Source of the DNA: a bacterium | Lineage (GTDB): Bacteria; Patescibacteriota; Gracilibacteria; UBA4473 | Length of the DNA stretch: 64,000 nucleotides | NCBI GenBank assembly: GCA_009995455.1 | Contig: JAACPJ010000001.1 | Location: 150,991-214,990, forward strand | Direction: 5' to 3' | Part shown: positions 1 through 64,000 of the stretch, piece after piece | Numbering within the stretch: position 1 is the first letter of the stretch | How the letters are laid out: each line of letters starts with the position of its first letter | Program-made: the position numbers and the translations under genes | Notes under the pieces: model-generated | Seen by the model: the letters and a program-made list of their open reading frames with translations, nothing else | Told to the model about the DNA's origin: nothing | Databases searched by the model: none

Positions 1-49
1 TGTAGGTGAAGCTGTCGTAATTATCGATGAGCAGTAATTTTTTGGGCAT
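1..49 (-). CDS. glutamine amidotransferase component II of anthranilate/aminodeoxychorismate synthase (TrpG/PabA-like); first 16 codons only, gene runs off the left edge
   Basis: Reverse complement of 1-49 translates MPKKLLLIDNYDSFTY, the canonical LIDNYDSFTYN start of class-I GATase TrpG/PabA. Same strand as, and downstream of, the component-I-like gene. Confidence 0.55.
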   Translation of the reverse strand, partial: MPKKLLLIDNYDSFTY

Positions 50-71
50 CTAAATTTAATAAATAATTTTT

Positions 72-719
72 TCAGGCTTTTTTTAAATGGTATTCGGCCG
101 ATTTTGCTTTGGTGAGTTCTGAGCCCTGCCACTTGGCGCGGCCAAGTGTTAAACTTTCAAGACTAAAGGTAAGCGGTTCAAAGTTTCGATTAATTTCTTT
201 GCCTAAAGGCTTTGGGTTCTGCACGCCGTAAGCGACTGAAATATGCGGTAGATAATTAGTGTAACGAAACTCTGGGTGTTGCGAGAAAGGAATCTCGTTG
301 CAAAGGGTTTCATGCAGTTGTTGTAACCGGCCAGTAGGGTCATAAACTTCGGCCCACAGCGTCGTAGGAAATACATTAAAATTTTGCAGTTCTAGGGCAA
401 AACCTGGCGTTTGTGAGGTGATATCATCCAAAGTTTTTTTCATAAACGAGAGATCATTTTTTTGGAAATGCGTTCCCAGTCTCCCCGGCAAAGTAAGCGT
501 TAAGTGCATCTCTTCTGGGCTCAGCCAAGAACCGCCTTCTAAAGCAAAATCTTCTTTAAATTTATGGGCTAAATCACAAAGTGCTTGAGCGGTTTCTAGC
601 GGTAGCGGGCTTTCTATAAAATAACAAAAATCCGCTTCTTGTTCCCAAGTGATTTGACCAAATTGGGCGTGGTTTTTCTGCCAATTCTCGTTAAATTTCT
701 GACTTAAATTTTCCTTCAT
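72..719 (-). CDS. 2H phosphoesterase superfamily protein (LigT / 2',5'-RNA-ligase-like)
   Basis: 215-aa ORF with both diagnostic H-x-T/S-x motifs: MHLTLTLPG and LPHISVAYG. Confidence 0.6.
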   Translation of the reverse strand: MKENLSQKFNENWQKNHAQFGQITWEQEADFCYFIESPLPLETAQALCDLAHKFKEDFALEGGSWLSPEEMHLTLTLPGRLGTHFQKNDLSFMKKTLDDITSQTPGFALELQNFNVFPTTLWAEVYDPTGRLQQLHETLCNEIPFSQHPEFRYTNYLPHISVAYGVQNPKPLGKEINRNFEPLTFSLESLTLGRAKWQGSELTKAKSAEYHLKKA

Positions 720-747
720 ATTTTGGTTTTAGTAAGCGGGCGGAAGC

Positions 748-2103
748 TTACGAATTTCGCAGCCCATAGTTAAAGATTTTGCATAGACTCTTGGCTTTAT
801 TATGCACTTCTAACCATTCTTTTTTAGGGTCAGAATCTTGCACAACCCCAGCCCCAGTACGAAACCGAGCCACTCCATCTTTAAGAAAAAAAGACCGGAT
901 CGCGATACAAAGTTCCATGTTGCCATCAGCGGAAAAATATCCCATCGCCCCGCCATACAAATTTCGTGGAGCGGTTTCAAATTCTTGGATGAGTTTTATG
1001 GCTCGTAATTTAGGCGCCCCGCTAAGTGTCCCGGCCGGAAAAATCGCTTTAAAAAAATCGACCGCATCAAAATCTGTTTTGATCTGCCCTTCAATATCAG
1101 AAACCAAGTGCATCACGTTAGCAAAAAATCGACCGTATTTTTCTTTCACCACTTTTATAGAATTGGTTTCACACACTTTTCCTAAATCGTTTCGGCCTAA
1201 ATCAAGCAGCATATCGTGCTCGGCGTTTTCTTTGGGGTCACTGGCCATTTCTGCCAAAATCGTTTGGTCTTGTGCTTCGGTTTTACCGCGATAACGCGTG
1301 CCCGCAATCGGGCTATAGGTAACCGTTTGCCCTCGTTTAGAGCCTAAAATTTCGGGGCTAGCGCCACACACTTGTCCGTGTTCGCCAAAGTCAAAAAACA
1401 CTAAATGCGTCGTGGGTTCAACGACCCGTAAAATCGAATAAAAATCGACGCCGTCTAAACCCTTGGTGTCTCGTTTAAACCCGTTACTAATAATCATCTG
1501 AAAGATTTCTCCGTCTAAGATTTTTTGTTTGGCCTCGGCCACTTTTTTACCAAAAGTCTCGCCAGATTGTTCTGATTCGAATGCTGAAAAATCAGCGTAG
1601 TCTTCATTTTTTAAAGCGGTTAGATCCACTTTAGGGTCTTTGAAGTTACGGGCGGCATTTATAATTTCTTGATTTTTCGCGCTAAACAAACTTTTGTCAC
1701 CGACGGTTTGAATGGCAAAAATCTTTTTATCGGCGTGATCAAAGGCAAAAAAATGTGAGAACTCGTAAAATAAAGTGTGTGGGTATTCACTTGGATTGCC
1801 GGCTAAATTCGGTTCAATTTCATCAAAAATTTCCCAGTTAAAATAACCCACCAAACCGCCTGAAAACGGAAAACTTTTTGGAAACGGTTTTGACTGGGCA
1901 ATAGCGGCTTTTAATTGCTCGAAACTATCTTCTTTCGTCACTACCTCTTGCACGGGCACAGCGGCAATCAGCGAAAACTGATTATGGTCATCTTGCATCG
2001 CAGATTCGAGCATAGCGCAAGGCGCCCCAAAATGTTCGCGCATCGCTTTAAAAACCGAAATCGGCGTTAGTTCACTTTCATAATCAAACACTTCTAAAAT
2101 CAT
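748..2103 (-). CDS. chorismate-binding enzyme, anthranilate synthase component I / aminodeoxychorismate synthase family (TrpE/PabB)
   Basis: 451 aa. C-terminal chorismate-binding signature GAPKLRAIKLIQEFETAPRNLYGGAMGYF, ELCIAIRS, GAGVVQDSDPKKEW. N-terminal MLESA motif. Confidence 0.85.
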   Translation of the reverse strand: MILEVFDYESELTPISVFKAMREHFGAPCAMLESAMQDDHNQFSLIAAVPVQEVVTKEDSFEQLKAAIAQSKPFPKSFPFSGGLVGYFNWEIFDEIEPNLAGNPSEYPHTLFYEFSHFFAFDHADKKIFAIQTVGDKSLFSAKNQEIINAARNFKDPKVDLTALKNEDYADFSAFESEQSGETFGKKVAEAKQKILDGEIFQMIISNGFKRDTKGLDGVDFYSILRVVEPTTHLVFFDFGEHGQVCGASPEILGSKRGQTVTYSPIAGTRYRGKTEAQDQTILAEMASDPKENAEHDMLLDLGRNDLGKVCETNSIKVVKEKYGRFFANVMHLVSDIEGQIKTDFDAVDFFKAIFPAGTLSGAPKLRAIKLIQEFETAPRNLYGGAMGYFSADGNMELCIAIRSFFLKDGVARFRTGAGVVQDSDPKKEWLEVHNKAKSLCKIFNYGLRNS

Positions 2104-2420
2104 GTCTTTGGAAAAACTTTAGGAAATACTTCACGTCCAACGCCAAACTGTAATTCGGCACTACCGCGAGAAATTTGGGTAATACTAACACCTAAACGCT
2201 TAGCAATTTCTCGTTGCGGATGCCCCGCCATCAGCATCTCTATAAGCGAATATCTATCGCACAGAGTTTGACATTCCTTTGGCGTAAGAAAGGCACGTAT
2301 AAAATTTTCAACGTCTTTTTCGTTGTCCATTTTGGAAATAATTGATGCCATTTTTTTTAAAATTTGAGCTTCTTTTTTTGTCATTTTGTAACGGTTAAGC
2401 AGTACAAAATTATTCATCAA
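2100..2420 (-). CDS. TrpR/YerC-family DNA-binding protein (Trp-repressor-like)
   Basis: LTPKECQTLCDRYSLIEMLMAGHPQREIAKRLGVSITQISRGSAEL parallels the E. coli TrpR core [47 protein letters not shown]. Its stop overlaps the start of the TrpE-like gene by 4 nt. The true start may be the internal MTKKEAQ. Confidence 0.7.
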   Translation of the reverse strand: MMNNFVLLNRYKMTKKEAQILKKMASIISKMDNEKDVENFIRAFLTPKECQTLCDRYSLIEMLMAGHPQREIAKRLGVSITQISRGSAELQFGVGREVFPKVFPKT

Positions 2421-2443
2421 AACAAAGATGTCAAAAAGAATGC

Positions 2444-2908
2444 TTAGCCTTCTTCTTTATTTGTAATGGTAGCAACCGCGAGTACCTGCATAATTTGTCC
2501 GCGAAAGCTAATGGTTTCTAAATTTTGGAACAACGCTCGCAAATTGTTTCGATCTACGATTGCGGGCAACAGAAAACGACCACCTACATCAGGTTTTATA
2601 GCACATTTTTGTAGTTGCAGTCGTGAAAAAATGGCTGTTACCATTTCTCGTTCATCTTCAATTTTAATGGTTGTTTTTGGGGCAATTACTCCCAGTATTC
2701 TGGCGGTATATTTGCCAGATTCTCCTAGAATTTCGGCTAACTTGTTTTTATCAAATTCTAACAATAAAGCGTCTATGTTTATTTCCTCTCCCAGTTTTTT
2801 GGGATCCACAATAATTTCTAAATCATCAGATCCGTATGCGGTTCTTAATTCTGATTTAAGCGAAACGCGACCTTTACCGTCGAGCTTAAAAATTTTTTGT
2901 CCGTGCAT
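2444..2908 (-). CDS. MraZ-like (double SpoVT/AbrB-type) protein
   Basis: 154 aa, MraZ-like length. Two DxxGR-type motifs at MraZ-like spacing: KLDGKGRVSL near the N-terminus and PDVGGRFLLPAIV in the second half. Not in a dcw (rsmH-ftsL) context. Confidence 0.5.
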   Translation of the reverse strand: MHGQKIFKLDGKGRVSLKSELRTAYGSDDLEIIVDPKKLGEEINIDALLLEFDKNKLAEILGESGKYTARILGVIAPKTTIKIEDEREMVTAIFSRLQLQKCAIKPDVGGRFLLPAIVDRNNLRALFQNLETISFRGQIMQVLAVATITNKEEG

Positions 2909-2982
2909 CTATTTGTTTATAAAAATAATTTCTAATTATGTCAATATTTATCATACGTTAAAACCCTTTAAGATAAATAATA

Positions 2983-3453
2983 ATGATAATTATAGGAATA
3001 GATCCGGGCTACGAACGATGCGGTTTTGCCGTGCTCGAGCAAACAGGAAACAAAACAGCCTTACTGACTTTTGGAACCATTAAAACCAAACCTAAGGCAG
3101 ATTTTTTAGTCCGCCAAACCGAGATTGCTCAAGATTTTACCGCTTTGCTGGAAAGGTACAAACCCCAAAAGTTGGCGATTGAAGATCTATTTTTTGCGCA
3201 GAACGTAACGACGGGGTTAAAGGTCGCTCAAGTGCGAGGGGTTTTAACGCACATCGCTTACGAGGCGGGTTTAGAGATTGTGGAACCGAAACCGACTGAA
3301 GTTAAAAAGTTTTTTTGTGGAGATGGGCACGCCGATAAAAAAGCCATGCAGCAAATGGCGCAGCTGACTTTTAACCTTAAAGACTCTCCTAAAATTGATG
3401 ACGCCGCCGATGCCATCGCCATGGCCTATTATGGAGCCTTGGTAAGAGTCTAG
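2983..3453 (+). CDS. ruvC: crossover junction endodeoxyribonuclease RuvC
   Basis: 156 aa. N-terminus MIIIGIDPGYERCGFAVLE is the RuvC catalytic-Asp motif; C-terminus DAADAIAMA. Confidence 0.9.
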   Translation: MIIIGIDPGYERCGFAVLEQTGNKTALLTFGTIKTKPKADFLVRQTEIAQDFTALLERYKPQKLAIEDLFFAQNVTTGLKVAQVRGVLTHIAYEAGLEIVEPKPTEVKKFFCGDGHADKKAMQQMAQLTFNLKDSPKIDDAADAIAMAYYGALVRV

Positions 3454-3506
3454 CTGGAGGGGGTTAAAAGCTAGTCAAAAGGGATGTTTTAAGGTATAAT
3501 AAGCCA

Positions 3507-4451
3507 ATGCCTGAGGAGGAAGAAAAAAAAGAATCGACCGAGAAAAAATCGCAGATTACACCCGCGGAGGCAGAAAAGCGTGTCAGTACGGCTGTAGCTG
3601 AAGTGATTCCGGACGAAAACGATAGTTTGTTAATTGAAGAAGATGGTGACCCTTTTTGGGTTATTCAGAGAGTCTTTTGGGGCATTTTAAAAACGGGCGC
3701 CTTACTGGCTTTGCTGCTTTTTTTAATTTGGTTGGTTTGGAGGCCAAGTTCTTTTTTGGGCAACGGAAACGAGCCTGAATTTGAGTTTGAACCAGAACAA
3801 GTCGAAGAAGTACAAGTGCCAGAAGAAAATAGGAATGCCCCTTGGTGGAAACGCCTTTTTGGGGGCGGTGATGAAACGCCTGAACCAGAATTTACACCTG
3901 AAAACCCAGAAAATCCAGCACCACAAAATCCAAATTTAGAATCAACCGATCCTACGCAAATTGCGTACGAATTAGAAACGGCACGAGTATTGCTGGTTCG
4001 AGGTATTATTCCGCAATCGGTGCAATGGTTAAGGCAGGCAAAAACGGTGGGGGAGATCTCGATGCAAGTGCTACGGCAGGGTTCGCCGCAAGCGCGTTCA
4101 CGGCAAATTGAAGAAATCTTGGCCGCCGCTGACGACTTGTTTGTCCAATCCGCTAATTTACAAATTCAGCTGCAAGCCGAAAGAGATTACTTTTTAACCG
4201 AAGGGAATGCCGCCAATGCTAGAACGGCTGAATTAGAGCAGCAAATTGCATATGCCCTGCAAGTGCTGGATCCGGTTCCGGTGGAGGCTTTAGTGGCCGA
4301 AAAAATTGCTTCTCAGCAAAACGCGAGCTTTTTCATGTCGAACGCTAAAATCCGCGATACACTAAATCGAAATATCCAAACTTTCGATCAGCTTCTACGA
4401 CAGCGCTCCATTCCGCTGTTAAACCCGGCCACGGAGATTCGCGCCAACTAA
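3507..4451 (+). CDS. hypothetical membrane-anchored protein
   Basis: 314-aa ORF with an acidic N-terminus, one hydrophobic helix (VFWGILKTGALLALLLFLIWLVW), a P/E-rich linker and a helical C-terminal part. No recognised family. Confidence 0.5.
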   Translation: MPEEEEKKESTEKKSQITPAEAEKRVSTAVAEVIPDENDSLLIEEDGDPFWVIQRVFWGILKTGALLALLLFLIWLVWRPSSFLGNGNEPEFEFEPEQVEEVQVPEENRNAPWWKRLFGGGDETPEPEFTPENPENPAPQNPNLESTDPTQIAYELETARVLLVRGIIPQSVQWLRQAKTVGEISMQVLRQGSPQARSRQIEEILAAADDLFVQSANLQIQLQAERDYFLTEGNAANARTAELEQQIAYALQVLDPVPVEALVAEKIASQQNASFFMSNAKIRDTLNRNIQTFDQLLRQRSIPLLNPATEIRAN

Positions 4452-6105
4452 AAAGCAAACCTAAATTCTTTTTCAAACGCTGCCGTACCGGCTTTGGTAA
4501 GTTGATTTGCCGCGGCCAGTCTGTTTCATACATATCTTGCATTTCTATTTCTAGCGAAGTTTTATCCACCGCTGTAGATTCATAGTGGTAGGCCATTAAA
4601 GATTCTTTCCACTGAGGGCGGTTTAACAGTACCGCAAAAAAATCGTCTTGGGCTTGATCCTTTAAGTTTTCGTTCAGGCTTTCTTGCAGAATTTGTTCGA
4701 CCACGGCTAATTGTGCTTTTGCACTGCCAACATTAGAATTACTGCCACCTGGGTCTATTCCGACAATCGTTTCAATGGCGGTGTGACTTTCACCACTTTG
4801 ATCGGTAACGGTTAGTTTGAGCTCGTGTTCACCGGCCGTTTCAATATAAAACCCGGCTGGATTTTTTTGATCTGAAAGAAACTGCTGATCAAATTCCCAA
4901 AGAAAAGTTTTTAAGTCTTTTGGGCCATCTGGATCCGTTGAATATTCACCCGTTGGGTTGAGCAAAAACGAAACCTTGGCGACGGATTTTTTTGAACCTT
5001 GCAACGTAATAATGGCTTTAGGAGCTTGGTTTTTAGTTGTATTTTCTTGCCCCCGAGAACCGTTAAAATGCTCAAACCAATCGGTGTTTAGTTGGTTATC
5101 ATTTCCCCCAATGGGGCGCGCGACAGATTGATTTGGAACTAGGTTTTCAATCGAAACGCATTCGCTTTTCCATTGACCGGCTTCAATAAATTTTTGCACT
5201 CTTTTTCGTTCGGTTTCGCTTAATTGTTTCTTTTGCCAACATAACGTATCCATCCATGTTTCTTGGCTAGTTCCCGCAAAACTAATCAATTCTACGGTGC
5301 CAGAACCGCCCGATAAACCATCACGTTTATTGCTATGGAATAAATGCTCTCCGGCTTTGCCTTGGTCTGGTGTGCCAATTAAAAAGGTGAGTATATCTCC
5401 TGGACTTACAAAATAAGCCTCCTCAAAATACCAAAGCGGCGTGCCGTTATGTTTTAATTCGGTGTACTGCAGGTTTATTTTTTCTGGTCCTGAAGCGATT
5501 TTTATTTCAATAAAATCAGCCACGTCACTATCAACCGAGACCTCATTTATTAAAGCCCTAAACTCTGTTGAAGTGGTGGCGAGTATGGGATTTTTTTGCC
5601 CCTTAGAAGACTCAAAACCGACTTGATGTGGCGCGCGAACGTTAATCGTTTTGAGCTGCTTTGTCGGTTCGTCCCAAACTAAAACTTCACGTTCTTCGTA
5701 ATCTTTGGTCGACCGGCTCGCAGCTTTTGGGTAATTAATCTGATTTAAAATGGCCCCTTCACCATTTAAAATTTGCAGGGTTCCACCATCGTTGGGAAGT
5801 CCAATTGGACTCGGTGAAAACACGAAATAGCCCTTTCCCTCTAAGGCAAAAACTAATGGGTTTTCGGTGACTTGAACGCCTTCGCCAGGCATTATTTTAT
5901 CTATTATATCGGTGAACGGTTTGGGCTTATTTTTGTCATTGCTTAGCTGCCATTCACTCAAATCAACTTCACCCTTTTGTGTCACTTCAAACTCAAACCA
6001 TTCGGGTTCATTGGCTAAAGTATGGGGAGCAATTTCGGTGATTTGCACCGTTTGGGCTAAAGCCAAAGCGGGAGCCAGTACTCCAATAAGCATTAAGGTT
6101 TTCAT
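4345..6105 (-). CDS. secreted protein with lamin-tail-like (LTD) segments and a PKD-like domain
   Basis: Signal peptide MKTLMLIGVLAPALALAQT. LTD-like strings ITEIAPHTLANEPEWFEFEV and INEVSVDSDVADFIEIKI. PKD-like HELKLTVTDQSGESHTAIETI. Confidence 0.6.
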   Translation of the reverse strand: MKTLMLIGVLAPALALAQTVQITEIAPHTLANEPEWFEFEVTQKGEVDLSEWQLSNDKNKPKPFTDIIDKIMPGEGVQVTENPLVFALEGKGYFVFSPSPIGLPNDGGTLQILNGEGAILNQINYPKAASRSTKDYEEREVLVWDEPTKQLKTINVRAPHQVGFESSKGQKNPILATTSTEFRALINEVSVDSDVADFIEIKIASGPEKINLQYTELKHNGTPLWYFEEAYFVSPGDILTFLIGTPDQGKAGEHLFHSNKRDGLSGGSGTVELISFAGTSQETWMDTLCWQKKQLSETERKRVQKFIEAGQWKSECVSIENLVPNQSVARPIGGNDNQLNTDWFEHFNGSRGQENTTKNQAPKAIITLQGSKKSVAKVSFLLNPTGEYSTDPDGPKDLKTFLWEFDQQFLSDQKNPAGFYIETAGEHELKLTVTDQSGESHTAIETIVGIDPGGSNSNVGSAKAQLAVVEQILQESLNENLKDQAQDDFFAVLLNRPQWKESLMAYHYESTAVDKTSLEIEMQDMYETDWPRQINLPKPVRQRLKKNLGLLFSWRESPWPGLTAEWSAVVEADRKFGYFDLVYRGF

Positions 6106-6222
6106 GTTTTAATTTCTAAGTCCTCATGCGTTTTTCAGCAACGACCAAACAACATGAAACCTTCATGAAGATTGGAAGCCCCTTAGTTGCTGAAAGTCTT
6201 TAAATCACTAGTTTAAAACGGA

Positions 6223-7542
6223 ATGGTACGGTTACTTAAATTATATGCTTTGCGGGGTGGCGTTTTGCTAGGAATTTCAGCTTTGGGCTCGAAATTCCTG
6301 GGGCTCTGGCGTGACCGGTTAGTGGTTTCGACTTTTTCACCCGAGAGTTCAGACTTGGTTTACGCCGCGTTTCGAATTCCAGATTTCTTTTATTATTTGC
6401 TGGTTGGTGCCACGGTTTCGGTAATTTTTTTACCGCGGTTAGTAGGTTTGTCAGAGCGAGAAAAAATAGAGTATATGAGTTCCTTTTTGTGGGGTGTTTT
6501 AGTGTTTTTTGGCGTTTTAAGCGCCTTTTGTTTTTTAATGGCTCCAGTTTTAGCTACCTGGTTCGCCTCTGGGTTTTCACCAGACATACAACAAGGCGTG
6601 TCCAATTTAGCTCGTTTTCTTTTTGGGTCTGTTTTTCTGTTATCACTTTCAAGCGTATTTGCCGCCGCCCTGCAAGCGCAGCAACGGTTTGTCTCAATTG
6701 CATTAGCGCCATTGTTTTACATGGGTTTTATTGCCTTGGGGCTTTATGTGTTTAAAGATTATTTTGGAGTTAACATTGTCGGATACGGCGCTTTGGCCGG
6801 CGCGATAACCCATTTGCTGATTACCAGCGGGGCTTACTTTTTGACTGGGCAAAGGGTGGCACTCGTGTGGAAAAAACCAGCCGCCGCCTGGCTAAATTTT
6901 TGGCCAGATTTTGGCAGACGCGTTTTTAATAACGCCGCTTTTCAAATAAACCAAACCGTCGACATTTTAATTGCTTCTTTTTTGGCCATAGGCGCTGTCA
7001 CCTCTTTCACCTTGGGCACGAATCTGGGGCATTTTTTGCTTTCAATTGTCGGGCTATCAGTAGCCAATTCGGCTTTTCCAAAGCTGGCAAACGCAAAACA
7101 CAATTACCCGCTGCAACGTAAAATTTTGCTCTCTTCGGCAAAATGGATTTTTTTCTTTTGTGCTCCGGCGGCAGTGGTCTGCGCGGTTTTTTCAACTCAA
7201 ATTCTACAACTGCTTTTTACGCTAGAGAACGAGCGTTTACAAATGGCGCAAGTCGTCTTTTTCTGGACGGTAATTAGTTTGCCTTTGACCTGTGTTTTGC
7301 CGTTACTGGCACGGGTTTTTCTGGCTAATGATGATACCGTTAGCCCTCTTTACGCTACTATTATTTCTTTAGTGGTCGCCACCAGCACAGCGGCCTATTT
7401 AAGTTTGGTGTATTTACCTAAAGATCAAGCCATTCTGGGTTTAGCGTTGGGCAATTTCGTCGCTAACACATTAGGTTTTATTTTATTTATCAGTTTAATC
7501 TGGTGGAAATACGAACGTGTTCACAAAAATAATCATGTTTAA
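6223..7542 (+). CDS. murJ: lipid II flippase MurJ/MviN family
   Basis: 439 aa, polytopic. The N-terminal LGLWRDRLVVSTF...AFRIPDFFYYLLVGATVSVIFLP matches the MurJ pattern (GFxRDxxxAxxFG...AFxxPNxxRRxxxEGAxxxAFVP). Confidence 0.8.
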   Translation: MVRLLKLYALRGGVLLGISALGSKFLGLWRDRLVVSTFSPESSDLVYAAFRIPDFFYYLLVGATVSVIFLPRLVGLSEREKIEYMSSFLWGVLVFFGVLSAFCFLMAPVLATWFASGFSPDIQQGVSNLARFLFGSVFLLSLSSVFAAALQAQQRFVSIALAPLFYMGFIALGLYVFKDYFGVNIVGYGALAGAITHLLITSGAYFLTGQRVALVWKKPAAAWLNFWPDFGRRVFNNAAFQINQTVDILIASFLAIGAVTSFTLGTNLGHFLLSIVGLSVANSAFPKLANAKHNYPLQRKILLSSAKWIFFFCAPAAVVCAVFSTQILQLLFTLENERLQMAQVVFFWTVISLPLTCVLPLLARVFLANDDTVSPLYATIISLVVATSTAAYLSLVYLPKDQAILGLALGNFVANTLGFILFISLIWWKYERVHKNNHV

Positions 7543-8428
7543 AGCCGAATTTACCGTTCTCGAATCTGAAGCCGGACAGCGTGTTGACGCTTTGTGCGCC
7601 CTAAAATACCCGCATATTTCGCGATCTCGTTGGACAAAACATGCGGAATTTTTGTGCGAAGAGATGGAAAAAAACGCTAAGACAAAAGTGAAAACTGGTG
7701 AAGAATGGGAAGTCAGCTGTGCTGAAGAATCCAATGTTGATCACCTAGAGCCTTGGGATTATCCTTTAGAAATTTTAGCGGAAACCGACACCTACCTAGT
7801 GATTAACAAACCCTACGGTATTTCGGTTCATCCCTCTAGTTCAGAAAATTCAAACGAAACTATGGTTAATGCGCTAGTGCACCATTTTGGAGCTAATCTA
7901 GCCGAAAATTATGATGAAATTGAAGGCCGAAAAGTCGCGCGTCCGGGGTTGGTTCACCGTTTAGATAAAACCACTTCTGGTGTTTTATTGATTGCTAAAA
8001 CGAATCAAGCACACAAATTTTTTCAAGATAACTGGAAAGACTTCGAAAAAACTTACTACGCTAAAGTTCAAGGAGGTCCACCAGCGAATGGAAAAATTGA
8101 GTCTGGTATTGTACGAGACCCTTACAATCGAAAAAAAATGAAAGCGACCCAAGACCCAGACAAGTGGTCTGTGACAGAGTTTGAAACCATTTCAATTAAA
8201 CCTGGTAACGACGTCATTAAAAGTGAAGCGCTTTTAAAAGTGAATATCAAAACCGGCCGAACGCACCAAATTCGTGTGCATCTCAGTTCGATTGGCTTTC
8301 CGGTGATTGGGGATGAACTTTATGACGGACCAGCAGCCAAACGGATTATGCTGCACGCAACTAGTCTTAAATTTATAGACCCAGATACGGGCAAAGAAGT
8401 TTTGGTGGAAAAAGAACGACCGTTTTAA
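7535..8428 (+). CDS. RluA-family 23S rRNA/tRNA pseudouridine synthase (RluD-like)
   Basis: Catalytic motif HRLDKTTSGVLLIAKT and GRTHQIRVHL. The ORF track starts at a GTG at 7517; the ATG at 7535 is preferred and overlaps the murJ stop by 8 nt. Confidence 0.85.
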   Translation: MFKAEFTVLESEAGQRVDALCALKYPHISRSRWTKHAEFLCEEMEKNAKTKVKTGEEWEVSCAEESNVDHLEPWDYPLEILAETDTYLVINKPYGISVHPSSSENSNETMVNALVHHFGANLAENYDEIEGRKVARPGLVHRLDKTTSGVLLIAKTNQAHKFFQDNWKDFEKTYYAKVQGGPPANGKIESGIVRDPYNRKKMKATQDPDKWSVTEFETISIKPGNDVIKSEALLKVNIKTGRTHQIRVHLSSIGFPVIGDELYDGPAAKRIMLHATSLKFIDPDTGKEVLVEKERPF

Positions 8429-8498
8429 ATTCCAGCTTTTTTTGAAATAGACTTTTTATTATTTCGTATTAATAATAGAAATGAGATTATTTTTTTAA

Positions 8499-9566
8499 AT
8501 GCCGGATATTCCACAACGCTTACCCGATGGTTTAAACCCAACTGCAAAAATCGAAAATGTAGATGGTTTTTTGTTTATGCTGGAAAGTCTTCTGCCAGCA
8601 GAAGCCGAGGTGATGTGGGTTTCTCCAGCCGCACAGTCTGAGCAGCTAATTTCAGTTCGATATGGTGAATATGTGATTTATTTTTCGGGAGAAGATTTAT
8701 CGGGCGATGATTTTTTAAATTGGCATGATTTTTATGATCCTCAAAAATTAAAGAAATGTCTAAAGCGACGTTTAAAAATAGACAGAGCTCATTCAAGCCA
8801 AAGTATTGCCACCTTTGTTCGTCAAGCCATTCACGCGTTAGGGATGGAAGAATTATTAGTTATTGAAACTCATGAAGATAGAGTCTCGATTACAGACCAT
8901 GCCGATGGAAATGTTTATGGGGAAATCTATCAAAATGGCTCGATCCTAAAAACTTTCCAAAGCGTAAGAGCCGAAGTCGAAGCCATCTTAGAGATTCCAG
9001 CTTTAGAAGGGGCGGATAACTTTAAAGGTTTTGTAGAGTTATTTGAATCGGTGAATGCCAACGAATTTCAGGGGGCTTTTACCTTCGCCCCTTTTAACGA
9101 AAGCGATCTGGAAATCACCTATGGTAATGGGAAGCGTAAACGTAAAAAAAATTTTATCAGAATTTGGATAGACGAATTTTTTTGGAAAGAAGGGGTGAAT
9201 CGGAAGGACTTAGTCGATTTTTTAACCGATCAAATAAAAGAACGCTTAGATGATCGGCGACTGGAATATTTGTTGTTTATGAATTTATTTCGGCAAGTAG
9301 CGGCCGATTACCCCGACCTTAAATATCGCATTGGGCTCAACAACGCTCGCTTTGTGAGTGCCGATAGAAGGCAGTGTTATTTTTTAGGCATCAGAGGCAA
9401 AGTGGAGGAATCCTTAAAGCCAACCCCTTATAGATTTTGTGCGGAAAACGGCTACCAGTATGGGGAAATAGATTGCGGAAACTTTTTAACCGAGTCGGCC
9501 TTTCGTACATTTCTAGAATACGATTTAGGCTACGCTTCCCCAAAAAAGCTTTTACAGTCAGAGTGA
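8499..9566 (+). CDS. hypothetical protein (orphan, cytoplasmic)
   Basis: 355-aa uninterrupted ORF with no competing frame. No recognisable motif. Confidence 0.5.
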   Translation: MPDIPQRLPDGLNPTAKIENVDGFLFMLESLLPAEAEVMWVSPAAQSEQLISVRYGEYVIYFSGEDLSGDDFLNWHDFYDPQKLKKCLKRRLKIDRAHSSQSIATFVRQAIHALGMEELLVIETHEDRVSITDHADGNVYGEIYQNGSILKTFQSVRAEVEAILEIPALEGADNFKGFVELFESVNANEFQGAFTFAPFNESDLEITYGNGKRKRKKNFIRIWIDEFFWKEGVNRKDLVDFLTDQIKERLDDRRLEYLLFMNLFRQVAADYPDLKYRIGLNNARFVSADRRQCYFLGIRGKVEESLKPTPYRFCAENGYQYGEIDCGNFLTESAFRTFLEYDLGYASPKKLLQSE

Positions 9567-9631
9567 CCGCAGGCTTAAAAGTTTACAATTTTAAATTTTA
9601 GTTTATTTTTTTGTAAATCAATTTTTGTAAT

Positions 9632-10147
9632 ATGTCCGTAGAAACCAAACTAGCCGAACTTGAATATACAAGAGAAGAGCAATTAAAATCTGCAGAAGGA
9701 ATTGCCCTAGAGATTATGATTGAAACTGATGAAGCAAGTGCGGTATCTCGAGCATTAGTTTTACAGGTTTTAGATGATTTTAAAGGAGAATTTAAACCTA
9801 ATTACGAGCAAGTTCGAGCGGCTTTGAAAAAACAAGATATTTCTGTGAGTGAAGTAGAAGCGGTAATTTCTGATGCGGTATCCGAGATTTGTTCACCTGA
9901 ACTAGCTATGGGGGCCGCCAAAAAAGTTCTGGCGATAGTAAATGAAGCGGCTAGCCGTGGCGCCGAAAGTGCTTTGGTGGCGTTTAAAACTAATATTCAG
10001 GCCATTAAAAAGGCAATTAAATCGGTTAAGCCCAGCGGTAAAATGTTAGACGCGGAGTTGGTCTATAATCAAATGGCGGTTATTTTTCCGTCACTAACCA
10101 ATAATACCGAAGCAAAAGTCTTCTTTATGGCTACGTTTAAAGACTAG
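9632..10147 (+). CDS. hypothetical protein (helical, orphan)
   Basis: 171-aa ORF in its own intergenic slot. No recognisable motif. Confidence 0.45.
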   Translation: MSVETKLAELEYTREEQLKSAEGIALEIMIETDEASAVSRALVLQVLDDFKGEFKPNYEQVRAALKKQDISVSEVEAVISDAVSEICSPELAMGAAKKVLAIVNEAASRGAESALVAFKTNIQAIKKAIKSVKPSGKMLDAELVYNQMAVIFPSLTNNTEAKVFFMATFKD

Positions 10148-10149
10148 GT

Positions 10150-11970
10150 TTAGCTGACTAACACCGCTTTAATACGCCTGACTCCGCGACTTGAAGACTC
10201 TTCTTTTTTAATTTTAAAAGCGCCTTTCAGTTCGTTGGTATTTTTAACGTGTGGGCCACCACAAAGTTCTCGTGTCCAAACCTTGCCGGTGTCATCTTTA
10301 AAGGTGAATACTTTGACAATGTCTGGGTATCGTTCCCAAAAACTGGCTTCAATCGTTTCATCTTGCTCAGCGTCTACTTTTGGCACTTCTTCGTAAACTT
10401 GCTCCGCATTGGCGGCAATTGCGGCGTTAACGTAAGCCTCAACCGCTTCTTTTTCTTCATCTGTCATTTTATCACCGTGCGTAAAATCAAAGCGTAAACG
10501 CTCGGCGGTAATGTTACTCCCGGCTTGATGTACGTGCGTGCCTAACACTTCACGAAGCCCGGCCAAAAGCAAGTGAGTAGCGGTATGAAGGCCCGTTTCG
10601 ACCTCAATGTTTTCTCGGCTCATTCCTCCTTTAAACTTCCCTTCGGCTCCCGCTTTAGATAAAGCTTGATGCGCTTTTTCGGCTACCTTGAAACCTTCGG
10701 TATCGACTTTTAAACCGGCCTCAGCGGCTAACTCTTCGGTCATTTCAATTGGGAATCCGTAGGTTTGGTATAAATCAAACGCAACGTCTCCGCTTAAAAT
10801 CGTTTCGGCATTAGCGGCTACTTTTTGAAACTGTTTTTCTCCTTTTTCAAGCGTGGTTCTAAATTGTGATTCTTCCCGGCTCAGTTCTTCTAAAATAAAA
10901 TCTTGGTTTTTTATAAGTTCTGGATAGTGGCTGCCTAGTTTGTCAATAACGGCTTTTGCAATAGTGTGGCAGAAATTATTTTCAATGCCAAGTTTGCGGC
11001 CATGTCGAACTGCTCGTCGGATAAGACGGCGTAAAATATAACCTTGATCTACGTTCGAAGGCGCGACGCCATCGCCTAAAATAACCGTTGAACTTCGCAG
11101 GTGGTCTGCCACAATTCGAGCTGAATTATGTTTTGCAGAATCACCGACTGGATTCTCAACAATACCGTTAAAGCCACTAACTTCAGCAATGGCGGCTAAA
11201 ATATCGGTAAAAGCATCAGTTTGATAAACCGAAGTTTTACCGTTTAGCACGGCCACCGTTCGTTCGAGTCCCATGCCTGTATCTACATTTTGGGCTGGCA
11301 GTTCTTCCAGGCTCCCATCGGGCAATTTATTGAACTGCATAAATACATCGTTCCAGATTTCAACCCAACGCGGATCTTCCCAGGTTTCTTGGTAAGGTTT
11401 ATCCAGTTCAGGCGATTCTGGGTCTCCGGTCCAGTAAAACATTTCACTGTCTGGGCCACAAGGACCGGTTTCGCCTTTCGCCCACCAGTTTTCGGCGGCA
11501 TCTAAATAGGCAATTTTATGTTCTGGCATACCGTTCTTTTTCCAAATACCAGCCGCTTCTTCGTCACGTGGGGCATTTTCATCGCCTTCAAATACACTCA
11601 CTGCTAAACGCCGTAGTGGTAGTTCTAATTCCTTAGTTAAGAATTCAAAACTCCAGGCAATTTGGTCTTCTTTAAAAAAGTCACCCAAACTCCAATTGCC
11701 TAGCATTTCAAAAAAGGTCAGATGTGTGGCATCGCCCACTTCTTCGATGTCTCCAGTTCGCACGGCCTTTTGGCTATTGGTCAGTCGCGTTCCTAGCGGA
11801 TGAGGCTCTCCCATCAAGAAAGGCACTAACGGGTGCATTCCAGAATTGATAAAAAGTGCCGTTGGGTCATTTTCTGGCACCACGCCGGCTGAAGGAATAA
11901 CCGCATGGTCTTTTGATTTAAAGAACTCAAGCCATTTAGTTCGAAGACTGTCAGTAGTGTATTGCATCAT
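10150..11970 (-). CDS. alaS: alanine--tRNA ligase, short form (catalytic + editing domains, no C-Ala domain)
   Basis: N-terminus LRTKWLEFFKSKDHAVIPSAGVVPENDPTALFINSGMHPLVPFLMGE. Editing-domain HTATHLL and CGGPHV motifs. Ends at RRIKAVLVS after 606 aa. Confidence 0.9.
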   Translation of the reverse strand: MMQYTTDSLRTKWLEFFKSKDHAVIPSAGVVPENDPTALFINSGMHPLVPFLMGEPHPLGTRLTNSQKAVRTGDIEEVGDATHLTFFEMLGNWSLGDFFKEDQIAWSFEFLTKELELPLRRLAVSVFEGDENAPRDEEAAGIWKKNGMPEHKIAYLDAAENWWAKGETGPCGPDSEMFYWTGDPESPELDKPYQETWEDPRWVEIWNDVFMQFNKLPDGSLEELPAQNVDTGMGLERTVAVLNGKTSVYQTDAFTDILAAIAEVSGFNGIVENPVGDSAKHNSARIVADHLRSSTVILGDGVAPSNVDQGYILRRLIRRAVRHGRKLGIENNFCHTIAKAVIDKLGSHYPELIKNQDFILEELSREESQFRTTLEKGEKQFQKVAANAETILSGDVAFDLYQTYGFPIEMTEELAAEAGLKVDTEGFKVAEKAHQALSKAGAEGKFKGGMSRENIEVETGLHTATHLLLAGLREVLGTHVHQAGSNITAERLRFDFTHGDKMTDEEKEAVEAYVNAAIAANAEQVYEEVPKVDAEQDETIEASFWERYPDIVKVFTFKDDTGKVWTRELCGGPHVKNTNELKGAFKIKKEESSSRGVRRIKAVLVS

Positions 11971-12049
11971 ATTTTTTAGTGACCTATTTATAATTAAAAA
12001 CCAGCTTGAGACAAGCGGGGTAATAACTTCTTGAACTTAGAGTGAGAAG

Positions 12050-12499
12050 TTATTTGTAAAAAACTCGGATGGCTCGGGCTGGACCTTCACCGACAGAATC
12101 AGAAGATAGTTCTGGGAAATTGTTTAACACCCACATGTGAACCACTCTTCTAAAATAAGGCGGCATAGGTGGAAGTTTGATTTCGCCAAGGTTTCGTTCT
12201 TTCATCAAATCAATAAACTTCTCGGCTTTAGCGATCATTCGGTCTTCTTGATCTTTGCGGTAGTGGTCTACATCCACACACACAAAAAGGTTTTCACTGC
12301 TTTGCGCGTACAACATGTTTTTCAGTAAGGTTTGGATGGCGTTAAGCGTTTCCCCGTTTTTCCCAATAAGCCGCGCTGGAGTCGAACATTCAATATTAGC
12401 CCGGTACTGACCGTGCTCTTCAGTGATAGTGACACAGTCATAATCCGCTCCAAATTTATCTAAAAGGAGCTTTAGCGCTTTCTGTATAATCGTTTCCAT
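12050..12499 (-). CDS. KH + R3H domain RNA-binding protein (Jag/KhpB-like, lacking the Jag_N domain)
   Basis: KH GXXG motif LIGKNGETLNAIQ. C-terminal R3H-like RRVVHMWVLNNFPELSSDSVGEGPARAIRVF. Confidence 0.7.
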   Translation of the reverse strand: METIIQKALKLLLDKFGADYDCVTITEEHGQYRANIECSTPARLIGKNGETLNAIQTLLKNMLYAQSSENLFVCVDVDHYRKDQEDRMIAKAEKFIDLMKERNLGEIKLPPMPPYFRRVVHMWVLNNFPELSSDSVGEGPARAIRVFYK

Positions 12500-12532
12500 G
12501 AGGATTTTGGCGAAAGAAAAGGTTCGAACTTT

Positions 12533-12562
12533 ATTTTAAGTGACCTTTGACAGAGTGTCAAA
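12533..12562 (-). promoter_or_regulatory. sigma70-like promoter for the jag-like gene, embedded in a 17-bp perfect palindrome
   Basis: TTTGACA-GAG-TGTCAAA at 12546-12562. On the minus strand, TTGACA (12561-12556) is followed by a 17-nt spacer and TAAAAT (12538-12533), about 35 nt upstream of the ATG at 12499. Confidence 0.4.
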
Positions 12563-12670
12563 AAACATCCTCTATCGGCTGGCAATAAAGGGTTCGTATT
12601 TTTAGCGCTAAAGAAGTAAAATGGCTTTGAAAAAAAAGCATCAATCAATTGTTACTAGCCCTTTTAACGT

Positions 12671-13753
12671 ATGAAAAACACGGATAATCTCGCCAAATGG
12701 TTAAAGAATTCTGAGTGGGACGCCTTCTTGGTCACTAATCCCCAAAATATTGGTTATTTAACAAACTTTTGGGGTAGTTTTGGTTTGTATCTACAGACCC
12801 GGTCAGGAAAGTATTTACTCACTGATGGTCGTTATAGCGAAGTAGCCACTACTTTAACGGACGTGGAATTTATTGAATATAAAGGCGGTATTCCAGAAGA
12901 TTTTATAAACAAAGTCCGTGGCAAGATTGCGGTTGAAGACACACTGACGCTTGCGCAATTTAAAAATTATGAAGCCTGGTTTAAAGATTCGCATCTAGAG
13001 CCCGTTGCGGGCGTGGTTGAAAAATTAAGACGTCAAAAAAATAATTCTGAATTACAGATTATGAGAGCAGCGCAAATGCAGACCGATAAAGTACTCATCC
13101 CATTTCTGCAACAACATTTACGTGTGGGAATTAGCGAACGTCAGCTTAAATTTAAACTCGACCAAGCCTTGCAAGCGGAGGGACGCTTTGGGCTCAGTTT
13201 TGACAGCATTATTGGTTTTGGCCCTGGCAGCGCTTTGCCGCATTACATTTCTGGGGAAAGAGCGTTAAAAGACGGCGACAACATTTTGATTGATTGCGGG
13301 GTGATTGATCGGCATTACTGCAGTGATATGACGCGAAACTTTGTGTTTGGAAAACCAAGCGAATCGTATTTAAAGGAATTTAAAGATTTGCTATCGGCGC
13401 AGATTAAAACTTTAAAGGCGGTTAAAGCCGGGGTAGAAACAGCAAATTTAGATAAAATGTGTCGTGACGAATTAGGCGATTTAGCGGAATTTTTCAAACA
13501 TTCTTTGGGGCATGGAGTGGGGATTGAAATTCACGAAGCTCCAACATTAAGTGCACGCAGTAAAGAAGTTTTGCAAGTGGGGGACGTGATTACCATTGAG
13601 CCGGGTGTTTACCGACCTGGTCACTACGGAATTCGGATTGAAGATTGCGTAATTGTGGAAGATTCGGGCTTCGAATGTCTGACTAAAACCACCAAAGATT
13701 TATTAAGTTTTAGTGAAAACGGGGGCGTGCAAGTGTTGGTGACCTCTGCATAG
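12671..13753 (+). CDS. M24 family Xaa-Pro aminopeptidase/dipeptidase
   Basis: 360 aa. Metal-ligand motifs IDCGVIDRHYCSDMTR, HSLGHGVGIEIHEAP, TIEPGVY, IRIEDCV. Confidence 0.85.
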   Translation: MKNTDNLAKWLKNSEWDAFLVTNPQNIGYLTNFWGSFGLYLQTRSGKYLLTDGRYSEVATTLTDVEFIEYKGGIPEDFINKVRGKIAVEDTLTLAQFKNYEAWFKDSHLEPVAGVVEKLRRQKNNSELQIMRAAQMQTDKVLIPFLQQHLRVGISERQLKFKLDQALQAEGRFGLSFDSIIGFGPGSALPHYISGERALKDGDNILIDCGVIDRHYCSDMTRNFVFGKPSESYLKEFKDLLSAQIKTLKAVKAGVETANLDKMCRDELGDLAEFFKHSLGHGVGIEIHEAPTLSARSKEVLQVGDVITIEPGVYRPGHYGIRIEDCVIVEDSGFECLTKTTKDLLSFSENGGVQVLVTSA

Positions 13754-13763
13754 TGGAGCGTGG

Positions 13764-14840
13764 ATGAATCACACTCCCTACTTGCTGGCATTGCACCGAA
13801 GACTGAATTTAACCAGACCTCGCTTTGAAAAACTAAACGCCTTTTTTGCCGAGGATTGGCAAAAAGCGTATCAAGGCCGTATCAGTGATTGGCAGGCAGC
13901 GGGCCTTGATAAAGCCTCTATAGAAAAATTTTTTGCTTCAAAGGAAGTGTTTTCTCCCATTACTGAATATGAATTGTTGCAAGGTTGTGGTGCTAGTTTT
14001 TTTACGTGCTTTGATAGCGCTTACCCAGATTTATGGCACAACATCGCACAACCACCAGCCTTGTTTTTTTATAAAGGGAATGGGCAAAACTTAAACGCTA
14101 AGTCGATCACGGTGGTTGGTTCACGAAAGGTGACCGATTACGGGCGGCAGATTTTGCAAAAAGTACTGAAGCCAGTTTTTGAAAAACGTTTGAACGTGGT
14201 GTCGGGCTTGGCTTACGGCGTTGATGCGGCCGCCCATCAGTTGGCTTTAGCCGTTGAGGCTCCGACGGTGGCGGTTTTAGGGAACGGTATTGATGAAATC
14301 TACCCTAAAAATAACCAGCCATTAGCCGATAAAATATTAGCCGCTGGCGGTACGATTATTTCTGAATACCTACCAAAAACCGAAGCCCGCCCAGAATATT
14401 TTCCGCAAAGAAACAGATTGGTGGCCGGATTAAGTCAGGCGACAGTGGTGGTTGAAGGAGCGCTTAAATCGGGCAGTTTAATTACCGCTCGGTTGGCAAA
14501 CGATTTTGGCCGTGATGTTTGGGCGGCCCCAGGCGATATTTTTCGCACTAATTCAGCGGGATGTAATCAGCTTATTTCGCAAGGGGAAGCGGCTGCCTTA
14601 GTCAGTAGTGACTTGCTTTCAGAAAAACTTAATCTGCTTAATACAACAGTGTTGCATGATATTGATTTAAGTGATTCGGAAAAAGATTTAATCCGTATTT
14701 TAAAACAAAAGCCGGCCTGGCAATTAGAAGATTTTATGAATGAAATGCGACGACCTCCCTCTGAAATTAGTGGAATTTTAACGATGCTAGAGATTAAAGG
14801 GGTTTTAAAAAACACGGGTAGAAGTGTTTATTTGTCTTAA
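13764..14840 (+). CDS. dprA: DNA-processing protein DprA (Smf)
   Basis: ITVVGSRKVTDYG, SGLAYGVDAAAHQLAL, FPQRNRLVAGLS, and a C-terminal winged-helix tail. Confidence 0.85.
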   Translation: MNHTPYLLALHRRLNLTRPRFEKLNAFFAEDWQKAYQGRISDWQAAGLDKASIEKFFASKEVFSPITEYELLQGCGASFFTCFDSAYPDLWHNIAQPPALFFYKGNGQNLNAKSITVVGSRKVTDYGRQILQKVLKPVFEKRLNVVSGLAYGVDAAAHQLALAVEAPTVAVLGNGIDEIYPKNNQPLADKILAAGGTIISEYLPKTEARPEYFPQRNRLVAGLSQATVVVEGALKSGSLITARLANDFGRDVWAAPGDIFRTNSAGCNQLISQGEAAALVSSDLLSEKLNLLNTTVLHDIDLSDSEKDLIRILKQKPAWQLEDFMNEMRRPPSEISGILTMLEIKGVLKNTGRSVYLS

Positions 14841-14881
14841 AATAATTTGTCTTTTTGTCAAAATTTGGTATTCGGTAATAG

Positions 14882-16531
14882 ATGGAGAAAGGCAAAGCCC
14901 CTCAATTCTTAACTTTAACGGAGCAAGTCTGGTGGAACGACTTGTTTGAAGATTTTGAAAGTGTGGCTTCGGACGACGCGATTGAATTTTATCGTGGCCT
15001 TTTCAAAGAATATTGTGACGGAGGACAGCCCGCTCGCAAAAATGAAGCTGACAAGGCCTCATACGCAGAAGATGTGCCTCGAAGTTGGGGGCATTTTAAT
15101 TTAGCGGGAAATGTGGAGGGAGAAGATATGGACTTAATTGTGGAGCCGTTGGACAAAATTAAGCTGGGGTTTGAAAATTTTTTAAGGACACGAGGGAAAT
15201 ATCATTTTTTCACTGAATGCGTGGAAAGACCTGAACTGTGTGGAGATTTGTATTTTGATCAATTAGAGGTGTTTTATGACGATAACTTTGAGGGCTTAAC
15301 GCATTTAAACAAAGAAGGCGTGCAAACCCTTAAATTAGAAATTCAAGATAGAGAGAGATTCGGTTGCACCGAGATTCAGTTTGCCTTGATTATTGCTCAC
15401 TTGAAGAAGCTTTATGATCAATTTAAAGCGACTGGCGGTCGTGATCCGCTTGAATTTGATTGGTGGTCATCGGTCCCAGATAATGTACGACACCAATCGG
15501 GAGTTGTGTTCACTCCAACGGTGTTTCGAAACTTGTTTCGAGCCGGGTTAACAGATTTTGGACCCTCTTTCGTAAACCATATACCAGACCTTCAAATCAG
15601 AAGAGCGATACTTGAGAGTTTAGAATTTGCGGTTGATGATTCGGAGGACGAAGACGAAGAGCCGATTGATGTTAGAATTTGGGATCACATGCAACGGGTT
15701 AAGTGGTATCTAGACACTTTTAATCTTCCCCCTTTGCACCAGAACACGATTTTCAAAGTTGTGCTTTCAATGGAGCCGCCTTATCGAAATCGAATGAGGA
15801 ATAAAGAGGTCAGTCAATCCGATCCAACTCGGCCAGAACCGCATTTTAGTCATTTTTTACGAGTTTTAAGAATCGGGCTCGGTTTAATTGATTCTGTTCG
15901 AAAAAAAAATTATCGCCTAGAGGGAGATTTAGCGCATATGTTTGATGATTTATACACCGATGAAACTCAAACCGAAATTGACCCAGATAATTTACTTAGT
16001 TACTGTATTGAGCTCTTAACCCATGATTTAGAAGAGGATTGGAAAATCACGGGTATTAGTAATCCACAACAGGTAAAAGCTTTTTTGCGAGATTTAATTC
16101 CCACTCAATATCCAAAGAAAGCCCAGTTGCTTGAGCGAGTGGCTTTCACGTCCCACGCTTTAAATTCAAAACACTACGATTCACGTGAACAAAGTTTAAG
16201 AGTGTTGCGGTCAGATTTAAGTTTAGCGCGTATAAAGCTGCCGGATATGCTGCAAAATCACAGTTCTCCTTATACCAATAAAAAAGAAAAGCTGCGGATG
16301 TATTCGGACCGTTTTTTAGCCAAATTTTGTAATCAGGGTTTGGTTCATATTGTTCCAGACCGCTTGATGATATCGGCATTAGCGCAAAACCCAGTGCTGC
16401 CAGAAGCTGGTGTGGTTTGGGCTAAGGTGCAAGAATCTATTACTAATGCCTACGCAACAGATGATATACAGAGCTTGGCCGATCGGTTAAGCATTCCCTT
16501 GGCCCAAAGTGATCAAGAAATGTTTTATTAA
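14882..16531 (+). CDS. hypothetical protein (orphan, 549 aa)
   Basis: Long uninterrupted ORF with no recognisable motif. Its stop overlaps the convergent phosphohexomutase stop by 4 nt. Confidence 0.5.
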   Translation: MEKGKAPQFLTLTEQVWWNDLFEDFESVASDDAIEFYRGLFKEYCDGGQPARKNEADKASYAEDVPRSWGHFNLAGNVEGEDMDLIVEPLDKIKLGFENFLRTRGKYHFFTECVERPELCGDLYFDQLEVFYDDNFEGLTHLNKEGVQTLKLEIQDRERFGCTEIQFALIIAHLKKLYDQFKATGGRDPLEFDWWSSVPDNVRHQSGVVFTPTVFRNLFRAGLTDFGPSFVNHIPDLQIRRAILESLEFAVDDSEDEDEEPIDVRIWDHMQRVKWYLDTFNLPPLHQNTIFKVVLSMEPPYRNRMRNKEVSQSDPTRPEPHFSHFLRVLRIGLGLIDSVRKKNYRLEGDLAHMFDDLYTDETQTEIDPDNLLSYCIELLTHDLEEDWKITGISNPQQVKAFLRDLIPTQYPKKAQLLERVAFTSHALNSKHYDSREQSLRVLRSDLSLARIKLPDMLQNHSSPYTNKKEKLRMYSDRFLAKFCNQGLVHIVPDRLMISALAQNPVLPEAGVVWAKVQESITNAYATDDIQSLADRLSIPLAQSDQEMFY

Positions 16532-17910
16532 GCTTGGTGTTTTTCTAGCACGCCCATCAAGAGTTCTTTTTTCTCTTCTAGGCTTTCGTGATTCCGCGCT
16601 TCAAGTCGTAACGCGATTTTTGGCGAGGTATTCGAGCAGCGGATAATCGCCCATTCTTCATGTCCAAAATCAATTCGAATCCCATCAAGCGTGTTTGCAT
16701 CTGGAAAAATTTCTTTTAAATCGACGATCACTTTTTCGAGTATTTCAAATTTCGCTTCATCATCAACGGTGATTCTTTCAGAAACTTCCAGCATATCATC
16801 CCAACCAACGGTGACTTCTATTTCTAGCTCCGGGTTGCTTTCAATCGCTTCAATAAATCTTAATGTGGCCAGCAAAGCGTCATCATGACCGTAAAAGTTT
16901 TCACCAAACATAAAGTGTCCCGATTGTTCACCTCCAAGTAAGGCCTTGTTATCGTGCATGGCGTGTTCAATGTGTGAATGCCCCGTTTGTGATAAAATAA
17001 CGTTCGCGCCTTTGGCCGTTAATTTGGTAATGAGTAATTGTGAACTCATCGCATCAAGTACAATATTAGCGCCTAGGTTTCGCGTCAAAAAATCACACCC
17101 CAGCACGTATAAAATTTTATCGGCACTGAGCACCGTGCCGTCTTTCAGCAAAACACCAACCCGGTCACCATCGCCATCAAAGGCTAAACCTAAATCGTGT
17201 TTTCCACTTTCCATTTCTTTTTTCAAAAACGCTAAATTTGCCACGCGTTCAGGGTCTGGTTGGTGGTTGGGGAACGTGGTATCTAAATCACAAAATAGTT
17301 CTTTTACTTCGTGTCCAAAGCTTCGTAAAAAGTCTGGGTAAAACATACCTGGAATCGCATTGCCCGCATCCACCACGAGTTTTAACGGCGTTTGCTCGGG
17401 CGTAATTTCTTTAATTTTTTTAATATAATCTTGCAATAAATCGACGGTTTCACACGCATCTAAAACTTCACCAGGGGTTTGCCCTAAACGGCAGTCAGCG
17501 CATTTAGCTAAATCTTTAACTTTTTGAATTTCCTCTCCACTTACCGCCCCATTTCGGTCCGTCAGTTTTAAACCGTTGTCACCAGCGGGATTATGCGAAG
17601 CCGAAATCTGGATAGCCGCATCAAAGTTGCCGTGATGGAAGCCAAAATAATTAACGGGTGTCGGAATCGCCCCCCCCCAAGCCACGTCACAGCCAGCCGC
17701 TTTCAAGCCAGAAATAATAGCCGGGTAAAGTTCGGGCATAGATTGCCGACCGTCACCAGACACCAGCACTTTGGGTTCCACTATATTATGTTTGGCTTTT
17801 AAATACTGGCCAAACCCCTGAGCTACGGCCATAAAACCATCTTCGTCAAAGTCCACAAAGGCTTCACCACGAATGTCATAAGCCCGAAAAATTTTGTCGT
17901 GTAAAATCAT
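16528..17910 (-). CDS. alpha-D-phosphohexomutase (phosphoglucomutase/phosphomannomutase/GlmM family)
   Basis: Active-site loop ISASHNPAGDNGLKL, metal loop FDGDGDRVG, sugar loop GGEQSGH. Confidence 0.85.
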   Translation of the reverse strand: MILHDKIFRAYDIRGEAFVDFDEDGFMAVAQGFGQYLKAKHNIVEPKVLVSGDGRQSMPELYPAIISGLKAAGCDVAWGGAIPTPVNYFGFHHGNFDAAIQISASHNPAGDNGLKLTDRNGAVSGEEIQKVKDLAKCADCRLGQTPGEVLDACETVDLLQDYIKKIKEITPEQTPLKLVVDAGNAIPGMFYPDFLRSFGHEVKELFCDLDTTFPNHQPDPERVANLAFLKKEMESGKHDLGLAFDGDGDRVGVLLKDGTVLSADKILYVLGCDFLTRNLGANIVLDAMSSQLLITKLTAKGANVILSQTGHSHIEHAMHDNKALLGGEQSGHFMFGENFYGHDDALLATLRFIEAIESNPELEIEVTVGWDDMLEVSERITVDDEAKFEILEKVIVDLKEIFPDANTLDGIRIDFGHEEWAIIRCSNTSPKIALRLEARNHESLEEKKELLMGVLEKHQA

Positions 17911-17973
17911 GTTTTAGAGGGGAAAGAAAAGCGACGCTTTTCAAGTCGGCTTGATTATGCCAAACTTCAGTTG

Positions 17974-19590
17974 ATGCAACGAATAAAAGGTCTAAAAATC
18001 TATGTTTTCTTCACTTTAGTGTTAGTACTGGGGTTGATTTTAGGGCCGAATTTAAAGTGGTTTAGCCCGACTCGATGGTGGGGACAAAGCTTAGTCGTGT
18101 TGATGAACGAGAACGAAGCTCGGCCTTGTGGCGGTTTTGTTACCGCTTATGGCGTTTTGAATTTACCTTTTGGTGGCGTGGAATTAAAAAACAGTTTTGC
18201 TTTCCCTGAACTTAATTTAGGGCTGAGCCCTGAACCGCTTTCACGAGTGTCGATTGACCAAAAATTTTGGGATTTAGGCACTTCGCCTAATTTAAACATT
18301 TGCGCGCAAGAATTTGTGAGCGCTTACGAACGCGCCAGCGGCAGTTACCCCGACCGCGCGCTTCTGATTCAATCAAGCGTGGTGGAAAATTATTTAACCG
18401 CCTTAGGCGCAATTACCGCCGGCGACTTGACGTTAAGTGGGCAGAAATTTTTTGCGGTTACCTCAAGACTGGTGGCCGATATTGATCGGCACGACGAAGA
18501 CGCTCTTGATGGACGGAAAGATCCGCTTAATTTAGTGGGAAAGAAGTTAGTGATCAGCACGCTTTTGCGACCTTGGAAATGGCACGCGATCAGCCAAGCG
18601 ATTTATGAAGCCGAAGCTCGGGGCGCTATTTACCAGCACCGCCCGGGGTATGAAAATAAATTTCTGTGGACGGAAAACCAAGATTTCACCATGGCTTTGA
18701 GTGAATGGAATTTAGGCGGAGGAAAAAGTTCAAGATATTTAGATAAACAATGGAATGTGCGTTTAAACCAAATCACCAAAACGCAGTGGGAACTGATAAA
18801 CGATATTACCGTGACGCATTTAGGCGGCCGCGATGAACCGTTATCACAAGCCTGGCAGGGCGGGTTTGAGTTTAATTTTTTTAATCGGGAAGAGCGCTTT
18901 GTGCCAGCCACGATTGTGCCAGGTGGTCGTTTTACGCACTCAGAAACCTTTTTGGTAAACCAAACTCAATTAACCACGTTTATGGAGGATTTACCGCCTC
19001 GATATAATTTAAATCTCTATGCACCGCCGTACCAAGATTGGCACGCCAGCTTGCAGGTTCGAGCCTTGGCCCAACAAATGGTCGAAAGTAATACCGACGC
19101 CTTAGAGCCAAAGGAAAACACGGCGCTCTGGCAAGGCGATATTTCACTACAAGGCGAGCCGTTTAGCTTTAATTTGGTGCCCGATACTTTAGCGCCGTTT
19201 TTAACGTGGCATAAACCACTACCCAATCCTTCACCAGAAATTACCGAGCTGTTAGATTTAGTGCCCGGGGACGTGGTCGTGGAACTGCACTTTAATGAAC
19301 CGATTGATATTCTAAACGCGCGCCCCGCCACGCTAGAAAACGGTTGGAGACGTTATTTATCCAGTGACTTAAACATCTCACTGACCGATAGAAATTACGA
19401 AGTGCCTTACACCATCGAAAACCTCAGCCCACAAAGCGCGCTGTTACTAACAGATAACACGACGTTACTGCTTAAAGTTCGTCCGCAACCCTACCAAACC
19501 GATGAACGGTATTACATAGAAATAAACGATATTGCTGACCAATGGGGTAACACCAGAACCATTGATAATCGCACGGTGATTACGCGCTAA
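17974..19590 (+). CDS. DUF4012-like membrane-anchored extracellular protein
   Basis: N-terminal TM IYVFFTLVLVLGLILG. LMNENEARPCGGFVTAYGVL resembles the DUF4012 core (N-x-E-x-R-x-x-GG-F-x-G-x-Y-G). ATG at 17974; the track begins at a TTG at 17971. Confidence 0.55.
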   Translation: MQRIKGLKIYVFFTLVLVLGLILGPNLKWFSPTRWWGQSLVVLMNENEARPCGGFVTAYGVLNLPFGGVELKNSFAFPELNLGLSPEPLSRVSIDQKFWDLGTSPNLNICAQEFVSAYERASGSYPDRALLIQSSVVENYLTALGAITAGDLTLSGQKFFAVTSRLVADIDRHDEDALDGRKDPLNLVGKKLVISTLLRPWKWHAISQAIYEAEARGAIYQHRPGYENKFLWTENQDFTMALSEWNLGGGKSSRYLDKQWNVRLNQITKTQWELINDITVTHLGGRDEPLSQAWQGGFEFNFFNREERFVPATIVPGGRFTHSETFLVNQTQLTTFMEDLPPRYNLNLYAPPYQDWHASLQVRALAQQMVESNTDALEPKENTALWQGDISLQGEPFSFNLVPDTLAPFLTWHKPLPNPSPEITELLDLVPGDVVVELHFNEPIDILNARPATLENGWRRYLSSDLNISLTDRNYEVPYTIENLSPQSALLLTDNTTLLLKVRPQPYQTDERYYIEINDIADQWGNTRTIDNRTVITR

Positions 19591-19767
19591 TAAAAAACAT
19601 TTGCCAAAGCGGGTAAATCTTCTTATATTCCGCAGGCTCACTCGTATTATTTTTGCCGAGCAAAGCCCCGCGCAGGCGGGTGCTATCTAGGTTTTGCGAG
19701 GTGAGGAGGAGATGATGAAATATTGAAGTTCCCGCAGGGAACGTAGAAATGAAATCATCGACGACGA

Positions 19768-19842
19768 TCCCGAGTAGCTCAGTGGTAGAGCAGTTGGCTG
19801 TTAACCAATTGGTCACTGGTTCGAGTCCAGTCTCGGGAGCCA
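19768..19842 (+). tRNA. tRNA-Asn (anticodon GTT), CCA encoded
   Basis: Cloverleaf read by hand. Acceptor TCCCGAG/CTCGGGA. D arm GCTC-AGTGGTA-GAGC. Anticodon arm GTTGG-CTGTTAA-CCAAT. Variable loop TGGTC. T arm ACTGG-TTCGAGT-CCAGT. Discriminator G, then CCA. Confidence 0.9.
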
Positions 19843-21653
19843 AATTCCTTTAAATGGTAGTTAATACCTTTTTTAGGGTTTCCTGGAATATGAGAAATAT
19901 CTGATTGAGCTAGTATATCAAAAGGTTTTAGCCATTCCATCTCAACACGATCCTTCCAAACTTTAAGGTTCGAACCTAGCGATAGTAGCAAAGCTTTTTT
20001 GGGTTCGAACTCAGCGTCAGCCATAATTGATTTAGCATCGCGCATGACTTGAAGTTTTTGCCAAGCTTGCTCAAACGATTCTTCGTGTTCTTCTTTTAAG
20101 GACTCTATTTCGCCTTGAGTTGTATAAATATCCTCTTCTACTCGAACGATAGTTTCTTCTGCTTCTTTTCTCTTAAGTTCGGATAACTCTGGAAGAAATT
20201 GCACTCTTTTTAAGTTGCTTTGTTCCTCTTCGAGTTTTTGGATTTTCTTTTTTAGTCTGTCTAGGCTGGCTTTGTAGATTTTTTCCTGCTCTAGCCAAAG
20301 CGTATAGAGCTGTCTCCGGAAGACTTCGAATAATCCGTCGGTAATTACGATCTTTGATAGCTCTTTTTCAAGATTTTTAGCTACCGCCTTCAAGGTTACT
20401 GAAGGTGAGGCTTTTCGATTTTTCCCCCAAACGGGCTTACCATTTTCTAACTTGTTAGCGAGAGGCGTAAATCTTTCAATTAAAGAGCACTTAGTCGTTT
20501 CATTAATCTCCTCGCTACATTGAGGGCATTTAGAGGTGTCGTTTTTAGTTTGCCAGCGATGTTGACAGCTAGAGCAAGTGAAACGGTTCTTAGACTCGAA
20601 TAAAAGCCGTGCGGGTCTCGTTTCGCCCTCTTTAGTGATAAATTCAAACTCTCCACTTACTGCAAACCCGGCTAGTAGTTCACCTAAGCCGACGGCTTTT
20701 TCATACTTAGCGTGCTTAAAGCCTAAACGTTGAAGCACCATTTGCGCCTGGTTGAACTCTTCTTCTGAAACCATCGTGGGATGATTCCCCTCAAGCCACA
20801 GCTCCTCTTGATCTGAAGGATCTATACTCTTAAGAAGACCTTGATAGTACTTATTTCTAAAACACTCTCGAACTTGAGAGTCGCTAATCACTCGCTCCCT
20901 TCCGCCGTAGGTGTGAACAATCCCAAGTTCTTTTTTTCGATTATATATCTCTTTAAGAGAATACTGACCGCTTATCAGCATTTCCCACAGTTCACGCATT
21001 TTTTCAAAATTTTCCGAGTGCGCCTCTACGGACTTTTCGCCTTTCTCTGTGCCTACATTCAAATAGCCGACTGGCGCCTTCCCGGTAGTCCCTCCTGCTG
21101 AACGCTTCCGATTCATCCCGGAAGCCGTGTTCTTTCCTCGCTGGTCGTTTTCAAATTTAGCGACGGACATAAAGAGCGAAAGCGTGAACTTATCAGTCGC
21201 AGAGTTCGTAAAAACCTTGTCTACCGTTCTTATTTCTTCGAGGTAAGACTTTTGCGGATTGCTTTGGTACGGATCGAGTAATTGAACGATTGTACCGGTA
21301 TCTTCGGCATTGCGAGAGAGCCGGGAGAGATCAGTACAAATTAGTACATCGAATTTACCTTTCTTGATTTGTTCGATCATATTCAAGAAAGCTTCCCGAT
21401 TAGCTTTCTTCCCGGCGTAGCCTCTGGCAGGAACTTTGGCAGAGCCATCTTCGCGAAATAAATCGACCCCCTCCTCGCCTTTCCAAATTAAACTCCTTTC
21501 TGAATATCCTTCGTTTACTTTTTTCTGGGCTTCAAAGTAGTTTCTAAGATCCTTTTCTTGGCGTTCTAAAGAGTATTTTTGCTTATTTTTACCAGTACTT
21601 TCATCGGAGTCCTTTGAGGACTTCCGCATATAGACTACACACCGAAGCGCCAT
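19779..21653 (-). CDS. large serine recombinase (integrase of the tRNA-Asn island)
   Basis: Resolvase catalytic domain VVYMRKSS...SLERQ...VLICTDLSRLSRN. Recombinase domain. Zn-ribbon FTCSSCQHRWQTKNDTSKCPQCSE. Long coiled coil. The last ~21 codons (GSRDWTRTSDQLVNSQLLYH) are the antisense of the tRNA-Asn 3' half. Confidence 0.9.
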   Translation of the reverse strand: MALRCVVYMRKSSKDSDESTGKNKQKYSLERQEKDLRNYFEAQKKVNEGYSERSLIWKGEEGVDLFREDGSAKVPARGYAGKKANREAFLNMIEQIKKGKFDVLICTDLSRLSRNAEDTGTIVQLLDPYQSNPQKSYLEEIRTVDKVFTNSATDKFTLSLFMSVAKFENDQRGKNTASGMNRKRSAGGTTGKAPVGYLNVGTEKGEKSVEAHSENFEKMRELWEMLISGQYSLKEIYNRKKELGIVHTYGGRERVISDSQVRECFRNKYYQGLLKSIDPSDQEELWLEGNHPTMVSEEEFNQAQMVLQRLGFKHAKYEKAVGLGELLAGFAVSGEFEFITKEGETRPARLLFESKNRFTCSSCQHRWQTKNDTSKCPQCSEEINETTKCSLIERFTPLANKLENGKPVWGKNRKASPSVTLKAVAKNLEKELSKIVITDGLFEVFRRQLYTLWLEQEKIYKASLDRLKKKIQKLEEEQSNLKRVQFLPELSELKRKEAEETIVRVEEDIYTTQGEIESLKEEHEESFEQAWQKLQVMRDAKSIMADAEFEPKKALLLSLGSNLKVWKDRVEMEWLKPFDILAQSDISHIPGNPKKGINYHLKEFGSRDWTRTSDQLVNSQLLYH

Positions 21654-21680
21654 ACTTTATTTTTTATAAAATCATCATGA

Positions 21681-21848
21681 TTATAAACACTTTCTTAAAA
21701 ATAAAGTAACCGCTTCTCCGGTTTGCCTTAATTCAGGTAGAGATAGCTGGATTTGGTAATCTTCCCTCAAAACTCTATCCAAGTCTTCGAGAAACTCTTC
21801 GTTGTTTTTGTAGGGAACTACATTTTTGGGGTACTGAAAACGCGACAT
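21681..21848 (-). CDS. small hypothetical protein upstream of the recombinase (possible accessory or directionality factor)
   Basis: 55 aa from MSRFQYPK (65 aa from the track start at 21878). Lies 27 nt upstream of the recombinase on the same strand. No recognised motif. Confidence 0.35.
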   Translation of the reverse strand: MSRFQYPKNVVPYKNNEEFLEDLDRVLREDYQIQLSLPELRQTGEAVTLFLRKCL

Positions 21849-22230
21849 GAGACAAATAATCCCAGGGGAGTGTCGCACAAAGTGCGCTCATTTATTTGTC
21901 ACAATCGTCCTTCACTGGGTTATTAAAGAAGGCGGTCGCAGCTACCTGTTTTAAAACGGATGAGTCAGGAAGCACCTCAATTCCGAAATCGATCTTAGAG
22001 GTACTTTATTTTTTTTCAAGTTTTAGGCGTTCGGGCGTAAGTGTTGCAAAAAGCAGTGTTTTAATAGAAAATATTTATGCACTTACCAATTCGATTTACC
22101 TTACGGGCTAATTTTTTAATTAGCGCGAATGGGGAACTAAAGATGGGGCAATTTCCGTCTAACAGTTCTCCGTAAGGGAAATTGGTAGGTGCAACGGTAA
22201 GTTGCCCCTTTTTTGTTTAACCCTGTTAAG

Positions 22231-22542
22231 ATGAAACTAGTTTATCCCGTAAAGTGTCCTACCTGCGAATACGAAGGCGAAAGTCTTCCACGAACACCCT
22301 TTAATTGGTTCTTAGCCGTCGTTCTACTGTTTTTAGGGATTATTCCGGGGGTTATCTATATCGCATTCGTAAAAACCCAGCAGAGCCGATTTAAATGCCC
22401 TCGCTGTAGTTCTCCTAGCTGCTACGCTACCGGCGAACCAAAACCGGCGCCAAAAGTCGAAAGGAAGCTTAACCGAACAGAGATGTTTATAGTCGCGATT
22501 CCGATTATTTTGATCATCTTAATGATCGCTTTAAATCAGTAG
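22231..22542 (+). CDS. small membrane protein with split zinc-ribbon (CPTC...CPRC)
   Basis: 103 aa from the ATG at 22231 (the track begins at a TTG at 22213). CxxC pairs flank the TM helix WFLAVVLLFLGIIPGVIYIAF; a second C-terminal TM is FIVAIPIILIILMIAL. Confidence 0.5.
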   Translation: MKLVYPVKCPTCEYEGESLPRTPFNWFLAVVLLFLGIIPGVIYIAFVKTQQSRFKCPRCSSPSCYATGEPKPAPKVERKLNRTEMFIVAIPIILIILMIALNQ

Positions 22543-22662
22543 AAAATCAGCCTCATCTTAGGGAAGTTTTTTTAGCTTAAACAAGCTTTCCTATAGCTTC
22601 GGATAATTCCGGAAAATTTTACGTTTCTTATAAGTTGAAAAAATTCCGGAGAGATTCTAAGT

Positions 22663-24612
22663 TTAGCTTTCTACAGACTCGAATAAATCATGAAAGCCAA
22701 TAGTTAAAGATTGTCTCTGTTCACCGCTTAAATCAAAGTCACTTCCAAACCAAAGGTAACAGCCAGTTATAATTGCGATAAATACCAAAAATCCAAACAT
22801 AATTTGAGGCGTTCTTTTTTTGTTATCTAAACGAGTAATGGCATAGATCAAGAATCCAAATATGCATAATGAGCATGCGAAAAAGACAGTAAACGCAACC
22901 GCCATTTTCAAGCTTTCAATTCCTTCGTAAAGCCTGATAGAGCTGGAAGAAAATATTACTAATGCGGAGAATATGGCAAGAACCTCTACGGTTCTCTTTA
23001 AGTTGCTTTTTTGCTCATCTCTTAAAGTTTCTCGAACTTCTTTAATATGATCTTTTTCATCTTCTAAAATTGACAGTTTATGTAGATTTTTCTCAATGTG
23101 TTGCAGATCAGTTTCAACAGTATGTCTAATAAAAGTAGAAAGTGAGAAAACTTTTGGACAAAAAGATAAATTAAATCCCGCAAAACAAGGGTATGTGAAT
23201 CTTCCCATTTCCATATAAAGTTGGCGCGCACGGTTTAATCTTTTTTCAGATTGCCTGATAACTTTTTCTGATTCGGCTAAGGTCTTATTTAAATTCTTTG
23301 CTTTAAGGTAGTAGTACACTCCAAGTTTATACTCTCTAAAGTAAGATGGATGGTTTGAATCGTTCTCATCGGTGTCATAAGTACTTTCGATCTTATCTTC
23401 GAGCTCCTTATTAGTTGAACCTTGGTAGTAGTGATCTATTAAAAAAGAAAGATGAAAATTCTCGATATATAGAATATTTTTCTCTCTAAATAGAAGATCA
23501 TGTTCGTTTTGAGTACTATTTTCGGATCGTATAAACTCAATGATATTCTGTATCAATTTATCTCCTTTGTCTGAATATCCTACAAAATCTTTTATGTATC
23601 TAGCTATGCAAATTGATTTTTCCCAGCCGAAGTCGGCTATGCTTTTTACCGATTCTTTTTTTAGAGCTTCAGACAATGAGGTTTTACTAAGCTCTCTTAA
23701 TAGTTGTTTTTTTGCATCTTTTTTTGAAAGCCCTTCAAAATAAATTTTTTTCTCAAGTTCATCAGCTACTTTATGAAAAAATGTCACTTCATAAAGGTCT
23801 AAACATTTAGGGGTGTTTTTAAGAAGTTCCTGAAAGCTTATCTCATCTTCTCTAGATGAATCAATTTCATGCTTCCATATTAGAAAATCTAAGAATTGTA
23901 TTAATTTTTGAGAGTCTGGAATGCTATTGAAAGTTTTTAACTTTGAACGTGTCTCTCTAAGATTTATTAGGTTTTCATAAAGCCCAATATGCTCTCTAGT
24001 ATCGGTAATAGTATTCATCTCAAAGCTCCATATCTTGATTAAAAAAGCCGTAAGAGCATCATGGCTTAATTCTTTTTTATTCATTCGGCTCTCCAAAATT
24101 TTATTTTTGGAAAAATTTAAAGTGTCATAGCCGTTGTTTGATAATATGCCTTTAATTTTTCTGACACTCCTAAAAACATCCTGAAGAAAGCCTAGGTAAG
24201 ACTTTAAATTATTTAGATCCTCTATATACTCTTGGGTTAATTTTTTCAATGAGTGTATTATTTTACTCGCCTCCTCTTCTGGTGTTATCTCCTCTTGTGA
24301 CTCTTCTTCGCCTTCTTCGCCATAGTCTTTTTCATTTTTAGCTTCGTAATTTTCCGCTACAGCAGCAACTGTTGCGAAAACTTCAATATCTTTCTCTTTA
24401 ATATCAAGTTTCTCCTCTAACTTAAGTAAAACTTTCTCAAATTTTTCTAGCCAAATTGAATTCCAAAATTGACCTTTACACAAAGAAGTAAAAAGTTTTT
24501 CACTTAAGCTAGGCATATCTGCTTTTAATGCTCTAAGAAGAGGGATTTGGTTATGTCCGTCTAAAATACTTTCAAGATTCTCTAGGAACTCATCAGATAT
24601 AGCATCGCTCAT
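22663..24612 (-). CDS. large K/E-rich helical protein with three C-terminal transmembrane helices (candidate toxin/effector)
   Basis: 649 aa. About 530 aa are soluble with no recognised family. TM segments follow: VLAIFSALVIFSSSS, MAVAFTVFFACSLCIFGFLIYAI, IMFGFLVFIAIITGCYLWFG. The start overlaps the upstream gene's stop by 20 nt. AT-rich. Confidence 0.6.
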   Translation of the reverse strand: MSDAISDEFLENLESILDGHNQIPLLRALKADMPSLSEKLFTSLCKGQFWNSIWLEKFEKVLLKLEEKLDIKEKDIEVFATVAAVAENYEAKNEKDYGEEGEEESQEEITPEEEASKIIHSLKKLTQEYIEDLNNLKSYLGFLQDVFRSVRKIKGILSNNGYDTLNFSKNKILESRMNKKELSHDALTAFLIKIWSFEMNTITDTREHIGLYENLINLRETRSKLKTFNSIPDSQKLIQFLDFLIWKHEIDSSREDEISFQELLKNTPKCLDLYEVTFFHKVADELEKKIYFEGLSKKDAKKQLLRELSKTSLSEALKKESVKSIADFGWEKSICIARYIKDFVGYSDKGDKLIQNIIEFIRSENSTQNEHDLLFREKNILYIENFHLSFLIDHYYQGSTNKELEDKIESTYDTDENDSNHPSYFREYKLGVYYYLKAKNLNKTLAESEKVIRQSEKRLNRARQLYMEMGRFTYPCFAGFNLSFCPKVFSLSTFIRHTVETDLQHIEKNLHKLSILEDEKDHIKEVRETLRDEQKSNLKRTVEVLAIFSALVIFSSSSIRLYEGIESLKMAVAFTVFFACSLCIFGFLIYAITRLDNKKRTPQIMFGFLVFIAIITGCYLWFGSDFDLSGEQRQSLTIGFHDLFESVES

Positions 24613-25105
24613 TTAATATCTCGTTAGTATCCATAGCACTTGCTCTTCTATTACTCTTTAGTGCTTCCATAAAAGGCTTTCGCCACGCTTCCCAACGATG
24701 AGAGACCTCTACTAGATAGTCTTCTTTTCTTCTAAGTAATTCGTTTTCATTACCTTTTAAACTAGATATTGCCTCTTTCAATAAAATAGTAACTTCATCA
24801 TCAGTACAACAATCTGGAGCGTTTCCAGAAACTCCAGACTCATGACATTCTTGCATGAAGCCTTTGTTAACCTTTAAGAATCCATATGAATCGTCCTCAA
24901 CTGGACCCTTGGGAAGGGCTACCCATTCATCGAAGGTGCTAAGTAATTTTTTTTCTAGAACACAGGTGAAAAATAAGAGCTTCATTATCTCTACGAAAGT
25001 AAGCTTGGGATAGGCTCTTTTGCCAGTATGTTCTTCAGCAACATCCTGATAACTATTGTTGAGAAGAACTAGAAAAGATTTAAAATAATCCTCCTTAGTT
25101 TGCAT
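24593..25105 (-). CDS. Panacea (DUF4065/SocA/GepA-like) domain protein, candidate antitoxin
   Basis: 170 aa. The core LTFVEIMKLLFFTCVLEKKLLSTFDEWVALPKGPVEDDSY parallels the DUF4065 pattern LT-x-LKLQKLLYF...F-x-AW-x-x-GPV-x-x-x-x-Y. Confidence 0.5.
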   Translation of the reverse strand: MQTKEDYFKSFLVLLNNSYQDVAEEHTGKRAYPKLTFVEIMKLLFFTCVLEKKLLSTFDEWVALPKGPVEDDSYGFLKVNKGFMQECHESGVSGNAPDCCTDDEVTILLKEAISSLKGNENELLRRKEDYLVEVSHRWEAWRKPFMEALKSNRRASAMDTNEILNERCYI

Positions 25106-25177
25106 GGTGATTTTTTTTATAATCTAAATATATACTTTATAATTTATATAGTAAACCGTTCTAAATTTTGACTGTTA

Positions 25178-26308
25178 TTAATGAGCTTCACTCAACCCTA
25201 CCGAGTTTGCCACGTAATCACAGATTGGCTTAAGTAGGGTTGAGAGGTCTTGATCAAAATCTTCCAGCAGAACCTCTGGGATAATTAGATTATCTCTTTC
25301 CACCGGATAAGTGTCATCGAAATCTCGTCCGCCGTTGTAAACTTCATGACCTTTTACGCCTAGGAGGCTTAAGGCGACCACAATAGGGCATTCAATCCCC
25401 AAATCTTTTTGAGTACCTAAATATCGCCTTACATGACCCTTCAGCCTTTCTGGAAGATCGTAAACCGGGAAACGATCTGGGCTTAAGTACGTCGAAGTTG
25501 CGGCTTCAATTATTCCGCTCCTAAATACCTGAACGTAGGTCGCGTGACTTTGGTCTTGCGCCTGACTGTAACTAGCGAAGCCTTCGATGTTTATCTTCCA
25601 AGTACAAGCTCCATTTCCCATCGGCTTAGGGTAATCTCCAGGAAAAGATTCGTGGCTCTTTAGCTCTAAATTCGGCGCGTTTGAAAAAGACTGAAGGGGA
25701 ATTAGATGTATAACAAATTTTGCCTCATTCCCCATTTTTACGGTCGCTTCATCGGCTAAAATTTTTGCAAGTCGGTCGGATCTAAACTGCTGAATTTTAT
25801 TTTCTAGCCCTTCCGAGTCTAAAAACAGTCTGCGGATCTCATAAACGTCCAGCTTTTGCTTCCCTGCCGAAGTCCTCGAATAGAACTTCCCGCTCTTAAG
25901 CATGTGCGGAGATGACCAACTAGCCGGAATTTTTAAAATCAAAACGGTCTTATCATCTATCAAAACTGGTTTTATGTCTATCGCTGGGATTCTCGGATCT
26001 ATTTCCGAAGTTATCAGTTGCTTTAGTCTTAAAACCTCTCGATCGGTGTCGTCCGACTCTATTCCGTGCAACGCGTACCGCGCTTCGCCTTCTGCAGGTT
26101 CCTTATTTTCTGATATACCAAAAATCAAATATCCGCCCGAAGCGTTTGCAAAAGAAGAAACTGCTGCTAAAAACCTTTGCTTTCCTTGATCTGTAGCTTC
26201 AGGTAAGTCGCGCTTGTATTCGAGCGTCTTACTTTCTGACGTCTGATTATCGATTAGGCGCTGGATAGTTCCTTGGTCGATTGAGGCAAACGGTTCGGTT
26301 ATTTCCAT
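25178..26308 (-). CDS. AlbA_2 (Schlafen-like) domain protein with unknown C-terminal domain
   Basis: The N-terminal ESKTLEYKRDLPE...FLAAVSSFANASGGYLIFGISE matches the AlbA_2 pattern E-x-x-x-LEFK...AFANT-x-GG-x-L-x-x-GV. Confidence 0.6.
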   Translation of the reverse strand: MEITEPFASIDQGTIQRLIDNQTSESKTLEYKRDLPEATDQGKQRFLAAVSSFANASGGYLIFGISENKEPAEGEARYALHGIESDDTDREVLRLKQLITSEIDPRIPAIDIKPVLIDDKTVLILKIPASWSSPHMLKSGKFYSRTSAGKQKLDVYEIRRLFLDSEGLENKIQQFRSDRLAKILADEATVKMGNEAKFVIHLIPLQSFSNAPNLELKSHESFPGDYPKPMGNGACTWKINIEGFASYSQAQDQSHATYVQVFRSGIIEAATSTYLSPDRFPVYDLPERLKGHVRRYLGTQKDLGIECPIVVALSLLGVKGHEVYNGGRDFDDTYPVERDNLIIPEVLLEDFDQDLSTLLKPICDYVANSVGLSEAH

Positions 26309-26450
26309 ACGAGTAAACTAGCAGATCCTTCCAACGTTTTCTATCAGCTTGGTTCTTTTCCGGGGAGGGATCTCTTACTAGAAACTCTAAGCCGAGGCTT
26401 TAATACGCGATAACTCCTCATTCCAAGTGCTGTGTAACTTGGTCTTCAAA

Positions 26451-26516
26451 GTCCCCCTGTTAGGCTTATACCCGTTAGATAAAATGGTTCGAACCACGAA
26501 AGTACTAGGGGAGCCA
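26451..26516 (+). repeat. degenerate tRNA-Asn-like remnant / att repeat
   Basis: 26508-26522 GGGGAGCCATTCCTT repeats the tRNA 3' end plus flank GGGAGCCAAATTCCTT (19835-19850). It is preceded by TGGTTCGAACCA (T-arm-like), and TCCCC at 26452 could pair with GGGGA. Too short and mismatched to be functional. Confidence 0.4.
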
Positions 26517-26855
26517 TTCCTTCGTTTCAGCGAAACGAAGCAGGACATCAAACGGTTCACGCAGGTCATAGACCAGCTTTCCGTTTTTTAGTCGTAGGTT
26601 CGAAGTCACTAAAGTGAGTAATTGCTGTTTGCGAGGCTCTGAATCTTCACGAAATAACAGGCCTGCTTTTTGGGCTAGGTCTAGAACGGCTAAACTAGAG
26701 TTTAAGAAGGTTTCATCTTTGCGGCTGGCGTCGGTCAGTTCTTCTTGTAGATCTTGCTCTTCAGACTTAAAGCGAGTGACAAGTTTGTCATACTCATCGG
26801 TTGTAATACACCAATTTCTACACAGACTTAGAAGCTCTAACAGTTGAATAAAACC
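26505..26855 (-). pseudogene. C-terminal remnant of a second large serine recombinase (no start codon, N-terminal ~500 aa missing)
   Basis: Open frame of 117 codons with no Met. It ends ...DSEPRKQQLLTLVTSNLRLKNGKLVYDLREPFDVLLRFAETKEWLP*, which aligns with the intact recombinase tail ...EFEPKKALLLSLGSNLKVWKDRVEMEWLKPFDILAQ...KEFGS. The stop lies at the tRNA-like repeat, as in the intact copy. Confidence 0.65.
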
Positions 26856-26949
26856 ATTAATGCCTCACTTGGTTATAAATGAATAAATAACAGCTAATCG
26901 GTTATGCATTAGAGAAACTCATAAGATTTTATCTGAAAAGAAGCAGTTT

Positions 26950-27753
26950 TTAACCTCTTGATTCAAGCGGGATAAAACATTGTAGGTAAATCATAAGTCC
27001 GTTTGGTAGATCAAATGTCATTGGCAAGCCGCTGGCATTACTTTTGTGCCATATACCTAACCCCGTTGATTTACTCATGGTTAATGTTTGTATGCCCCCG
27101 TACCATAAGTCCTGTGCGATGATAGTTTTATCGTTGTTTTTTAAAATTTTCCACGCTTCCCCACTGGTTGCACCACCACCAACGGCCGCAGAGGTTAGAA
27201 AAGTTATAGTATCATTAGGATTTATGATAAAAGATAGCTCGTCTGTACCTGGTTTCAAATTGGATTCAACGGCTGAATAATCTAAGTATTTACCTTCATT
27301 GCTACTTGGCCTAGCTCCATTTTTTTCAAAAAAATAGGCGGTTTCTTGCGCTTTACACGGAAAACTTTGACCGATCATTTGTTCGGGAAACAGTTTTTTC
27401 TTTTCAGATTCTGTGAAAAATTCATCTACATCTGGGAACTCTTCTTTTAATTCTACAAGAATTTCTGAATAGCTCATAAAACTATTATTTTTCAAATCCT
27501 CAGCAAATTCATAGGGACTTACGTAATCTTCTTGAAGCTCTATTGGGACTGTTTTTTTCTCCTGAATCGATTTAGCCATAGCTAAATCATTTTCAAGTGT
27601 TTCGTTTTTTTCTTCTAGTTGCTTAATTTCGTCATATAGTGCTTCCTCAAATGAGGAAACTTTTGGGGTGTTTGTATTTAACGTCGATGAATTTTGGTCT
27701 TCACAGCCAGAAATAATTGTCACAGTCACGAATAATATAAATATTCTTTTCAT
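26950..27753 (-). CDS. lipoprotein, unknown function
   Basis: Lipobox MKRIFILFVTVTIISGC from the ATG at 27753 (the track ORF extends to 27798). Short coiled coil, then a globular domain. Confidence 0.55.
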   Translation of the reverse strand: MKRIFILFVTVTIISGCEDQNSSTLNTNTPKVSSFEEALYDEIKQLEEKNETLENDLAMAKSIQEKKTVPIELQEDYVSPYEFAEDLKNNSFMSYSEILVELKEEFPDVDEFFTESEKKKLFPEQMIGQSFPCKAQETAYFFEKNGARPSSNEGKYLDYSAVESNLKPGTDELSFIINPNDTITFLTSAAVGGGATSGEAWKILKNNDKTIIAQDLWYGGIQTLTMSKSTGLGIWHKSNASGLPMTFDLPNGLMIYLQCFIPLESRG

Positions 27754-27839
27754 ATGTTTTAGTTTAACGGCTTTTTTTGTTATCAGCAATCTGAACAAAG
27801 GCTAGAGAACAAAGTTAAATCTACTTATAAGACAAGGCT

Positions 27840-27953
27840 ATGAGTGTTTTTTATACTAAGTTATGTGTGTTTTTGTTAGTATTGGTGCTTGTTGCTCAGC
27901 CATTTCTATTATCCTTCCAAATCTGTTTACTTGCTTGTGATACCGAGTTCTAA
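27840..27953 (+). CDS. possible small hydrophobic peptide (37 aa)
   Basis: ATG at 27840 preceded by AAGG. Translates MSVFYTKLCVFLLVLVLVAQPFLLSFQICLLACDTEF*. An intrinsic terminator follows 30 nt downstream. Below the ORF-track size cut-off. Confidence 0.3.
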   Translation: MSVFYTKLCVFLLVLVLVAQPFLLSFQICLLACDTEF

Positions 27954-27983
27954 ATAGAAACGGAAGCTTGAGCCAACAAAAAT

Positions 27984-28011
27984 GCATAGATCTTACGATC
28001 TGTGCTTTTTT
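27984..28011 (+). terminator. intrinsic terminator
   Basis: GCATAGATC-TTAC-GATCTGTGC (9-bp stem with one G:U) followed by TTTTTT. Confidence 0.6.
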
Positions 28012-28082
28012 GTTTAATTCAAAAGTGCGCCAAACCAAAATTTAATTAACTTAATCAAATCTTCATATATGCTTAGGTCATT

Positions 28083-28421
28083 ATGAAAACGCTTGAAGAA
28101 CTAACGCAGCTGCTGATCAAATTTAGAAATGACCGAGATTGGTCTCAATTTCATAATTCCAAAGATCTCGCTTTAGCTCTTTCAATTGAAGCTGCAGAGC
28201 TAAATGAGTTGTTTTTGTGGAAGTCAGAAAAAGAGGCCGAAAATATAAACAAAGTGAGGCTCGGCGAAGAGTTAGCCGATGTTTTGGCTTATGCCTTACT
28301 TTTGGCTGAAAAAAATGATTTAAATATTGAAGAAATTGTGAGAAATAAAATTAATTTGAATGCGGGAAAATACCCCATTCACAAAGCCAAAGGGACTTCT
28401 GAAAAATATACTGAACTATGA
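28083..28421 (+). CDS. MazG-like nucleotide pyrophosphohydrolase (DCTPP1/YpjD-type all-alpha NTP-PPase)
   Basis: 112 aa. FRNDRDWSQFHNSKDLALALSIEAAELNELF and EELADVLAYALLLA carry the EExxE/ExxD metal motifs of this family. Confidence 0.8.
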   Translation: MKTLEELTQLLIKFRNDRDWSQFHNSKDLALALSIEAAELNELFLWKSEKEAENINKVRLGEELADVLAYALLLAEKNDLNIEEIVRNKINLNAGKYPIHKAKGTSEKYTEL

Positions 28422-29980
28422 TAGAAGTAACTACTTTTGATTTTAGGGCTGACACTTTGTTGAAATTAAAAAAATTTCACTACGGAACCGATTGGCCGGC
28501 GGTTTATTTTTTAGAGAACGGCAAGGAAGCTTACATTGGTGAGGCGGTAAATGTGCTTCGTCGTGGTAAGGAGCATTTAAAAAATCCTGATCGGCAGAGG
28601 CTAAAAAAAATTCACATCTTGTCAGACTTTGAGTTTAACAAATCAGCGTCTTTGGATATTGAGTCTTGGTTGATTCAGTACTTATCGGCGGACAACAAAT
28701 TTAAGTTACAAAATGGGAATGGTGGTTTAAAAAATCACAGCTATTTTGATCGTCCAAAATATGAAGCGAAATTTGAGCAATTGTGGGAAGACTTAAGAGT
28801 CGCTGGTTTAGCGCAAAAAACTTTATTAGAACTAAGAAATTCTGACTTGTTTAAATATTCGCCCTACAAAGCTTTAAATGAAGATCAAATAGAGGTAGTG
28901 GGTGTCTTGATGGCAGAAATTAAGGCAAAAAAAATCAGCACGCATTTAGTGCATGGCGGAGCCGGAACCGGTAAAACGATTTTGGCGACGTACTTGATGA
29001 AGCAATTAATTGGGGATCAACATTTGGATTTAAAGATTGCTTTAGTGGTTCCAATGACGTCTTTACGAAAAACGCTAAGGCAAGTTTTTAGAAGTATTGA
29101 AGGTTTAAATTCCAATATGATACTTGGTCCTTCCGATGTATTTAAAGCGGATTACGATTTGTTAATTGTGGATGAAGCGCATCGACTTAAAAAAAGAAGA
29201 AATATTTCTAACTACGGTTCTTTTGATATTAATAATAAAAAATTAGGACTTGATAATAACGGAACGGAGCTTGATTGGATTATGCGAAATTCTAAGCATC
29301 AAATATTTTTTTATGATGAGCATCAATCGGTTAAACCATCTGATATAGGACCAAATAAGTTTAAAGAGTTAGATGCCATTGAGCATAATCTGGCACAACA
29401 AATGCGCGTTAAGGGTGGGGATCAATACATTAATTTCATCCATAGTTTATTTTCTTCACATCCAACCTTATATAAAAATCACGAAGACTATGATGTCCGA
29501 TTCTGTGAAAAGCTCGAACCGATGATTGGTTTAATTAAAGAGAAAGAAAAAGAGCATTCATTGGCTCGTATGGTGGCGGGTTATGCTTGGGATTGGGCGT
29601 CGAAAAAAGATCCAAACGCTCATGACATAGAGTTAGACGGTTTAAAATTAAAATGGAATAGTTGCATAGAAGGCTGGGTGAATTCGAAAAACGCAATAAA
29701 TGAAATTGGGTGTATTCATACGGTTCAGGGATATGACTTAAATTATGTGGGAGTCATTATTGGACCGGAACTTTCTTATGATTTTGAAACGAAAGAATTT
29801 ATTTTTAAACGAAAGCTTTATAAGGACAAAAACGGTCATGTAGGCGTTCGAGATGAGGAAGAGCTAAAAAAATATATCATCAATATTTATAAAACACTTC
29901 TAACCAGAGGAATCCGTGGAACTTATGTGTACGTCGTTGATAAAAATTTAAGAGAATATTTGAGGGATTACTTTTCATAG
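28418..29980 (+). CDS. GIY-YIG nuclease domain fused to a DUF2075 (Schlafen group-III-type SF1 helicase/ATPase) domain
   Basis: N-terminus VYFLENGKEAYIGEAVNVLRRGKEH...SLDIESW is GIY-YIG-like. Walker A GGAGTGKT and Walker B LLIVDEAHRL are present. C-terminal GCIHTVQGYDLNYVGVIIG is typical of DUF2075. The ATGA overlap with the MazG-like gene indicates translational coupling. Confidence 0.7.
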   Translation: MIEVTTFDFRADTLLKLKKFHYGTDWPAVYFLENGKEAYIGEAVNVLRRGKEHLKNPDRQRLKKIHILSDFEFNKSASLDIESWLIQYLSADNKFKLQNGNGGLKNHSYFDRPKYEAKFEQLWEDLRVAGLAQKTLLELRNSDLFKYSPYKALNEDQIEVVGVLMAEIKAKKISTHLVHGGAGTGKTILATYLMKQLIGDQHLDLKIALVVPMTSLRKTLRQVFRSIEGLNSNMILGPSDVFKADYDLLIVDEAHRLKKRRNISNYGSFDINNKKLGLDNNGTELDWIMRNSKHQIFFYDEHQSVKPSDIGPNKFKELDAIEHNLAQQMRVKGGDQYINFIHSLFSSHPTLYKNHEDYDVRFCEKLEPMIGLIKEKEKEHSLARMVAGYAWDWASKKDPNAHDIELDGLKLKWNSCIEGWVNSKNAINEIGCIHTVQGYDLNYVGVIIGPELSYDFETKEFIFKRKLYKDKNGHVGVRDEEELKKYIINIYKTLLTRGIRGTYVYVVDKNLREYLRDYFS

Positions 29981-30130
29981 ATTATATCTTTCCTCACCTT
30001 TCCTCTTGCCATTTTCAAAAAAACCCCTATGGTTGGTTTCCAATAGCGTCGAGTTTTAGCCGGGTTTAATTTAAAAAGTAAATTCCTATCACCATCACTA
30101 GCGGAATTTATTTTTTAACCATTTCAAACT

Positions 30131-30325
30131 ATGAAAGGTACTATCAAAAACGTATTGAACGGATTTGGATTCATTTCTCCAGAAGACGGAGGAAAAGACA
30201 TCTTCTTCCACGCAAACGATCTTGAAGGTGTAACGTTTGATGAACTACAACCAGGTAACGAAGTTACTTACGAAGTTGGTTCTTCTGACAAAGGCCCTAA
30301 AGCCGAACAAGTGGCTCTTGTATAA
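30131..30325 (+). CDS. cold-shock protein (CspA family)
   Basis: 64 aa. RNP1/RNP2-like [17 protein letters not shown]. Confidence 0.9.
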
Positions 30326-30350
30326 TTACAATCCACACTTCAAAACTAAA

Positions 30351-30381
30351 AGCCGTTCCCTTGGGAGCGGCTTTTTTTTTG
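30351..30381 (+). terminator. intrinsic terminator of csp
   Basis: GCCGTTCCC...GGGAGCGGC stem followed by T9. Confidence 0.8.
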
Positions 30382-30405
30382 TTTTAAACCTATAATTTTT
30401 GCCTA

Positions 30406-30434
30406 CCCCCTTGTTAAAGGGGGCGAGGGGGATT
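30406..30434. repeat. G5/C5 palindromic repeat element, intergenic copy
   Basis: CCCCCTTGTTAAAGGGGG-CGA-GGGGGATT. Near-identical in design to the copy inside valS at 44145-44176. Confidence 0.6.
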
Positions 30435-30466
30435 GGTCATTAAGCGTTCAACTTTAACGCCATCAC

Positions 30467-30892
30467 TTATTTCAGCGGTTTAATAAAAATAAAACCCAGC
30501 AAGCGTTTAAAACCCGTTTTAAAATAAAACTTATGGGCTTTAGTGCGCCACGGCGACGAGAATAACAAAACATAATCGTGTTTTTGTTTCCGGGCCTTGG
30601 CCTCAATTTTATTCAGAGTTTTACGACCAAAGCCTTTCCCTTGTGCCTCGGGGGAGATGGCCAAATATTTTAAATAAAACCATTTACGTTTAAAAATCAT
30701 CAACGAGGTAAATGCGGCCAGCCCGAGGATTTTAGGCGACTTTTTTTTGTGTTTGATGGCGTAAAACCGGTGTTTCCCTTGAACAAACTTAAAGAGTTTA
30801 AAAATTAACCAAAACCCCAGAAAAGGAAAAAGCACCCAAAAGATTTTGGCGGCCTGTGGGTGTTGTTTTGGTTTTAAAGGTTTTATTTTCAT
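30467..30892 (-). CDS. small GNAT-family acetyltransferase-like protein with hydrophobic N-terminus
   Basis: Motif A LAISPEAQGKGFGRKTLNKIEAKARK. N-terminal FWVLFPFLGFWLIF. Short (141 aa) for a GNAT. Confidence 0.5.
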   Translation of the reverse strand: MKIKPLKPKQHPQAAKIFWVLFPFLGFWLIFKLFKFVQGKHRFYAIKHKKKSPKILGLAAFTSLMIFKRKWFYLKYLAISPEAQGKGFGRKTLNKIEAKARKQKHDYVLLFSSPWRTKAHKFYFKTGFKRLLGFIFIKPLK

Positions 30893-30895
30893 GTT

Positions 30896-30939
30896 GATCC
30901 CGGGATCAGCGAATTCTTAAGGTCTTAGATCCCGGGATC
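30896..30939. promoter_or_regulatory. two identical 12-bp palindromes GATCCCGGGATC, 32 bp centre to centre
   Basis: Copies at 30896-30907 and 30928-30939. The first covers positions -4 to -15 of the GNAT start (the SD position). The second encodes the last codons (DPGI) of rdgB. Confidence 0.4.
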
Positions 30940-31530
30940 TAAGTCGGAAAGAAACTCAGACATTTGTACCGCTGCGCGCCCACGATGTGAAAACTCGGCT
31001 TTGGTGGCTTTGTCCATCGCGCCAAAAACTTCGTCCGCGTCTTCGGGTAAAAACACACTCGAAACGGGAATACCAGCTTCAATCGGGGACTGAGGGAAAT
31101 CAACAATTTCACCCGCACTTTCCCCCAGCACTACTTTTTCGGTGTTATCGGCTGGGTCAAAATAAGCAATCGCGGAATAAAAAGTAGCGTCGCGGTTTTC
31201 TTCATCCCGAATTAAGGCTAAAAACTGGTCAATCCAGTCGTGGTCGTCTTTGGCGTTAATTTCTCGTTTGGTTTTCAGACCAAATTTTTCGGGAAAAGCC
31301 GAGAGTCTTAAACCCGAATCTTCAGCAATCACCGGCGTATTTAGTTTTTTGGCGTAGTACTTCGCCTTTAAAAGCGCATTACTTTCAAACGTGTCACCGG
31401 TTTCTTCGGGTTCTTCAACGCCTGAGAAATCTGCTAAAGTTTTCCAAGTGATGTGTTTTATATTTCCAAAGAACAGCTGCATTTCTCGCGCCTTTCCCTG
31501 GTTTGTAGTGGCCAGAGTAATCGTTTTCAT
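30925..31530 (-). CDS. rdgB: non-canonical purine NTP pyrophosphatase (RdgB/HAM1 family)
   Basis: ITLATTNQGKAREM, EETGDTFESNALLKA, AEDSGL, SHRGRA motifs. Confidence 0.85.
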   Translation of the reverse strand: MKTITLATTNQGKAREMQLFFGNIKHITWKTLADFSGVEEPEETGDTFESNALLKAKYYAKKLNTPVIAEDSGLRLSAFPEKFGLKTKREINAKDDHDWIDQFLALIRDEENRDATFYSAIAYFDPADNTEKVVLGESAGEIVDFPQSPIEAGIPVSSVFLPEDADEVFGAMDKATKAEFSHRGRAAVQMSEFLSDLDPGI

Positions 31531-31850
31531 AATCCGAGTTTTTTTAGTTTCTCGACGGCGTTTACCGATTGATCGGGTTTAAACCGGAGAATAAACGCGC
31601 GCCTTAATTCCAATTTTTGCAGTAACAAATGACCGATCTTTTTTTCCATCCGTTTGAGTTCTTTCAGGTAACTGGCTGGGCCCCCGAGGCTGCGCACAAA
31701 TACATCTACCAGCCCTAAATCGCCCGAGACTTCAATCGCCGTCACGGTTACAAACCCCATTTTATCTGGGTCTATCAGCGGACGCATAATTTCTGGTAAC
31801 AAGTGTTCCATGGTGCCCGCGAGGCGTCGGCTTCGGTCTGACATTTTCAT
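31527..31850 (-). CDS. rbfA: ribosome-binding factor A
   Basis: RRLAGTMEHLLPEIM...VTVTAIEVSGDLGLVDVFV...LRRAFILRF follows the RbfA pattern. The start is taken at MKMSDRS (31850) rather than the track start at 31922. 4-nt overlap with rdgB. Confidence 0.75.
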   Translation of the reverse strand: MKMSDRSRRLAGTMEHLLPEIMRPLIDPDKMGFVTVTAIEVSGDLGLVDVFVRSLGGPASYLKELKRMEKKIGHLLLQKLELRRAFILRFKPDQSVNAVEKLKKLGL

Positions 31851-31953
31851 CAAGTCGATATTAAGCAAAAAAGCTTGGCTGTCACTCACGATATTAAGTT
31901 CTAGTGAATTGTGGTTCGTCATTTGCCCGTTTAGGGGTTATGATGGGCGACGA

Positions 31954-34167
31954 ATGAAATACTGTTTTCTCGATCTTGAAACCACTGGCTTTGAAGCGGC
32001 CAAAGATTCTATTATTGAAGTTTCTTTAGTCGTGGTTGAAGACGGTGTTGAAACCGGCCGCCTCGACCAAGTCATTATCCCTGATAAATCGTTGTTGTCT
32101 GATTTTGTATCGCAGTTAACCGGGATTGATCAAAACGAAATTGATACCAATGGCGTTTATTTTACCGAGGTAAAAGACGAAGTGCAGGCTTTGGTAGCAG
32201 GCACCGTGATTGTGGGGCACAACATTGATTTTGATATTAATTTCTTGAAAGGGAATGGCATTAACCTAGACGATTGTGAGCGCATTGATACGCATGAATT
32301 GGCCCGAATTTTACTGCCAAAAGAGTCAAGTTTTGCGCTGGAAGTGTTAACTAAAAATTACGGTTTTACGCATGAAGACGCCCACCGAGCCATGAGCGAC
32401 GTGTTAGCGTCTAAGGACTTATTTGAGATGTTATTACAAAGAATTGAGGATTTGCCCACTGAATTTTTAGACCGCATCAATGGTTTTTTATGCCACGAAA
32501 CGACTTGGTATGCCCGACATTTATTTTTAGCCGAAACGGGCAGCCCAAAGGCGCAGGCGCGCCCCAAAGACAATGGTTCAGTGACCATTAATCATTCTTT
32601 AAGCCCGAAGGGGGAAAAAGCGTTCGACGCTTTAAACGAACACCACAATGTGTTTATGCGCGTCAGTGATACGCGTCATGCCACCGACACCCAAAGTAGT
32701 TTAGCCCAAAAGCTTTCAATTGCGGGGCAAAAAGTGTGTTTAATTACGCCTAAGCTCAGTTATTTTCCGGATTTCCCGAGTTTGCCAACCCCAGGGGTTT
32801 TGTTTGACGCTTTACGCTGCCCGGCTTTTTTGGCCGCTCGAGACAACCAACTAAACGACGCCGATACAACTTTTTATTTAAAGTGTTTGTATCGTCATTA
32901 TTTAGGCTACCGCGGGTTATGGGATTTTGATTTATTTTTTAAAGAACGCGATTTGTGGAACGAGGTGAATGCCACTTCACTCGAGAGCCCTATTTTTAAG
33001 ACCGTGGCTAAAGAAAAAGCCACTGAACCGGTGCTTACTTGTACCCCAGACGCTTTTGCCCAGTTGCACGCGGAGGCCTGTTTGGCCGACCGAGTGGTAA
33101 TTATTGATGAAGGAGAGTTGTGTGCCGAACAATGGCTGCAAGCGCCCACGAAGCGCTTTAATTTTTATCCGCTGCTGCACAGCGTTGATGATAACACCGC
33201 TCAAGCAACGCAGTTTTTTATTGCCCGGTTTGTGCGTGATTTCTTAGAACCAATTTTAGGAAAAACTATGAGCACATTCCCCGAAAGGTTGTTGCTGAAA
33301 AACGAAGACCAACTGCAACGTTTTGCCGAAGATATTGAAAATCTTTTACCCGAAGAGGATAAAGCCCAGTGGTTAGAGTGGTTAAATCCAAGTGATCCAA
33401 AGTTAGTTCGTTGGGTGGTTTACGCGCCTGAAAGTGGCAATTTGATGTGGCATTCTTGGCATCCAGATGCGTGGCGAGAACTAAAAAGCGCGCTTCATAC
33501 GCGCGCCAAACTGGTGATCGTACGGCACGATATTCACGCCAATGACCGTATTTTTTTCCGGGTCTTTATGGGGGAAATCGAAGGCGAAATCCTCGATTTA
33601 CGAACCGAAACCAAAACGCCAAAACTTGTTATTCCAGACGACGTAGTTTCGCAAACCTCACCCGATTTTAACCCCTATTGTGTGGCTCAAATCGAGCGAG
33701 TTTTTAACAGCGCAAAAGCGAATGTTGCCGCTAATTTCTCGAGCCTTGAAACGCTTCGTTCCAGTTTTGATGCCCTGCAACCAAATATGAGCAATGCCCA
33801 ATTTTTAGCGGCTGAGAAGGTCATGGGGGGAGACGGAAAAATGCTGGAGAAACTGAGTCAGCATCAAGACGATAAAATTTTGTTACTTTTCCAAAAAATC
33901 TTAGATCCAGAGTTAGAGAAATACGAATGGTCTGATTTAGTGGTGCAAAAGTTTCCTTTCGGCGCGCCCGATCCATTGCTCGAGAAAATAGAAGAAAAAA
34001 TGAAAGAAGTGGGTAAAAACTTTTTTGCCGCTTGGGTGATGCCGCGTTTAACCTCGACTTTAAGCCGGAAAGTCGGTCAGTTTCCCAACCTTGAAACGGT
34101 GCACTTTTTAGATCCACGTGAAAACTCACGTTGGGGGAAAGGTGTACTAGATGAAATTTTTAGATAA
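31954..34167 (+). CDS. DnaQ-like 3'-5' exonuclease domain protein with long DinG-like C-terminal region lacking a Walker A motif
   Basis: Exo motifs FLDLETTGF, GHNIDFDINFL, HRAMSDV. A VVIIDEGE (DEAH-like) box lies further downstream, but no GxGKS/T was seen. Start at the ATG at 31954 (MKYCFLDLE); the track start at 31810 overlaps rbfA. Confidence 0.65.
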   Translation: MKYCFLDLETTGFEAAKDSIIEVSLVVVEDGVETGRLDQVIIPDKSLLSDFVSQLTGIDQNEIDTNGVYFTEVKDEVQALVAGTVIVGHNIDFDINFLKGNGINLDDCERIDTHELARILLPKESSFALEVLTKNYGFTHEDAHRAMSDVLASKDLFEMLLQRIEDLPTEFLDRINGFLCHETTWYARHLFLAETGSPKAQARPKDNGSVTINHSLSPKGEKAFDALNEHHNVFMRVSDTRHATDTQSSLAQKLSIAGQKVCLITPKLSYFPDFPSLPTPGVLFDALRCPAFLAARDNQLNDADTTFYLKCLYRHYLGYRGLWDFDLFFKERDLWNEVNATSLESPIFKTVAKEKATEPVLTCTPDAFAQLHAEACLADRVVIIDEGELCAEQWLQAPTKRFNFYPLLHSVDDNTAQATQFFIARFVRDFLEPILGKTMSTFPERLLLKNEDQLQRFAEDIENLLPEEDKAQWLEWLNPSDPKLVRWVVYAPESGNLMWHSWHPDAWRELKSALHTRAKLVIVRHDIHANDRIFFRVFMGEIEGEILDLRTETKTPKLVIPDDVVSQTSPDFNPYCVAQIERVFNSAKANVAANFSSLETLRSSFDALQPNMSNAQFLAAEKVMGGDGKMLEKLSQHQDDKILLLFQKILDPELEKYEWSDLVVQKFPFGAPDPLLEKIEEKMKEVGKNFFAAWVMPRLTSTLSRKVGQFPNLETVHFLDPRENSRWGKGVLDEIFR

Positions 34168-34202
34168 ATTGATTTATTTGGGAAAAATGCTAAAAAGTTG
34201 CT

Positions 34203-35339
34203 ATGTATTTTGGGGCTTTGCAAATGGGGGAAAACGCTGAAGCGCAAGACGCGGCTGCAGAACGTTTGCAATATGGAGATGAGGCGGTGTGGGCTTTCAA
34301 ATATAAAGGGGTATTACCAACGTATCTAAGACAACAGGTTTCAGGCGTTTTAACGCTGCATGATTATACCTTCGCGCGATATCTTGAAGCGGCAGAGGGA
34401 AATCGACGCGTAGCACAGGTTTTATGGGAAGAAAATCTGCGTCGTATTAAGGTGGCTTTACCGGAATACGAAATTACGGGCTTTGCTTTAGACCCAGAAG
34501 GCGAAGAAGTACGAGCGTTTATGCATTACACGCGGCAGAACTTAGCGAAATCTAAATACACGCTGCCCCGTTGGGATGACTGGAATCAAGTGTTTTACGA
34601 GAGTAATGGCGGCCAGTCTGATTTACTGCCAGGCATAGATATCCCGCGAGCTTTAACCAGCCTGACAACCAATTATGACGAGGTAAAAGCTTTGTTCTTA
34701 CAGCACAAAGAGCACATTTTAGAGATTCTTGAAACTGGTAATTTAGTGATTATTAGCAATCATTGTACGTGGCTTAATTTACCTTTGATTGCGGCTTTTT
34801 TACATGAAACTTTAGAGATTCCACTCGATCGAATTAACACCATTTTAGGCGGGGCTTTAACGACGCAGCACGCGGGTTTTGAAGTCGCCAATATGAATAA
34901 TTTATATAAAACCGTGCCCGATACTCCAAACGGGCGGTTAGATACGGTCGCACCGGAGTTGCAAAAAAGTGTGCACCAAAAATTTGGGATGGCTTTTATG
35001 CGCCAGCTGAAGCAAACCGGGCACGTATTTTTGATAAGCCCTGGAGGAACCACCGATAAAGTGACCCCTAAAACCATTGAGTTGCTTGAAGCGTCTGAAG
35101 GGACGAAACATCTGCTAGCGAACCTTGGTAAGAAGCATCATATTTGGCCTATCGCGACGCATTCAGGGGCTTTGTATACGCAGCAAAAAATTAAGCCTGG
35201 CGCTTTACGGTTAACCGAATCGGGTATCATCGAGCCCGGTGGAACCGTAAAGGCTTTAGAAGTGCTTAGACAATCTATCGAGACGCTCAACGTTGATCGA
35301 AAAGTTTTAGTACATCCCGAAGAAGCCTTTGCGAGATAG
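34203..35339 (+). CDS. hypothetical protein (weak acyltransferase-like motifs)
   Basis: 378 aa. ISNHCTWLNLPL loosely resembles the NHxxxxD block, and LISPGGTTDK the FPEGT block, of PlsC-type acyltransferases, but the Asp is not conserved. Confidence 0.45.
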   Translation: MYFGALQMGENAEAQDAAAERLQYGDEAVWAFKYKGVLPTYLRQQVSGVLTLHDYTFARYLEAAEGNRRVAQVLWEENLRRIKVALPEYEITGFALDPEGEEVRAFMHYTRQNLAKSKYTLPRWDDWNQVFYESNGGQSDLLPGIDIPRALTSLTTNYDEVKALFLQHKEHILEILETGNLVIISNHCTWLNLPLIAAFLHETLEIPLDRINTILGGALTTQHAGFEVANMNNLYKTVPDTPNGRLDTVAPELQKSVHQKFGMAFMRQLKQTGHVFLISPGGTTDKVTPKTIELLEASEGTKHLLANLGKKHHIWPIATHSGALYTQQKIKPGALRLTESGIIEPGGTVKALEVLRQSIETLNVDRKVLVHPEEAFAR

Positions 35340-35379
35340 AGCTTGCTGAGTAGACTCATAACCTCTTCAAATTTAAATC

Positions 35380-35823
35380 ATGCAATTGCCAAAATTTTCA
35401 CTCCCAGCTTCTGATGGAAAAACCTATACCGATAAAGATTGGAAAAATAAAAAAGTTGTTTTATACCTTTACCCGAAAGACGCAACGCCGGGTTGTACTT
35501 TAGAAGCCAATGATTTTCAGCAACTTTACAAGGCGTTTCAAACGTCTGAATTTGAAATATTTGGCCTCTCAAAAGATTCTGTCACTTCGCATGAAAAATT
35601 CTGCAGCGCGCAAGAGCTAGAATTCCCTCTGCTTTCAGATGCCGAAGGCACTTTGATCAGCGGCCTTAGCTCATGGATTGAAAAAACTTTGATGGGAAAA
35701 ACTTACATGAGCACTGATCGATCAACGTTCATCCTTGTAAACGGAAAAATCGTGAAAGAATGGCGGGGTGTTAAACCAGCCGGACACGCGGTTGAGGTGC
35801 TGGAGTTTTGTCAGAACTACTAG
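35380..35823 (+). CDS. bcp: thiol peroxidase Bcp (peroxiredoxin)
   Basis: VVLYLYPKDATPGCTLEANDF contains the peroxidatic Cys motif (PxxxTxxC). Confidence 0.85.
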   Translation: MQLPKFSLPASDGKTYTDKDWKNKKVVLYLYPKDATPGCTLEANDFQQLYKAFQTSEFEIFGLSKDSVTSHEKFCSAQELEFPLLSDAEGTLISGLSSWIEKTLMGKTYMSTDRSTFILVNGKIVKEWRGVKPAGHAVEVLEFCQNY

Positions 35824-35884
35824 TTTTAAACAGGCTCAATATGACCCCGGGGTCTGGTAAACTAATTTAGTTTTAGGAGCGAAT

Positions 35885-36415
35885 TTATTTTTTAACGTAT
35901 AAATACAGCGTGGATTTACCCAACTTAACCGTTTTTTTGGGCGTTAATTTTTTGATGGGGAAATCGTAGCTTATTAAGCGAAATCCCGGTTTAAGCGTCG
36001 ACCATTTTTTGGTGTAAATATCGGCCATAATGGTGTCCCACAGGTAACAATAAATCACGTCGGCTTGGCTTAAATCGAGCGTGAAAAAATCTTGGTTTAT
36101 AAATTCGATTGGCTGGTTTTTGGCTTTAAATCGATTGATCCATAAAATGGGTTTTAAAACTTCCACTCCAATGTATTTGGCGTTTGGTTCGGCTTTAGCG
36201 GCCGTAAATAAAAAAGGCGCCCACCCACAACCAAGCTCAAAAACGGTTTGCCCAGGCTTAATTTCCGCGAATTCTAAAGCCTGGTTAATAACGGTTTTAG
36301 ACGTTGAAATTAAAGGCACTTTGTAGCGAAACATGAACACTAACAAATAGGTCCAAAAAACGGTGCCCATTAAAAGAACTACTAACAAAGCTATAAGCAG
36401 AAAATCGATCATCAT
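35885..36415 (-). CDS. class I SAM-dependent methyltransferase with N-terminal TM anchor
   Basis: TM LLIALLVVLLMGTVFWTYLLVFMF. Motif I VFELGCGWAPF. GVEV acidic loop. Confidence 0.5.
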   Translation of the reverse strand: MMIDFLLIALLVVLLMGTVFWTYLLVFMFRYKVPLISTSKTVINQALEFAEIKPGQTVFELGCGWAPFLFTAAKAEPNAKYIGVEVLKPILWINRFKAKNQPIEFINQDFFTLDLSQADVIYCYLWDTIMADIYTKKWSTLKPGFRLISYDFPIKKLTPKKTVKLGKSTLYLYVKK

Positions 36416-36500
36416 TTTAGTATCCAGTACTGATTGGTCTTCGCGGTTGAGCCAAAAGCTCCGCCAAAATTTACGCCTGCGAATTCAAAGACTCCAAAAC

Positions 36501-39500
36501 TCATACCTCACTACTACCAAAATTCTGCCAATACTCAATCTCTTTGCGGTCGTCTTCGCTTAAACCGTTAACGTCAATTAGTGGGAATTCTAAATTTAAA
36601 ACGGCTCGATTGGCTTCTTTTAATTCGGCAATCACGGTGGCACGATCTTCGGCCGTTACTTTTAAAGTCCGTCCGCCCAATTTGCCGCTTGGTTCGGGCG
36701 TTAAAAATTCAATCGCGCATTCCGATACTTGCCAATTAACCCCCGGGGATTGTTTCGCTAAAATATCGTAAAAAACAAGCTGTCGCCACAGCGCCTCGCC
36801 GGGTTTCACTGGTTTTGGCTTCCCTGATTTGTAATCAACAATGGTGGCGGTGTGCTTTTTTGGGTCGTTAAACACAATCTTATCCATTTTACCGGTAATA
36901 CTGATCCCTTCTACTTGCGGATTAAAGTGTCCAAAATCGTATTCAAGTTCAAACCCAAACGGATAATCTTGTGCAAAATTAAGTAGTTTTTCTTGGTAAT
37001 AATGAGTGAGAATTTCTTTCCCGTGATCGAGCCATTTTTCAAGCTCATCGGCTTTAATATTGTGGCCTCTTAAGGCTGATTCGTATTCTTGAAGCATTGA
37101 ATCAAGCGAGACTTTTTGATTTTTCTCCAGCGCGTAAAAAGAGCGTTCCAGTGCTTGATGCAGTGAAGTGCCCAGCGCCATATGGGGCAGCGGGCGTCGT
37201 GGGAATTTATAGAGTCGTTGGTACAAAAACTGACGTGGGCAATCCAGGTAAGTTTGCAAACTAGAGACCGACCAACGAAAGTTTTTCACTCGGTCTTGTA
37301 AAATTGAACGTTCGGCCGCGGTTAAGGTTTTTTCGGCTTGTTGATAAAAAACCGGCAACAGCGATTGTAGTTGTACTTCTAGCGCACTACTTTCGGTTTT
37401 TTCGCTTAAGTTCTCTGGGATTTCATGCCAAAAAATTGAAGGCGTTTTATCGCGGCCACTAAAGTCACTGGCCGCGTAACTGAGATAAATTTGTGATTTA
37501 GCTCGCGTTAACGCCACAAAAAAGAGACGACGTTCTTCTTCATTTTCATCAAATTCTTGCGTGTTTAGTTGTGGTAAAGCCATGCCGCCTTTGCTGCGGG
37601 GGTTGCCCCAAGCTTTATCTTCAAGCCCGGGAATAAGCACCACTTCAAACTCTAACCCTTTAGATTTATGCGCAGTCATCAGCTGCACGGCGTGGGCGTT
37701 TTGCGGGACTTTATCAGGGAAAACGGGAATATTTAATTCTTGGTGCAAACCCACTAAATTTAAAATTTCGTTAAGTTCTTGGTTAAAGCTGATTTTTTTT
37801 CGAAAATTTTCGGTGTGGGTTTGTTCGCGAATCCAGGCAATAAACTTTCGAATCGCTTGCCAGTCTTCCAAGCGGTTGTGCGTAGTTAAAAAGGGCGCTA
37901 AGCCAGATTCATACAAAAACTTCTCGGCCATGACGGCCGCTCGGGTATGGCTGTAATCACGACGTGCGGTGATAAAATACTGAAAAAACTGATTTAATTT
38001 TTCGCTCGTGCTCGGTTGATCAAGCAAGGTTTGGCTCATAGATTTTCCTGATTCTCGATTTAAAGAAAGCTGCAATAAGGCTTCGGGTTCAATACTTAAA
38101 AAATCACAATGGAGTAGTTCGAATATTTTTTCGTCGTCTTTCACGTCAGCAAAAACCCGCAGCATTAACAGCAGTTGCCCTACCGCCTCGTTGGTGAAAA
38201 TATTTTGCGCTACTAAGGCCGAAACCGGAATATCAAACTTTGGTAACTCGCGGGCGAGTTCAGCAATTTCACGATTTTTTCGCACTAACACCGCAATCTC
38301 GCCACCTGGGATTCCAGCCTTTAAATGGCCTTTAATGGTGTCAGCGAGAAAAGCAATTTCGGCCAATCGGCCAGACAGTTCGGCCTGCACAATCCGCCCT
38401 GGGTTTTCACTGGTAAAGCCTGTTTTTTGCGCGGTTAAATGTTTGTCTTGATTCGCGCGTTCTTGGTTGTGCGAAACGCTGTTGTAAGCCGCATCTAATA
38501 CGTTTTGGTGCGAGCGGTAATTTTCGGTCAGCGTGATTTCGAGGTGGGTTGGGAACTGGGTTCTAAAATCGGTAATATTGGCCACACTGGCGCCTTGAAA
38601 CCGGTAAATTGATTGGTCGTCATCTCCTACGGCAAAAATATTGGGCGCTTCAATGCCTTCGGTTAACTGCCATAAAATCGCGTTTTGCGAGGCATTTGTA
38701 TCTTGATATTCATCCACCAACAAATACTGGAATCGTTCTTGTAGATCGAGTCTTAAATTCTCGTTTTGCTTAATTTCGGCCACCACCCAATTAATCAAAT
38801 CATCAAAATCATATAAACCGCGCTTGGTCATTTCGGCGGTGTACGCTTCCCACAGCTCGGCCAGTTCTTCCATTTTTGCCACTTTATCTTCAATTTTGGC
38901 TTTGGCTTGGGGTTTCCAGTCACCGGGCATAAATTCTTTAAATTTTCGTTTATAAAAATTTTCTGGATCTTGTTCCAAACGCTCTTTTTCCGCCGGAATT
39001 AAATCTCTTAAAGTTTGCGGAGTTAAATTCTCACGTTTTAAATCACTCACCGCGCTTAAAAAATCGTATTGATGCACAAAGTCATCCCAGACGCTGCTAA
39101 AATACGTCCATTTTTTTTGTTTTATCACGGTTCTAAAAACGAGGGCTTTTTGCAAATCGTCCCCAATTTCTCGTTCGCCAATTAAAGGGTAAAAAACGTG
39201 TGGATTGTCATCCATCACCCACTGACAAAACCCATGAAAAGTCATAATTTTTACTTGGTAAGCCGCTTCGCCAATCCAAGTTTGCAGCCGGTTCCGCATT
39301 TCGACCGCGGCACTTTCGGTAAAGGTTAGACACAAAATATTTTGTGGATTCGCACCAATACCAGAGTTTAAAATATGAGCCACTCGCGTCGTTAACATAT
39401 GAGTTTTCCCTGTTCCCGGTCCGGCCAGTACGAGCACTGGCCCATACAGTTGTTCCACGGCTTGACGTTGCGCAGGGTTTAAAGTACTAATAATTTGATT

Positions 39501-39515
39501 TAAATCTTTTATCAT
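36501..39515 (-). CDS. UvrD/PcrA-family SF1 helicase fused to a C-terminal PD-(D/E)XK (AddB/Cas4-like) nuclease domain
   Basis: LNPAQRQAVEQLYGPVLVLAGPGTGKTH, LLVDEYQDTN, TAHKSKGLEFEVV, VALTRAK. C-terminus YLDCPRQFLYQ...GKMDKIVF...IVDYKSGK. Confidence 0.85.
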   Translation of the reverse strand: MIKDLNQIISTLNPAQRQAVEQLYGPVLVLAGPGTGKTHMLTTRVAHILNSGIGANPQNILCLTFTESAAVEMRNRLQTWIGEAAYQVKIMTFHGFCQWVMDDNPHVFYPLIGEREIGDDLQKALVFRTVIKQKKWTYFSSVWDDFVHQYDFLSAVSDLKRENLTPQTLRDLIPAEKERLEQDPENFYKRKFKEFMPGDWKPQAKAKIEDKVAKMEELAELWEAYTAEMTKRGLYDFDDLINWVVAEIKQNENLRLDLQERFQYLLVDEYQDTNASQNAILWQLTEGIEAPNIFAVGDDDQSIYRFQGASVANITDFRTQFPTHLEITLTENYRSHQNVLDAAYNSVSHNQERANQDKHLTAQKTGFTSENPGRIVQAELSGRLAEIAFLADTIKGHLKAGIPGGEIAVLVRKNREIAELARELPKFDIPVSALVAQNIFTNEAVGQLLLMLRVFADVKDDEKIFELLHCDFLSIEPEALLQLSLNRESGKSMSQTLLDQPSTSEKLNQFFQYFITARRDYSHTRAAVMAEKFLYESGLAPFLTTHNRLEDWQAIRKFIAWIREQTHTENFRKKISFNQELNEILNLVGLHQELNIPVFPDKVPQNAHAVQLMTAHKSKGLEFEVVLIPGLEDKAWGNPRSKGGMALPQLNTQEFDENEEERRLFFVALTRAKSQIYLSYAASDFSGRDKTPSIFWHEIPENLSEKTESSALEVQLQSLLPVFYQQAEKTLTAAERSILQDRVKNFRWSVSSLQTYLDCPRQFLYQRLYKFPRRPLPHMALGTSLHQALERSFYALEKNQKVSLDSMLQEYESALRGHNIKADELEKWLDHGKEILTHYYQEKLLNFAQDYPFGFELEYDFGHFNPQVEGISITGKMDKIVFNDPKKHTATIVDYKSGKPKPVKPGEALWRQLVFYDILAKQSPGVNWQVSECAIEFLTPEPSGKLGGRTLKVTAEDRATVIAELKEANRAVLNLEFPLIDVNGLSEDDRKEIEYWQNFGSSEV

Positions 39516-40005
39516 GCAGAAATTCTGGCTTTTAGTAACGGTAATTTATTTAGTCGGTTGTTCTACTCCAGAGGTTAATACAACCGAGGAAAACACACAA
39601 ACAGTGAACGTTGATTTAACGCAAAATCAAGAACCAGACTTGGTGGTTGAAGCCCCTATGACGGAGCCCTTAAAAATTAATGACCAAGAGTTTTTTGTGG
39701 AAATTGCCGATACACGTGAAGAACGGGAACTAGGTCTTATGAACCGTGAATTTATGCCAGAAAACATGGGTATGATTTTTGAATTTCCAAATACCGCCCC
39801 ACGAAATTTTTGGATGAAAAATACCTTGATTCCGCTCGATATGATCTGGCTGGATGAAAACAAAACCATTGTCGATATTCAAGCGGCCGAACCTTGCACG
39901 ACCGAAGAATGTGCGGTTTACAGCGGAAAGGCACCCGCGATGTATGTTTTAGAACTTAATAAAGGCGTATTAAAGGCGTCAGTTGGAGACCGGGTAGAGT
40001 TTTAA
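39514..40005 (+). CDS. DUF192-family lipoprotein
   Basis: Lipobox VIYLVGCS. DUF192 core ADTREERELGLMNREFMPENMGMIFEF...FWMKNTLIPLDMIWLD...YVLELNKG. Confidence 0.7.
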   Translation: MQKFWLLVTVIYLVGCSTPEVNTTEENTQTVNVDLTQNQEPDLVVEAPMTEPLKINDQEFFVEIADTREERELGLMNREFMPENMGMIFEFPNTAPRNFWMKNTLIPLDMIWLDENKTIVDIQAAEPCTTEECAVYSGKAPAMYVLELNKGVLKASVGDRVEF

Positions 40006-42950
40006 AAAGCGGTTTCAATTTTTAAGTCGGGTAAACCGAGTTCTTCCAAGGCGTCCAAATCTTCTTGGCTGCGTGCCACAATAATAACGCCTTCTTTTTG
40101 GCAGTGTTGCATGACGGTTTCAAAACTTACAAAAACAGGTTCGGTTTGAACAAATAAGCCAATATCCGCTTTCTGCCACATCGAAATTAAGGTTCGAATA
40201 AAGTTGCAGTTCTCGGCTTCACCGTGAGTGAATGTGAACTCGGACGCTGCTGTAGGAGAGGTAATTTGAACAAACTGTGACTGCTCTTCTGGGCTCAGTA
40301 AATCCCAAGCTTCTAAGGCTATTTTAGTCATGCGCTCAGAAAAGGCTCCCACACTTGAACGATGCGCTAAATCGTCAATTTTTTGACCTTGTTTTAGGGT
40401 TTGCCAAAGTCGTAATACGGCATATTTCTGCCAACGGGCATCGTTTAGAATCAAGTCATAATCGACTTGGGATTTAGCGGCATCAAAATGCTTTTCTTCT
40501 CGAAAAAATGCGTTTTGATAAACCGTTAACCCCGCATCAGCAAAATCGGCCCAACTGCCATCCCATACAAAACCGCGTCCGTTAGCAATAGATTTAATTC
40601 TACCTTTTTCGTTATTAAGTCGATTGACTAAATTTAAGTACGAACTTTTAGATTCTTTACTTGATTTAGCGCGTTTTCTTTCCGTCTTGAATGAAAAATG
40701 ACTGGCATCATTCGGGCGATCTTTTTTGCCCGCTACTAAAGGTGACTTATCGGGTGGAAGAGTGATAATCCCCATCATGCAAACCGTTCCAATCGCCCAT
40801 CTCGCGGCTTCATTTTGCCAAGATTCTGGGGTATTATCTTCAAATTTAAGTTCAAAAATTTCACTTGGACCTTCGGCCTCACGATTAATTTTTATCTGGA
40901 ATTTAATTCCAACATCTTTGATATCAAATTCAATATGATCCAGGACTACGTTTCGGTCTTTTTGGCTTTCCAGCAAACCTTTAACAAAGGTGGCTTTAAT
41001 GCCGGCCTTGGCCAGTTGGGCGGTTAAATGTTTCATTTTAGGAATAAAAGCACTCGCCACACAGGTTTTGTCCCACGAGTATAAAGGCAATTCGAGACCC
41101 TTTGGGCCTCTATGAACCCCTTGTTGATATTCTTCCCAGGGTTTAAAGCTAATGGCTTCGCGGCAAGCTTTTCCTTTCGCTTTTCTAAATTCGTTGGCCT
41201 GTCTCCACTCAGAAATTTCGCGTCGAATCTTTTCTCTTTTCTCTAGAGCCGAATCTTTTTCCTGTTTCGCAATTGCCCATGAAACCAGCAATGCCATTAA
41301 CTCATCATCTAAATCGGGCGAAAGTGCTTTAAAGGTTGGATGCACAATTTTTAAAGTCACAGCATCAACGGTGAAAGTCTCTAAGCAATTAAAAACTTTT
41401 GTGCCCGTCCGCGGTGCAAAAGTAATCAAATCTCCCTCAAGTTGAATTGAGGCAAAAATTTCCTCGAATTTATCAATATACTCAATCAGCTGTTCGGCTA
41501 AATGCGTTTGCCAATCAAGTTCATTGGCAAGATCCATCGCTTCTACACACGGCTGACATTTTGTAAGTGGGGTTCTTAAATTGTCAGGTAGAACTGGTTC
41601 AAATTCTTGAATAACAGAAGTCTGAATTTCAGTGGCGACTTGTGGCGCTGGATTAATAACTTTTCTGGTTTCGCACCAAAATTCTTCTGGTACACCGCTG
41701 GTGCTATTGGCATTTGGAAAAGCGGTCGATCTATCGCATAAAAACCCCGACACTTGGTAGTCAAAATTTTGCGGTTTTTCAATAATAGCTTTTTGCAGTT
41801 CTTCCCAAGTGGCAAAACAATAAATGGTCGTGTTTTGCGTTTTTCGGCTTCTCGCAACCCCTCTAACTACCAAGTGTAAAAAAGTACCTGCAGGCCAAGG
41901 ACTGGTTGAAATTTCTAGTTGTCTTCCTCTGCATCTTGAATTAATACTTTGTGGTGGGGCGTATTTTACTTCTGGAGCTTTAATTATTGCTTGAACTTTT
42001 TCCCCCGTGAGTTGAGCCACTCCCTTTGGGGCTTGGATTTCTTTAGCTACTGGGGTGTTTATAAAACGTCTGTAAAACGATTTTGGAATTCCATCCCGGT
42101 ACTCCCACAGGGTTTCAACGGCTTGGAGTAACAATTGGTTTTCATCATTTAAAGCCGTTTGTTTCGTTTCAAAAAATATTTTCCAGAGCGGTAAAAATCG
42201 ATCAGCGGTTAGGGTGTCATCGAAACTTAATTTAGTGCAGACACGTAAAAATACAGCCACTTCCAGAGCGGTTAAAAGCGCTGATTTTAAGGCTTCATTT
42301 TCTTTTAATAAATCTGGTTTTAATAACGCCGGTGTGCACAGAACAATCCACTCAGGGTGAGTCTTAAATTGCTCTATTCCCTCATCACTACTTAAATAAT
42401 TCGTTAATTCTGCGTGTATGTCTTTTTCTAATTTATTAATAGAAGCCGCTTTTTGTACGCCTTTAAGCGGCGGGAAAAAGATTAAACGCTCACTAGAAGC
42501 ATTATGGTTAACAAAGTTCAAGCGGGCGGCGACAGCATTTTTAAGAATTAATTCAGTCGCTTTAGCATGGTTAACTAAAAGGCTTTGGTCATTTTTTTGC
42601 ACAGACTCTTTAACTTGTGCCTGCGCATAAAATTGATTTATGGAGGCCAATAATCGCATAAAAAAATCGTCTAAAGCCCCTTCCTCTAATGCGTAATCTG
42701 GCATCGCCTTAGCCTCAGTCAAATAGTACAAAACCTGGTTAATCGTAATCGATCTTGATTTGGCATAGGCGGCCTTAATACCCTCGGCAAATTCTTGCCC
42801 ATGTTCTATAACTATTTGTGCAATTTCAGTCGCATCCACTATGGCTTGGTGGGTTCGCTCGAAAGTTTCACCGTTATCGGCAAAAACCTGTTCTGCTAGT
42901 AAATTACTTTGGTAGGCTTCAGATTCTTTTAAGGCCAAGGTTCTTCTCAT
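40002..42950 (-). CDS. large hypothetical protein (982 aa, orphan)
   Basis: Uninterrupted 2.9-kb ORF. No signal peptide, TM helix or known catalytic motif recognised. Confidence 0.55.
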   Translation of the reverse strand: MRRTLALKESEAYQSNLLAEQVFADNGETFERTHQAIVDATEIAQIVIEHGQEFAEGIKAAYAKSRSITINQVLYYLTEAKAMPDYALEEGALDDFFMRLLASINQFYAQAQVKESVQKNDQSLLVNHAKATELILKNAVAARLNFVNHNASSERLIFFPPLKGVQKAASINKLEKDIHAELTNYLSSDEGIEQFKTHPEWIVLCTPALLKPDLLKENEALKSALLTALEVAVFLRVCTKLSFDDTLTADRFLPLWKIFFETKQTALNDENQLLLQAVETLWEYRDGIPKSFYRRFINTPVAKEIQAPKGVAQLTGEKVQAIIKAPEVKYAPPQSINSRCRGRQLEISTSPWPAGTFLHLVVRGVARSRKTQNTTIYCFATWEELQKAIIEKPQNFDYQVSGFLCDRSTAFPNANSTSGVPEEFWCETRKVINPAPQVATEIQTSVIQEFEPVLPDNLRTPLTKCQPCVEAMDLANELDWQTHLAEQLIEYIDKFEEIFASIQLEGDLITFAPRTGTKVFNCLETFTVDAVTLKIVHPTFKALSPDLDDELMALLVSWAIAKQEKDSALEKREKIRREISEWRQANEFRKAKGKACREAISFKPWEEYQQGVHRGPKGLELPLYSWDKTCVASAFIPKMKHLTAQLAKAGIKATFVKGLLESQKDRNVVLDHIEFDIKDVGIKFQIKINREAEGPSEIFELKFEDNTPESWQNEAARWAIGTVCMMGIITLPPDKSPLVAGKKDRPNDASHFSFKTERKRAKSSKESKSSYLNLVNRLNNEKGRIKSIANGRGFVWDGSWADFADAGLTVYQNAFFREEKHFDAAKSQVDYDLILNDARWQKYAVLRLWQTLKQGQKIDDLAHRSSVGAFSERMTKIALEAWDLLSPEEQSQFVQITSPTAASEFTFTHGEAENCNFIRTLISMWQKADIGLFVQTEPVFVSFETVMQHCQKEGVIIVARSQEDLDALEELGLPDLKIETAF

Positions 42951-43055
42951 CTTTGCTAATTTAAATGTTTTTAAAAAAAATCAAATTCTAATTTGTAGAA
43001 TTTTTAGACAGAGGCGTTTTTTGACAAAAAGCTTTCTAGAGCTACTTTAAACACG

Positions 43056-43094
43056 ATGAAACACTTAATGGTCGTAGTCGAACTTTATTTCTAA
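43056..43094 (+). CDS. candidate valS leader peptide MKHLMVVVELYF (three consecutive Val codons)
   Basis: ATG AAA CAC TTA ATG GTC GTA GTC GAA CTT TAT TTC TAA. It starts about 7 nt after a possible TTGACA(43021)-16nt-TACTTT promoter, so the transcript may be leaderless. No SD. Confidence 0.35.
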   Translation: MKHLMVVVELYF

Positions 43095-43098
43095 ATTG

Positions 43099-43148
43099 AA
43101 GGCGAGACTTCGATGACTTTTATACTCGCCTTAAAGCGAGTTTTTTTT
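43099..43148 (+). promoter_or_regulatory. candidate transcription attenuator (antiterminator/terminator pair) upstream of valS
   Basis: AAGGCGAG (43099-43106) pairs perfectly with CTCGCCTT (43125-43132). Alternatively CTCGC (43125-43129) pairs with GCGAG (43136-43140), followed by T8 (43141-43148). The valS ATG is at 43163. Confidence 0.45.
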
Positions 43149-43162
43149 ACAATCTTTACACT

Positions 43163-46100
43163 ATGGAAAAAGCCTATAACCACCTGAATTCAGAAGCCGA
43201 TATTTATAAAGCTTGGGAAGAATCTGGCGCCATGCGCGCAGATGAAACGTCAAACAAGCCGCCCTTTACGATTCCTTTGCCGCCACCGAATGTAACGGGA
43301 GAATTGCATTTAGGGCACGCCGCTATGCTGGCGATTCAAGATATTTTGACGCGTTATAAAAAAATGCAGGGCCACGAAGTGTTGTGGTTACCAGGCACCG
43401 ATCACGCTGCTATTGCGACTGAAAATGTGGTGATCAAGCATCACGGTAAGCAGTCGCGTGAGGAGTGGCCGAGTCGGGAAGACTTTATGGTTGACGCTAA
43501 AGCTTTTGCCGATGAAAAACACGACAACATTGTGAATCAAATGAAGCGAATGGGATCGTGGCTTGATTGGAGCCGCGAAGCCTACACCTTCGACGAACCG
43601 CGAAATTTTGCCGTAAACCGAATTTTTAAAGATTTATATCAAGACGGATTAATTGAGCGTGGTTATCGCCTCATTAACTGGAGCGTGGGCGCGCAATCGG
43701 TACTATCTGATGACGAATTAGAATGGGACGAAGTCAAAGAACCTTTTTTCTATATCAAATGTGGAAAGTTTATTATGGGAACGGTTCGGCCAGAAACCAA
43801 ATGTGCTAACTCGCCATTAATCGTGCATCCAGATGAAGACTACGTGGAATTTGAAAATTCAGCAGGAGAAAATTTTATCGTGATCAAGCGTTTGTATGAC
43901 GACAAAGAAAAATTTTTCAAAACCCTTAATTTCTTAGACGCTGACGCGGATTATAAAGTTTTAAAAACCACGAAAGGTTCTGATTTAGTGGGCGAAAAAT
44001 TTAGCGCCGAAACCTATGCGGGAATGCGAGATTTTTACGTGATCGCTGACACGGTCATTGACCCAGAAAAAGGCTCTGGAGCTATGACCATTTCAGCGTC
44101 CCATTCAGCCGATGATTACAATTTAGCTAAACGTTGGGAGAAGTCCCCCTTGTCAAAGGGGGATTTAGGGGGATTTATGCCGCCGAAAGATTGGTTTATT
44201 CAAAAAATTGATTTTGCAGGGAACATGACCGAAGTGGCGGGCCCAGTGGCGGGCTTTTCAGTGAAAAAAGCACGGAACGTTTCGGGTAAATTACTAGAAG
44301 AAAAAGGGTTGCTGGTCGGGAAAGACATAAATTACGAACACCGAGTACCGCTTTGTTACCGGTCTAGTTGCGTGGTTGAACCGATGATTTCGCCGCAGTG
44401 GTTTATTATGGTGGAAAAAGAATACACCCACGCACTTGATGGAAAAACAACGTTGAAAAGGCAGATGCAAGCCGCCGTCCGTGGCTTTGAAAATGAAGAT
44501 CCAGCGGTTCAAATCATTCCGGAACGCTTCAACAAAGAATATTTTAGATGGATTGATAACCTGCAAGATTGGTGTATTTCACGCCAGATTTGGTGGGGAC
44601 ACCGAATCCCGGTTTGGTATGACGAACAGCAAAATATTCATTTAGCCGAAGAACAAGAAATCATCTTTGCGCGTCACGGTGAAAGTGTCGGCAATCGTGA
44701 TAGTAAGGTGCAAGGCGTGGATGATCCGCTCACCGATAAAGGCCGAGCGCACGCGCAAGAAATGATTGAGGTTTTAAAATCTGAAAATGTGGGCGTGATT
44801 GTAACGGGCACTTCGGCCAGAAATACCGAAACCGCCGATATTATTGCCAACGGTTTAGGCGTTAAAGTGGTGCATATTGAAGAACTAAGTTCTTATGATA
44901 CGAAAGACGTAGCCGGTATGAGCATTGATGATATTGGTCGAGTGGCCGCCATAAAATACTGTAAAGAAAACGGGAAAGGGGAAGATTTTGACGTCTTCGT
45001 TGAACGTTTAAGAATTGGTTTAGAGAAATTAAAGGCCGTGCGATCAAAGGGAAAAATTGTGTTTGTCACCAATCGTTCTATTTACTCGGTACTGCAAGTG
45101 CTACGAGATGGTGGAGATACGTCTGATATTTTTGAAAAACGATCAAAAAATTCACATTTACCACACGGAGTTATTGATCGTTGGCCTATTTTCCAAGCGC
45201 CCGATTTGCCAAATTTAAGACAAGATGAAGATACGTTAGACACTTGGTTTAGTTCGGCCTTGTGGCCGTTCTCAACCCTTGGTTGGCCGAATAACGAGGC
45301 GCCCGATTTACAAAAATTTTACAACAACGCCGTTAATGGCCAAGGGACAGATGTTCTAGAAACTGGTTGGGATATTTTGTTTTTCTGGGTGGCGCGAATG
45401 ATTATGTTTGGCCGTTATGCCACCAATAAATTTCCGTTTCATACGGTTTATTTGCACGGTATGGTAACCGATGAACACGGTAAAAAAATGTCGAAATCAA
45501 AAGGGAATGGGATCAATCCCATTGATATGATTGAAGAATACGGAGCCGATCCGGTTCGTTTGGCTTTGGTGATTGGTTCTACGCCAGGGCAAAAAATTCC
45601 GATTGGCCCCAATAAAATTAAAGGCTACCGAAACTTTGTAAATAAAATGTGGAACGCCACCCGATTTGTGGGCCTGCAATCAGCTGACTCTGAAACAGGA
45701 GCGTATGAAAGATCGGTTCCGACTCAGCCGTCAGCAGACAATTTAAGTCTTACCGATCAATGGATTTTATCTAGACTTAGCACCGTTTGCGCCGAAGTTA
45801 AATCGTCGCTTGAAGCGTATGATATTTCAACCGCTGGAGACAAGATTTATCACTTTGTTTGGGGTGAGTTTTGTGATTGGTATTTAGAAGCCGCTAAAGT
45901 GGAACCAAACATTGATGTACTGAGGTATGTGTTAGCCGAGATTTTAAAACTAACCCACCCGCTGTGTCCGTTTATCACGCAGCAATGTTGGCAAGAACTG
46001 TTTTCAGACAGCCTGATTATTGAGGAATCATTTCCAAGTTTAAGTCTTGAAAATCCAGAAGCGGTTAAGCAATTCACAACCGTTCAAAATATTGTGGGGG

Positions 46101-46495
46101 CGATTAGAACTTTGCGGGCTGAAAAAAATCTGAATCCTAAAGATAAAATTGCGGCCGGTATCAAAACCGATGAAGCGCATTTAAAATCGGCTTCAGATCT
46201 CGTAAAAGCCTTAGCTAATCTTTCTGATTTAGAAGTTGCCGCTCAAGCAATAACACCGGAACATAGTGCCACCACGATTGTCGATAATTTAGAAATTTTT
46301 GTTGATATACCCTTCGATGCGGATGCAGAAGCGGCTCGAATCGAAAAATTGAAAACGGAATTGTCTCAAAAAATTGCGGGACTTAAAGGACGCTTAAGCA
46401 ATCCAAGTTACACTGAAAAAGCGCCACCCAAGCTCGTTGCCGAGACTCAGGCACAATTGGAACAAGCTGAGTCAGAGCTGCAAAAACTGAGTTAA
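43163..46495 (+). CDS. valS: valine--tRNA ligase carrying an inserted histidine-phosphatase (PGAM-like) domain
   Basis: HIGH (ELHLGHA), CP1 editing ([23 protein letters not shown]), [39 protein letters not shown], and a C-terminal coiled coil. The insert between [10 protein letters not shown] and [12 protein letters not shown] begins [12 protein letters not shown]. Confidence 0.9.
   Translation: [1110 protein letters not shown]
44145..44176. repeat. G5/C5 palindromic repeat element, in-frame copy inside the valS editing domain
   Basis: CCCCCTTGTCAAAGGGGG-ATTTA-GGGGGATT, translated as [11 protein letters not shown] between AKRW and [10 protein letters not shown]. Confidence 0.6.
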
Positions 46496-46509
46496 ACTGT
46501 ATCTAATCT

Positions 46510-46544
46510 GCGTTTATGGGGGCTTGGCAACCGTAAACGCTTTT
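46510..46544 (+). terminator. probable intrinsic terminator of valS
   Basis: GCGTTTA...TAAACGC (7-bp stem, 17-nt loop) followed by TTTT. Confidence 0.45.
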
Positions 46545-46576
46545 ACCGGCGGGCAGAACGTTTTAAAATAAAAATA

Positions 46577-47581
46577 ATGAAAAGGGGACTTTTGATCGGA
46601 TTACTTCTCGGATTGTTTGGTGCCTCGGTCGCCCGGGCTGCGATTAATAATATTGATTTTATTCCGAATAAAACCCCAGGAAGCGCTATGTCAGCGTTGG
46701 AATTTAATACCATCATAAAAACTTTAGTGGGCATTGATCGTGATGACAAAAACACCAGTTTACTAGATGATGACACCTATGGTATTGGAATTGCTGATGG
46801 ATATTCACCAACCGAAAAGTTAGAAGTTAATGGGAATGTTAAAGCCACGGCCTTTATTGGAGACGGCGCTTTACTGACCAATGTAACCACAACCAGTCTT
46901 TGGGCTGAAAGTGGGGGCAATATTAATTATGGAAGTGGAAATGTGGGAGTGGGCGATGCTTCGCCTGAAGAAGCTTTGACGGTGGCGGGAATCGTAAAAG
47001 CGACCAATTTTATGTACCCAGATGGAACTTTAGTTTCAGACACGGGCGGTGGCGCTAGCGGCGAATGGACGGCAAATGGTTCTAATATTTACCGAGCCTC
47101 TGGATATGTGGGAATCGGAGTTCCAGTTCCCACGCAAACTTTAGATATCAACGGTCCTTTACGGGGGCGAAGTGTTATTACGGCGGCAGATCCTTGGGAT
47201 GGAACCGGGATTCAGATTGGAGGGAATTTACTGGGGTGGGCAAATCAAGGCGGAACCAACGATGCTGATTCGGTCAATGGGGCACCTGACTTGTGGCTGA
47301 CAGCTAGCAATCAAGTTTATGTTCGTTCGCCTGGGGGTTTAAATGTAAATCAGAAAGTTTCATCGCCTTCCTATTGTGATGAAAACGGGCTCAATTGTTT
47401 TGGAACGCCTCGAATTGATATCTTTAAAATTACTACCCAAACTTCTGGTCTGACAGAAGACGCTGACACGGCTTGCCAAGCGAGTGGATATCAAGGTTAC
47501 TGGGCGGGTATGAACCAAAATGGTTCAGAAATTATTTTGTGTTATGTTATTTCAGGAATTCCCATTTATCTCAATTATTAA
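46577..47581 (+). CDS. secreted protein with three tail-fibre-like G-x-G-x-x-x-P-x-x-x-L-x-V-x-G repeats
   Basis: Signal peptide MKRGLLIGLLLGLFGASVARAA. Repeats GIGIADGYSPTEKLEVNGNVKATAF, NVGVGDASPEEALTVAGIVKATNF, YVGIGVPVPTQTLDINGPLRG. Confidence 0.55.
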   Translation: MKRGLLIGLLLGLFGASVARAAINNIDFIPNKTPGSAMSALEFNTIIKTLVGIDRDDKNTSLLDDDTYGIGIADGYSPTEKLEVNGNVKATAFIGDGALLTNVTTTSLWAESGGNINYGSGNVGVGDASPEEALTVAGIVKATNFMYPDGTLVSDTGGGASGEWTANGSNIYRASGYVGIGVPVPTQTLDINGPLRGRSVITAADPWDGTGIQIGGNLLGWANQGGTNDADSVNGAPDLWLTASNQVYVRSPGGLNVNQKVSSPSYCDENGLNCFGTPRIDIFKITTQTSGLTEDADTACQASGYQGYWAGMNQNGSEIILCYVISGIPIYLNY

Positions 47582-47583
47582 AC

Positions 47584-48258
47584 ATGCAGGTTAAACATTT
47601 ACTCCTTTTAGTTGTTTTGATTCTAATGATCCCACCGGGGTTTTATTATTTGATGAATCAGAGTTCAAATCCTGAAAAAGAAGAACCCTTCGAGTATGAA
47701 GTGGTTCAAACGGGTCCTGACTCAATATCAGTTAAAATTTCTGAAAACGGAGAAGCGGCAGAAAGCCCCTACTACGACCAATTCGTTAAAAAAATTAAAA
47801 GCACCCCTACGTGGCTGGTTCAAGATGCTAACTTTCAGGGTTGTGTGACCAAAGCGGTAGACAATTGTGTGGCTAATACCACTCAAAAAGAAGCCCAGTT
47901 ACTTCAATCAGATAGCTTGTGTGACGCTCTGCCTCCTTCAGAAGCCGCTAATTGTAAAAATCAATTTCACTACACCAAAGCCATTCAAACCAAAGATATA
48001 AGTTTATGTGAAAAAATTACGAATGAGTTTCAAAGAAACGCCTGTCAGAACGGAGTTTTCACTCAAAAAGCCTTGGAAACCCGCGACCCGCGTTGGTGTG
48101 ACAAAGTAACTACCGCCAGTAACACCACTCCAGGGCTGGTAAGTCCGGAAAAACAAAATTGTTTAAACTTGCTGGACTTACAAAGAGGCGCTTCTGACAG
48201 TACTTTTTTGAATAGCGACTGGGATGACGAAGTGATGCAAGAAACAATTTTAAATTAA
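47584..48258 (+). CDS. secreted/anchored Cys-rich repeat protein
   Basis: Start at MQVKHLLLLVVLILMIPPGF (ATG 47584; the track start at 47473 overlaps the upstream gene). About four ~30-aa repeats, each with paired Cys (C...NC.N). Confidence 0.5.
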   Translation: MQVKHLLLLVVLILMIPPGFYYLMNQSSNPEKEEPFEYEVVQTGPDSISVKISENGEAAESPYYDQFVKKIKSTPTWLVQDANFQGCVTKAVDNCVANTTQKEAQLLQSDSLCDALPPSEAANCKNQFHYTKAIQTKDISLCEKITNEFQRNACQNGVFTQKALETRDPRWCDKVTTASNTTPGLVSPEKQNCLNLLDLQRGASDSTFLNSDWDDEVMQETILN

Positions 48259-49034
48259 GAGGCGATACCGAGTAATTTTTCAAGCCAATCTCCAACCACA
48301 AAAGCGACCGTTGCGGCAATGCCTCCTAAAAACAGGGTTTCAAGCACAGCTCTAGCTTTGTTTGTTTGATTTACGGCGCCTTTTAAATAACCAATGATGA
48401 CAAACGCGATCGCGGTTGTGAAACAGGCAATCGTAAACGCATTTGGAAGTTCAATTCCAGCAACTAGTGCGTAAACATAGGGGCTAATAGGAATAAAACC
48501 GAGGATACAAAAGGCCGTAAAGGTTACGAGCGCATTGGCACTCGGATGTTTTTCTTCTCTAATAAGACCATGTTCACCCACCATCATTTCATCCACCCAT
48601 AAATCTTGATGCGTTGTAATGTGATGCACGATGTCTTCTAGTAATGGGCCAGAAAACCCCTTAGCTTTATAGATCTCACGTATTTCTTCGGTTTCTTCTG
48701 CCGGGAATTTTTCGGTTTCAGTGTACTCTTGGGTTTTAATATGGTCGTACCGTTCTAAATCCGTTTTGGTGGAAAGAAAGCTGCCAATAGACATTGATAG
48801 GCCGTCGGCCAACATGTTTGAAATACCTAAAATTAATACGACGCCTGCTCCTAGTTCTGCCCCAGAGGCCGCCGCTACCACGGCAAAGGTCGTAACCGCG
48901 CCATCAATGCCTCCGTATACAAATTCAGGGACAAAGGCTTCGTATTTTCCGAAGAATGATTTGCGGTGTGAAACGAGTTCATCGTGGGTTTCAAAGTTTT
49001 CAAGATTTTTAGACATGCTTTTAATTTTTACCAA
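48255..49034 (-). CDS. VIT1/CCC1-family iron/manganese transporter
   Basis: FVYGGIDGAVTTFAVVAAASGAEL, LADGLSMSIGSFLS, and C-terminal TM helices. Confidence 0.7.
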   Translation of the reverse strand: MVKIKSMSKNLENFETHDELVSHRKSFFGKYEAFVPEFVYGGIDGAVTTFAVVAAASGAELGAGVVLILGISNMLADGLSMSIGSFLSTKTDLERYDHIKTQEYTETEKFPAEETEEIREIYKAKGFSGPLLEDIVHHITTHQDLWVDEMMVGEHGLIREEKHPSANALVTFTAFCILGFIPISPYVYALVAGIELPNAFTIACFTTAIAFVIIGYLKGAVNQTNKARAVLETLFLGGIAATVAFVVGDWLEKLLGIAS

Positions 49035-50391
49035 ATAAGACGGGTAGTAATTGGGCGACGGTTTTAATGGGTTCTACTTTTAAGCCTTTAGGAATTTCTA
49101 TTCCAGTAGGAATATTAGGCGTAATAACTCGCTTGAAGCCTAGTTTCTCAATTTCTATTAACCGGGCATCTAATTGTTGAACTCGGCGTACCTCACCAGA
49201 TAAACCAACTTCTCCAAGCACTACGGTGTCGGCTGGAATTTCTTTTTCGAGTCTTGAGGAAAGCACGGCGGCGACAATTGCTAAATCTGCTGCTGGATCG
49301 GTAATTCGTAATCCGCCAATGACGTTTAAATAAGCGTCATGTTGTTCACAGGTAAAAGGTGTAAATTTAGCGACGACGGCCAGCAGCAGGTGGAACTTAC
49401 TTAAATCAAACCCATGAGAAGTTCTTCTCGGTTGCCCAAAATTCGTTTTAACGGTCAAAACTTGCAGCTCTAGTACAAAGTTCCTAACACCATCCCGCAA
49501 AGCCGTGATAACTGATCCTTGCGTGTCTAAGGCCCTCTCAGCTAAAAAGAATTCAGCCGGATTACTCAACGCCTGCAATCCAGCACCGCGCATTTCAAAA
49601 ACACCTACTTCAAGCGTGGATCCAAATCGGTTTTTTGGGGCTCTTAAAAGTCTCAGTTCCGAATTTCTTTCCCCTTCTAAATAAAGCACCACATCCACCA
49701 AGTGTTCCAGCACCTTTGGGCCCGCTAGTTCGTCGTTTTTAGTTACGTGCCCAATAATTAAAATTGTGGTGTTGGTTGATTTGGCCAGCTTCAACAAGAT
49801 TTCAGCGTTCTCTCGAATCTGACTGACCGAACCAAAACGGCTATTTTGCAGCCCTACCATTTGGATAGAATCCACCACCACAAAGGCGGGTTTATGTTTT
49901 TGCACGGTGGTAATAATGTCTTCCAAAGCATTGGTTGAAAAAATCCGTTCTTTGACGCCATGGCTTGAAGCGCCATCAAGGAGTCTTTCGGCGCGGTTAA
50001 AAACCTGGTCGCGGCTTTCTTCTCCCGAGAAATAAAAACCTTGATTGAGTTCTAAAAAAATCTGCAACGACAGCGTTGATTTTCCAATCCCTGGGTGCCC
50101 GCCAAAAAGCGTCACCGAGCCGGGAAAAAACCCACCGCCCAACACTCGGTCCACTTCTGTTTTGCCGACTTCAAGTCTTTTAATATTACCGGTGCTGTTG
50201 TCAGAACTTTGATTGGCCACCAGCGTTAAATCAACCCCAGCTTCAATTTTGCCTGAACCTTCGTTTTTTAACTTTGATTCTCTAAATTCTTTCAGCGTAT
50301 TAAAAGCGCCACAATTGGGGCATTTCCCTAGCCAAGTAGGAGCGGTGTCGCCACATTCGTTACAGACGTATTGGGTTTTAACTTTGGCCAT
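49021..50391 (-). CDS. radA: DNA repair protein RadA/Sms
   Basis: Zn finger YVCNECGDTAPTWLGKCPNCGAFNT, Walker A GHPGIGKST, KNRFG motif, Lon-like C-terminal domain. Confidence 0.9.
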   Translation of the reverse strand: MAKVKTQYVCNECGDTAPTWLGKCPNCGAFNTLKEFRESKLKNEGSGKIEAGVDLTLVANQSSDNSTGNIKRLEVGKTEVDRVLGGGFFPGSVTLFGGHPGIGKSTLSLQIFLELNQGFYFSGEESRDQVFNRAERLLDGASSHGVKERIFSTNALEDIITTVQKHKPAFVVVDSIQMVGLQNSRFGSVSQIRENAEILLKLAKSTNTTILIIGHVTKNDELAGPKVLEHLVDVVLYLEGERNSELRLLRAPKNRFGSTLEVGVFEMRGAGLQALSNPAEFFLAERALDTQGSVITALRDGVRNFVLELQVLTVKTNFGQPRRTSHGFDLSKFHLLLAVVAKFTPFTCEQHDAYLNVIGGLRITDPAADLAIVAAVLSSRLEKEIPADTVVLGEVGLSGEVRRVQQLDARLIEIEKLGFKRVITPNIPTGIEIPKGLKVEPIKTVAQLLPVLFGKN

Positions 50392-50422
50392 TTCATACCG
50401 ACTGTACTGATTTTTTTAAAGC

Positions 50423-51229
50423 TTAATAGTCGGGCCGGTACTGAAACTCCCAAGACTCCCCTTGGCCCTGGTTTGGTTTAGACCCGATCGGATAATTCTC
50501 TTTAAAACCATGCGCCGCTGCTATTTCTTTGAATTGAATCCAAGCCGGATGATCGCGCACTTCGGCACAAGTTTTTCCTAGGGCTTCTTTTTGACCCGGA
50601 AAAAATTCGACCACATCAATGGCTGGATTACCTGCAATAGAATGCTTACTACAATAAGGCGGTGCTAAGATCGAAAAAATAGCTTCTAGATTGATTTTTT
50701 TGCCTTCTATATTTATTTTACGGTAACTGCCAGTAACCATTAAGTAGAGCTGATAAGCGGGCGATCGAAACCCAGAAGCAATAGTTATAGTTTGTGATAC
50801 TTGCGCTTGATAATCCGCAATCAGTTGCCCCCATTTTTGAGCGAGATCGGTTGGTAAAATTTGATCATCAACCGCTAGAAAATCGTGTTGTTCGGGTTCG
50901 GTTAAACTCCCATGTATAATTTGATAATCTTCTAATTGATAATGTTCGAGAACCCTTTGAGTGTTTTGGGGATTGGCAAAAAAATCTATAAGCGCCAAGG
51001 CTGCCGCTTGGTTTTCTGGTTCCTCAACTACCACAGATTGCCCTCTAATTAATTTTTTAGATTGAGCGACAAACGCTCTTAAATCATTGAAAGTGCTGCG
51101 TCGTTGTGGAGCGCTTCCATCCAAAGCGCCTTTAATAAAACCTTCTAAGTGAACGGCTTTTTCAGCGTAAAATTCACTCAAGCTTTCCACGTCTAATAAA
51201 TCAAAATCAATCGAGGCTTCTAAAGGCAT
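50423..51229 (-). CDS. M15-family D-alanyl-D-alanine carboxypeptidase (VanY-like)
   Basis: SGFRSPAYQ, SKHSIAGNPAIDV and ESWEF correspond to the SxHxxGxAxD and EPWH-type zinc/catalytic motifs. Confidence 0.6.
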   Translation of the reverse strand: MPLEASIDFDLLDVESLSEFYAEKAVHLEGFIKGALDGSAPQRRSTFNDLRAFVAQSKKLIRGQSVVVEEPENQAAALALIDFFANPQNTQRVLEHYQLEDYQIIHGSLTEPEQHDFLAVDDQILPTDLAQKWGQLIADYQAQVSQTITIASGFRSPAYQLYLMVTGSYRKINIEGKKINLEAIFSILAPPYCSKHSIAGNPAIDVVEFFPGQKEALGKTCAEVRDHPAWIQFKEIAAAHGFKENYPIGSKPNQGQGESWEFQYRPDY

Positions 51230-51284
51230 TTCTGCCAGACTTTAAGAAAAAATAAATACTTGGCGAACTATTTACCTAAAAAGT

Positions 51285-52283
51285 CTAGACCTTGGAGCGA
51301 CAGTTTTCGACCCATTCACGGTTCGCTAAATACCATTCGATAGTTTTTGGCAAAGCTTCTTCAAAAGTGTGTTTTGGTTTCCAGCCAAGTTCTCGTTCTA
51401 ATTTGCTAGCGTCCATGGCATATCTCCGGTCATGGGCTTTACGGTCTGGTACAAAGCTAACCTCTGAATTCGATTGGGGAATATGAGATTTAATCTGTTC
51501 CACAATTTCTAAATTTGTTTTTTCGTTGTGCCCCCCAATATTCCACACTTCACCGGCCGCGCTTTTTTCAAAGGTGAGTAAAATGGCTTCACAGTGATCT
51601 AAAACATATAGCCAATCGCGAATGTTTTGCCCATCACCATAAAGGGGCAGCGGTTCGTTATTCATCGATTTAAAAAGGAAAAACGGAATCAATTTTTCGG
51701 GAAACTGATAAGGACCATAGTTATTAGAACAACGCGTTATAATCGTATGCATGTCATAGGTTTCGTGCCAAGAGTTAACCAGCACATCGCCTGAAGTTTT
51801 AGCAGCGGCATACGGACAGTTTGGGTTTAAGGGTGTGTTCTCGGTAAAAAAAGGCCGGCTTTCAAAGGGCAAGTGTCCCGTATCGCCTAAGTCCCCATAA
51901 ACTTCATCGGTCGAAACCTGGTGATATTTTTGTAGCTCAAATTCGCGTGCTAACTCTAGTAAAACATGGGTGCCAATTATATTAGCGTTAATAAAGGGAT
52001 CAGAATCAACAATTGATCGATCAACATGCGTTTCAGCGGCAAAGTTTATTAGCGCATCAAATTTTTCAGCGGCAAATAAGTCTTTCATAAATGGCTTATC
52101 GGCAATATCGCCCTGAACGAATTTATAGTTTGGGTGAGATTCAATATCCCTCAGGTTTTCAAGATTCCCAGCGTAAGTGAGTTTATCTAGATTAACGATG
52201 GTGTAGTTTCGTTCTTTTAAAATATGACGCACAAAATTGCTGCCAATAAAACCCGCTCCACCAGTGACTAGAATTTTCATCAT
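51285..52283 (-). CDS. rfbB: dTDP-glucose 4,6-dehydratase
   Basis: MKILVTGGAGFIGSNF, STDEVYG, YAAAKTSGD (YxxxK), RCSNNYGPYQFPEKLIP. Confidence 0.9.
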   Translation of the reverse strand: MMKILVTGGAGFIGSNFVRHILKERNYTIVNLDKLTYAGNLENLRDIESHPNYKFVQGDIADKPFMKDLFAAEKFDALINFAAETHVDRSIVDSDPFINANIIGTHVLLELAREFELQKYHQVSTDEVYGDLGDTGHLPFESRPFFTENTPLNPNCPYAAAKTSGDVLVNSWHETYDMHTIITRCSNNYGPYQFPEKLIPFFLFKSMNNEPLPLYGDGQNIRDWLYVLDHCEAILLTFEKSAAGEVWNIGGHNEKTNLEIVEQIKSHIPQSNSEVSFVPDRKAHDRRYAMDASKLERELGWKPKHTFEEALPKTIEWYLANREWVENCRSKV

Positions 52284-52341
52284 TTGAATCTTAAGGCTTT
52301 TTTTTGGCTTTTCACCTAATTTAAGTAAAAATGATTCGCAC

Positions 52342-52416
52342 GCCGTCGTAGCTCAGTGGTAGAGCACCGCCATGGTAAGGCGGGGGTCCCGGGTTCAAAT
52401 CCCGGCGACGGCTCCA
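52342..52416 (+). tRNA. tRNA-Thr (anticodon GGT), CCA encoded
   Basis: Acceptor GCCGTCG/CGACGGC. D arm GCTC-AGTGGTA-GAGC. Anticodon arm CCGCC-ATGGTAA-GGCGG. T arm CCGGG-TTCAAAT-CCCGG. Discriminator T, then CCA. Confidence 0.9.
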
Positions 52417-52430
52417 GATTACAAATAATT

Positions 52431-52458
52431 AAAAAAGCCCCGAATACGGGGCTTTTTG
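52431..52458. terminator. bidirectional intrinsic terminator
   Basis: A6-AGCCCCG-AATA-CGGGGCT-T5, between tRNA-Thr (+) and the convergent acidic-protein gene (-). Confidence 0.8.
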
Positions 52459-52481
52459 TTTAAAAATTAGCGGTGTCTGTA

Positions 52482-53069
52482 TTAGTTACCAAAACCAAAC
52501 CAGCTTTTGATGCTAATCCAGGCTTTTACAAAAAAGTTGGCGTCTTCATCAACATTCGCTTCGGTTTCAGATTCAACTGATAGGTCTGCATCAATACGAT
52601 TCATCATTTCTTCCCCTTCTTCCATCATATTTTCCATACCTTCTTCCATCGCTTCGGCTCCAGCCTCGATTTCCGCATCAACGTCTACCATAATTTCATT
52701 GGTAGCGTTCATCATATTATCAAATCCGGCTTCAAGGTCGGCGCCAATATCCGTTGCCGCATCGGCCGTTGCATCAACAGCGGCATCAAAGTTCGCTTCA
52801 AGCTGATTCATGTCTGAAGTGAAAGTTTCGATCATGGCACGGTCTTCAATTTGAATGTCTCCATCAGCACTATTATTAGCATCAACTTGCATAATACGGC
52901 GTTCATTGGCGTTAGTTTCAATATTGTTATTACTTTCGATTTGAACATTTACATCATCATTGATCATCGCATCAGCATTCATTGAAGTGGTAACGGCACC
53001 GGTTTGAGCCAAAGCTAGCACGGGGCTAACCATCAAACTTAGTACGAAGGCAGTGTTAGTAATTTTCAT
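52482..53069 (-). CDS. secreted, highly acidic low-complexity protein
   Basis: Signal peptide MKITNTAFVLSLMVSPVLALAQT, then D/E/A/N/M-rich sequence (ADA, EAG, MEEG repeats). Confidence 0.5.
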   Translation of the reverse strand: MKITNTAFVLSLMVSPVLALAQTGAVTTSMNADAMINDDVNVQIESNNNIETNANERRIMQVDANNSADGDIQIEDRAMIETFTSDMNQLEANFDAAVDATADAATDIGADLEAGFDNMMNATNEIMVDVDAEIEAGAEAMEEGMENMMEEGEEMMNRIDADLSVESETEANVDEDANFFVKAWISIKSWFGFGN

Positions 53070-53253
53070 TTTTTATGGGTTAAGTATTATCACCAGTTAT
53101 ATAATACGGATTAGAATTAAAAATGCGACACCTTTATATACTTTTTTAATTACAGTTAATTTATTTTTAATTAAAAAATGTTTCGCTTCCAAAATAATCA
53201 AAGTATTTAACGATTAATTCTGAGGTCTAGTTTTTATGATTTAGATAGATAAA

Positions 53254-54432
53254 GTGAAAACCGTGAAAACTTACCTTCTCGTTCTTGGTCGTCATCCCGA
53301 ACTTTCACGGGCAGAGCTTCGCGGCAAAGTTGATGAAATTTTTTACGATGAGGAAAAGAATTTATTACTCGCTGAAAATCTGCAGTTTACGAATCCTCGA
53401 GAGCTGCCTCGGGGCGAAGAACAGCTGTTTATTGACCAACTAGGCGGCACGATAAGAATGGCGGAGGTGGTAGGCGAATATTTCGATAAAACCCAATTAC
53501 AGCAAGTTATATGGAAACGCATAGCCGCCGCAGAAAAGTTTAAGTGTGGCTTTAGTGTGTTTGGTGGCGGCAACAAATTACTCTCTGATTTAATTTTCAG
53601 CACAAAGAGTCATTTTGATAAAATCCGAGTCGAGAATTATAACCAAGAAAACTTAAGTTCTGGCCAAATATTTCAGCGCCGTATTTTACAAAAAGGACAC
53701 GAGTTTATTATTTGGAAGCGTGGTGAATCTTATTTGCTGTGCGAAACGGTCGCCAATCAAAACTTAAGAAACTACGAATTGCGTGACCGTAAAAAGGATT
53801 TTCGTGATGCTAAAATGGGAATGCTGCCACCAAAGTTAGCTCAGATTTTGCTGAATTTAGCGACGCAAAATGGTTCAGAGGATTTAACCATTGTAGATCC
53901 TTTTTGTGGAAGCGGAACGGTTAACATTGAGGCCGCGATTGCCGGCTTTAAAACACTCGGTTCAGACTTAAATGAAAGATTTGTTGAAAAAGCGGGTGAA
54001 AATTTTCAGCAAATGGCAGAAAAATTTCGTTACGAAAATACGGCTGGCCAATTTAGAACTATAAATGCGAATCGATGTTTATCAGACGTTGAAGTATCAA
54101 ATCCAGTTATTGCCACCGAGGGGTGGCTGGGAGAAAATTTTGAAGCGCGCCCAGACCGAGAAACCATTCACAAAAACGCCGGAGAAGTACTCGATTTATG
54201 GCGTGGCGTTTTAAACCATTTAGCAGAGCACAAGGTGCAAACGATTGCCGGCTGCTTGCCGGCTTGGAACCGGGCAGGAAGCAAGCAAACCGTCAGTGAA
54301 AAATTTTTACTGCACGCTCAAAAACTGGGCTACAAACCAACGCTTTTTGCCAACGGTAAGCCAACGACTTATTACGAACGGGAAGATGCGTTTGTGGCTC
54401 GAGAAGTGTTTGTGTTAAAACGAATCGCTTAA
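53254..54432 (+). CDS. UPF0020/Trm11-like SAM-dependent RNA (guanine-N2) methyltransferase-like protein
   Basis: MLPPKLAQILLNLA...IVDPFCGSGTVNIEAAIAG is the characteristic motif. GTG start. Confidence 0.6.
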   Translation: MKTVKTYLLVLGRHPELSRAELRGKVDEIFYDEEKNLLLAENLQFTNPRELPRGEEQLFIDQLGGTIRMAEVVGEYFDKTQLQQVIWKRIAAAEKFKCGFSVFGGGNKLLSDLIFSTKSHFDKIRVENYNQENLSSGQIFQRRILQKGHEFIIWKRGESYLLCETVANQNLRNYELRDRKKDFRDAKMGMLPPKLAQILLNLATQNGSEDLTIVDPFCGSGTVNIEAAIAGFKTLGSDLNERFVEKAGENFQQMAEKFRYENTAGQFRTINANRCLSDVEVSNPVIATEGWLGENFEARPDRETIHKNAGEVLDLWRGVLNHLAEHKVQTIAGCLPAWNRAGSKQTVSEKFLLHAQKLGYKPTLFANGKPTTYYEREDAFVAREVFVLKRIA

Positions 54433-54494
54433 GTGAAGAAATCATTAATTTAGCCTTTTGACTCCCAAAGGCTTTGTAGCGTATCAACTGAGTT

Positions 54495-55199
54495 ATGATA
54501 CGGCCTTTAAAGATAACGACCGCCACGCGTTTTTGGCAGCGCCTCTGTGGCATCAAGAAAGTGGCTGATATAGAAACGGCGCTTTATTTTCCGCGTTGCA
54601 AAGCGGTTCATACCTTTGGTGTAAAAAAAGCTTTAGATTTATTCTGGGTGTCACGGAGTGGCTTAATTATTCAGCAAAATTTCAAAGTTCCAGCCAATAA
54701 AATTAAAGCCTGCTCGAAAGCCTATGGGGTCGTAGAAGTTTTTTCTCAGCTGAACCCAAAATTAAAACTCGGTGATAAGATTAAATTACCAGGCCAAGCT
54801 TTGGTTGAAAGTGCTTTGGTTTTACCCGTTTTGTTTTTACTGCTTTTTGGGTTTTTAGAGTTGAGCTTAATGCTGCAAAGTCAGCAGCGTTTAACGCACC
54901 AGGCTCATTTGGCAACGCAAATACTGTCATTAACTAATAACGATGAAAAGCTCGCAGGGTCGTTGCTAAGCGCCTACCAAGAAGATGAGATACAAATAAG
55001 TATTACCAGCCTAAAGTCTGGTTCGGATCTGGAAATTACCTCAGCTGAAAGACGTTACAGCGACCTAGTTCAAGTCAGTATTGGGCAACCTTATACGCTC
55101 AATATTCCTTTTTTTAATCGTCCTAACTTTGATTTAACCGCTCAGGCCAGCGCAAGAATATTGTGCCAAAATTTAACCACTCCGTTTCAATGCGATTAA
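54495..55199 (+). CDS. DUF192-like domain fused to a TadE-like pseudopilin segment
   Basis: N-terminus ATRFWQRLCGIK...CKAVHTFGVKKALDLFWVSRSGLII...AYGVVEV is DUF192-like. After about 108 aa comes GQALVESALVLPVLFLLLFGFLELSLMLQ, a TadE/Flp-type hydrophobic motif. Confidence 0.45.
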   Translation: MIRPLKITTATRFWQRLCGIKKVADIETALYFPRCKAVHTFGVKKALDLFWVSRSGLIIQQNFKVPANKIKACSKAYGVVEVFSQLNPKLKLGDKIKLPGQALVESALVLPVLFLLLFGFLELSLMLQSQQRLTHQAHLATQILSLTNNDEKLAGSLLSAYQEDEIQISITSLKSGSDLEITSAERRYSDLVQVSIGQPYTLNIPFFNRPNFDLTAQASARILCQNLTTPFQCD

Positions 55200-55759
55200 A
55201 ACTGTTTTTCTGGTATTGGCTGAGCGACCAACAGGGCTTTGTGGTCGCTTTCACCGCTTTAGTTTTACCGGTCATTCTGATGTTAGGGGTGCTAGTTCTG
55301 CAAAGCGGACAGCTTTATATTCGTCAGGCGCAATTACAGTTTTCTGTTCGTCAGGCGGCCAACAGCGGTTTAATTCCGTTGGCTCAGGCTTTAAAGGCCC
55401 AGGCAGAAGCCAATTACCAAAATTCATGCGAAGTTGAGTTTCCACCAGACGAGTGTGATTCAAGTTCGTGGCAAGATTTTTTAAGTTCAACTGAAGCTCA
55501 CGCTATGGCTGCACAAGCCAACATTTATGAAGCCGTTGAGAGCGAAGTCACACAATTTTTAGAAACGACTGATCCGAAATTATTTCTAGCGGCTGAAAAT
55601 TTAACTTTGGTGTTTCCGGTTCCAAACCAAGGAGATCATCGAATCAGCGCGCGAGTCTTGCTTAAAGAGCGGCAAATTTCTTGGTTAGGAAATATTCTAA
55701 GACCTGAAGATTATTCCATAGAAGTAGAAGCGCTGTCTTATTTGAATCTTGAATCATGA
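55190..55759 (+). CDS. TadG/TadE-like pilus assembly protein
   Basis: QGFVVAFTALVLPVILMLGVLVLQSGQLYIRQAQLQFSVRQAANSG resembles the Tad N-terminal motif. ATG at 55190 preferred over the track start at 55163. Confidence 0.45.
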   Translation: MRLKLFFWYWLSDQQGFVVAFTALVLPVILMLGVLVLQSGQLYIRQAQLQFSVRQAANSGLIPLAQALKAQAEANYQNSCEVEFPPDECDSSSWQDFLSSTEAHAMAAQANIYEAVESEVTQFLETTDPKLFLAAENLTLVFPVPNQGDHRISARVLLKERQISWLGNILRPEDYSIEVEALSYLNLES

Positions 55760-56478
55760 AAATTTTACCATCGTTTTTAAAACTAAAATTATCGGCCCGA
55801 AAAACACCACTTCCAATGGTGATGACTCCCTATAGGGCGGCATTAGAAAAAACACAAAAACAGTATTTTGTTGGGCTGGTTTTGCTTTTGTGTGCCCTTG
55901 GCTACTACAGTTATTTTTATATTGATTCCCAAGCGAACGCCCAGAAATTAAGCCCAAGATTAAGTGCTAAAACTGATTTAATATATCCACACGTTTTAAC
56001 CTCAGAAGATTTAATTTTTACCAAAATACCCAACAAGTGGCTTCCAGAGGGGAGCTTCGAAAATGCTGAATTTTTAGTTGGTAAAACGCTCGTTAGAAGC
56101 ATCGTTAAAAATGAAGTTTTGGTAGCAGCCGATATAGCACTCCAACAAGACCCAAATTCTATTACCGCTCAGTTCAAAGAAGATTTTGCTTTTACTATCG
56201 GCGAAGATTGGCTGGTTTCAAAATTACCCGGACTCAGCAAAGGAGATCTGATAGATGTTTTGGTGACAAATCCAAAATTAAGTAATGATTCAACCATCAC
56301 CATTGCTTCAGGGTTAAAAGTTATAAAAGTAGACTTGGCGAATGGCCGAAAAAATTTAGTTTTGAATGTTACAACCCAGCAAGCCCAAGGCCTGCTTTTT
56401 AGCCGTGGTCTTCGCCTGCCAATGCAAATTTTAATTCACAGCGCTCCGCAGCATTCGCCCAGCAATTTACTTTTTTAA
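55756..56478 (+). CDS. CpaB/RcpC-like Flp pilus assembly protein (SAF domain)
   Basis: N-terminal TM FVGLVLLLCALGYYSYFYI. SAF-like LTSEDLIFTKIPNKWLPEGSFENAEFLVGKTLVRSIVKNEVLVAADI. Confidence 0.5.
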   Translation: MKILPSFLKLKLSARKTPLPMVMTPYRAALEKTQKQYFVGLVLLLCALGYYSYFYIDSQANAQKLSPRLSAKTDLIYPHVLTSEDLIFTKIPNKWLPEGSFENAEFLVGKTLVRSIVKNEVLVAADIALQQDPNSITAQFKEDFAFTIGEDWLVSKLPGLSKGDLIDVLVTNPKLSNDSTITIASGLKVIKVDLANGRKNLVLNVTTQQAQGLLFSRGLRLPMQILIHSAPQHSPSNLLF

Positions 56479-57189
56479 ATGACTCAAATAATTTCTTTTT
56501 TCAGTCCCAAAACCGCGGGCGCTAGTAGCGTTAGTTTAAACGCAGCACTTCTTGTGTCCGCGCACTATCCAGACAAAAGTGTGGCCTACATTGAAGTGGC
56601 AGGTTGGAGTTCACAACGTTCAAGTCTAGCGGCAACCCATCAATCAACTTGGTCCGATTTGCTAGCGTTTCATAGAACTGATGAATGGCTGCCCAACTTA
56701 CTCAATCGAGGTAAATTTAGTTTAGGGGTGGACGTTTTTTTCTCCCCGATAGCTTCGGCATATCCAGACTTTGAAAAAGATCTTTCAGCTGATTGGTTGA
56801 AGCTTTTATCTCAGAAATATGAGGTAGTGGTTTTAGATATTAACAACGCCGCTCCAGGGCCTTGGCAGGAATTTTATTTATCGCAAAGTGATCGTGTTGT
56901 TGGTGTGGTTACACCAGATCCAGTTTCTATTACTGCGTGGAAAGACTGGAGTGCAAATTTCGCGAAGCCCGAAAAAATAAGCTGGATGATGAACCAGGTG
57001 GCCAGATTTGATCAGAAAAAATTACAGGTAAAGTTTACACATTCAAATTATAAATTTATCGGAACATTACGCTCAGAGCCTCTAAAGTTTTGGTATCAAA
57101 TTTATCAAAGCTTCCCCGTGGCATGGCAAAAAAAATCTAAGTTTAAAAAAGACTTAAATATCCTACTTCCTCAAATTTTTCAGCGATGA
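56479..57189 (+). CDS. TadZ/CpaE-like ParA/MinD-fold protein with degenerate P-loop
   Basis: Position and length fit TadZ. ISFFSPKTAGASSVSLNAALLVS replaces the KGGVGKT(T) deviant Walker A. Confidence 0.35.
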   Translation: MTQIISFFSPKTAGASSVSLNAALLVSAHYPDKSVAYIEVAGWSSQRSSLAATHQSTWSDLLAFHRTDEWLPNLLNRGKFSLGVDVFFSPIASAYPDFEKDLSADWLKLLSQKYEVVVLDINNAAPGPWQEFYLSQSDRVVGVVTPDPVSITAWKDWSANFAKPEKISWMMNQVARFDQKKLQVKFTHSNYKFIGTLRSEPLKFWYQIYQSFPVAWQKKSKFKKDLNILLPQIFQR

Positions 57190-58403
57190 GCCAAATGGAA
57201 AAATTGCATCAAACTGGGGTAGAATATTTGCTTGAGTATTTACGAAAATCTCTTTCAAGTGACCCGTTAAGCGAACCATTGGAACAGGTAGCCAGTCATT
57301 GGTTATCGTCTCAAAATTATCTAGTTCCCCAAAAGCAATGGTTAGAACTTCGTGACTCATTGTTACATGCTGTGGTTGGTTTTGGCCCTCTCGAATTATG
57401 GTTAAAAGATCCACAAATAAGTGAAATTATGGTCAATGGCTACCAACAAATTTATTTAGAAAGAGGCGGAAAACTTGAGCTGGCTCAGCAATGTTTTGCT
57501 TCGAATGATCAACTCTTGCAAGTTATTAACCGCATGGTCGCTCAAGTAGGACGCCGGATTGATGCCAGCCAGCCGCTTGTTGATGCTCGATTACCCGATG
57601 GATCAAGAATCAACGTCATTATTCCTCCATTAAGTTTAAACGGACCAGTTCTAACGATTAGAAAATTTCCCACCAAGCCTTTTAAATTATTTGATTTAAT
57701 AGCTCAAAACTCAGTGAATAAAATGATGGCTGATTTGCTTAGTTTACTGGTTCAAACCAAACAAAATATTTTAATTTCAGGTGGAACTGGTGCTGGTAAA
57801 ACATCGACTTTAAATGCCTTAGCGATGTTAATTCCTCATCAAGAAAGGCTTATTACCATTGAAGATTCTGCCGAGATAAGAATCGATCATCCGCACTTAA
57901 TAACCCTTGAATCAAGAGCCAATAATTTAGAAGGCGAGGGATCAGTTTCTATTAGAGATTTAATTAAAAATGCTCTGCGAATGAGGCCTGACCGGATTGT
58001 GGTTGGTGAAATACGTGGCGGGGAGGCTCTTGATATGTTGCAAGCTATGAACACGGGGCATCAAGGGTCTATAACCACCGTACATGCGAATGCCCCTTTA
58101 GAGAGTTTGTATCGGCTTGAAACCATGGTTTTAATGGGAGATGTTAATTTACCGATTACGGCTATCCGTCCGCAAATAAAACAAGGTATAAATTGGATTC
58201 TTCAACAAAAGAGATTGCCCTCTGGGAAACGTAAAATCACCCAAATTGCATGGTTAAATTCTGATTTAAAAACTGAAGAATACGACGTTCAAACCGTCGC
58301 GTATTACGATGAACGAACAAAAACATTTAAATCGAGTGGTTTTTTCCCTGAAATTTTAAAAGACCAAGCTTCTGCATCACTTATTAAATGGTGCCAAAAA
58401 TGA
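57186..58403 (+). CDS. CpaF/TadA-family type IV pilus/secretion ATPase
   Basis: Walker A ISGGTGAGKTSTLNAL, Asp box ITIEDSAE, Walker B RPDRIVVGEIRGGEA, His box GHQGSITTVHAN. Confidence 0.9.
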   Translation: MSQMEKLHQTGVEYLLEYLRKSLSSDPLSEPLEQVASHWLSSQNYLVPQKQWLELRDSLLHAVVGFGPLELWLKDPQISEIMVNGYQQIYLERGGKLELAQQCFASNDQLLQVINRMVAQVGRRIDASQPLVDARLPDGSRINVIIPPLSLNGPVLTIRKFPTKPFKLFDLIAQNSVNKMMADLLSLLVQTKQNILISGGTGAGKTSTLNALAMLIPHQERLITIEDSAEIRIDHPHLITLESRANNLEGEGSVSIRDLIKNALRMRPDRIVVGEIRGGEALDMLQAMNTGHQGSITTVHANAPLESLYRLETMVLMGDVNLPITAIRPQIKQGINWILQQKRLPSGKRKITQIAWLNSDLKTEEYDVQTVAYYDERTKTFKSSGFFPEILKDQASASLIKWCQK

Positions 58404-59272
58404 TTAATAATTTTGATTTTTTATTCGGTTTTTTATTCAATAATTCGCTGTTTTTTTGGGCGCTAGTTTTATGTGCTATTACTTTTTTCGTGTTAATCTT
58501 GGTCCGTCTTTTCGTCTGGTTTGAATGGCAACGGCCTTATATTTGGTTTTGGAATCAAACATTCAAAGAACCTGAAAAATCAGCTTTATCTCCTTCACTT
58601 AAGAAAGCCTTAATCGTCATTATTTTAAGCGTTGTTTGCTTTATTTTTTGGGGACGTATTGGCTTAGTTTCAGCCCTACTCTTCGGTTTATTGCTGTTAA
58701 TGATTTTAAAATTTAAAGGAACCACGGATGATAAAAAACAGCTAGAAAAACAGTTGCCTACTTTTATGAGAGCTTTAGGGAGTACTTTGAAAGCCGGTTA
58801 CAGTGTGCCACAAGCGTTGGAGTTTGTGTCTTTAGAAACGGTAAATCCTCTGAAAAATAAACTTAAAGAAGGGCACCGTTTACTGCTCATTCAGCAACCA
58901 CTAAATTTAGTACTTAATGATTGGAGAGACAAAGTTAAGGTGCCTGAATTCAACTTTTTAACCGATAGTTTGCAATTACAAGTCAGCAGTGGAGGAAACT
59001 TGGTTCAAAGTTGTTACGCCGTAGCGAAAATGTTAGATGAGAGGGTAAAATTAGAACAAGACATCCGTTCGTTCACCGCTCAGGGGAAAATGAGTGGTTT
59101 TTTAATGGCGTTGCTATGGCCGATTTCATTGGCTTTATTTGCTTGGCTGTCGCCCTCACATGTTGAAGTTCTTTTTAGAACCACTGCCGGACAAATATTG
59201 CTTAGCTTTTCATTCTTGCTGGAGCTACTCGGTTTTTATTTTATTTGGCGCTTAATTCGTTTAAAAATTTAA
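58388..59272 (+). CDS. TadB-like inner-membrane platform protein (T2SSF domain)
   Basis: Polytopic. LPTFMRALGSTLKAGYSVPQALEFV is the T2SSF-type motif. Follows the ATPase with a 16-nt overlap. Confidence 0.6.
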   Translation: MVPKMINNFDFLFGFLFNNSLFFWALVLCAITFFVLILVRLFVWFEWQRPYIWFWNQTFKEPEKSALSPSLKKALIVIILSVVCFIFWGRIGLVSALLFGLLLLMILKFKGTTDDKKQLEKQLPTFMRALGSTLKAGYSVPQALEFVSLETVNPLKNKLKEGHRLLLIQQPLNLVLNDWRDKVKVPEFNFLTDSLQLQVSSGGNLVQSCYAVAKMLDERVKLEQDIRSFTAQGKMSGFLMALLWPISLALFAWLSPSHVEVLFRTTAGQILLSFSFLLELLGFYFIWRLIRLKI

Positions 59273-60142
59273 ATGATTCTCTTTTTAATTTCGGGCTTGG
59301 CGATTATTTTTTTACTTCTTAAGATTTGGCAATTTTCTCCGAAAAATCCTTCTCGAGCTTGGCCTCAAATAAGAAATGAACCGAGTGTTGTTAAATTTGA
59401 AGGTCTTAAAATTGTAAAATATATCAGTCTGCTTTGGTGGGCTCAACCAGGAGCGTTCGTGCAGATATTAAGCGTAAAATCAATCACAAGAACATTGCCG
59501 CAGCCTTTCTTAAATATATCTCAAAATGAGTTTTTAAGTTTAAAACAGTTTTTGTGGAGCATTGGATCGGTCTTATTAATTATTAGTTTATGGGTGACGG
59601 ATTTATCGCTTAAGAATTCATTAATTTGGATTAGTTTACTGCTGGTAATAGTTTTATTACCTGATATTTTTCTGCTTCAAAAAAGTCGTTTGTTTCAACG
59701 GCAGTATGAAAAACAAGTCCCATATTTTTTAGATTTACTGACTTTAACCTTGCAAGGCGGCAGTAACTTAGAGCAGGCGTTAATTTCCACCACTCGAAAT
59801 TATGACAGTCAGTTAAGCCGTACAATTTCCCATAAGTTGAATGAGCTTAATTGGGGAAGAAGTTTAGAAATGCTTTTTAAGGATTTAAGCCTTGAAATTA
59901 AAGATGAGGATTTTCAGCATTTTTTGCACAGCGTCATTCGGGCCAAAAAGTTAGGGGTCAGTTTATGCCAAACTCTTATTATTCAATCAGAAATTTTAAG
60001 AACCAGGCGACGCCAAAAAGCCGAGGAGTTGAGTCGGACCGCTTCGGTAAAAATTAGCATTCCATTGGTACTCTTTATATTTCCCGCTTTGCTGATTATT
60101 TATATTGGCCCGGGTATTTTACAGCTACTGGAGCGCACATAA
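59273..60142 (+). CDS. TadC-like inner-membrane platform protein (T2SSF domain)
   Basis: VPYFLDLLTLTLQGGSNLEQALIST and a C-terminal TM pair. Its start abuts the TadB-like stop. Confidence 0.6.
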   Translation: MILFLISGLAIIFLLLKIWQFSPKNPSRAWPQIRNEPSVVKFEGLKIVKYISLLWWAQPGAFVQILSVKSITRTLPQPFLNISQNEFLSLKQFLWSIGSVLLIISLWVTDLSLKNSLIWISLLLVIVLLPDIFLLQKSRLFQRQYEKQVPYFLDLLTLTLQGGSNLEQALISTTRNYDSQLSRTISHKLNELNWGRSLEMLFKDLSLEIKDEDFQHFLHSVIRAKKLGVSLCQTLIIQSEILRTRRRQKAEELSRTASVKISIPLVLFIFPALLIIYIGPGILQLLERT

Positions 60143-60145
60143 AAT

Positions 60146-60703
60146 TTGCTTCAATTTTTGAAGTCTCGTATCATTACGAGCAACATAAACGTAAATAGTT
60201 TTTTGCCTGACGCCACTCTTTCTGGCCTGACCGTGCCGGTAGAAATAGTTGTGCCAGAGCCACTTTCACAAGAACGAACATTAGACCAGGTTTTATCGGT
60301 GCTTGAGTGCATTGAGCCGATGAACCAAATACCTTTCTTAGATTGGGCTAACTTGGTTTTAGACCAGGCGGATCGCGCCAACGATTTAACCGAGATTAAG
60401 CACGCCTTAATGCTGGTTCAACAACAATTAGAACACCGTTTAAATCAGGTCGACCCAAGTCTTAGTTTATCAAAATTCAAACCACTAGAGCCGATTGGCA
60501 AAGACGGCTTAAGGTTTATCCCAACGCCAGAGTTTCAAGAAGCTTTTAACCGTTTTCGATTTAACCTTTTGGCTCGAATCCATGATCTTAATCCACAAAG
60601 AATGAACCTCGCTCAGTGTAAACCTGGAACGAGCGTTAAATTTTGGTATTACATGCACATTGAAAAATATATGCCAGGCGGGTTTTACGATCAAACAAGC
60701 TGA
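60146..60703 (+). CDS. hypothetical protein at the distal end of the Tad-like operon
   Basis: 185-aa ORF (TTG start in the track), 3 nt after the TadC-like stop. No motif recognised. Confidence 0.35.
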   Translation: MLQFLKSRIITSNINVNSFLPDATLSGLTVPVEIVVPEPLSQERTLDQVLSVLECIEPMNQIPFLDWANLVLDQADRANDLTEIKHALMLVQQQLEHRLNQVDPSLSLSKFKPLEPIGKDGLRFIPTPEFQEAFNRFRFNLLARIHDLNPQRMNLAQCKPGTSVKFWYYMHIEKYMPGGFYDQTS

Positions 60704-60711
60704 AAAATAAT

Positions 60712-61152
60712 CTAAAATCTTTTGAGGTCTTGCTGCGCTGCCCGATCAATCGATCTTTCTTTGAGCACCTGTTTTTTCTCGTGACGTTTTCGTCCTTTTC
60801 CAATCCCCAGTTCGCATTTAATTTTGCCTTTGCTCATATAAACTTTAAGGGGTACCACCGCGATTTTTTGTTCTTGTTGTTTAGCACTCAGTCTTAAAAT
60901 TTCTTTTTTATGGAGCAGTAATTTTCGGGGTGCGTGTGGATCTTGAGCGCCCGCTTCACCAAATTTCCAAGGCGTAATTTTACAGTTAACAAGCCACGCT
61001 TCGCCGTTATCAAGCCGAACCCAAGCGCCTTTCAAATTCCCTTCTTTTTTCTTTAACGATTTCACTTCCCAGCCCGTTAAAACCATACCGGCCTCCACAG
61101 TGTCGGTCAGTTCATAGTCAAAACGGGCTTTACGGTTTTCCAGTAAAATCAT
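60712..61152 (-). CDS. smpB: SsrA-binding protein SmpB
   Basis: NRKARFDYEL, GWEVKSLK, LLLHKKEI motifs. Confidence 0.9.
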   Translation of the reverse strand: MILLENRKARFDYELTDTVEAGMVLTGWEVKSLKKKEGNLKGAWVRLDNGEAWLVNCKITPWKFGEAGAQDPHAPRKLLLHKKEILRLSAKQQEQKIAVVPLKVYMSKGKIKCELGIGKGRKRHEKKQVLKERSIDRAAQQDLKRF

Positions 61153-61206
61153 TCAGAGTTGTTTATAGCACATATTTGGCGCTTGTCATGAAGGACTTTT
61201 AAATCC

Positions 61207-62892
61207 CTAGGCCGAGGCATTTTTATTCATGGCTTTAGCAGCGGCAGTTCGTTCTCGGTTTTCAGCCTCTTTTTTAAGATTGACAACGTATTGCTGCAGC
61301 GTGATTTTTAGCACCATTGGGTCCGCTTCAATGGTTTCAAACTGCTTTTCTTGCCATAATTGCCACGCTAAAGCTTGAGCGGTTTCTTCTTTATCGAGAT
61401 CTTCGCCTTTAATTCTTTTTTCAATTATGGTTTTAGTATTTGGATTTCCCAGCAATTTTAAAATTTCAGTCGTTTTAGGCTCAATAGCGCCTTTTAGCTC
61501 TTCCCAAAAAGCATACACAAAACCGACAAAATTTTCTTCTCGGCTAAAACGAATTTCGGTTTCTGGCACAAATTTTGGTTTAGTGAAATTACTTTGTTTG
61601 GCCGTAAACTTATGAAATTCATCTTCAATGATGGCCTGGCTTCGGTTTAGTTTTTGGGCGATGCGCTTTAAATACTCATCAACTTCGATCGGTCTTTGCA
61701 CTAACTTTAAAAAGAAAAAGAAGCTATCAAGGAACTTTTTTTCGCCCTCAATTCCCTGTGGTAAATTTTTAGCAGCGAACCGTTCTAAGAAAAAATCTAA
61801 GGCTGGTGGGCAATCTTCAATCATTTTTTGCAACACTATGGCGTTATTTTCATTCACTAAAAAATCACCAAAGTCTTTCACTTCATCAAGGCTAATGACA
61901 AACGGATTGAGTTCCATTTCCAAACACATTTCAACGCCTTTAAGCGTCGCTTTTTTACCAGCCAAGTCGCTGTCGAACGCCAAGTAAAAATTACTGGTTA
62001 AACGTCTTAGGGTGCGTAAATGATCATCGGTTAAAGCCGTGCCACAAGTCGCCACCGTATTCGTGAAGCCCCGTTCATGAGCAAATATTACATCCAAATT
62101 CCCTTCGACTAAAATCACGGCGTCTAGTTCTTTAATACTGTTTCTGGCGCGATCTAAGCCAAATAAAGTGGCTGATTTATGGTAAACGGGGTTTTCGGGT
62201 GAATTTACATATTTCCCTACTTTTTCTCGCTCTAAAATGTCGCGGCCTGAAAAGGCAATAATTTCACCGTTACGCGGTTCACAAATTGGAATCATTATCC
62301 GTCCCCAAAAGCGATCCATCATGGCCTGATCCCCAAACGATCTTTCAAAAGCCACGCCTGATTCGGCAATGAGTTTTTCTTTAAATCCTTTTTTGAGTAA
62401 ATGCTGGGTGAGGCCGTCTTTGCTATCACCTCCATAACCCAGTTGCCAGCGTTCTACCATGCCATCACTTAGACCGCGATTTTTGGTATAGGCTTTGGCT
62501 TTGGGGGTATTTTGCCAGGTTGTGGCAAAATACTCTGCGGCGGCTTTATGCAAAGAAAATAAATCTTGTTTATCATTTTTACTAGGGCCTTTATCGGCTC
62601 CAAAATCTTTGGGAATCGCGACCCCTGCCATATCGGCTAAAATTTCAACGGCTTCGCGAAAACTACAGTTTTCAATTTTTTCTATAAAACTAATGGCGTC
62701 GCCCCCTTCGGCAGCACCAAAGTCATACCACATTTGTTTTTCGGGGCTGATAGAAAAACTAGGCGTTTTTTCGTTTCGAAACGGACTGCGACACACAAAA
62801 TTTTTGCCGGCTTTTTTGACCTCCGCGTATTTGCGAACAATCTCAATTAAGTCGACTCGAGCTTTAACGTCTTCAACAAATCTGTCGTTCAT
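61207..62892 (-). CDS. dnaG: DNA primase DnaG (zinc-binding motif degenerate)
   Basis: N-terminus VEDVKARVDLIEIVRKY...CRSPFRNEKTPSFSISPEKQMWYDFGAAEGGDAISF. TOPRIM EGNLDVI...DSDLAGKKAT. Start taken at MNDRF (62892), because the longer track ORF would run up to rnpB. Confidence 0.85.
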   Translation of the reverse strand: MNDRFVEDVKARVDLIEIVRKYAEVKKAGKNFVCRSPFRNEKTPSFSISPEKQMWYDFGAAEGGDAISFIEKIENCSFREAVEILADMAGVAIPKDFGADKGPSKNDKQDLFSLHKAAAEYFATTWQNTPKAKAYTKNRGLSDGMVERWQLGYGGDSKDGLTQHLLKKGFKEKLIAESGVAFERSFGDQAMMDRFWGRIMIPICEPRNGEIIAFSGRDILEREKVGKYVNSPENPVYHKSATLFGLDRARNSIKELDAVILVEGNLDVIFAHERGFTNTVATCGTALTDDHLRTLRRLTSNFYLAFDSDLAGKKATLKGVEMCLEMELNPFVISLDEVKDFGDFLVNENNAIVLQKMIEDCPPALDFFLERFAAKNLPQGIEGEKKFLDSFFFFLKLVQRPIEVDEYLKRIAQKLNRSQAIIEDEFHKFTAKQSNFTKPKFVPETEIRFSREENFVGFVYAFWEELKGAIEPKTTEILKLLGNPNTKTIIEKRIKGEDLDKEETAQALAWQLWQEKQFETIEADPMVLKITLQQYVVNLKKEAENRERTAAAKAMNKNASA

Positions 62893-62946
62893 GTGTGGGA
62901 CTTTACTTTTAGCGATCTTTGAACTACAAATCAACTGCTCTTTCGA

Positions 62947-63305
62947 GAGGCAATACGTCTCGAGTAATCGAGGTGAGGAAAGTCCGAGCTACCAGCGAAT
63001 GCGCATTTACGGCTAACGGCCGCTCCGTGATTTGGTAACATTTCATGAGGGAAAGTGCCACAGAAACTATACGGCGTCCCGCTTTGCGGGAAAACCGGTG
63101 AAAAGTCCTTTTAAGTTAGGAAATCTAAGGCGCAAGCTTTAGAAGTTGGAAAACCCAAGTGGGTAGCTAGGCGGGTGGCCCGGAGAGTGTTAGTTTGCAT
63201 TCCAACGTTGATCACGTTCCGGTTCCGTCGCTCGAGGTGTTTAGTAATAAACATCCCAGATAAATTTTGCCTGAAAAACAGAACTCGGCTTACCAGAGAG
63301 AGAGC
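62947..63305 (+). ncRNA. rnpB: RNase P RNA (bacterial type A-like); ends approximate (+/-15 nt)
   Basis: Conserved blocks GAGGAAAGTCCGAGC (62985-62999), AGGGAAAGTGCCACAGAAA (63058-63076) and ACAGAACTCGGCTTAC (63278-63293). CTCTTTC at 62948 can pair with GAGAGAG near 63298 as P1. Confidence 0.85.
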
Positions 63306-63426
63306 CCCTTCCGGGGGAAACCAGTTTCCCCCAGAGACCCCCTTCTTAAGTTGAAGTCGCTTACTTAGGGAACCCGCAAGACCCTAAGTTTCGCTCCCTT
63401 TAAAAATATGTCATGCTTTAATTGAA

Positions 63427-64000
63427 ATGAAAAAAAAGATCTGTCTCTTTGGCGCGTCGGGTTTACTGGGCTCAGAATTTAAAAAAATCTTTGAAGCCCA
63501 GAATCTAAATTTTATAGCGCCTAAAAGTAACGAGGTTTCGCTTCTTAAACACGATAAAGTGCTGGATTACTTAAAGACTGAAAAGCCTGATTTAATCGTT
63601 AATTGTGCCGCTTACACGGCGGTCGATAAAGCGGAGACCAATAAAGAAATTTGTTTCAAGCTTAATGCCGAAGCGGTTCAAAATTTAGTGAAAGCGGGGA
63701 TTCCCCTGATAAATTTTTCAACCGAATACGTTTTTAACGCTCCAGCCGATTTAGAAATTCCTGAAGATTACCCGCGTGACCCTCAATCGGTTTATGGTAA
63801 ATCAAAGGCTAAGGGTGAAGAAGCTTTAGAAGCGTCAGACATTGACTGGTGGAACATACGAACTAGTTGGTTGTGGAGTGAAGGCAGTAACAATTTTGTT
63901 TCGACGATTCAACGGTTAAGCGAAAAATACGATGAGATTAAAATCATTGATGACCAAATTGGACGCCCTACTTATGCGCCAGAATTGGCGGCTTTTGTGG
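63427..64000 (+). CDS. rfbD: dTDP-4-dehydrorhamnose reductase (partial, runs off the right edge)
   Basis: Translates MKKKICLFGASGLLGSEF...DLIVNCAAYTAVDKAE...INFSTEYVF, the RmlD N-terminal Rossmann and catalytic pattern. Confidence 0.8.
   Translation, partial: MKKKICLFGASGLLGSEFKKIFEAQNLNFIAPKSNEVSLLKHDKVLDYLKTEKPDLIVNCAAYTAVDKAETNKEICFKLNAEAVQNLVKAGIPLINFSTEYVFNAPADLEIPEDYPRDPQSVYGKSKAKGEEALEASDIDWWNIRTSWLWSEGSNNFVSTIQRLSEKYDEIKIIDDQIGRPTYAPELAAFV

What the first reader, a model, noticed from the sequence alone, without database searches (positions are those of the whole stretch)
19768..30100. Composite integrative island at tRNA-Asn: intact large serine recombinase plus a decayed second copy abutting a repeat of the tRNA 3' end
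tRNA-Asn(GTT) at 19768-19842 is overlapped over its 3' 64 nt by the stop-proximal codons of a 624-aa large serine recombinase on the opposite strand.
About 6.7 kb to the right, GGGGAGCCATTCCTT (26508-26522) repeats the tRNA end and junction GGGAGCCAAATTCCTT (19835-19850).
That repeat is abutted in the same geometry by a 117-codon, start-less open frame. Its sequence aligns with the intact recombinase tail: EPRKQQLLTLVTSNLRLKNGKLVYDLREPFDVL versus EPKKALLLSLGSNLKVWKDRVEMEWLKPFDIL.
The simplest reading is two successive integrations into the same tRNA. The newer element displaced the older one, whose recombinase has since been truncated.
The whole stretch is visibly more AT-rich than its flanks and carries defence-like cargo. 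I could not locate the right-hand boundary: only an 8-mer AAATTCCT at about 30078 recurs.
Basis: partly seen in the sequence, partly recalled or inferred. Interest (0 to 1): 0.6.

Follow-up and report, generated by a model that had tools for sequence, protein, structure and literature searches.

The report
Stacked serine-recombinase islands at tRNA-Asn
Two mobile DNA islands, one intact and one decayed, were inserted one after the other at the last bases of an asparagine tRNA gene of an uncultured ultra-small (CPR) bacterium by large serine recombinases whose own genes span the recombination site, so that insertion swaps the enzyme's tail.

Summary
About 10.1 kb (19843 to about 29985) is inserted between tRNA-Asn(GTT) and a cold-shock gene that lie 165-345 bp apart in relatives. 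It has three modules.

- E1 (19843-26516) is an intact element with a 624-aa large serine recombinase (LSR1) and defence-like cargo.
- E2 (26517-27975) is the remnant of a different LSR lineage that also targets tRNA-Asn.
- A separate MazG-like plus Nhi-like cassette (about 28015-29985) lies beyond the ancestral tRNA trailer and terminator (27976-28014).

The missing right end is a third copy of the tRNA end (GAGCCA, 27970-27975). A related metagenome contig carries tRNA-Asn joined directly to the E2-type tail, exactly the join 19842|26517. This shows E2 came first and E1 second.

New points:
- The LSR1 reading frame crosses attP. Its last 42 codons lie at the far end of E1 (26390-26516, minus strand). 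They carry a motif shared with four other integrated relatives and two unintegrated ones.
- The element-side arm carries the tRNA T-loop motif GGTTCG 5-6 bp further out than in the tRNA, as the structural LSR model predicts.

The closest published precedent is the Dehalococcoides ssrA islands (DsiB).

The parts
19768..19842 (+). tRNA-Asn(GTT). This is the chromosomal (B) half of the attachment site. The crossover lies within its last 6-8 nt (GGGAGCCA, 19835-19842).
   Evidence: ARAGORN and Rfam at 73 bits. The tRNA is identical in L188.
19779..21653 (-). LSR1 as encoded in the integrated state (624 aa). Codons from 19843 leftward on the map are antisense tRNA (the last 21 aa). The element-encoded part is 19843-21653.
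   Evidence: Pfam and PHROGs hits. The catalytic motifs Y-x-R-K-S-S and D-L-S-R-L-S-R-N are conserved with G004. There are 36 homologues, most with antisense-tRNA tails.
21681..21878 (-). Small ORF (55-65 aa) directly upstream of LSR1. It is conserved in six LSR1-type elements. It is a candidate accessory or directionality factor; its function is not shown.
   Evidence: Alignment with motif YKN.EEFL..L..VLREDYGI.L. No Pfam, PADLOC or PHROG hit.
22138..22218 (+). Stable hairpin followed by a U-run, in the E1 intergenic region. It is 80% identical to a segment of the G004 element, where it has the opposite orientation relative to the LSR.
   Evidence: blastn. Fold -38.1 kcal/mol, z -4.1. No Rfam family. 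Single copy in the genome.
22213..22542 (+). 109-aa zinc-ribbon membrane protein (E1 cargo).
   Evidence: Weak LITAF-like zinc-ribbon hit, 0.0028.
22663..26308 (-). E1 cargo operon of three genes: a 649-aa protein with C-terminal membrane segments, a 170-aa protein with a weak Panacea/SocA-like hit, and a 376-aa AlbA_2/Schlafen-domain protein. It looks defence-like or toxin-antitoxin-like but is not assigned to a system.
   Evidence: Pfam AlbA_2 3e-19. Panacea hit only at 0.044. PADLOC gives only PDC-S50 at 3e-4.
26387..26516 (-). Detached 3' end of the LSR1 gene: 42 codons plus stop (GSPSTFVVRTILSNGYKPNRGTLKTKLHSTWNEELSRIKASA*). It is in frame with LSR1 only when 26516 is joined to 19843, that is, in the excised (attP) form.
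   Evidence: Join model. The same motif is found in four other integrated elements and in two contiguous, unintegrated genes (P0004, P0006).
26486..26516 (+). P arm of E1 at attR1 (junction J2): GGTTCGAACCACGAAAGTACTAGGGGAGCCA. The T-loop-like GGTTCG lies 31 nt from the CCA end, against 25 nt in the tRNA.
   Evidence: The pattern occurs only once in the window. All seven LSR1-type members show the same -31 spacing.
26505..26864 (-). Remnant of LSR2: the last 119 codons plus stop of a different, tRNA-Asn-targeting LSR lineage. It abuts junction J2.
   Evidence: 63-67% identity to the C-termini of 520-aa LSRs in G046, G057 and G058, all abutting tRNA-Asn. G003 carries a remnant. L188 matches at 94/99 nt.
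26950..27753 (-). 267-aa predicted secreted or lipoprotein-like protein inside the E2 remnant. Function unknown.
   Evidence: ORF and gene call. No family hit.
27945..27975 (+). P arm of E2 and third copy of the tRNA end (GAGCCA, 27970-27975). This is attR2 (junction J3), the right end of the recombinase-built array.
   Evidence: It carries AGTTCT at -30, a two-mismatch version of the motif.
27976..28014 (+). Ancestral tRNA-Asn trailer with an intrinsic terminator hairpin. This is the original B' side.
   Evidence: 90% identity over 42 nt to the sequence directly 3' of tRNA-Asn in the empty-site relative G001. Inverted repeat I19.
28083..29980 (+). Separate two-gene cassette: a MazG-like pyrophosphohydrolase (112 aa) and a 520-aa Schlafen-group-3/DUF2075 helicase with Nhi/AbiO-like matches. 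It is absent from the congeners compared and has no recombinase or att repeat.
   Evidence: Pfam. PADLOC Nhi 4e-14 and AbiO 6e-14. Absent in G001 and L219.
30131..30325 (+). Cold-shock protein gene. This is the native right neighbour of tRNA-Asn.
   Evidence: Pfam CSD 1e-19. It lies 165-345 bp after tRNA-Asn in G001, G005 and G008.

Best explanation
The 3' end of tRNA-Asn(GTT) in this Peregrinibacteria-like CPR genome is a recombination hot spot used by at least two lineages of large serine recombinases.

Order of events:
1. An LSR2-type element (E2) integrated first, by crossover within the last 6 nt of the tRNA (GAGCCA). It later lost all of its recombinase gene except the last 119 codons.
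2. An LSR1-type element (E1, 6,674 bp) then integrated at the same tRNA end, by crossover within GGGAGCCA. This pushed E2 away from the tRNA.
3. A third, unrelated two-gene defence-like cassette sits further right, beyond the original tRNA trailer.

Mechanism (shown by sequence comparison):
- attP lies inside the LSR1 reading frame. The free element encodes a 646-aa enzyme.
- Integration moves its last 42 codons 6.7 kb away, to the far end of the element. They are replaced by 21 codons read from the antisense tRNA.
- The element-side P arm imitates the tRNA end. It has the same terminal GGGAGCCA plus the T-loop motif GGTTCG placed 6 bp further out.

Inferred, not shown:
- GGTTCG is the zinc-ribbon-domain motif and the acceptor/CCA end is the recombinase-domain motif.
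- The tRNA half-site dominates recognition, which would explain why E1 could enter a site whose right half was already E2 DNA.
- E1 can still excise.
For: Insertion:
- tRNA-Asn and the cold-shock gene are adjacent in G001, G005 and G008.
- The G001 trailer matches window 27970-28011 at 90%.

Order of events:
- L188 has tRNA-Asn joined directly to the E2-type tail, equal to the join 19842|26517. All 5 nt differences are synonymous in the LSR2 frame.
- L219 has a single E1-type element at the same locus.

Two lineages:
- The LSR2 fragment is 63-67% identical to 520-aa LSRs at tRNA-Asn, against 39% to LSR1 over 33 aa.
- In the tree, the full-length relatives of the LSR2 fragment group with tRNA-Arg enzymes with 100/100 support.

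Split gene:
- Joining the P and P' arms extends the ORF in frame in the window, G004, L218, L219 and L220.
- The tails align without gaps with the contiguous genes P0004 and P0006, whose contigs carry no tRNA.
- Conserved residues use different codons (Arg: CGT, AGG, CGA, CGC), which points to selection on the protein.

P-arm motif:
- GGTTCG (at most 1 mismatch) lies at -30 or -31 in 5 of 6 arms from three lineages, and at -31 in all 7 LSR1-type members. The background rate is 0.0074 per arm.
- This fits the 5-bp shift of the zinc-ribbon-domain motif between attP and attB reported by Rutherford et al. 2013 (PMC3783163).

Mobility of the family:
- Near-identical LSRs occur in different genera, for example G000-C14 and G047.
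- Cargo varies between elements: OLD/GajA-like plus GHKL ATPase in G004, SIR2-HerA plus relaxase plus T4CP in L215.

Composition.
Against: - No excised circle or repaired site was seen. All public contigs that were read (24 per look-up) carry the integrated arrangement at 99.98-100% identity. No attP or empty-site contig exists in the assembly.
- The 8-mer repeat is not significant on its own.
- The E2 P arm has a two-mismatch version of the motif.
- A third tRNA-Asn LSR lineage (G022, G047C6) lacks the shifted motif, so the rule is not universal.
- The tail is predicted with low confidence (pLDDT 31-57), so its role is unknown.
- No relaxase, T4CP or phage gene is present in E1 itself, so its route of transfer is unexplained.
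Confidence: 0.85

Rival explanations
1. In-situ tandem duplication: the second recombinase segment is a decayed duplicate of LSR1 created by local duplication, not a second integration.
For: The geometry is the same and both tails share the short sequence GAGCCA...TTCCTT. The direct alignment between them is weak.
Against: - The fragment is far closer to a different LSR lineage (63-67% identity) than to LSR1 (13/33).
- L188 and G003 carry the E2-type tail at tRNA-Asn without any LSR1.
- The cargo of E1 and E2 is unrelated.
Confidence: 0.03
2. The stretch is ancestral and was deleted in relatives. The tRNA association would then be incidental.
For: Only a few congeners are available, and G003 and G004 have rearranged synteny around tRNA-Asn.
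Against: - Five different occupancy states occur at the same locus: empty, remnant, E2-type, E1-type and stacked.
- The joins are exact, at the tRNA end.
- GC is low.
- The ancestral trailer is preserved after junction J3.
- The same LSR types sit at tRNA-Asn in other genera.
Confidence: 0.03
3. E1 is a fixed, no longer mobile island. The conserved 'tail' at its far end reflects DNA-level constraints (att arm, promoter of the cargo operon) rather than a functional protein segment.
For: - All contigs are integrated and near-identical across samples.
- Part of the tail conservation (V-R-T) is the GGTTCG att motif read as codons.
- AF2 gives no confident fold for the tail.
Against: - The conserved H-T-T-W-x-E-E...I-K block lies 90-120 nt from the core, beyond any LSR half-site.
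- It has invariant spacing and synonymous codon differences in seven sequences.
- The detached frame is uninterrupted in all five integrated elements.
- Two relatives carry it as one contiguous gene.
Confidence: 0.15
4. The crossover lies deeper in the tRNA (for example in the T-loop, as in Dehalococcoides ssrA islands), and the element supplies a replacement tRNA 3' end.
For: This is the usual design of tRNA-targeting islands. The P arm does look like a degenerate tRNA 3' half. 19-20-nt exact tRNA-end repeats exist near other LSR islands, in G047C6, G047C8 and own contig C14.
Against: - Identity between the tRNA and junctions J2 and J3 stops after 8 and 6 nt. The T-loop-like motif is out of register by 6 nt.
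- L188 and the window have identical tRNAs although only the window carries E1.
Confidence: 0.05

Closest known systems
Dehalococcoides ssrA-specific genomic islands with the serine integrase DsiB (McMurdie et al. 2011, PMC3146451; read)
   Same: - A large serine recombinase sits at attL and converges on a tRNA-like gene.
- The recombinase ORF runs into the antisense RNA gene, so its stop codon depends on integration state.
- Islands form tandem arrays at one site.
- The elements look mobilizable rather than self-transmissible.
- The authors already suggested that the gene may be complete only on the circle.
   Different: - The target there is tmRNA, with a 20-bp direct repeat and a crossover in the T-loop. 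Here the target is the CCA end of tRNA-Asn, with a 6-8 bp core.
- The DsiB module includes a second small serine recombinase (DsiA), ParB and Mom. Here there is only a conserved 55-70 aa ORF.
- In that paper the C-terminal part was described as divergent. Here the detached tail carries a conserved motif shared with unintegrated relatives.
Myxophage Mx8 IntP/IntX
   Same: attP lies within the integrase gene. Integration at a tRNA gene changes the C-terminal coding region of the integrase.
   Different: It is a tyrosine recombinase on a true phage, with a different catalytic mechanism and different att architecture.
Phage-type serine integrases (A118/LI, phiC31, Bxb1, SPbeta SprA) and the Rutherford/Van Duyne att-site model (PMC3783163)
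   Same: - The domain order is the same: catalytic domain, recombinase domain, zinc ribbon with coiled coil.
- att sites are short with a tiny common core.
- An outer motif lies about 5 bp further from the centre in attP than in attB.
   Different: - These enzymes are very divergent in sequence. The only PDB hit is the TnpX N-domain at 3e-4.
- The target is a tRNA end rather than a protein-coding gene.
- attP lies inside the enzyme's own ORF.
- The elements are small cargo islands, not phages. No structural genes were found, and no relatives occur in IMG/VR.
SSV1-type archaeal integrases (reviewed in PMC8371274)
   Same: attP lies inside the int gene. Integration into a tRNA gene partitions the gene.
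   Different: They are tyrosine recombinases of archaeal viruses. The gene is split near the middle and inactivated; here only the last 42 or so codons are exchanged.
Tandem accretion of islands at tRNA genes by tyrosine integrases, such as CIME/ICE accretion and P4-like islands (established knowledge)
   Same: Repeated use of one tRNA 3' end. The newest element lies next to the tRNA. Older elements decay into recombinase-less remnants flanked by att sites.
   Different: The recombinase family differs. Those islands have long direct repeats that rebuild the tRNA; here the core is 6-8 bp.

Membership tests
Large serine recombinase (serine integrase) | N-terminal resolvase-type catalytic domain with the serine nucleophile and the conserved R/D-R-L-x-R residues | tested here: met
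   Pfam Resolvase 3e-19. Y8-x-R10-K-S12-S13 and D108-L-S-R-L-S-R-N115 are invariant between LSR1 and G004 and nearly so in 22 homologues.
Large serine recombinase (serine integrase) | Recombinase domain followed by a zinc-ribbon domain with an embedded coiled coil | tested here: met
   Pfam Recombinase 3e-7 and zinc-ribbon hits. Cys pairs are conserved. The AF2 model of homologue P0004 shows two long helices, 416-464 and 469-517.
Large serine recombinase (serine integrase) | Short att sites with a small common core, and an outer recognition motif about 5 bp further out in attP than in attB | tested here: met
   The cores are 6-8 bp. GGTTCG lies at -25 in the tRNA and at -30 or -31 in P arms. 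The model is taken from PMC3783163. Protein-DNA contacts are inferred, not shown.
Large serine recombinase (serine integrase) | Catalyses attP x attB integration, and excision with a directionality factor | not testable with these tools
   No reads were available. Only integrated contigs were found.
tRNA-targeting integrative genomic island | Present or absent at a conserved chromosomal site, with exact joins at the tRNA | tested here: met
   Empty, E2-only, E1-only and stacked states were all seen.
tRNA-targeting integrative genomic island | Deviating base composition | tested here: met
   GC 0.378, the 1.2th percentile of same-size genome windows. The LSR module itself is at the genome average (0.417).
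Integrative mobilizable/conjugative element | Relaxase, oriT or coupling protein | tested here: not met
   None is present in E1. The unintegrated relative L215 does carry a relaxase (PF03432) and a T4CP.
Prophage or phage satellite | Structural, packaging or replication genes of phage type | tested here: not met
   PHROGs hits only the integrase plus generic helicase and pyrophosphatase families. No relatives were found in IMG/VR.
Known anti-phage defence systems (cargo) | Confident match to PADLOC system components | tested here: inconclusive
   E1 cargo gives only PDC-S50 at 3e-4 and a weak Panacea hit at 0.044. The helicase of the third module matches Nhi/AbiO at 4e-14 over part of its length.
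Dehalococcoides-type ssrA-GI (DsiB module) | Six-gene integration module (DsiB, DsiA, RecF-like, ParB, Mom with embedded tRNA) and a 20-bp repeat from a T-loop crossover | tested here: not met
   E1 has none of these accessory genes. The core is 8 bp at the CCA end. The features of the family are taken from PMC3146451.

The most novel reading that the evidence does not exclude
The tail exchange works as a state sensor. Only the excised circle encodes the full 646-aa enzyme, with the conserved G..VRT..(20 aa)..HTTW.EE..IK tail. Several tails end in ssrA-like ASA, VAA or IAV. The integrated copy makes a tRNA-tailed enzyme with different activity or stability. This would give the element a built-in control of directionality or commitment without a classical repressor.

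In addition, the universal T-loop GGTTCG would serve as a constant anchor for the zinc-ribbon domain, while the acceptor end sets specificity. This would let the family hop between tRNA species. Asn, Arg, Gln, Trp, Gly and Thr targets are all seen in this bacterial family. It would also let an element re-enter occupied sites and so build stacks like this one.
Probability: 0.3. Interest if true: 0.75.

Novelty: new variant of a known kind. Interest (0 to 1): 0.55.

Why it matters
- **Mobile elements of CPR bacteria.** Mobile elements of CPR/Patescibacteria are poorly charted. This locus shows in one place how they are built and layered. The five occupancy states found at the same locus make it a natural experiment.
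- **An unusual use of serine integrases.** The recombinases are serine integrases with tRNA ends as targets, and their attachment site lies inside their own gene. That gives a simple, testable route to state-dependent enzyme forms. McMurdie et al. raised this question for the Dehalococcoides ssrA islands in 2011 and left it open.
- **A check on the structural model.** The shifted T-loop motif is a sequence-level test of the structural attP/attB model, in enzymes very distant from those crystallised.
- **Annotation.** Most database entries for this family end in 13-30 residues translated from antisense tRNA, so their annotated C-termini are artefacts of integration.
- **Tools.** Serine integrases are sought as genome-engineering tools. 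A lineage that reads a nearly universal RNA-gene motif could be of interest.

Tried and rejected
- **Junctions in the assembly.** I looked for attP, for the E1-less site and for the fully empty site in the genome assembly. None was present.
- **Exact attP 30-mer in IMG/VR.** No match.
- **LSR1 relatives in public collections.** Genome contigs gave one distant hit. Metagenome contigs gave none through back-translated patterns. IMG/VR gave none. The protein search succeeded where these failed.
- **Flanking proteins as bait for empty-site strains.** All 24 contigs read for each protein had the same integrated arrangement.
Rejected, because it is conserved in the empty-site relative.
- **Internal inverted spare attP.** Earlier notes of this scan report one for other families. 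None was found in E1.
- **attR of the Gln, Trp and second Arg lineages.** Not found within the DNA fetched.
- **Structure of the tail.** The AF2 model has low confidence there, so no fold search was made.
- **PDB sequence search.** Only a marginal hit to the TnpX N-domain.
- **Rfam.** Nothing in the island beyond the tRNA.
- **Literature.** Nine of the ten allowed library searches were run, seven of them on this design. They found no description of it in CPR bacteria. The only published precedents found were DsiB (PMC3146451) and tyrosine-integrase cases.

Full report
**1. Observation**

ARAGORN and Rfam place tRNA-Asn(GTT) at 19768-19842 on the + strand. The minus-strand ORF 19779-21653 (624 aa) overlaps the tRNA by 64 nt.

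The ORF is a large serine recombinase (LSR1). It has a Resolvase domain (3e-19), a Recombinase domain (3e-7), a double CxxC ribbon and a PHROG integrase match at 5e-42. The catalytic motifs Y-x-R-K-S-S and D-L-S-R-L-S-R-N are conserved with its nearest genomic relative.

The open frame next to the second one is 119 codons (26508-26864, stop at 26505-07).

Two cautions apply:
- GGGAGCCA alone occurs 3 times in the window against 1.3 expected, so it is not significant by itself.
- The direct alignment of the fragment to LSR1 is weak: 13/33 identical, E=0.002.

The stretch is AT-rich. Its GC is 0.378 against a genome mean of 0.410 (sd 0.013), the 1.2th percentile. The flanks are 0.43-0.44. The recombinase module itself is at the genome average.

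**2. The stretch is an insertion, and its ends**

The genome is a 1.32-Mb, 23-contig assembly. Homologues of its recombinase are labelled Peregrinibacteria or Patescibacteria.

In the same-genus genome G001 a 3-kb contig carries, in order: the left-flank gene, tRNA-Asn, 165 bp of spacer, the cold-shock gene (87% identical to window 30004-30378), and the ITPase gene. G005 and G008, from other genera of the family, also have the cold-shock gene 234-345 bp after tRNA-Asn. So everything from 19843 to about 29985 is inserted.

The 42 nt that follow the tRNA in G001 are its trailer and terminator. They match window 27970-28011 at 90%. This gives a third copy of the tRNA end. The three junctions are:
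- J1: ...CTCGGGAGCCA|AATTCCTT (core 19835-42)
- J2: ...CTAGGGGAGCCA|TTCCTTCG (core 26509-16)
- J3: ...AGCTTGAGCCA|ACAAAAATGCATAG (core 27970-75)

The modules are therefore:
- E1 = 19843-26516
- E2 = 26517-27975
- ancestral trailer and terminator = 27976-28014
- a third module, about 28015-29985

**3. Order of events**

A pattern scan of metagenome contigs for the E2-type junction returned contig L188 (Ga0307932_1002572). Its left flank is syntenic with the window at about 70% nt identity and its tRNA-Asn is identical. The tRNA is followed directly by TTCCTTCGTTTCAGCG..., the E2-type tail, at 94/99 nt until the contig ends.

Deleting 19843-26516 from the window reproduces this join exactly. The five differences in the tail are all synonymous in the LSR2 frame.

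Two further states were seen. G003 carries a shorter E2-type remnant at its tRNA-Asn (72% nt). Contig L219 carries a single E1-type element at the same locus, between the tRNA and the cold-shock gene.

So five occupancy states of one site are on record.

**4. The 'second copy' is a different lineage**

The fragment is 63-67% identical to the C-termini of 520-aa ORFs in G046, G057 and G058. These have Resolvase, Recombinase and zinc-ribbon domains, and each abuts tRNA-Asn in the same geometry.

In a maximum-likelihood tree these group with tRNA-Arg(TCG)-targeting enzymes with 100/100 support. LSR1 and its G004 relative group with a third tRNA-Asn lineage.

Within this bacterial family most LSRs of 490 aa or more overlap the 3' end of a tRNA gene convergently. 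The tRNAs are Asn-GTT, Arg-TCG, Gln-CTG, Gln-TTG, Trp-CCA and Gly-CCC. A partial LSR open frame (228 aa) also sits next to Thr-GGT. A clade of 420-470 aa enzymes does not overlap tRNAs.

The window's own genome has a second such island at tRNA-Arg on contig C14.

**5. Attachment-site anatomy**

I located attR for six elements of three lineages. For five of them, and for all seven LSR1-type members examined later, the element-side P arm ends in the same bases as the tRNA. It also carries GGTTCG (at most 1 mismatch) starting 30-31 nt from the CCA end, whereas the T-loop GGTTCG of the tRNA starts at 25 nt. The decayed E2 arm has AGTTCT at -30.

The background rate of such a match is 0.0074 per arm. 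The full pattern occurs once in the 64-kb window, at J2.

An outer motif displaced by about 5 bp between attP and attB is what Rutherford et al. (2013) derived from the LI integrase-attP structure for the zinc-ribbon domain (PMC3783163).

I infer three things from this, none of them shown:
- The T-loop motif is read by the zinc-ribbon domain, and the acceptor/CCA end by the recombinase domain.
- The crossover lies inside the shared GAGCCA.
- The right half of attB matters little, because E1 entered a site whose right half was E2 DNA rather than the A-rich trailer found beside other E1-type elements.

A third tRNA-Asn lineage (G022, G047C6) lacks the shifted motif.

**6. The recombinase gene spans attP**

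Joining the P arm to the P' arm, as in the excised circle, extends the LSR1 frame from 624 to 646 aa. Twenty-one antisense-tRNA codons are replaced by GSPSTFVVRTILSNGYKPNRGTLKTKLHSTWNEELSRIKASA*, encoded at 26516-26387 on the minus strand.

The same operation on G004, L218, L219 and L220 gives in-frame tails with the same motif.

A protein search with the 646-aa form found 36 homologues at 34-59% identity. Of the 21 sequences fetched, most end in antisense-tRNA peptides (...RTDDQLVNSQLLYH...WLPRLDSNQ). P0004 and P0006 cover the query to its end.

The genes for P0004 and P0006 are contiguous. No tRNA is found in the three loci fetched around them. Each holds a complete attP: GGTTCG-N15-GGGGATGCCA|A and GGTTCG-N16-GGGCCACCA|A.

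The seven tails align without a gap, in the pattern G.....-RT-(20 residues)-W-x-[ED]-E. Conserved residues use different codons (Arg CGT, AGG, CGA, CGC; His CAC, CAT), which indicates selection on the protein. V-R-T itself is the GGTTCG motif read as codons. The H-T-T-W-x-E-E block is 90-120 nt from the core, beyond an att half-site.

An AlphaFold model of P0004 is confident for the body (mean pLDDT 80.5). It is not confident for the tail, which shows two short helices at pLDDT 31-57. What the tail does is unknown. The tRNA-Arg lineage shows the same architecture.

**7. What the elements are**

E1 carries these features:
- LSR1
- a conserved 55-65 aa ORF directly upstream, present in six elements with no family match
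- a structured hairpin
- a small zinc-ribbon membrane protein
- an operon of a 649-aa membrane-anchored protein, a 170-aa protein with a marginal Panacea-like hit (0.044), and an AlbA_2/Schlafen protein

There are no phage structural genes, relaxase or coupling protein in E1.

Relatives carry other cargo:
- G004: an OLD/GajA-like nuclease plus a GHKL ATPase
- the unintegrated L215: SIR2-HerA plus a relaxase and a T4SS coupling protein
- L218: Abi_2, PIN and DUF488
- the C14 island: RloB plus AAA_21

These look like small cargo-swapping integrative elements, some of them mobilizable. How E1 itself moves between cells is unexplained.

Near-identical LSRs in different genera argue for recent horizontal spread of the family.

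The third module (MazG-like plus a DUF2075 helicase with Nhi/AbiO-like matches at 4e-14) lies outside the att-bounded array. It is absent from G001 and L219.

**8. Is E1 active?**

This could not be tested. The public contigs that were read (24 per look-up, out of 26 to 80 indexed blocks) that carry LSR1 or its flanking proteins are 99.98-100% identical to the window and integrated. The assembly has no junction contig.

Several features fit an element that still cycles: the intact catalytic motifs, the intact P arm, and the uninterrupted detached tail in all five integrated members. This remains inference.

**9. Comparison with what is known**

- **Closest published case.** This is the set of Dehalococcoides ssrA islands. 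A CcrB-like serine integrase (DsiB) sits at attL and its ORF runs into the antisense tmRNA gene. The islands stack in tandem, and the authors suggest that the gene may be complete only on the circle (PMC3146451). They differ in target, crossover position (T-loop, 20-bp repeat) and accessory genes. Those authors found the overlapping part divergent.
- **Tyrosine integrases.** For these the design is established in Mx8 IntP (from memory) and SSV1-type integrases (PMC8371274).
- **Literature search.** Searches of the held library found no description of this design in CPR bacteria, nor of the shifted T-loop motif. That is not proof of absence.
- **Earlier notes of this scan.** They report the same design at many tRNA genes across Patescibacteria. 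I reached the split-gene reading before consulting them, and they are not independent evidence.

**10. Verdict**

As a composite tRNA island it is a familiar kind of object.

The recombinase system behind it is a variant of known kinds with clear, testable features:
- attP lies inside the gene.
- Integration exchanges the enzyme's tail.
- The P arm imitates the tRNA end with a 5-6 bp motif shift.
- The system can re-enter an occupied site.

Noticed in passing
Own genome contig C14:15427-23082 (outside the window; L069 covers C14:21176-24511): A second LSR island of about 7.6 kb sits at tRNA-Arg(TCG). Its LSR is 492 aa when integrated and 529 aa in the joined model. The cargo includes an RloB-like protein plus an AAA_21 ATPase (AbiL-like). 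The LSR is almost identical to one in another genus (G047; tree branch lengths 0.005 and 0.017), which points to recent horizontal transfer. About 190 bp beyond its attR lies a further degenerate 20-nt copy of the tRNA end.
   Followed up: partly
window 22138-22218: A stable hairpin with a U-run (-38 kcal/mol, z -4.1) is 80% identical to a segment of the G004 element, where it has the opposite orientation relative to the recombinase gene. There is no Rfam match and only one copy in the genome. It could be a bidirectional terminator, a small RNA or an invertible piece.
   Followed up: partly
window 26449: Two public contigs from different samples and different assemblers (L089 from SPAdes, L091 from MEGAHIT) both end exactly at window position 26449. 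That is 67 nt inside E1 from junction J2, within the detached tail-coding segment. It may reflect population heterogeneity at this end of E1. It cannot be resolved without reads.
   Followed up: no
window 21681-21878 and relatives (L045:11848-12060, L219:4318-4524, L218:9805-9984, L215:8334-8507, L220:5231-5407): A conserved 55-70 aa protein (YKN.EEFL..L..VLREDYGI.L....L...G.....FL) lies immediately upstream of every LSR1-type recombinase examined. It matches no family. It is a candidate directionality or accessory factor.
   Followed up: partly
window 28083-29980: A translationally coupled pair of genes, MazG-like and GIY-YIG-like/DUF2075 (Nhi/AbiO-like), is inserted between the tRNA terminator and the cold-shock gene promoter region. 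It has no recombinase and no att repeat, and it is absent from G001 and L219.
   Followed up: partly
window 30467-30892: The GNAT acetyltransferase gene between the cold-shock gene and the ITPase gene has no counterpart in the congener G001, where these two genes are adjacent. This is another small indel at the same locus.
   Followed up: no
L215 (Logan ERR14788039 contig, 16.7 kb, GC 0.54): An unintegrated LSR1-type element carries a relaxase (PF03432), a T4SS coupling protein, a SIR2-HerA pair, and VWA, PP2C and protein-kinase genes. It sits in a much more GC-rich background than the window genome. No terminal overlap was found, so circularity is not shown.
   Followed up: partly
L050 (G002:C84) about 190 bp after tRNA-Asn; L219 about 180 bp after its attR: Extra partial copies of the tRNA-Asn 3' end (AATCCAGTCTCGGGAGC in G002; CTGGGAGCCA plus a terminator-like hairpin in L219) lie downstream of otherwise empty or singly occupied sites. 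They look like scars of still older integrations.
   Followed up: no
Protein database entries P0002-P0037: Most database sequences of this LSR family end in 13-30 residues translated from antisense tRNA, in two reading frames (...IRTDDQLVNSQLLYH and ...WLPRLDSNQ). Their annotated C-termini are therefore by-products of integration.
   Followed up: yes

Follow-up and report, generated by a model that had tools for sequence, protein, structure and literature searches.

A divergent gene pair of the predicted PanAT cluster T15, encoding a putative three-TM effector, in an uncultivated low-GC bacterium

In the 64,000-nt stretch of DNA analysed here (the window), two adjacent genes coding for proteins of 170 and 649 aa probably form a two-gene, translationally coupled cassette of the PanAT type, similar to a toxin-antitoxin system, in which a membrane toxin would be neutralised by PanA. 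PanAT is a textbook case of one antitoxin domain paired with many unrelated toxins; of these pairs only about ten have undergone testing, and the tested membrane toxins are described as small. As judged from homology, the pair is a divergent new member of the predicted PanAT cluster T15. It is thus not of an undescribed kind, as the original prediction had proposed, since one family member, WP_090338880.1, already appears in cluster T15 (pT14) as a predicted PanT, with WP_090338882.1 as its PanA (Kurata et al., 2022, PNAS, PMC8832971, Dataset S1). In that dataset T15 comprises 13 pairs, all from Bacteroidetes and all computational predictions marked 'notest' (PMC8832971).

As predicted, three co-directional ORFs lie on the minus strand (Table 1), and both their coordinates and the peptide strings quoted from them were recovered. 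Because each of the three has homologues elsewhere and the exact proteins are found on 30–37 public contigs, they are real genes and not chance ORFs. The predicted overlap between the 649-aa and 170-aa genes measured exactly 20 nt in the window. The spacer upstream of the pair contains a promoter-like sequence on the minus strand, TTTACT-17-TATATT, a match to the consensus pattern only, which may represent the pair's own promoter.

Table 1. Positions of the genes, protein domains and intergenic elements in the window
Feature	Position	Strand	Remarks
panT-like gene, 649 aa	22663..24612	-	putative toxin/effector, membrane protein; homologous to predicted PanT cluster T15
panA-like gene, 170 aa	24593..25105	-	stand-alone divergent Panacea (DUF4065/SocA-like) domain
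AlbA_2 (prokaryotic Schlafen) gene, 376 aa	25178..26308	-	independent neighbour, outside the conserved pair
N-terminal soluble all-helical domain of the 649-aa protein, about residues 1-498	23119..24612	-	AF2 model, conservation profile
Stalk helix and three-TM module of the 649-aa protein, residues 499-624	22741..23118	-	putative membrane-active effector
Overlap of panA end and panT start, 20 nt	24593..24612	-	translational coupling
AT-rich spacer upstream of panA, 72 nt	25106..25177	-	holds sigma-70-like promoter match 25155-25127

The assignment of the 170-aa protein to Panacea/DUF4065 held at the level of its family, but not for the window protein alone. The latter matched PF13274, its sole Pfam match, at E 0.044 and 15.1 bits, below the Pfam cut-off of 25.7; the match spans profile positions 20–112 of 113, and the domain occupies about residues 37–142, preceded by an N-terminal helix. 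PF13274 was likewise the only Pfam match in 7/7 family members (best E 1.6e-5) and in 10/10 tested Bacteroidota/P0010 partners, five of which exceeded the Pfam gathering threshold with 29–34 bits and coverage of positions 1–113 of 113. Proteins annotated as PF13274 were reached with the family profile (E 1e-35 and 8e-9), and for the Bacteroidota orthologues the E-values against the family HMM lay between 1e-30 and 1e-42; WP_090338882.1 (Dyadobacter koreensis) is named a SocA-domain antitoxin by NCBI. Since the family profile reaches proteins that pass the Pfam threshold, we classify the 170-aa protein, by way of its family, as a divergent stand-alone Panacea (PanA) protein. Its AF2 model had a pLDDT of 75.5. 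No HTH or other added domain was detected besides Panacea, and the want of a DNA-binding domain leaves autoregulation unaccounted for, which we count against the PanAT interpretation.

The 649-aa protein had been described as K/E-rich, all-helical and ending in three hydrophobic helices, and this description proved accurate: K and E make up 20% of its residues, the AlphaFold2 model (pLDDT 81.6) consists of helices only, and Kyte-Doolittle analysis placed TM segments at residues 541–559, 571–589 and 604–622. In the model, a single long helix (499–562) enters TM1 and is followed by helices 568–594 and 602–622, and the charge distribution fits an N-in, C-out topology. The soluble part had been regarded as unplaceable in any known family. 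This remains true for the databases searched: the protein found no match in Pfam, NCBIfam, PHROGs or PADLOC, a sequence profile search of PDB returned nothing, and the proposed Foldseek comparison of the model with PDB yielded no relative beyond generic alpha-solenoids (best E 0.28). It no longer holds for residues 237–624, which align with T15 proteins. The Bacteroidota member at L012:4001-5953 is WP_090338880.1 and matched the family HMM at E 7e-144, and hhalign comparison of a CPR-only with a Bacteroidota-only alignment gave a probability of 99.1% (E 4.9e-19, 369 columns, residues 237–624). By these profile comparisons, the 649-aa protein is homologous to PanT cluster T15.

Like the T15 pairs, the window pair has a stand-alone ('noNTD') Panacea gene upstream, the gene order A|T, and genes that abut or overlap, and the homologous region of its large protein includes the three-TM module. 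It differs from those pairs, which come from Bacteroidetes, in its origin from an uncultivated low-GC bacterium, in the low identity of the large protein (~16–22%) with an N-terminal ~230 aa that does not align, and in a PanA that falls below the Pfam Panacea threshold. The cluster is thereby extended beyond the Bacteroidota to an uncultivated low-GC lineage. It is also defined more fully, with about 150 representative clusters, a 500-aa soluble domain without a fold relative, and a core formed by the stalk and three TM helices.

An exhaustive profile search gathered 151 representative relatives or clusters of the 649-aa protein, whose common architecture comprises a helical, conserved soluble domain and a stalk; the C-terminal TM helices number exactly three in all relatives. 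In the conservation profile, the stalk and three-TM module is the best-conserved part and the TM1–TM2 region the top block (E543 90%, F548 100%, A550 95%, F554 99%, F585 94%). The same module recurs in short proteins of 170–240 aa (L036 and L037; HMM E 3e-27 and 2e-18), which differ from the window protein in having no large soluble domain and in following a different upstream partner of ~217 aa, unrelated to Panacea and without a Pfam family; the two genes lie 4 nt apart or overlap by 20 nt. Because it is best conserved, retains its three helices in all relatives and recurs with a different partner, we consider the TM module to be the functional core. The soluble domain has conserved family-specific positions of its own (D/E198, K247, K341, N385, S389, F425 and K429), and the near-invariant polar residues K247, N385, S389 and K429 mean that it could possess its own biochemical activity. 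Toxicity might then reside in this domain, for example as an unrecognised enzyme, with the TM helices serving as an anchor only. Such a reading could draw on the near-invariant polar D/E198 and K341 in addition to these four, but we regard it as improbable: the most conserved block is TM1–TM2, the helical, solenoid-like fold has no enzyme-like match, and in the short proteins the stalk and three-TM module stands alone, still with a tightly coupled upstream partner.

In the PanAT cassette that we favour, the large protein would be anchored N-in through its three C-terminal TM helices. The conserved stalk and three-TM module would be the toxic part and would depolarise or permeabilise the cytoplasmic membrane, as validated TM-bearing PanTs depolarise membranes (PMC8832971), while the conserved soluble domain of ~500 aa would have a regulatory or sensing function and gate the module. 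The Panacea protein would neutralise the large protein by direct binding, as described for another stand-alone PanA, which contacts the segment of its TM toxin just before the TM region and whose Panacea domain neutralises that toxin directly (PMC10440598). The physiological role would probably be abortive-infection-type defence or stabilisation of the cassette. With the validated membrane PanTs (E. coli T3, Bartonella apis T12, Helicobacter sp. T4 and B. choladocola PanT D11) the window pair shares a stand-alone PanA partner and C-terminal TM helices; the Helicobacter toxin, coiled-coil in its N-terminal part and with TM helices at the C-terminus, causes membrane depolarisation but forms no pores. 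Unlike these toxins, the window protein has 649 aa and a conserved 500-aa soluble domain, and the earlier remark that a partner of this size is unusual for PanAT is correct when measured against them. Many predicted TM-bearing toxins are described as small peptides (PMC8832971), and a toxin of 600–680 aa with such a domain is atypical for type II toxin-antitoxin systems. T15 is moreover set apart from T3, T4, T12 and D11 by FlaGs clustering (PMC8832971). If the large protein is indeed a PanA-controlled membrane effector, the pair would be a tractable system in which to study what Panacea senses and how a minimal membrane toxin comes to be gated by a large regulatory domain.

We infer that the large protein is toxic, and the repeated loss-of-function alleles, the conservation of the TM module and its change of partners support this. 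In the window's own population, at least three independent loss-of-function alleles of the large gene were found: clean stops follow residues 332 and 418, and a frameshift lies near 425. Further disruptions were present in L001, L034/35 and L031. Intact panA was found on 37 contigs, versus 30 for the intact large gene. These recurrent alleles are consistent with a cost or toxicity of the large protein; alternatively, they could result from ordinary decay of a dispensable gene. The large protein might instead be a non-toxic membrane scaffold, sensor or transporter-like protein with the Panacea protein as its cofactor or chaperone, in which case the likeness to toxin-antitoxin systems would be architectural only. 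Its large size and conserved soluble domain, the lack of similarity to any known toxin in the databases searched, and the finding that some predicted PanTs of other clusters, identified by FlaGs, were 'not Toxic' in E. coli (PMC8832971) all speak for this view. We nevertheless find it doubtful, given that the large gene is repeatedly disrupted while panA stays intact, that the family is patchy across phyla and of foreign GC in the window, that the three-TM module swaps partners, and that gene order and overlap match those of validated PanAT pairs.

The proposed neighbourhood survey of large-protein homologues confirmed the pairing with Panacea. In 24 independent loci, a co-oriented Panacea gene immediately precedes the large gene, the distance between them ranging from -26 to +74 nt; the pairing loci were the window lineage, L001, L002, L006 and L007, together with 20 genome loci, from Bacteroidota, Ignavibacteria and CPR-like lineages. 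The 20-nt overlap is identical in L001 and L002, and occurs also in L023 and L037. In L031 the Panacea gene is again upstream, but 645 nt away, and the large gene is truncated. Judged by arrangement, gene order and spacing are supported as those of a PanAT pair. In all lineages examined the two genes are adjacent and co-oriented, and PanA and the large protein also diverged together (Mantel r 0.87, a value reached by 0/5000 permutations), which is compatible with a PanA-PanT complex, yet is also expected from co-inheritance. No conserved third gene accompanies the pair across the loci. It was not found in sequenced phages, plasmids or IMG/VR contigs, and in PADLOC-DB v2 neither of the two proteins was matched at E up to 0.1.

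The flanks in other genomes consist of restriction-modification and mobile-element genes mixed with housekeeping genes, and do not form consistent defence islands. L006 adjoins a type I restriction-modification methylase and an AAA_13 protein, and three Eco57I-type and other restriction-modification genes were seen among the flanks. In the window, the small variable island also carries a pSlfn-type gene and a MazG-like plus DUF2075/Nhi-like pair. The restriction-modification neighbours and the window's island would suit a phage-defence (abortive infection) sensor-effector, in which a phage cue is sensed by the soluble domain, the Panacea protein or both, and the complex, staying together, switches on the three-TM module. 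This reading and the PanAT explanation disagree over which component does the sensing and over whether PanA acts simply as an inhibitor. The authors of the NetFlax study prefer a sensory role for Panacea (PMC10440598), and the conserved 500-aa domain requires a functional explanation; many flanks are made up of housekeeping genes, however, and the pair lacks a PADLOC match, so that we hold this alternative to be possible but rather unlikely. Somewhat more tentatively still, the family might be a new kind of membrane-anchored sensor-effector, whose ~500-aa helical domain detects a phage or stress cue together with Panacea and opens a mobile three-TM depolarising unit that is also used with the ~217-aa partner. 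If this last reading were true, an abortive-infection family, so far uncharacterised, would be widespread and extend to CPR-like bacteria. To our knowledge, few defence systems are known from CPR-like bacteria.

The upstream 376-aa protein has the AlbA_2 N-terminus that had been predicted for it: PF04326 matched at E 3.2e-19 over residues 25–153 (profile positions 1–117 of 118). The original prediction further made it the sensor or regulator of a three-gene module. In favour of this, the genes run in one direction, with only 72 nt between AlbA_2 and the pair. That module is contradicted by missing linkage: phmmer of the 376-aa protein against the ORFs of 25 further loci with the pair found no AlbA_2 homologue; among these loci are L001 and L002, the closest relatives, whose upstream genes are unrelated. 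Its gene has a GC content of 0.442, whereas the two genes of the pair have 0.326 and 0.370, and the 72-nt spacer carries the promoter-like site. The protein also shows the catalytic motif E-x4-(E/D)-x-K of the prokaryotic Schlafen (pSlfn) defence nucleases (Nat Microbiol 2026, PMC13056530), which function as single genes; it is intact here as E25-x4-E30-x-K32 (ESKTLEYK at residues 25–32). A regulatory role for AlbA_2 is accordingly very improbable. Because it is found with the pair only in the window lineage and differs from it in GC, the AlbA_2 gene is, on genomic grounds, an independent neighbour. The low GC of the pair (33–37% versus 41.5% for the window) and its adjoining serine recombinase and tRNA-Asn count as support for a foreign origin of the pair.

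With a full-length Slfn domain as defined for pSlfn (PF04326, >100 aa) and the catalytic motif, the 376-aa protein is a candidate stand-alone defence gene product of the pSlfn type. It resembles pSlfn proteins in its N-terminal PF04326 domain and in having a variable C-terminal domain at the position of their sensor domains, and differs from them in that its C-terminal ~220 aa matched no family; its role in defence is putative. For annotation, the label putative PanT(T15)/PanA pair can be given to the 'hypothetical protein' of 649 aa together with its neighbour of 170 aa, and the AlbA_2 gene can be entered separately as a candidate of the pSlfn type.

The three co-directional minus-strand ORFs of the original prediction, the peptides quoted from them and the 20-nt overlap of the 170-aa and 649-aa genes were all found in the window, with a 72-nt spacer between the 376-aa and 170-aa genes. 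They are genes and not chance ORFs, because the exact proteins recur on 30–37 public contigs (the 170-aa protein intact on 37, the 649-aa protein on 30) and homologues of each exist elsewhere. NCBI labels the 170-aa and 649-aa proteins 'hypothetical protein [bacterium]' (locus tags GW756_00875 and GW756_00880).

Features of the island and of homologous loci; coordinates are those of the window unless a locus is named
Feature	Coordinates	Strand	Remarks
tRNA-Asn gene	19768-19842	+	opposite strand to recombinase end
Large serine recombinase, 624 aa	19779-21653	-	Resolvase, Recombinase, zinc ribbon
109-aa ORF	22213-22542	+	weak LITAF-like zinc-ribbon match (E 0.003), two hydrophobic segments
649-aa ORF	22663-24612	-	three C-terminal hydrophobic helices
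170-aa ORF	24593-25105	-	divergent Panacea protein
376-aa ORF	25178-26308	-	PF04326 (SLFN_AlbA_2)
Recombinase-like stretch	~26541-26639	-	within gene-poor 26309-26949
MazG-like pyrophosphohydrolase, 112 aa	28083-28421	+	4-nt overlap with next gene
DUF2075/Schlafen-group-3-helicase protein, 520 aa	28418-29980	+	N-terminal GIY-YIG-like region
Disrupted 649-aa allele 1			clean stop after residue 332; downstream ORF covers 353-649
Disrupted 649-aa allele 2			clean stop after residue 418; downstream ORF covers 432-649
Disrupted 649-aa allele 3 (locus L003)	L003:7354-9302		1-nt deletion in TTT run near residue 425
Short three-TM protein with upstream partner (locus L036)	L036:2337-3702		
Short three-TM protein with upstream partner (locus L037)	L037:2367-3645		

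The 170-aa protein had been read as Panacea/DUF4065-like, a call that failed on the single protein and stood at the level of its family. Pfam gives it one match, PF13274 (SocA_Panacea), with E 0.044 and a score of 15.1 bits; the match spans profile positions 20-112 of 113 but stays short of the 25.7-bit gathering score. A search of 5.8 billion proteins returned two relatives, and a third was taken from reading of a locus; all three matched PF13274 and no other Pfam family. A profile of these three proteins reaches P0007 (E 1e-35) and P0010 (E 8e-9), homologues that both carry a precomputed PF13274 annotation, the latter under the database name 'uncharacterized phage-associated protein'. PF13274 was matched in seven of seven small-family proteins (best E 1.6e-5), and when an HMM was built from the seven, the upstream neighbours of Bacteroidota homologues of the large protein matched it at E 1e-30 to 1e-42. 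In all ten such neighbours scanned PF13274 was the only match, and five of them passed the gathering threshold, scoring 29-34 bits and covering positions 1-113 of 113. Foldseek comparison of the AlphaFold2 model of the 170-aa protein (pLDDT 75.5) with PDB and BFVD gave no match with E < 1, and a profile search of PDB sequences gave none; since a solved Panacea structure appears to be absent, these results are uninformative rather than negative. Collectively, the family profiles identify the 170-aa protein as a divergent Panacea protein. The AlbA_2 call on the 376-aa protein was also borne out (PF04326, E 3.2e-19, whole profile covered).

The 649-aa protein has no credible match in Pfam, PADLOC, NCBIfam or PHROGs. 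A word-indexed search found three relatives only; an HMM search with a three-sequence profile, run exhaustively over 1.84 billion representatives (E ≤ 1e-3), yielded 151 related proteins, 76 of which are 550-800 aa long and form a single full-length family. Linkage at ≥25% identity over ≥350 aa joins 75 of 77 long members, and nearly all of the family has exactly three predicted C-terminal TM helices. These searches place the 649-aa protein in a sizeable unannotated family. When the CPR-type (A2) and Bacteroidota (A7) lineages were aligned separately, so that the comparison was not circular, the two profiles matched with a probability of 99.1% and E 4.9e-19 over 369 columns, corresponding to window residues 237-624. 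The homology thus takes in the TM module and about half of the soluble domain, and the N-terminal ~230 aa come out as lineage-specific. Scattered Pfam matches among 77 long relatives and 71 of short or intermediate length (DUF2157, DUF2207_C, MFS and others) were sub-threshold and were rejected as hydrophobic-composition noise; the CDD labels in Dataset S1 of Kurata et al. (Nramp, MFS, DUF5518, E1_enzyme) and the NCBI name 'DUF4149' probably reflect the same noise.

The protein is K/E-rich as predicted (K+E 20%), and hydropathy analysis placed the three hydrophobic helices at residues 541-559, 571-589 and 604-622. An AlphaFold2 model from a 77-sequence alignment was confident (pLDDT 81.6, pTM 0.72) and all-helical, in agreement with the original prediction; the search for structural relatives was less productive, as Foldseek returned generic alpha-solenoids only from PDB (best E 0.28) and a PDB sequence profile search returned no match. 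In the model a long helix, residues 499-562, continues into TM1; two more TM helices come after it, and the chain ends in a short acidic tail. Conservation is highest in the TM1-TM2 block, with E543 (90%), F548 (100%), A550 (95%), F554 (99%), Q560 (75%) and F585 (94%), and the few near-invariant polar residues of the soluble domain are K247, N385, S389 and K429. The charge distribution agrees with the positive-inside rule and an N-in/C-out topology.

We examined the loci of homologues of the two genes. In L003 and L004 (window lineage), L001 (an NCBI MAG) and L002 (Logan), the small gene directly precedes the large one and the overlap is 20 nt in every case, and the unannotated genes that follow the more distant Panacea relatives P0009 and P0010 (820 and 626 aa, respectively) encode the same three-TM ending. 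A scan of one genome per species with a 10-sequence sub-cluster of the large family gave 22 loci, mostly in Bacteroidota (Dyadobacter, Pedobacter, Draconibacterium, Hymenobacter, Adhaeribacter, Pontibacter, Rufibacter, Sphingobacterium, Aureispira and Chitinophagaceae) and also in Ignavibacteriaceae and Chlorobiota. In all but one of the 22, the next gene upstream is a co-oriented small-family gene; 20 of these 21 loci have a gap of -26 to +12 nt, and the 21st (L031) has a 645-nt gap and a truncated large gene. The exception (L032) has a weak short match only. Pairwise divergences of the small and large proteins at 24 loci were strongly correlated (Mantel r 0.87, reached in 0 of 5000 permutations). 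The homologues are therefore clearly linked. These results demonstrate a conserved, translationally coupled operon of a Panacea gene and a large three-TM-protein gene, homologous to the predicted toxin cluster T15, and together with the Panacea identity they argue for the PanAT-type reading of the pair. Scans of sequenced plasmids, phages and IMG/VR contigs brought up no pair, nor did two metagenome scans, whose negatives are weak because they missed the window's own JGI contigs too. Elsewhere the flanks are heterogeneous, comprising restriction-modification genes (Eco57I three times, MmeI, Type ISP, HsdM), mobile-element genes (DnaG/Toprim, DUF3987, IS110) and housekeeping genes. The cassette is autonomous and mobile, without strict confinement to defence islands.

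The module had been proposed as undescribed, which did not hold. Kurata et al. (2022; PMC8832971) gave DUF4065 the name 'Panacea' and predicted 1,268 PanAT loci with 88 toxin clusters, validating nine pairs plus one from earlier work, three of them with membrane-depolarising toxins carrying TM helices. Validated PanTs include WP_095295403.1, WP_000019185.1 and WP_077993242.1. Their Dataset S1 pairs Dyadobacter koreensis PanA WP_090338882.1, named by NCBI 'type II toxin-antitoxin system antitoxin SocA domain-containing protein', with predicted PanT WP_090338880.1 (pT14/T15, order A|T, gap -1, LabReport 'notest'), and exact-sequence look-up showed that this pair is the small (178 aa) and large (650 aa) protein of our D. 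koreensis locus, L012. T15 comprises 13 entries, Bacteroidetes only and each 'notest' (PMC8832971). Cytophaga hutchinsonii WP_011586819.1 is another Bacteroidota T15 protein. The window pair shares with T15 a stand-alone Panacea upstream, the A|T order and a large partner homologous to WP_090338880.1, but comes from another lineage; by homology, we assign it to T15 as a divergent member from a new lineage. In the same dataset T1, the largest predicted PanT cluster, spans many phyla with A|T order and small overlaps, and has one 'Toxic' and two 'not Toxic' laboratory results (PMC8832971). A literature search found no paper characterising the large-protein family; new here are the definition of the family with its conserved three-TM core, an alternative partner and natural loss-of-function alleles.

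The original prediction included the AlbA_2 gene as third component, and this part had to be abandoned. No homologue of the 376-aa protein was found in 25 other loci with the pair, and in the closest relatives the gene upstream of the pair is a divergent 507-aa gene (L001) or an NTP transferase (L002). The GC content of the AlbA_2 gene is 44.2%, compared with 37.0% and 32.6% for the pair; along the window, GC is 31-35% over the pair (23000-25000), against 41.5% for the whole window and 43-44% in the adjacent recombinase and AlbA_2 genes, so that the pair seems to be of different origin from its island neighbours. A pattern match detected a promoter-like sequence in the 72-nt spacer. A 2026 study describes prokaryotic Schlafen tRNases (pSlfn) that defend against phage as single genes, vary in their C-terminal sensor domain and carry a catalytic E-x4-E-x-K signature (PMC13056530). 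The 376-aa protein resembles them, as far as its sequence tells, in PF04326 and in this motif (ESKTLEYK, residues 25-32), and is best read as the product of an independent pSlfn-type defence gene adjoining the PanAT cassette by chance. Its C-terminal ~220 aa match no family and, by analogy with the phage-sensing position in pSlfn proteins, may form a sensor domain not yet described. In NCBI the 376-aa protein is labelled only 'ATP-binding protein'.

The three-TM module also occurs outside the large family. Several members of an apparent short class, which had suggested a widespread stand-alone module, are fragments of long genes, cut at contig edges or split; only a subset is genuine, with 214-233 aa, an own N-terminus, a coiled coil and a homologous three-TM module. 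In L036 and L037, and also in L038-L040, these are preceded by a tightly coupled gene for a ~217-aa protein (4-nt gap or 20-nt overlap; L036:2337-2996 and L037:2367-3020), which is not Panacea and belongs to no Pfam, NCBIfam or PHROG family. This protein is a candidate for a new antitoxin-like family that partners the same membrane module. As a coupled upstream partner is kept while its identity changes, the module behaves like a toxin domain in the partner-swapping network of toxin-antitoxin systems. The validated T4 Helicobacter toxin has a coiled coil and C-terminal TM helices (PMC8832971), and a TM toxin in the NetFlax paper is neutralised by a stand-alone Panacea domain contacting the segment just before the TM region, the authors proposing that Panacea is primarily a sensor (PMC10440598). 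We suggest that the large protein would be anchored in the cytoplasmic membrane, its 500-aa helical domain facing the cytoplasm, that the stalk and three-TM module would form a toxic, membrane-depolarising element, probably upon oligomerisation through the stalk, that the Panacea protein would keep it inactive by direct binding, and that the soluble domain would gate or sense. Toward this four-part mechanism, taken jointly, we lean slightly. The biological role would be either abortive infection or maintenance of the cassette.

Natural alleles bear on the cost of the large gene. Within the 90%-identity cluster of the window 649-aa protein, one species-level population, at least three different disrupted alleles were found (proteins P0166/P0168, P0170/P0167 and P0001), and the upstream 170-aa gene stays intact (37 contigs with the intact 170-aa gene, 30 with the intact 649-aa gene). 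Further independent disruptions are a frameshift near residue 440 in L001, a split gene in L034/35 and the truncation in L031. A common breakpoint, as in programmed frameshifting or phase variation, was rejected, the breaks lying at 332, 418, ~425, ~440 and ~488 and two being nonsense codons. Recurrent loss of the large gene with retention of the small one is the pattern that a costly toxin would show; neutral decay of the large gene would look similar.

The recombinase ends inside the tRNA-Asn gene, its last ~20 codons being antisense to the tRNA, which suggests that the element integrated at this tRNA and that the junction shaped the recombinase C-terminus. No direct repeats were found to mark the island ends, and a serine recombinase would be expected to leave none. 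On the far side of the island, a stretch resembling residues 550-581 of the intact recombinase (39% identity across 33 aa; E 0.002, from a very small search space) may be what is left of a second element that has decayed. The DNA adjacent to this stretch ends tRNA-like (...GGTTCGAACC...GGGGAGCCA), and a tRNA remnant was dismissed as neither ARAGORN nor Rfam calls a tRNA. The MazG-like and 520-aa proteins likely constitute a second defence-type pair in the island, the latter matching Nhi/AbiO (E ~5e-14) and PDC-S14 in PADLOC. The AlbA_2 (Schlafen nuclease-like) and Schlafen-type helicase genes are separate, 2 kb apart. The 109-aa ORF runs from the opposite strand towards the 3' end of the 649-aa gene.

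What the first reader, a model, noticed from the sequence alone, without database searches (positions are those of the whole stretch)
43021..43162. Val-Val-Val leader peptide and mutually exclusive hairpins upstream of valS: possible ribosome-mediated attenuation of an aaRS gene
The 212-nt region upstream of valS contains a 12-codon ORF, ATG AAA CAC TTA ATG GTC GTA GTC GAA CTT TAT TTC TAA (43056-43094, MKHLMVVVELYF).
Five nt after its stop, AAGGCGAG (43099-43106) can pair perfectly (8 bp) with CTCGCCTT (43125-43132).
The same 3' segment can instead form CTCGC/GCGAG (43125-29 / 43136-40), immediately followed by T8. That is an intrinsic terminator 15 nt before the valS ATG.
A ribosome pausing at the stop codon would cover 43099-43106 and favour the terminator. 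A ribosome stalled on the three Val codons would leave that segment free to form the antiterminator.
This is the logic of the pheM-pheST leader in E. coli, applied here to valS. A TTGACA at 43021 with a weak -10 (TACTTT) would put the transcription start at about the leader ATG, giving a leaderless transcript.
Caveats: there is no SD, the terminator stem is short, and three Val codons in 12 could be chance.
Basis: partly seen in the sequence, partly recalled or inferred. Interest (0 to 1): 0.62.

Follow-up and report, generated by a model that had tools for sequence, protein, structure and literature searches.

The report
Valine-codon leader attenuator before valS
A 12-codon mini-gene with a run of valine codons, followed by two mutually exclusive RNA hairpins and a terminator, sits before the valyl-tRNA synthetase gene of an uncultured CPR (Gracilibacteria-like) bacterium and is conserved in ten relatives; it looks like a classic ribosome-sensing switch, applied to a gene and lineage for which I found none described.

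Summary

- **Conserved layout.** Ten related valS loci (ValRS N-terminus 58-90% identical) carry the same layout as the window:
  - a TTGAC[AG]-16/17-TAnnnT promoter;
  - an ATG 7-12 nt after the -10 box;
  - a 10-16-codon ORF whose only conserved feature is valine (46 of 122 non-initiator codons);
  - a stop codon 3-11 nt before segment 2;
  - an antiterminator helix (2:3), a terminator helix (3:4) that shares segment 3, and a T-run.
- **Covariation.** The antiterminator is 85% paired against 32-47% in slid controls. The terminator is 97% paired against 24-45%. Both have compensatory changes.
- **Folding.** With a ribosome masked on the last Val codon, the nascent RNA folds into the antiterminator in 11 of 11 sequences.
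- **Specificity.** Rfam gives no real match. A covariance model finds the element only upstream of valS.
- **Shine-Dalgarno.** The window's genes generally lack Shine-Dalgarno sequences, so that caveat falls away.
- **Missing evidence.** No RNA data exist, so transcription start, termination and valine response are inferred.
- **Known parallels.** Leader-peptide attenuators of aaRS genes are known or predicted (pheST, Streptomyces trpS/leuS, Bacillus hisS paralogues). I found none for valS or for CPR bacteria.

Verdict: a real feature and a new member of a known kind.

The parts
43021..43026 (+). -35 box TTGACA of the leader promoter
   Evidence: TTGAC[AG] sits at the same relative place in 11 of 11 loci. 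Function as a promoter is inferred.
43043..43048 (+). -10 box TACTTT, 16-nt spacer; the ATG follows 7 nt later, so the transcript should be leaderless or nearly so
   Evidence: TAnnnT with a 16-17-nt spacer, and an ATG 7-12 nt downstream, in 11 of 11 loci. The transcription start was not measured.
43056..43094 (+). Leader ORF, 12 codons plus TAA: MKHLMVVVELYF
   Evidence: Orthologous ORFs of 10-16 codons in 10 relatives.
43071..43079 (+). Regulatory Val codons GTC GTA GTC, the two rarest Val codons in the window's genes
   Evidence: Val is 46 of 122 non-initiator leader codons across 11 loci. Window Val codon usage is GTT .36, GTG .32, GTA .18, GTC .14. The leaders use GTC 22 of 46 and GTA 10 of 46 times.
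43095..43114 (+). Optional small hairpin A (AUUGAAG / CUUCGAU) that overlaps segment 2. It could be a pause or anti-antiterminator hairpin; its status is unresolved.
   Evidence: Appears in constrained folds of the window and its closest relatives. Across the 11 sequences it is 65% paired against up to 52% in slid controls: inconclusive.
43099..43106 (+). Segment 2, AAGGCGAG, the 5' arm of the antiterminator
43125..43132 (+). Segment 3, CTCGCCTT, shared by the antiterminator (3' arm) and the terminator (5' arm, 43124-43129)
43136..43141 (+). Segment 4, GCGAG(T), the 3' arm of the terminator hairpin
43141..43148 (+). T8 tract of the intrinsic terminator
   Evidence: A T-run of 5-8, or an interrupted T-rich tail in L020, follows segment 4 in 11 of 11 loci.
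43163..46495 (+). valS, the regulated gene: 1110-aa valyl-tRNA synthetase with an inserted His_Phos_1 domain
   Evidence: Pfam hits. The N-terminus MEKAY.. is conserved in relatives. Only 14 nt separate the T-run from the ATG, which leaves no room for a separate promoter.

Best explanation
This is a ribosome-mediated (leader-peptide) transcription attenuator that ties valS transcription to the supply of charged tRNA-Val.

1. Transcription starts at or within a few nt of the leader ATG, giving a leaderless or near-leaderless RNA. This step is inferred.
2. A ribosome translates the 12-codon ORF while RNA polymerase moves on.
3. When Val-tRNA is plentiful, the ribosome reaches the TAA. The stop lies 4 nt before segment 2, so the ribosome's footprint occludes segment 2. 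Segment 3 then pairs with segment 4, and the hairpin plus T8 terminates transcription 14 nt before valS.
4. When Val-tRNA is scarce, the ribosome stalls on GTC GTA GTC, 19 nt upstream of segment 2. Segment 2 stays free and pairs with segment 3 as soon as segment 3 emerges. This 8-bp helix (-10.1 kcal/mol) is more stable than the terminator (-7.6). The terminator cannot form in time, and polymerase reads into valS.

Shown here: the sequence elements, their conservation, covariation in both helices, and geometry and energetics that fit the model.

Inferred: the transcription start, translation of the ORF, termination, and the response to valine.
For: - **Conserved architecture.** Eleven loci spanning 58-90% ValRS identity share the layout.
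- **Leader peptides.** They share only M, a run of Val, and their length: MKHLMVVVELYF, MKLSVVVVVNPT, MNQSKVVVVTPN, MNQSLVVVVPEL, MSRTEVVNVIK, MRQPFVVVVNV, MNRNVVVVPKQ, MKNTVLVSAKVVVVVR, MKNFSVVVNR, MKKFNSVIVTKVIS, MKKNVSVRVVVI. Val is 38% of leader codons against 5.9% in the window's genes. The third codon position varies, so selection acts on the codon family and not on the nucleotide string.
- **Antiterminator.** 85% of cells pair against 32-47% in slid controls, and 4 pairs change on both sides.
- **Terminator.** 97% against 24-45%, and 3 pairs change on both sides. In L109, segment 2 G>A, segment 3 C>T and segment 4 G>A change together.
- **Geometry.** Stop to segment 2 is 3-11 nt. Last Val codon to segment 2 is 8-20 nt.
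- **Energies.** The antiterminator (-8.9 to -13.0) is at least as stable as the terminator (-6.3 to -9.7) in 10 of 11 sequences.
- **Constrained folds.** The nascent RNA up to segment 3, with a ribosome masked on the last Val, folds into the antiterminator in 11 of 11. With the ribosome masked at the stop codon, the terminator is the fold in every sequence folded before the script stopped (8 of 11).
- **Promoter.** The promoter and the ATG spacing are conserved in 11 of 11.
- **Shine-Dalgarno.** SD-less initiation is the norm in this genome.
- **Specificity.** The element is found only upstream of valS in the sequence held (CM search).
- **Distant valS loci.** About 75 distant valS loci lack a Val-run ORF with a terminator.
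Against: - No transcript data exist. No RNA run holds the stretch.
- The window's region alone does not fold better than shuffles (z = -1.37).
- The terminator stem is short: 5-6 bp in the window, -7.6 kcal/mol.
- In the complete RNA the terminator, together with a small hairpin A, is thermodynamically preferred even with segment 2 free. Read-through therefore depends on kinetics that I cannot test.
- Hairpin A (43095-43114) would form before segment 3 is made and is not covered by a ribosome stalled on the Val codons. It could blunt antitermination. Its conservation is inconclusive.
- No conserved 1:2 helix was found. Untranslated RNA might therefore read through, unlike in the trp attenuator.
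- Two leaders have weak Val runs: L102 (VVNV) and L106 (VIVTKVI).
- Six of 17 clade members lack the element.
Confidence: 0.8

Rival explanations
1. The switch is a ribosome-coupled attenuator that reports general translation capacity or transcription-translation coupling, not valine specifically. On this reading the Val codons are incidental or secondary.
For: The three-segment design has no conserved 1:2 helix, so any delay of the ribosome would favour read-through. Two leaders have diluted Val runs (L102, L106).
Against: Val is the only conserved residue and makes up 38% of leader codons in 11 lineages. The Val codons are kept through synonymous changes. The regulated gene is the cognate synthetase. 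No other residue is enriched.
Confidence: 0.08
2. The short ORF is not translated. The alternative hairpins form a protein-, tRNA- or ligand-controlled attenuator, for example ValRS autoregulation through a tRNA-like operator or an unrecognised riboswitch.
For: Terminator and antiterminator pairs also occur in riboswitches, T-boxes and protein-mediated attenuators. Translation was not shown.
Against: - Rfam gives no T-box or riboswitch hit even at E up to 10.
- The leader from ATG to T-run is only about 93 nt. The 13-18-nt loop between segments 2 and 3 is not conserved and carries no conserved UAC or GAC anticodon mimic.
- The ATG, the reading frame, the in-frame stop and the stop-to-segment-2 distance are conserved, while the peptide outside the Val run is not.
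- The ATG keeps a fixed distance from the -10 box.
Confidence: 0.07
3. A ribosome stalled in the leader acts mainly on valS translation, by opening structure around the valS start. This is how the mycobacterial leaderless poly-Cys sORFs work. On this reading the hairpin plus T-run is not an efficient terminator.
For: The terminator stem is short. The valS ATG lies only 14 nt after the T-run in the window. Leaderless sensory sORFs that act on translation are documented (10.1101/834739).
Against: The valS start region is not part of any conserved helix. In L006 and L106 valS starts about 100 and about 70 nt beyond the T-run. A T-run directly after the stem is conserved in 11 of 11 loci, which a translational mechanism would not require.
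Confidence: 0.04
4. Chance: an unrelated short ORF lies next to an ordinary hairpin.
For: The fold of the window sequence alone is not significant. Three Val in 12 codons can arise by chance.
Against: The element is conserved with covariation in 11 loci. The control scans are negative.
Confidence: 0.01

Closest known systems
E. coli pheST attenuator (pheM leader peptide)
   Same: A leader-peptide transcription attenuator in front of an aminoacyl-tRNA synthetase operon. It has a short ORF rich in the cognate codons, an alternative antiterminator and terminator, and a hairpin with a U-run just before the structural gene. Scarce charged tRNA leads to more synthetase. (Textbook knowledge; cited as precedent in PMC1262725.)
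   Different: - No sequence relationship, a different amino acid and gene (Val and valS), and a different phylum (CPR).
- Here the leader appears leaderless and SD-less.
- The design has three conserved segments (2, 3, 4) with no conserved 1:2 helix.
- The ORF is shorter, at 10-16 codons.
Predicted classical attenuators upstream of trpS and leuS in Streptomyces, and His-codon leader peptides upstream of hisS paralogues in Bacillus
   Same: Comparative-genomics predictions of cognate-codon leader peptides with terminators and antiterminators before aaRS genes outside the Proteobacteria (PMC1262725; PMC2965389).
   Different: Other amino acids and other phyla. Neither paper mentions valS ('vals' occurs 0 times in both).
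Classical amino-acid operon attenuators (trpL, hisL, leuL, thrL, ilvL/ivbL, pheL)
   Same: Ribosome position on a run of regulatory codons selects between mutually exclusive hairpins. The regulatory codons tend to be rare ones, as reported for the leu leader. The ilv leaders also contain Val codons.
   Different: - Those control biosynthetic operons; this one controls a synthetase.
- They have SD-led leaders and four segments including a 1:2 pause hairpin.
- No Rfam leader family matches here.
Mycobacterial leaderless poly-Cys short ORFs (Cys 'ribulon')
   Same: A leaderless sensory sORF at the 5' end of the transcript, where a ribosome stalled on a homopolymeric codon run remodels downstream RNA structure (10.1101/834739).
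   Different: [quoted passage not shown] This element has a conserved hairpin with a T-run, which points to transcription termination.
T-box riboswitch (the usual aaRS regulator in Firmicutes, including valS)
   Same: The same physiological logic: uncharged tRNA leads to antitermination and more synthetase. Both use a terminator and antiterminator pair.
   Different: A T-box senses tRNA directly through a roughly 200-nt structured leader with a specifier loop and the T-box motif. None of that is present here, there is no Rfam hit, and the leader is about 93 nt.

Membership tests
Ribosome-mediated (leader-peptide) transcription attenuator | Short ORF in the 5' leader enriched in codons of the amino acid cognate to the regulated gene | tested here: met
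   The 12-codon ORF has VVV. Ten orthologous ORFs carry 3-7 Val. Val is 46 of 122 codons against 5.9% genome-wide.
Ribosome-mediated (leader-peptide) transcription attenuator | Intrinsic terminator (G+C-rich hairpin plus U-run) between the leader ORF and the structural gene | tested here: met
   Met at the sequence level only. ACTCGC-loop-GCGAGT plus T8. The helix is 97% paired across 11 loci with compensatory changes and is the RNAalifold consensus. Actual termination was not tested.
Ribosome-mediated (leader-peptide) transcription attenuator | Antiterminator helix mutually exclusive with the terminator through a shared segment | tested here: met
   Segments 2:3 form 8 bp at -10.1 kcal/mol. 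Segment 3 is shared. 85% paired against 32-47% in slid controls, with 4 pairs changed on both sides.
Ribosome-mediated (leader-peptide) transcription attenuator | Regulatory codons and the stop codon placed so that ribosome position decides which helix forms | tested here: met
   Stop to segment 2 is 3-11 nt. Last Val to segment 2 is 8-20 nt. Constrained folds give the antiterminator in 11 of 11 with a stalled ribosome, and the terminator with a ribosome at the stop codon in all 8 sequences folded before the script stopped. This rests on geometry and an assumed footprint of about 9 nt beyond the A-site codon.
Ribosome-mediated (leader-peptide) transcription attenuator | Upstream 1:2 (pause / anti-antiterminator) helix, as in trp, his and pheST | tested here: inconclusive
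   RNAalifold finds no conserved helix that involves the ORF. Small hairpin A after the stop is 65% paired against up to 52% in controls. This feature is common in the family but not strictly required.
Ribosome-mediated (leader-peptide) transcription attenuator | The leader is transcribed and translated, and read-through rises on starvation for the cognate amino acid | not testable with these tools
   No RNA runs were found. Only conserved promoter-like boxes and ATG spacing are available.
T-box riboswitch | Stem I with a specifier loop, and the conserved T-box sequence in the antiterminator bulge | tested here: not met
   cmscan of 42800-43400 at E up to 10 gives no T-box hit. The two weak sRNA matches are far below their gathering scores. 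The leader is too short.
Rfam leader-peptide families (Trp, His, Leu, Thr, Phe leaders and others) | Match to a curated covariance model | tested here: not met
   No such hit. The element is analogous to these families, not homologous.

The most novel reading that the evidence does not exclude
The valS leader may be one member of a lineage-wide 'ribulon' in Gracilibacteria-like CPR bacteria. In that reading, leaderless, SD-less sensory mini-ORFs with cognate codon runs control several aaRS genes and amino-acid supply genes by intrinsic termination. They would do the job that T-boxes do in Firmicutes.

Earlier unchecked notes of this scan report a Thr leader before thrS and a Met leader before metA in the same genome.

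If true, it would imply tight transcription-translation coupling and amino-acid-specific sensing in organisms that cannot make most amino acids and depend on hosts or neighbours.
Probability: 0.45. Interest if true: 0.7.

Novelty: new member of a known kind. Interest (0 to 1): 0.5.

Why it matters
- **A new amino acid-gene pairing.** Among aaRS genes, leader-peptide attenuation is established for pheST. It has been predicted for trpS, leuS and hisS paralogues in a few phyla. I found no description of a Val-codon leader controlling valS, or of any leader-peptide attenuator in CPR/Patescibacteria.
- **A regulatory handle in CPR bacteria.** These bacteria are uncultured, have tiny genomes and few recognisable regulators. 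A conserved, sequence-readable switch shows how they sense amino-acid supply. It predicts that transcription and translation are coupled and that leaderless initiation is efficient in them.
- **A compact design for testing.** The minimal three-segment design of about 93 nt can be tested in vitro or reused as a valine or tRNA-charging sensor.
- **An annotation fix.** In at least one public genome (L106) the ValRS start was called inside the attenuator, which adds about 34 spurious residues.

Tried and rejected
I could not scan the window's own genome or its relatives for other aaRS leaders, and I could not check the thrS and metA notes.
- **Rfam.** Nothing relevant, so T-box, riboswitch and known leader families are rejected.
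- **RNA-seq.** No runs found.
- **DNA runs.** Aquifer and spring metagenomes carry the identical sequence, so there is no micro-diversity to exploit.
- **Metagenome scan.** The patterns picked were too generic. It returned mostly 36-42% identical ValRS and only one useful locus, L020. Those distant loci served as negative controls.
- **RNAalifold on the whole leader.** It returns only the terminator. There is no conserved helix between the Val codons and downstream RNA.
- **Hairpin A after the stop codon.** Inconclusive.
- **Anticodon-arm mimicry for ValRS autoregulation.** Rejected, because the loop between segments 2 and 3 is not conserved.
- **Other genes in the window.**
  - alaS (10150-11970, minus strand) has only a small terminator-like hairpin upstream and no Ala leader.
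  - trpE (748-2103, minus strand) is preceded by a 106-aa ORF that looks TrpR/YerC-like by eye (not run against any family library), with no Trp leader.
  - tyrS in L106 has no leader.
- **L004 (Nomurabacteria).** An MSSVVVTDK ORF lies about 170 nt upstream of valS. It has no terminator or alternative helices and no CM hit, so I treat it as coincidence.

Full report
**1. What is in the window**

The 212-nt region 42951-43162 lies between two genes. One is a divergently transcribed 982-aa gene with no Pfam match (40002-42950, minus strand). The other is a 1110-aa valyl-tRNA synthetase gene (43163-46495, plus strand).

- TTGACA at 43021-43026, then a 16-nt spacer.
- TACTTT at 43043-43048, then 7 nt.
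- The ORF ATG AAA CAC TTA ATG GTC GTA GTC GAA CTT TAT TTC TAA at 43056-43094.
- AAGGCGAG at 43099-43106 (segment 2).
- CTCGCCTT at 43125-43132 (segment 3).
- GCGAG at 43136-43140 (segment 4).
- T8 at 43141-43148.
- The valS ATG at 43163.

The pattern scan calls ACTCGC/GCGAGT plus the T-run terminator-like.

Taken alone the region is unremarkable. The MFE is -20.4 kcal/mol with z = -1.37. Rfam gives nothing meaningful, even at E up to 10.

The window uses the standard genetic code. TGA acts as a stop, with several ATGA stop/start overlaps, and there are no in-frame TGA codons in valS or alaS.

**2. Relatives**

- The search for related loci on genome contigs.
- The search for related loci on metagenome contigs.
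- A protein search, followed by contig look-ups.

The closest relatives are CPR bacteria labelled Candidatus Gracilibacteria or Altimarinota.

Reading the DNA upstream of valS showed the same layout in ten loci: L001, L100, L101, L102, L103, L006, L003, L020, L106 and L109. Their ValRS N-termini are 58-90% identical to the window's.

Each of these loci has, in order:
- A TTGAC[AG] box, a 16-17-nt spacer and a TAnnnT box.
- An ATG 7-12 nt after the -10 box.
- An ORF of 10-16 codons.
- A stop codon (TAA ten times, TAG once) 3-11 nt before segment 2.
- A 13-18-nt loop, then segment 3.
- A 2-7-nt gap, then segment 4.
- A T-run.

The leader peptides are:

| Locus | Leader peptide |
|---|---|
| window | MKHLMVVVELYF |
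| L001 | MKLSVVVVVNPT |
| L100 | MNQSKVVVVTPN |
| L101 | MNQSLVVVVPEL |
| L102 | MSRTEVVNVIK |
| L103 | MRQPFVVVVNV |
| L006 | MNRNVVVVPKQ |
| L003 | MKNTVLVSAKVVVVVR |
| L020 | MKNFSVVVNR |
| L106 | MKKFNSVIVTKVIS |
| L109 | MKKNVSVRVVVI |

Nothing but the initiator and the valines is conserved. Val makes up 46 of 122 non-initiator codons (38%), against 5.9% in the window's genes.

The Val codons interchange among GTC, GTA, GTG and GTT. What is kept is therefore the codon family in frame, not a nucleotide motif.

GTC (22 of 46) and GTA (10 of 46) dominate the leaders, yet they are the two rarest Val codons in the window's genes (14% and 18%). The leu leader is reported to behave the same way. 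The lineages are related, so this is suggestive and not a formal statistic.

**3. The two helices**

I counted pairs on a MAFFT alignment running from the stop codon to the T-run (A2).

| Helix | Cells paired | Slid controls | Pairs changed on both sides |
|---|---|---|---|
| Antiterminator (2:3) | 85% | 32-47% | 4 |
| Terminator (3:4) | 97% | 24-45% | 3 |

Examples of coordinated change:
- In L006, GAGGCGAA pairs with TTCGCCTC, and TCGCC with GGCGA.
- In L003 the arms are CGAGGC and GCCTCG.
- In L109, segment 2 is ACGAG, segment 3 is CTCGT and segment 4 is ACGAG. Three positions change together.

Segments 2 and 4 are near-copies of each other in every locus. That is expected if both compete for segment 3.

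RNAalifold on the whole leader returns the terminator as the only consensus helix. No conserved 1:2-type helix involving the ORF was found.

**4. Geometry and energetics**

- The antiterminator ranges from -8.9 to -13.0 kcal/mol. The terminator ranges from -6.3 to -9.7.
- The antiterminator is at least as stable as the terminator in 10 of 11 sequences.
- I truncated the nascent RNA at the end of segment 3 and masked a ribosome up to 9 nt beyond the last Val codon. The MFE is then the antiterminator in 11 of 11.
- With the ribosome masked to 9 nt beyond the stop codon, segment 2 is blocked and the terminator forms in every sequence folded before the script stopped (8 of 11).
- In the full-length RNA, the terminator plus a small 5' hairpin is the equilibrium fold even when segment 2 is free. 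The antiterminator must therefore act as a kinetic trap while polymerase crosses the last roughly 16 nt. This is the standard assumption for attenuators, but it is untested here.

One loose end remains. In the window and its nearest relatives, a 7-bp hairpin A forms directly after the stop codon (AUUGAAG/CUUCGAU, 43095-43114). It overlaps segment 2, and a ribosome stalled on the Val codons would not cover it. It may be a pause or anti-antiterminator hairpin. Its conservation is inconclusive.

**5. Controls**

- The window's genes lack Shine-Dalgarno motifs. Four of 51 have one, against a 10% background. A missing SD before the leader ORF therefore does not count against translation. The ATG sits 7-12 nt after the -10 box in all 11 loci, which fits leaderless or near-leaderless initiation.
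- A covariance model of the element finds only the 11 valS leaders in the window plus 95 loci (484 kb, both strands).
- A generic scan for a short ORF with a run of three or more identical residues followed by a terminator gave these results:
  - In the window it finds this site and four others. Three of those lie inside longer ORFs, and one is a TTG-initiated Leu-run ORF upstream of the gene at 28083.
  - In 110 loci it finds 21 hits. Nine are the valS leaders, and none of the rest has a Val run.
- About 75 distant valS loci with enough upstream sequence (36-42% identity) lack the element.
- In the window, alaS and trpE have no leader ORF.

**6. Distribution**

On a ValRS tree the element occurs in 11 of 17 members of one well-supported clade (97/98). 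The pattern is patchy, and the starred branches force at least two changes. It is absent from the Peregrinibacteria, Nomurabacteria and Saccharibacteria outgroups. The simplest reading is one origin in this Gracilibacteria-like clade followed by several losses.

**7. Mechanism**

The best explanation (confidence about 0.8) is classical ribosome-mediated attenuation.
- When Val-tRNA is abundant, the ribosome reaches the stop codon and occludes segment 2. Segments 3 and 4 pair, and the T-run terminates transcription before valS.
- When Val-tRNA is scarce, the ribosome stalls on the Val run. Segments 2 and 3 pair, and polymerase reads through, so more ValRS is made.

The sequence anatomy, conservation, covariation and geometry are shown here. 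Transcription start, translation, termination and valine dependence are inferred. No RNA run is available, and the DNA runs carry no variants.

The rivals are:
- A general translation sensor.
- An untranslated protein- or ligand-controlled attenuator.
- A translational mechanism like the mycobacterial leaderless poly-Cys sORFs (10.1101/834739).
- Chance.

Each conflicts with at least one conserved feature.

**8. Relation to known systems**

The element works like the E. coli pheM-pheST attenuator. It also resembles the predicted attenuators before trpS and leuS in Streptomyces (PMC1262725) and before hisS paralogues in Bacillus (PMC2965389). It is not homologous to any of them and matches no Rfam family.

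Full-text searches found no valS leader-peptide attenuator and no leader-peptide attenuation in CPR bacteria.

It differs from the textbook design in two ways:
- It is leaderless and SD-less.
- It has only three conserved segments.

I file it as a new member of a known kind.

Earlier notes from this scan report a Thr leader before thrS and a Met leader before metA in the same genome. I could not check them. If they hold, this lineage uses a family of such switches, which would be the more interesting story.

Noticed in passing
window 44650-45214 (ValRS residues about 500-642): A His_Phos_1 (PF00300) histidine-phosphatase-fold domain is inserted in the ValRS catalytic core (E 2.9e-19). Dozens of ValRS homologues at 46-88% identity carry the same insertion, while others in the clade lack it. 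An earlier agent of this scan has already followed this up.
   Followed up: partly
L106 1501-1605 (GCA_023143095.1, JAGLIF010000003.1): The public gene call for ValRS (P0021, 1325 aa) starts at an ATG inside the attenuator loop (1501). The conserved N-terminus MKKAYDH begins at 1603. The annotated protein therefore carries about 34 spurious N-terminal residues that cover the terminator.
   Followed up: partly
L102 1331-1374: A tandem duplication of the promoter region (TTGACACCAATATTTGTTTTTA, twice) lies directly upstream of the valS leader ATG, which may give two -35 boxes.
   Followed up: no
window 42983-43003: A perfect 8-bp inverted repeat, AAATTCTA-ATTTG-TAGAATTT, lies between the divergent promoters, 18 nt upstream of the leader -35 box. 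It could be an operator. It is not seen in L001 at the same place.
   Followed up: partly
window, all gene starts: Genes lack Shine-Dalgarno motifs: 4 of 51 starts have an SD-like 4-mer at -20 to -4, against a 10% background. Upstream regions are A/T-rich.
   Followed up: yes
window 748-2420 (minus strand): A trpE-like gene (Chorismate_bind plus Anth_synt_I_N) is directly preceded by a 106-aa ORF (2100-2420) that looks TrpR/YerC-like by eye; it was not run against any family library. There is no Trp-codon leader upstream. Tryptophan genes are unusual for a CPR genome.
   Followed up: partly
window 39514-40005; L102, L106, L108, L109, L110: A DUF192 gene lies directly upstream of valS, on the same strand, in L102, L106, L108 and L109; in L110 it lies one gene further upstream, behind an NMN-transporter gene. 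UvrD-PDDEXK neighbours DUF192 in L106, L108 and L110. In the window, L100, L101 and L103 an orphan gene of about 980-1150 aa on the opposite strand sits in between. This suggests an insertion between DUF192 and the valS leader.
   Followed up: no
window 46500-46545: A hairpin GCGTTTA...TAAACGC followed by TTTTA lies just after the valS stop codon. It is probably the valS terminator.
   Followed up: no
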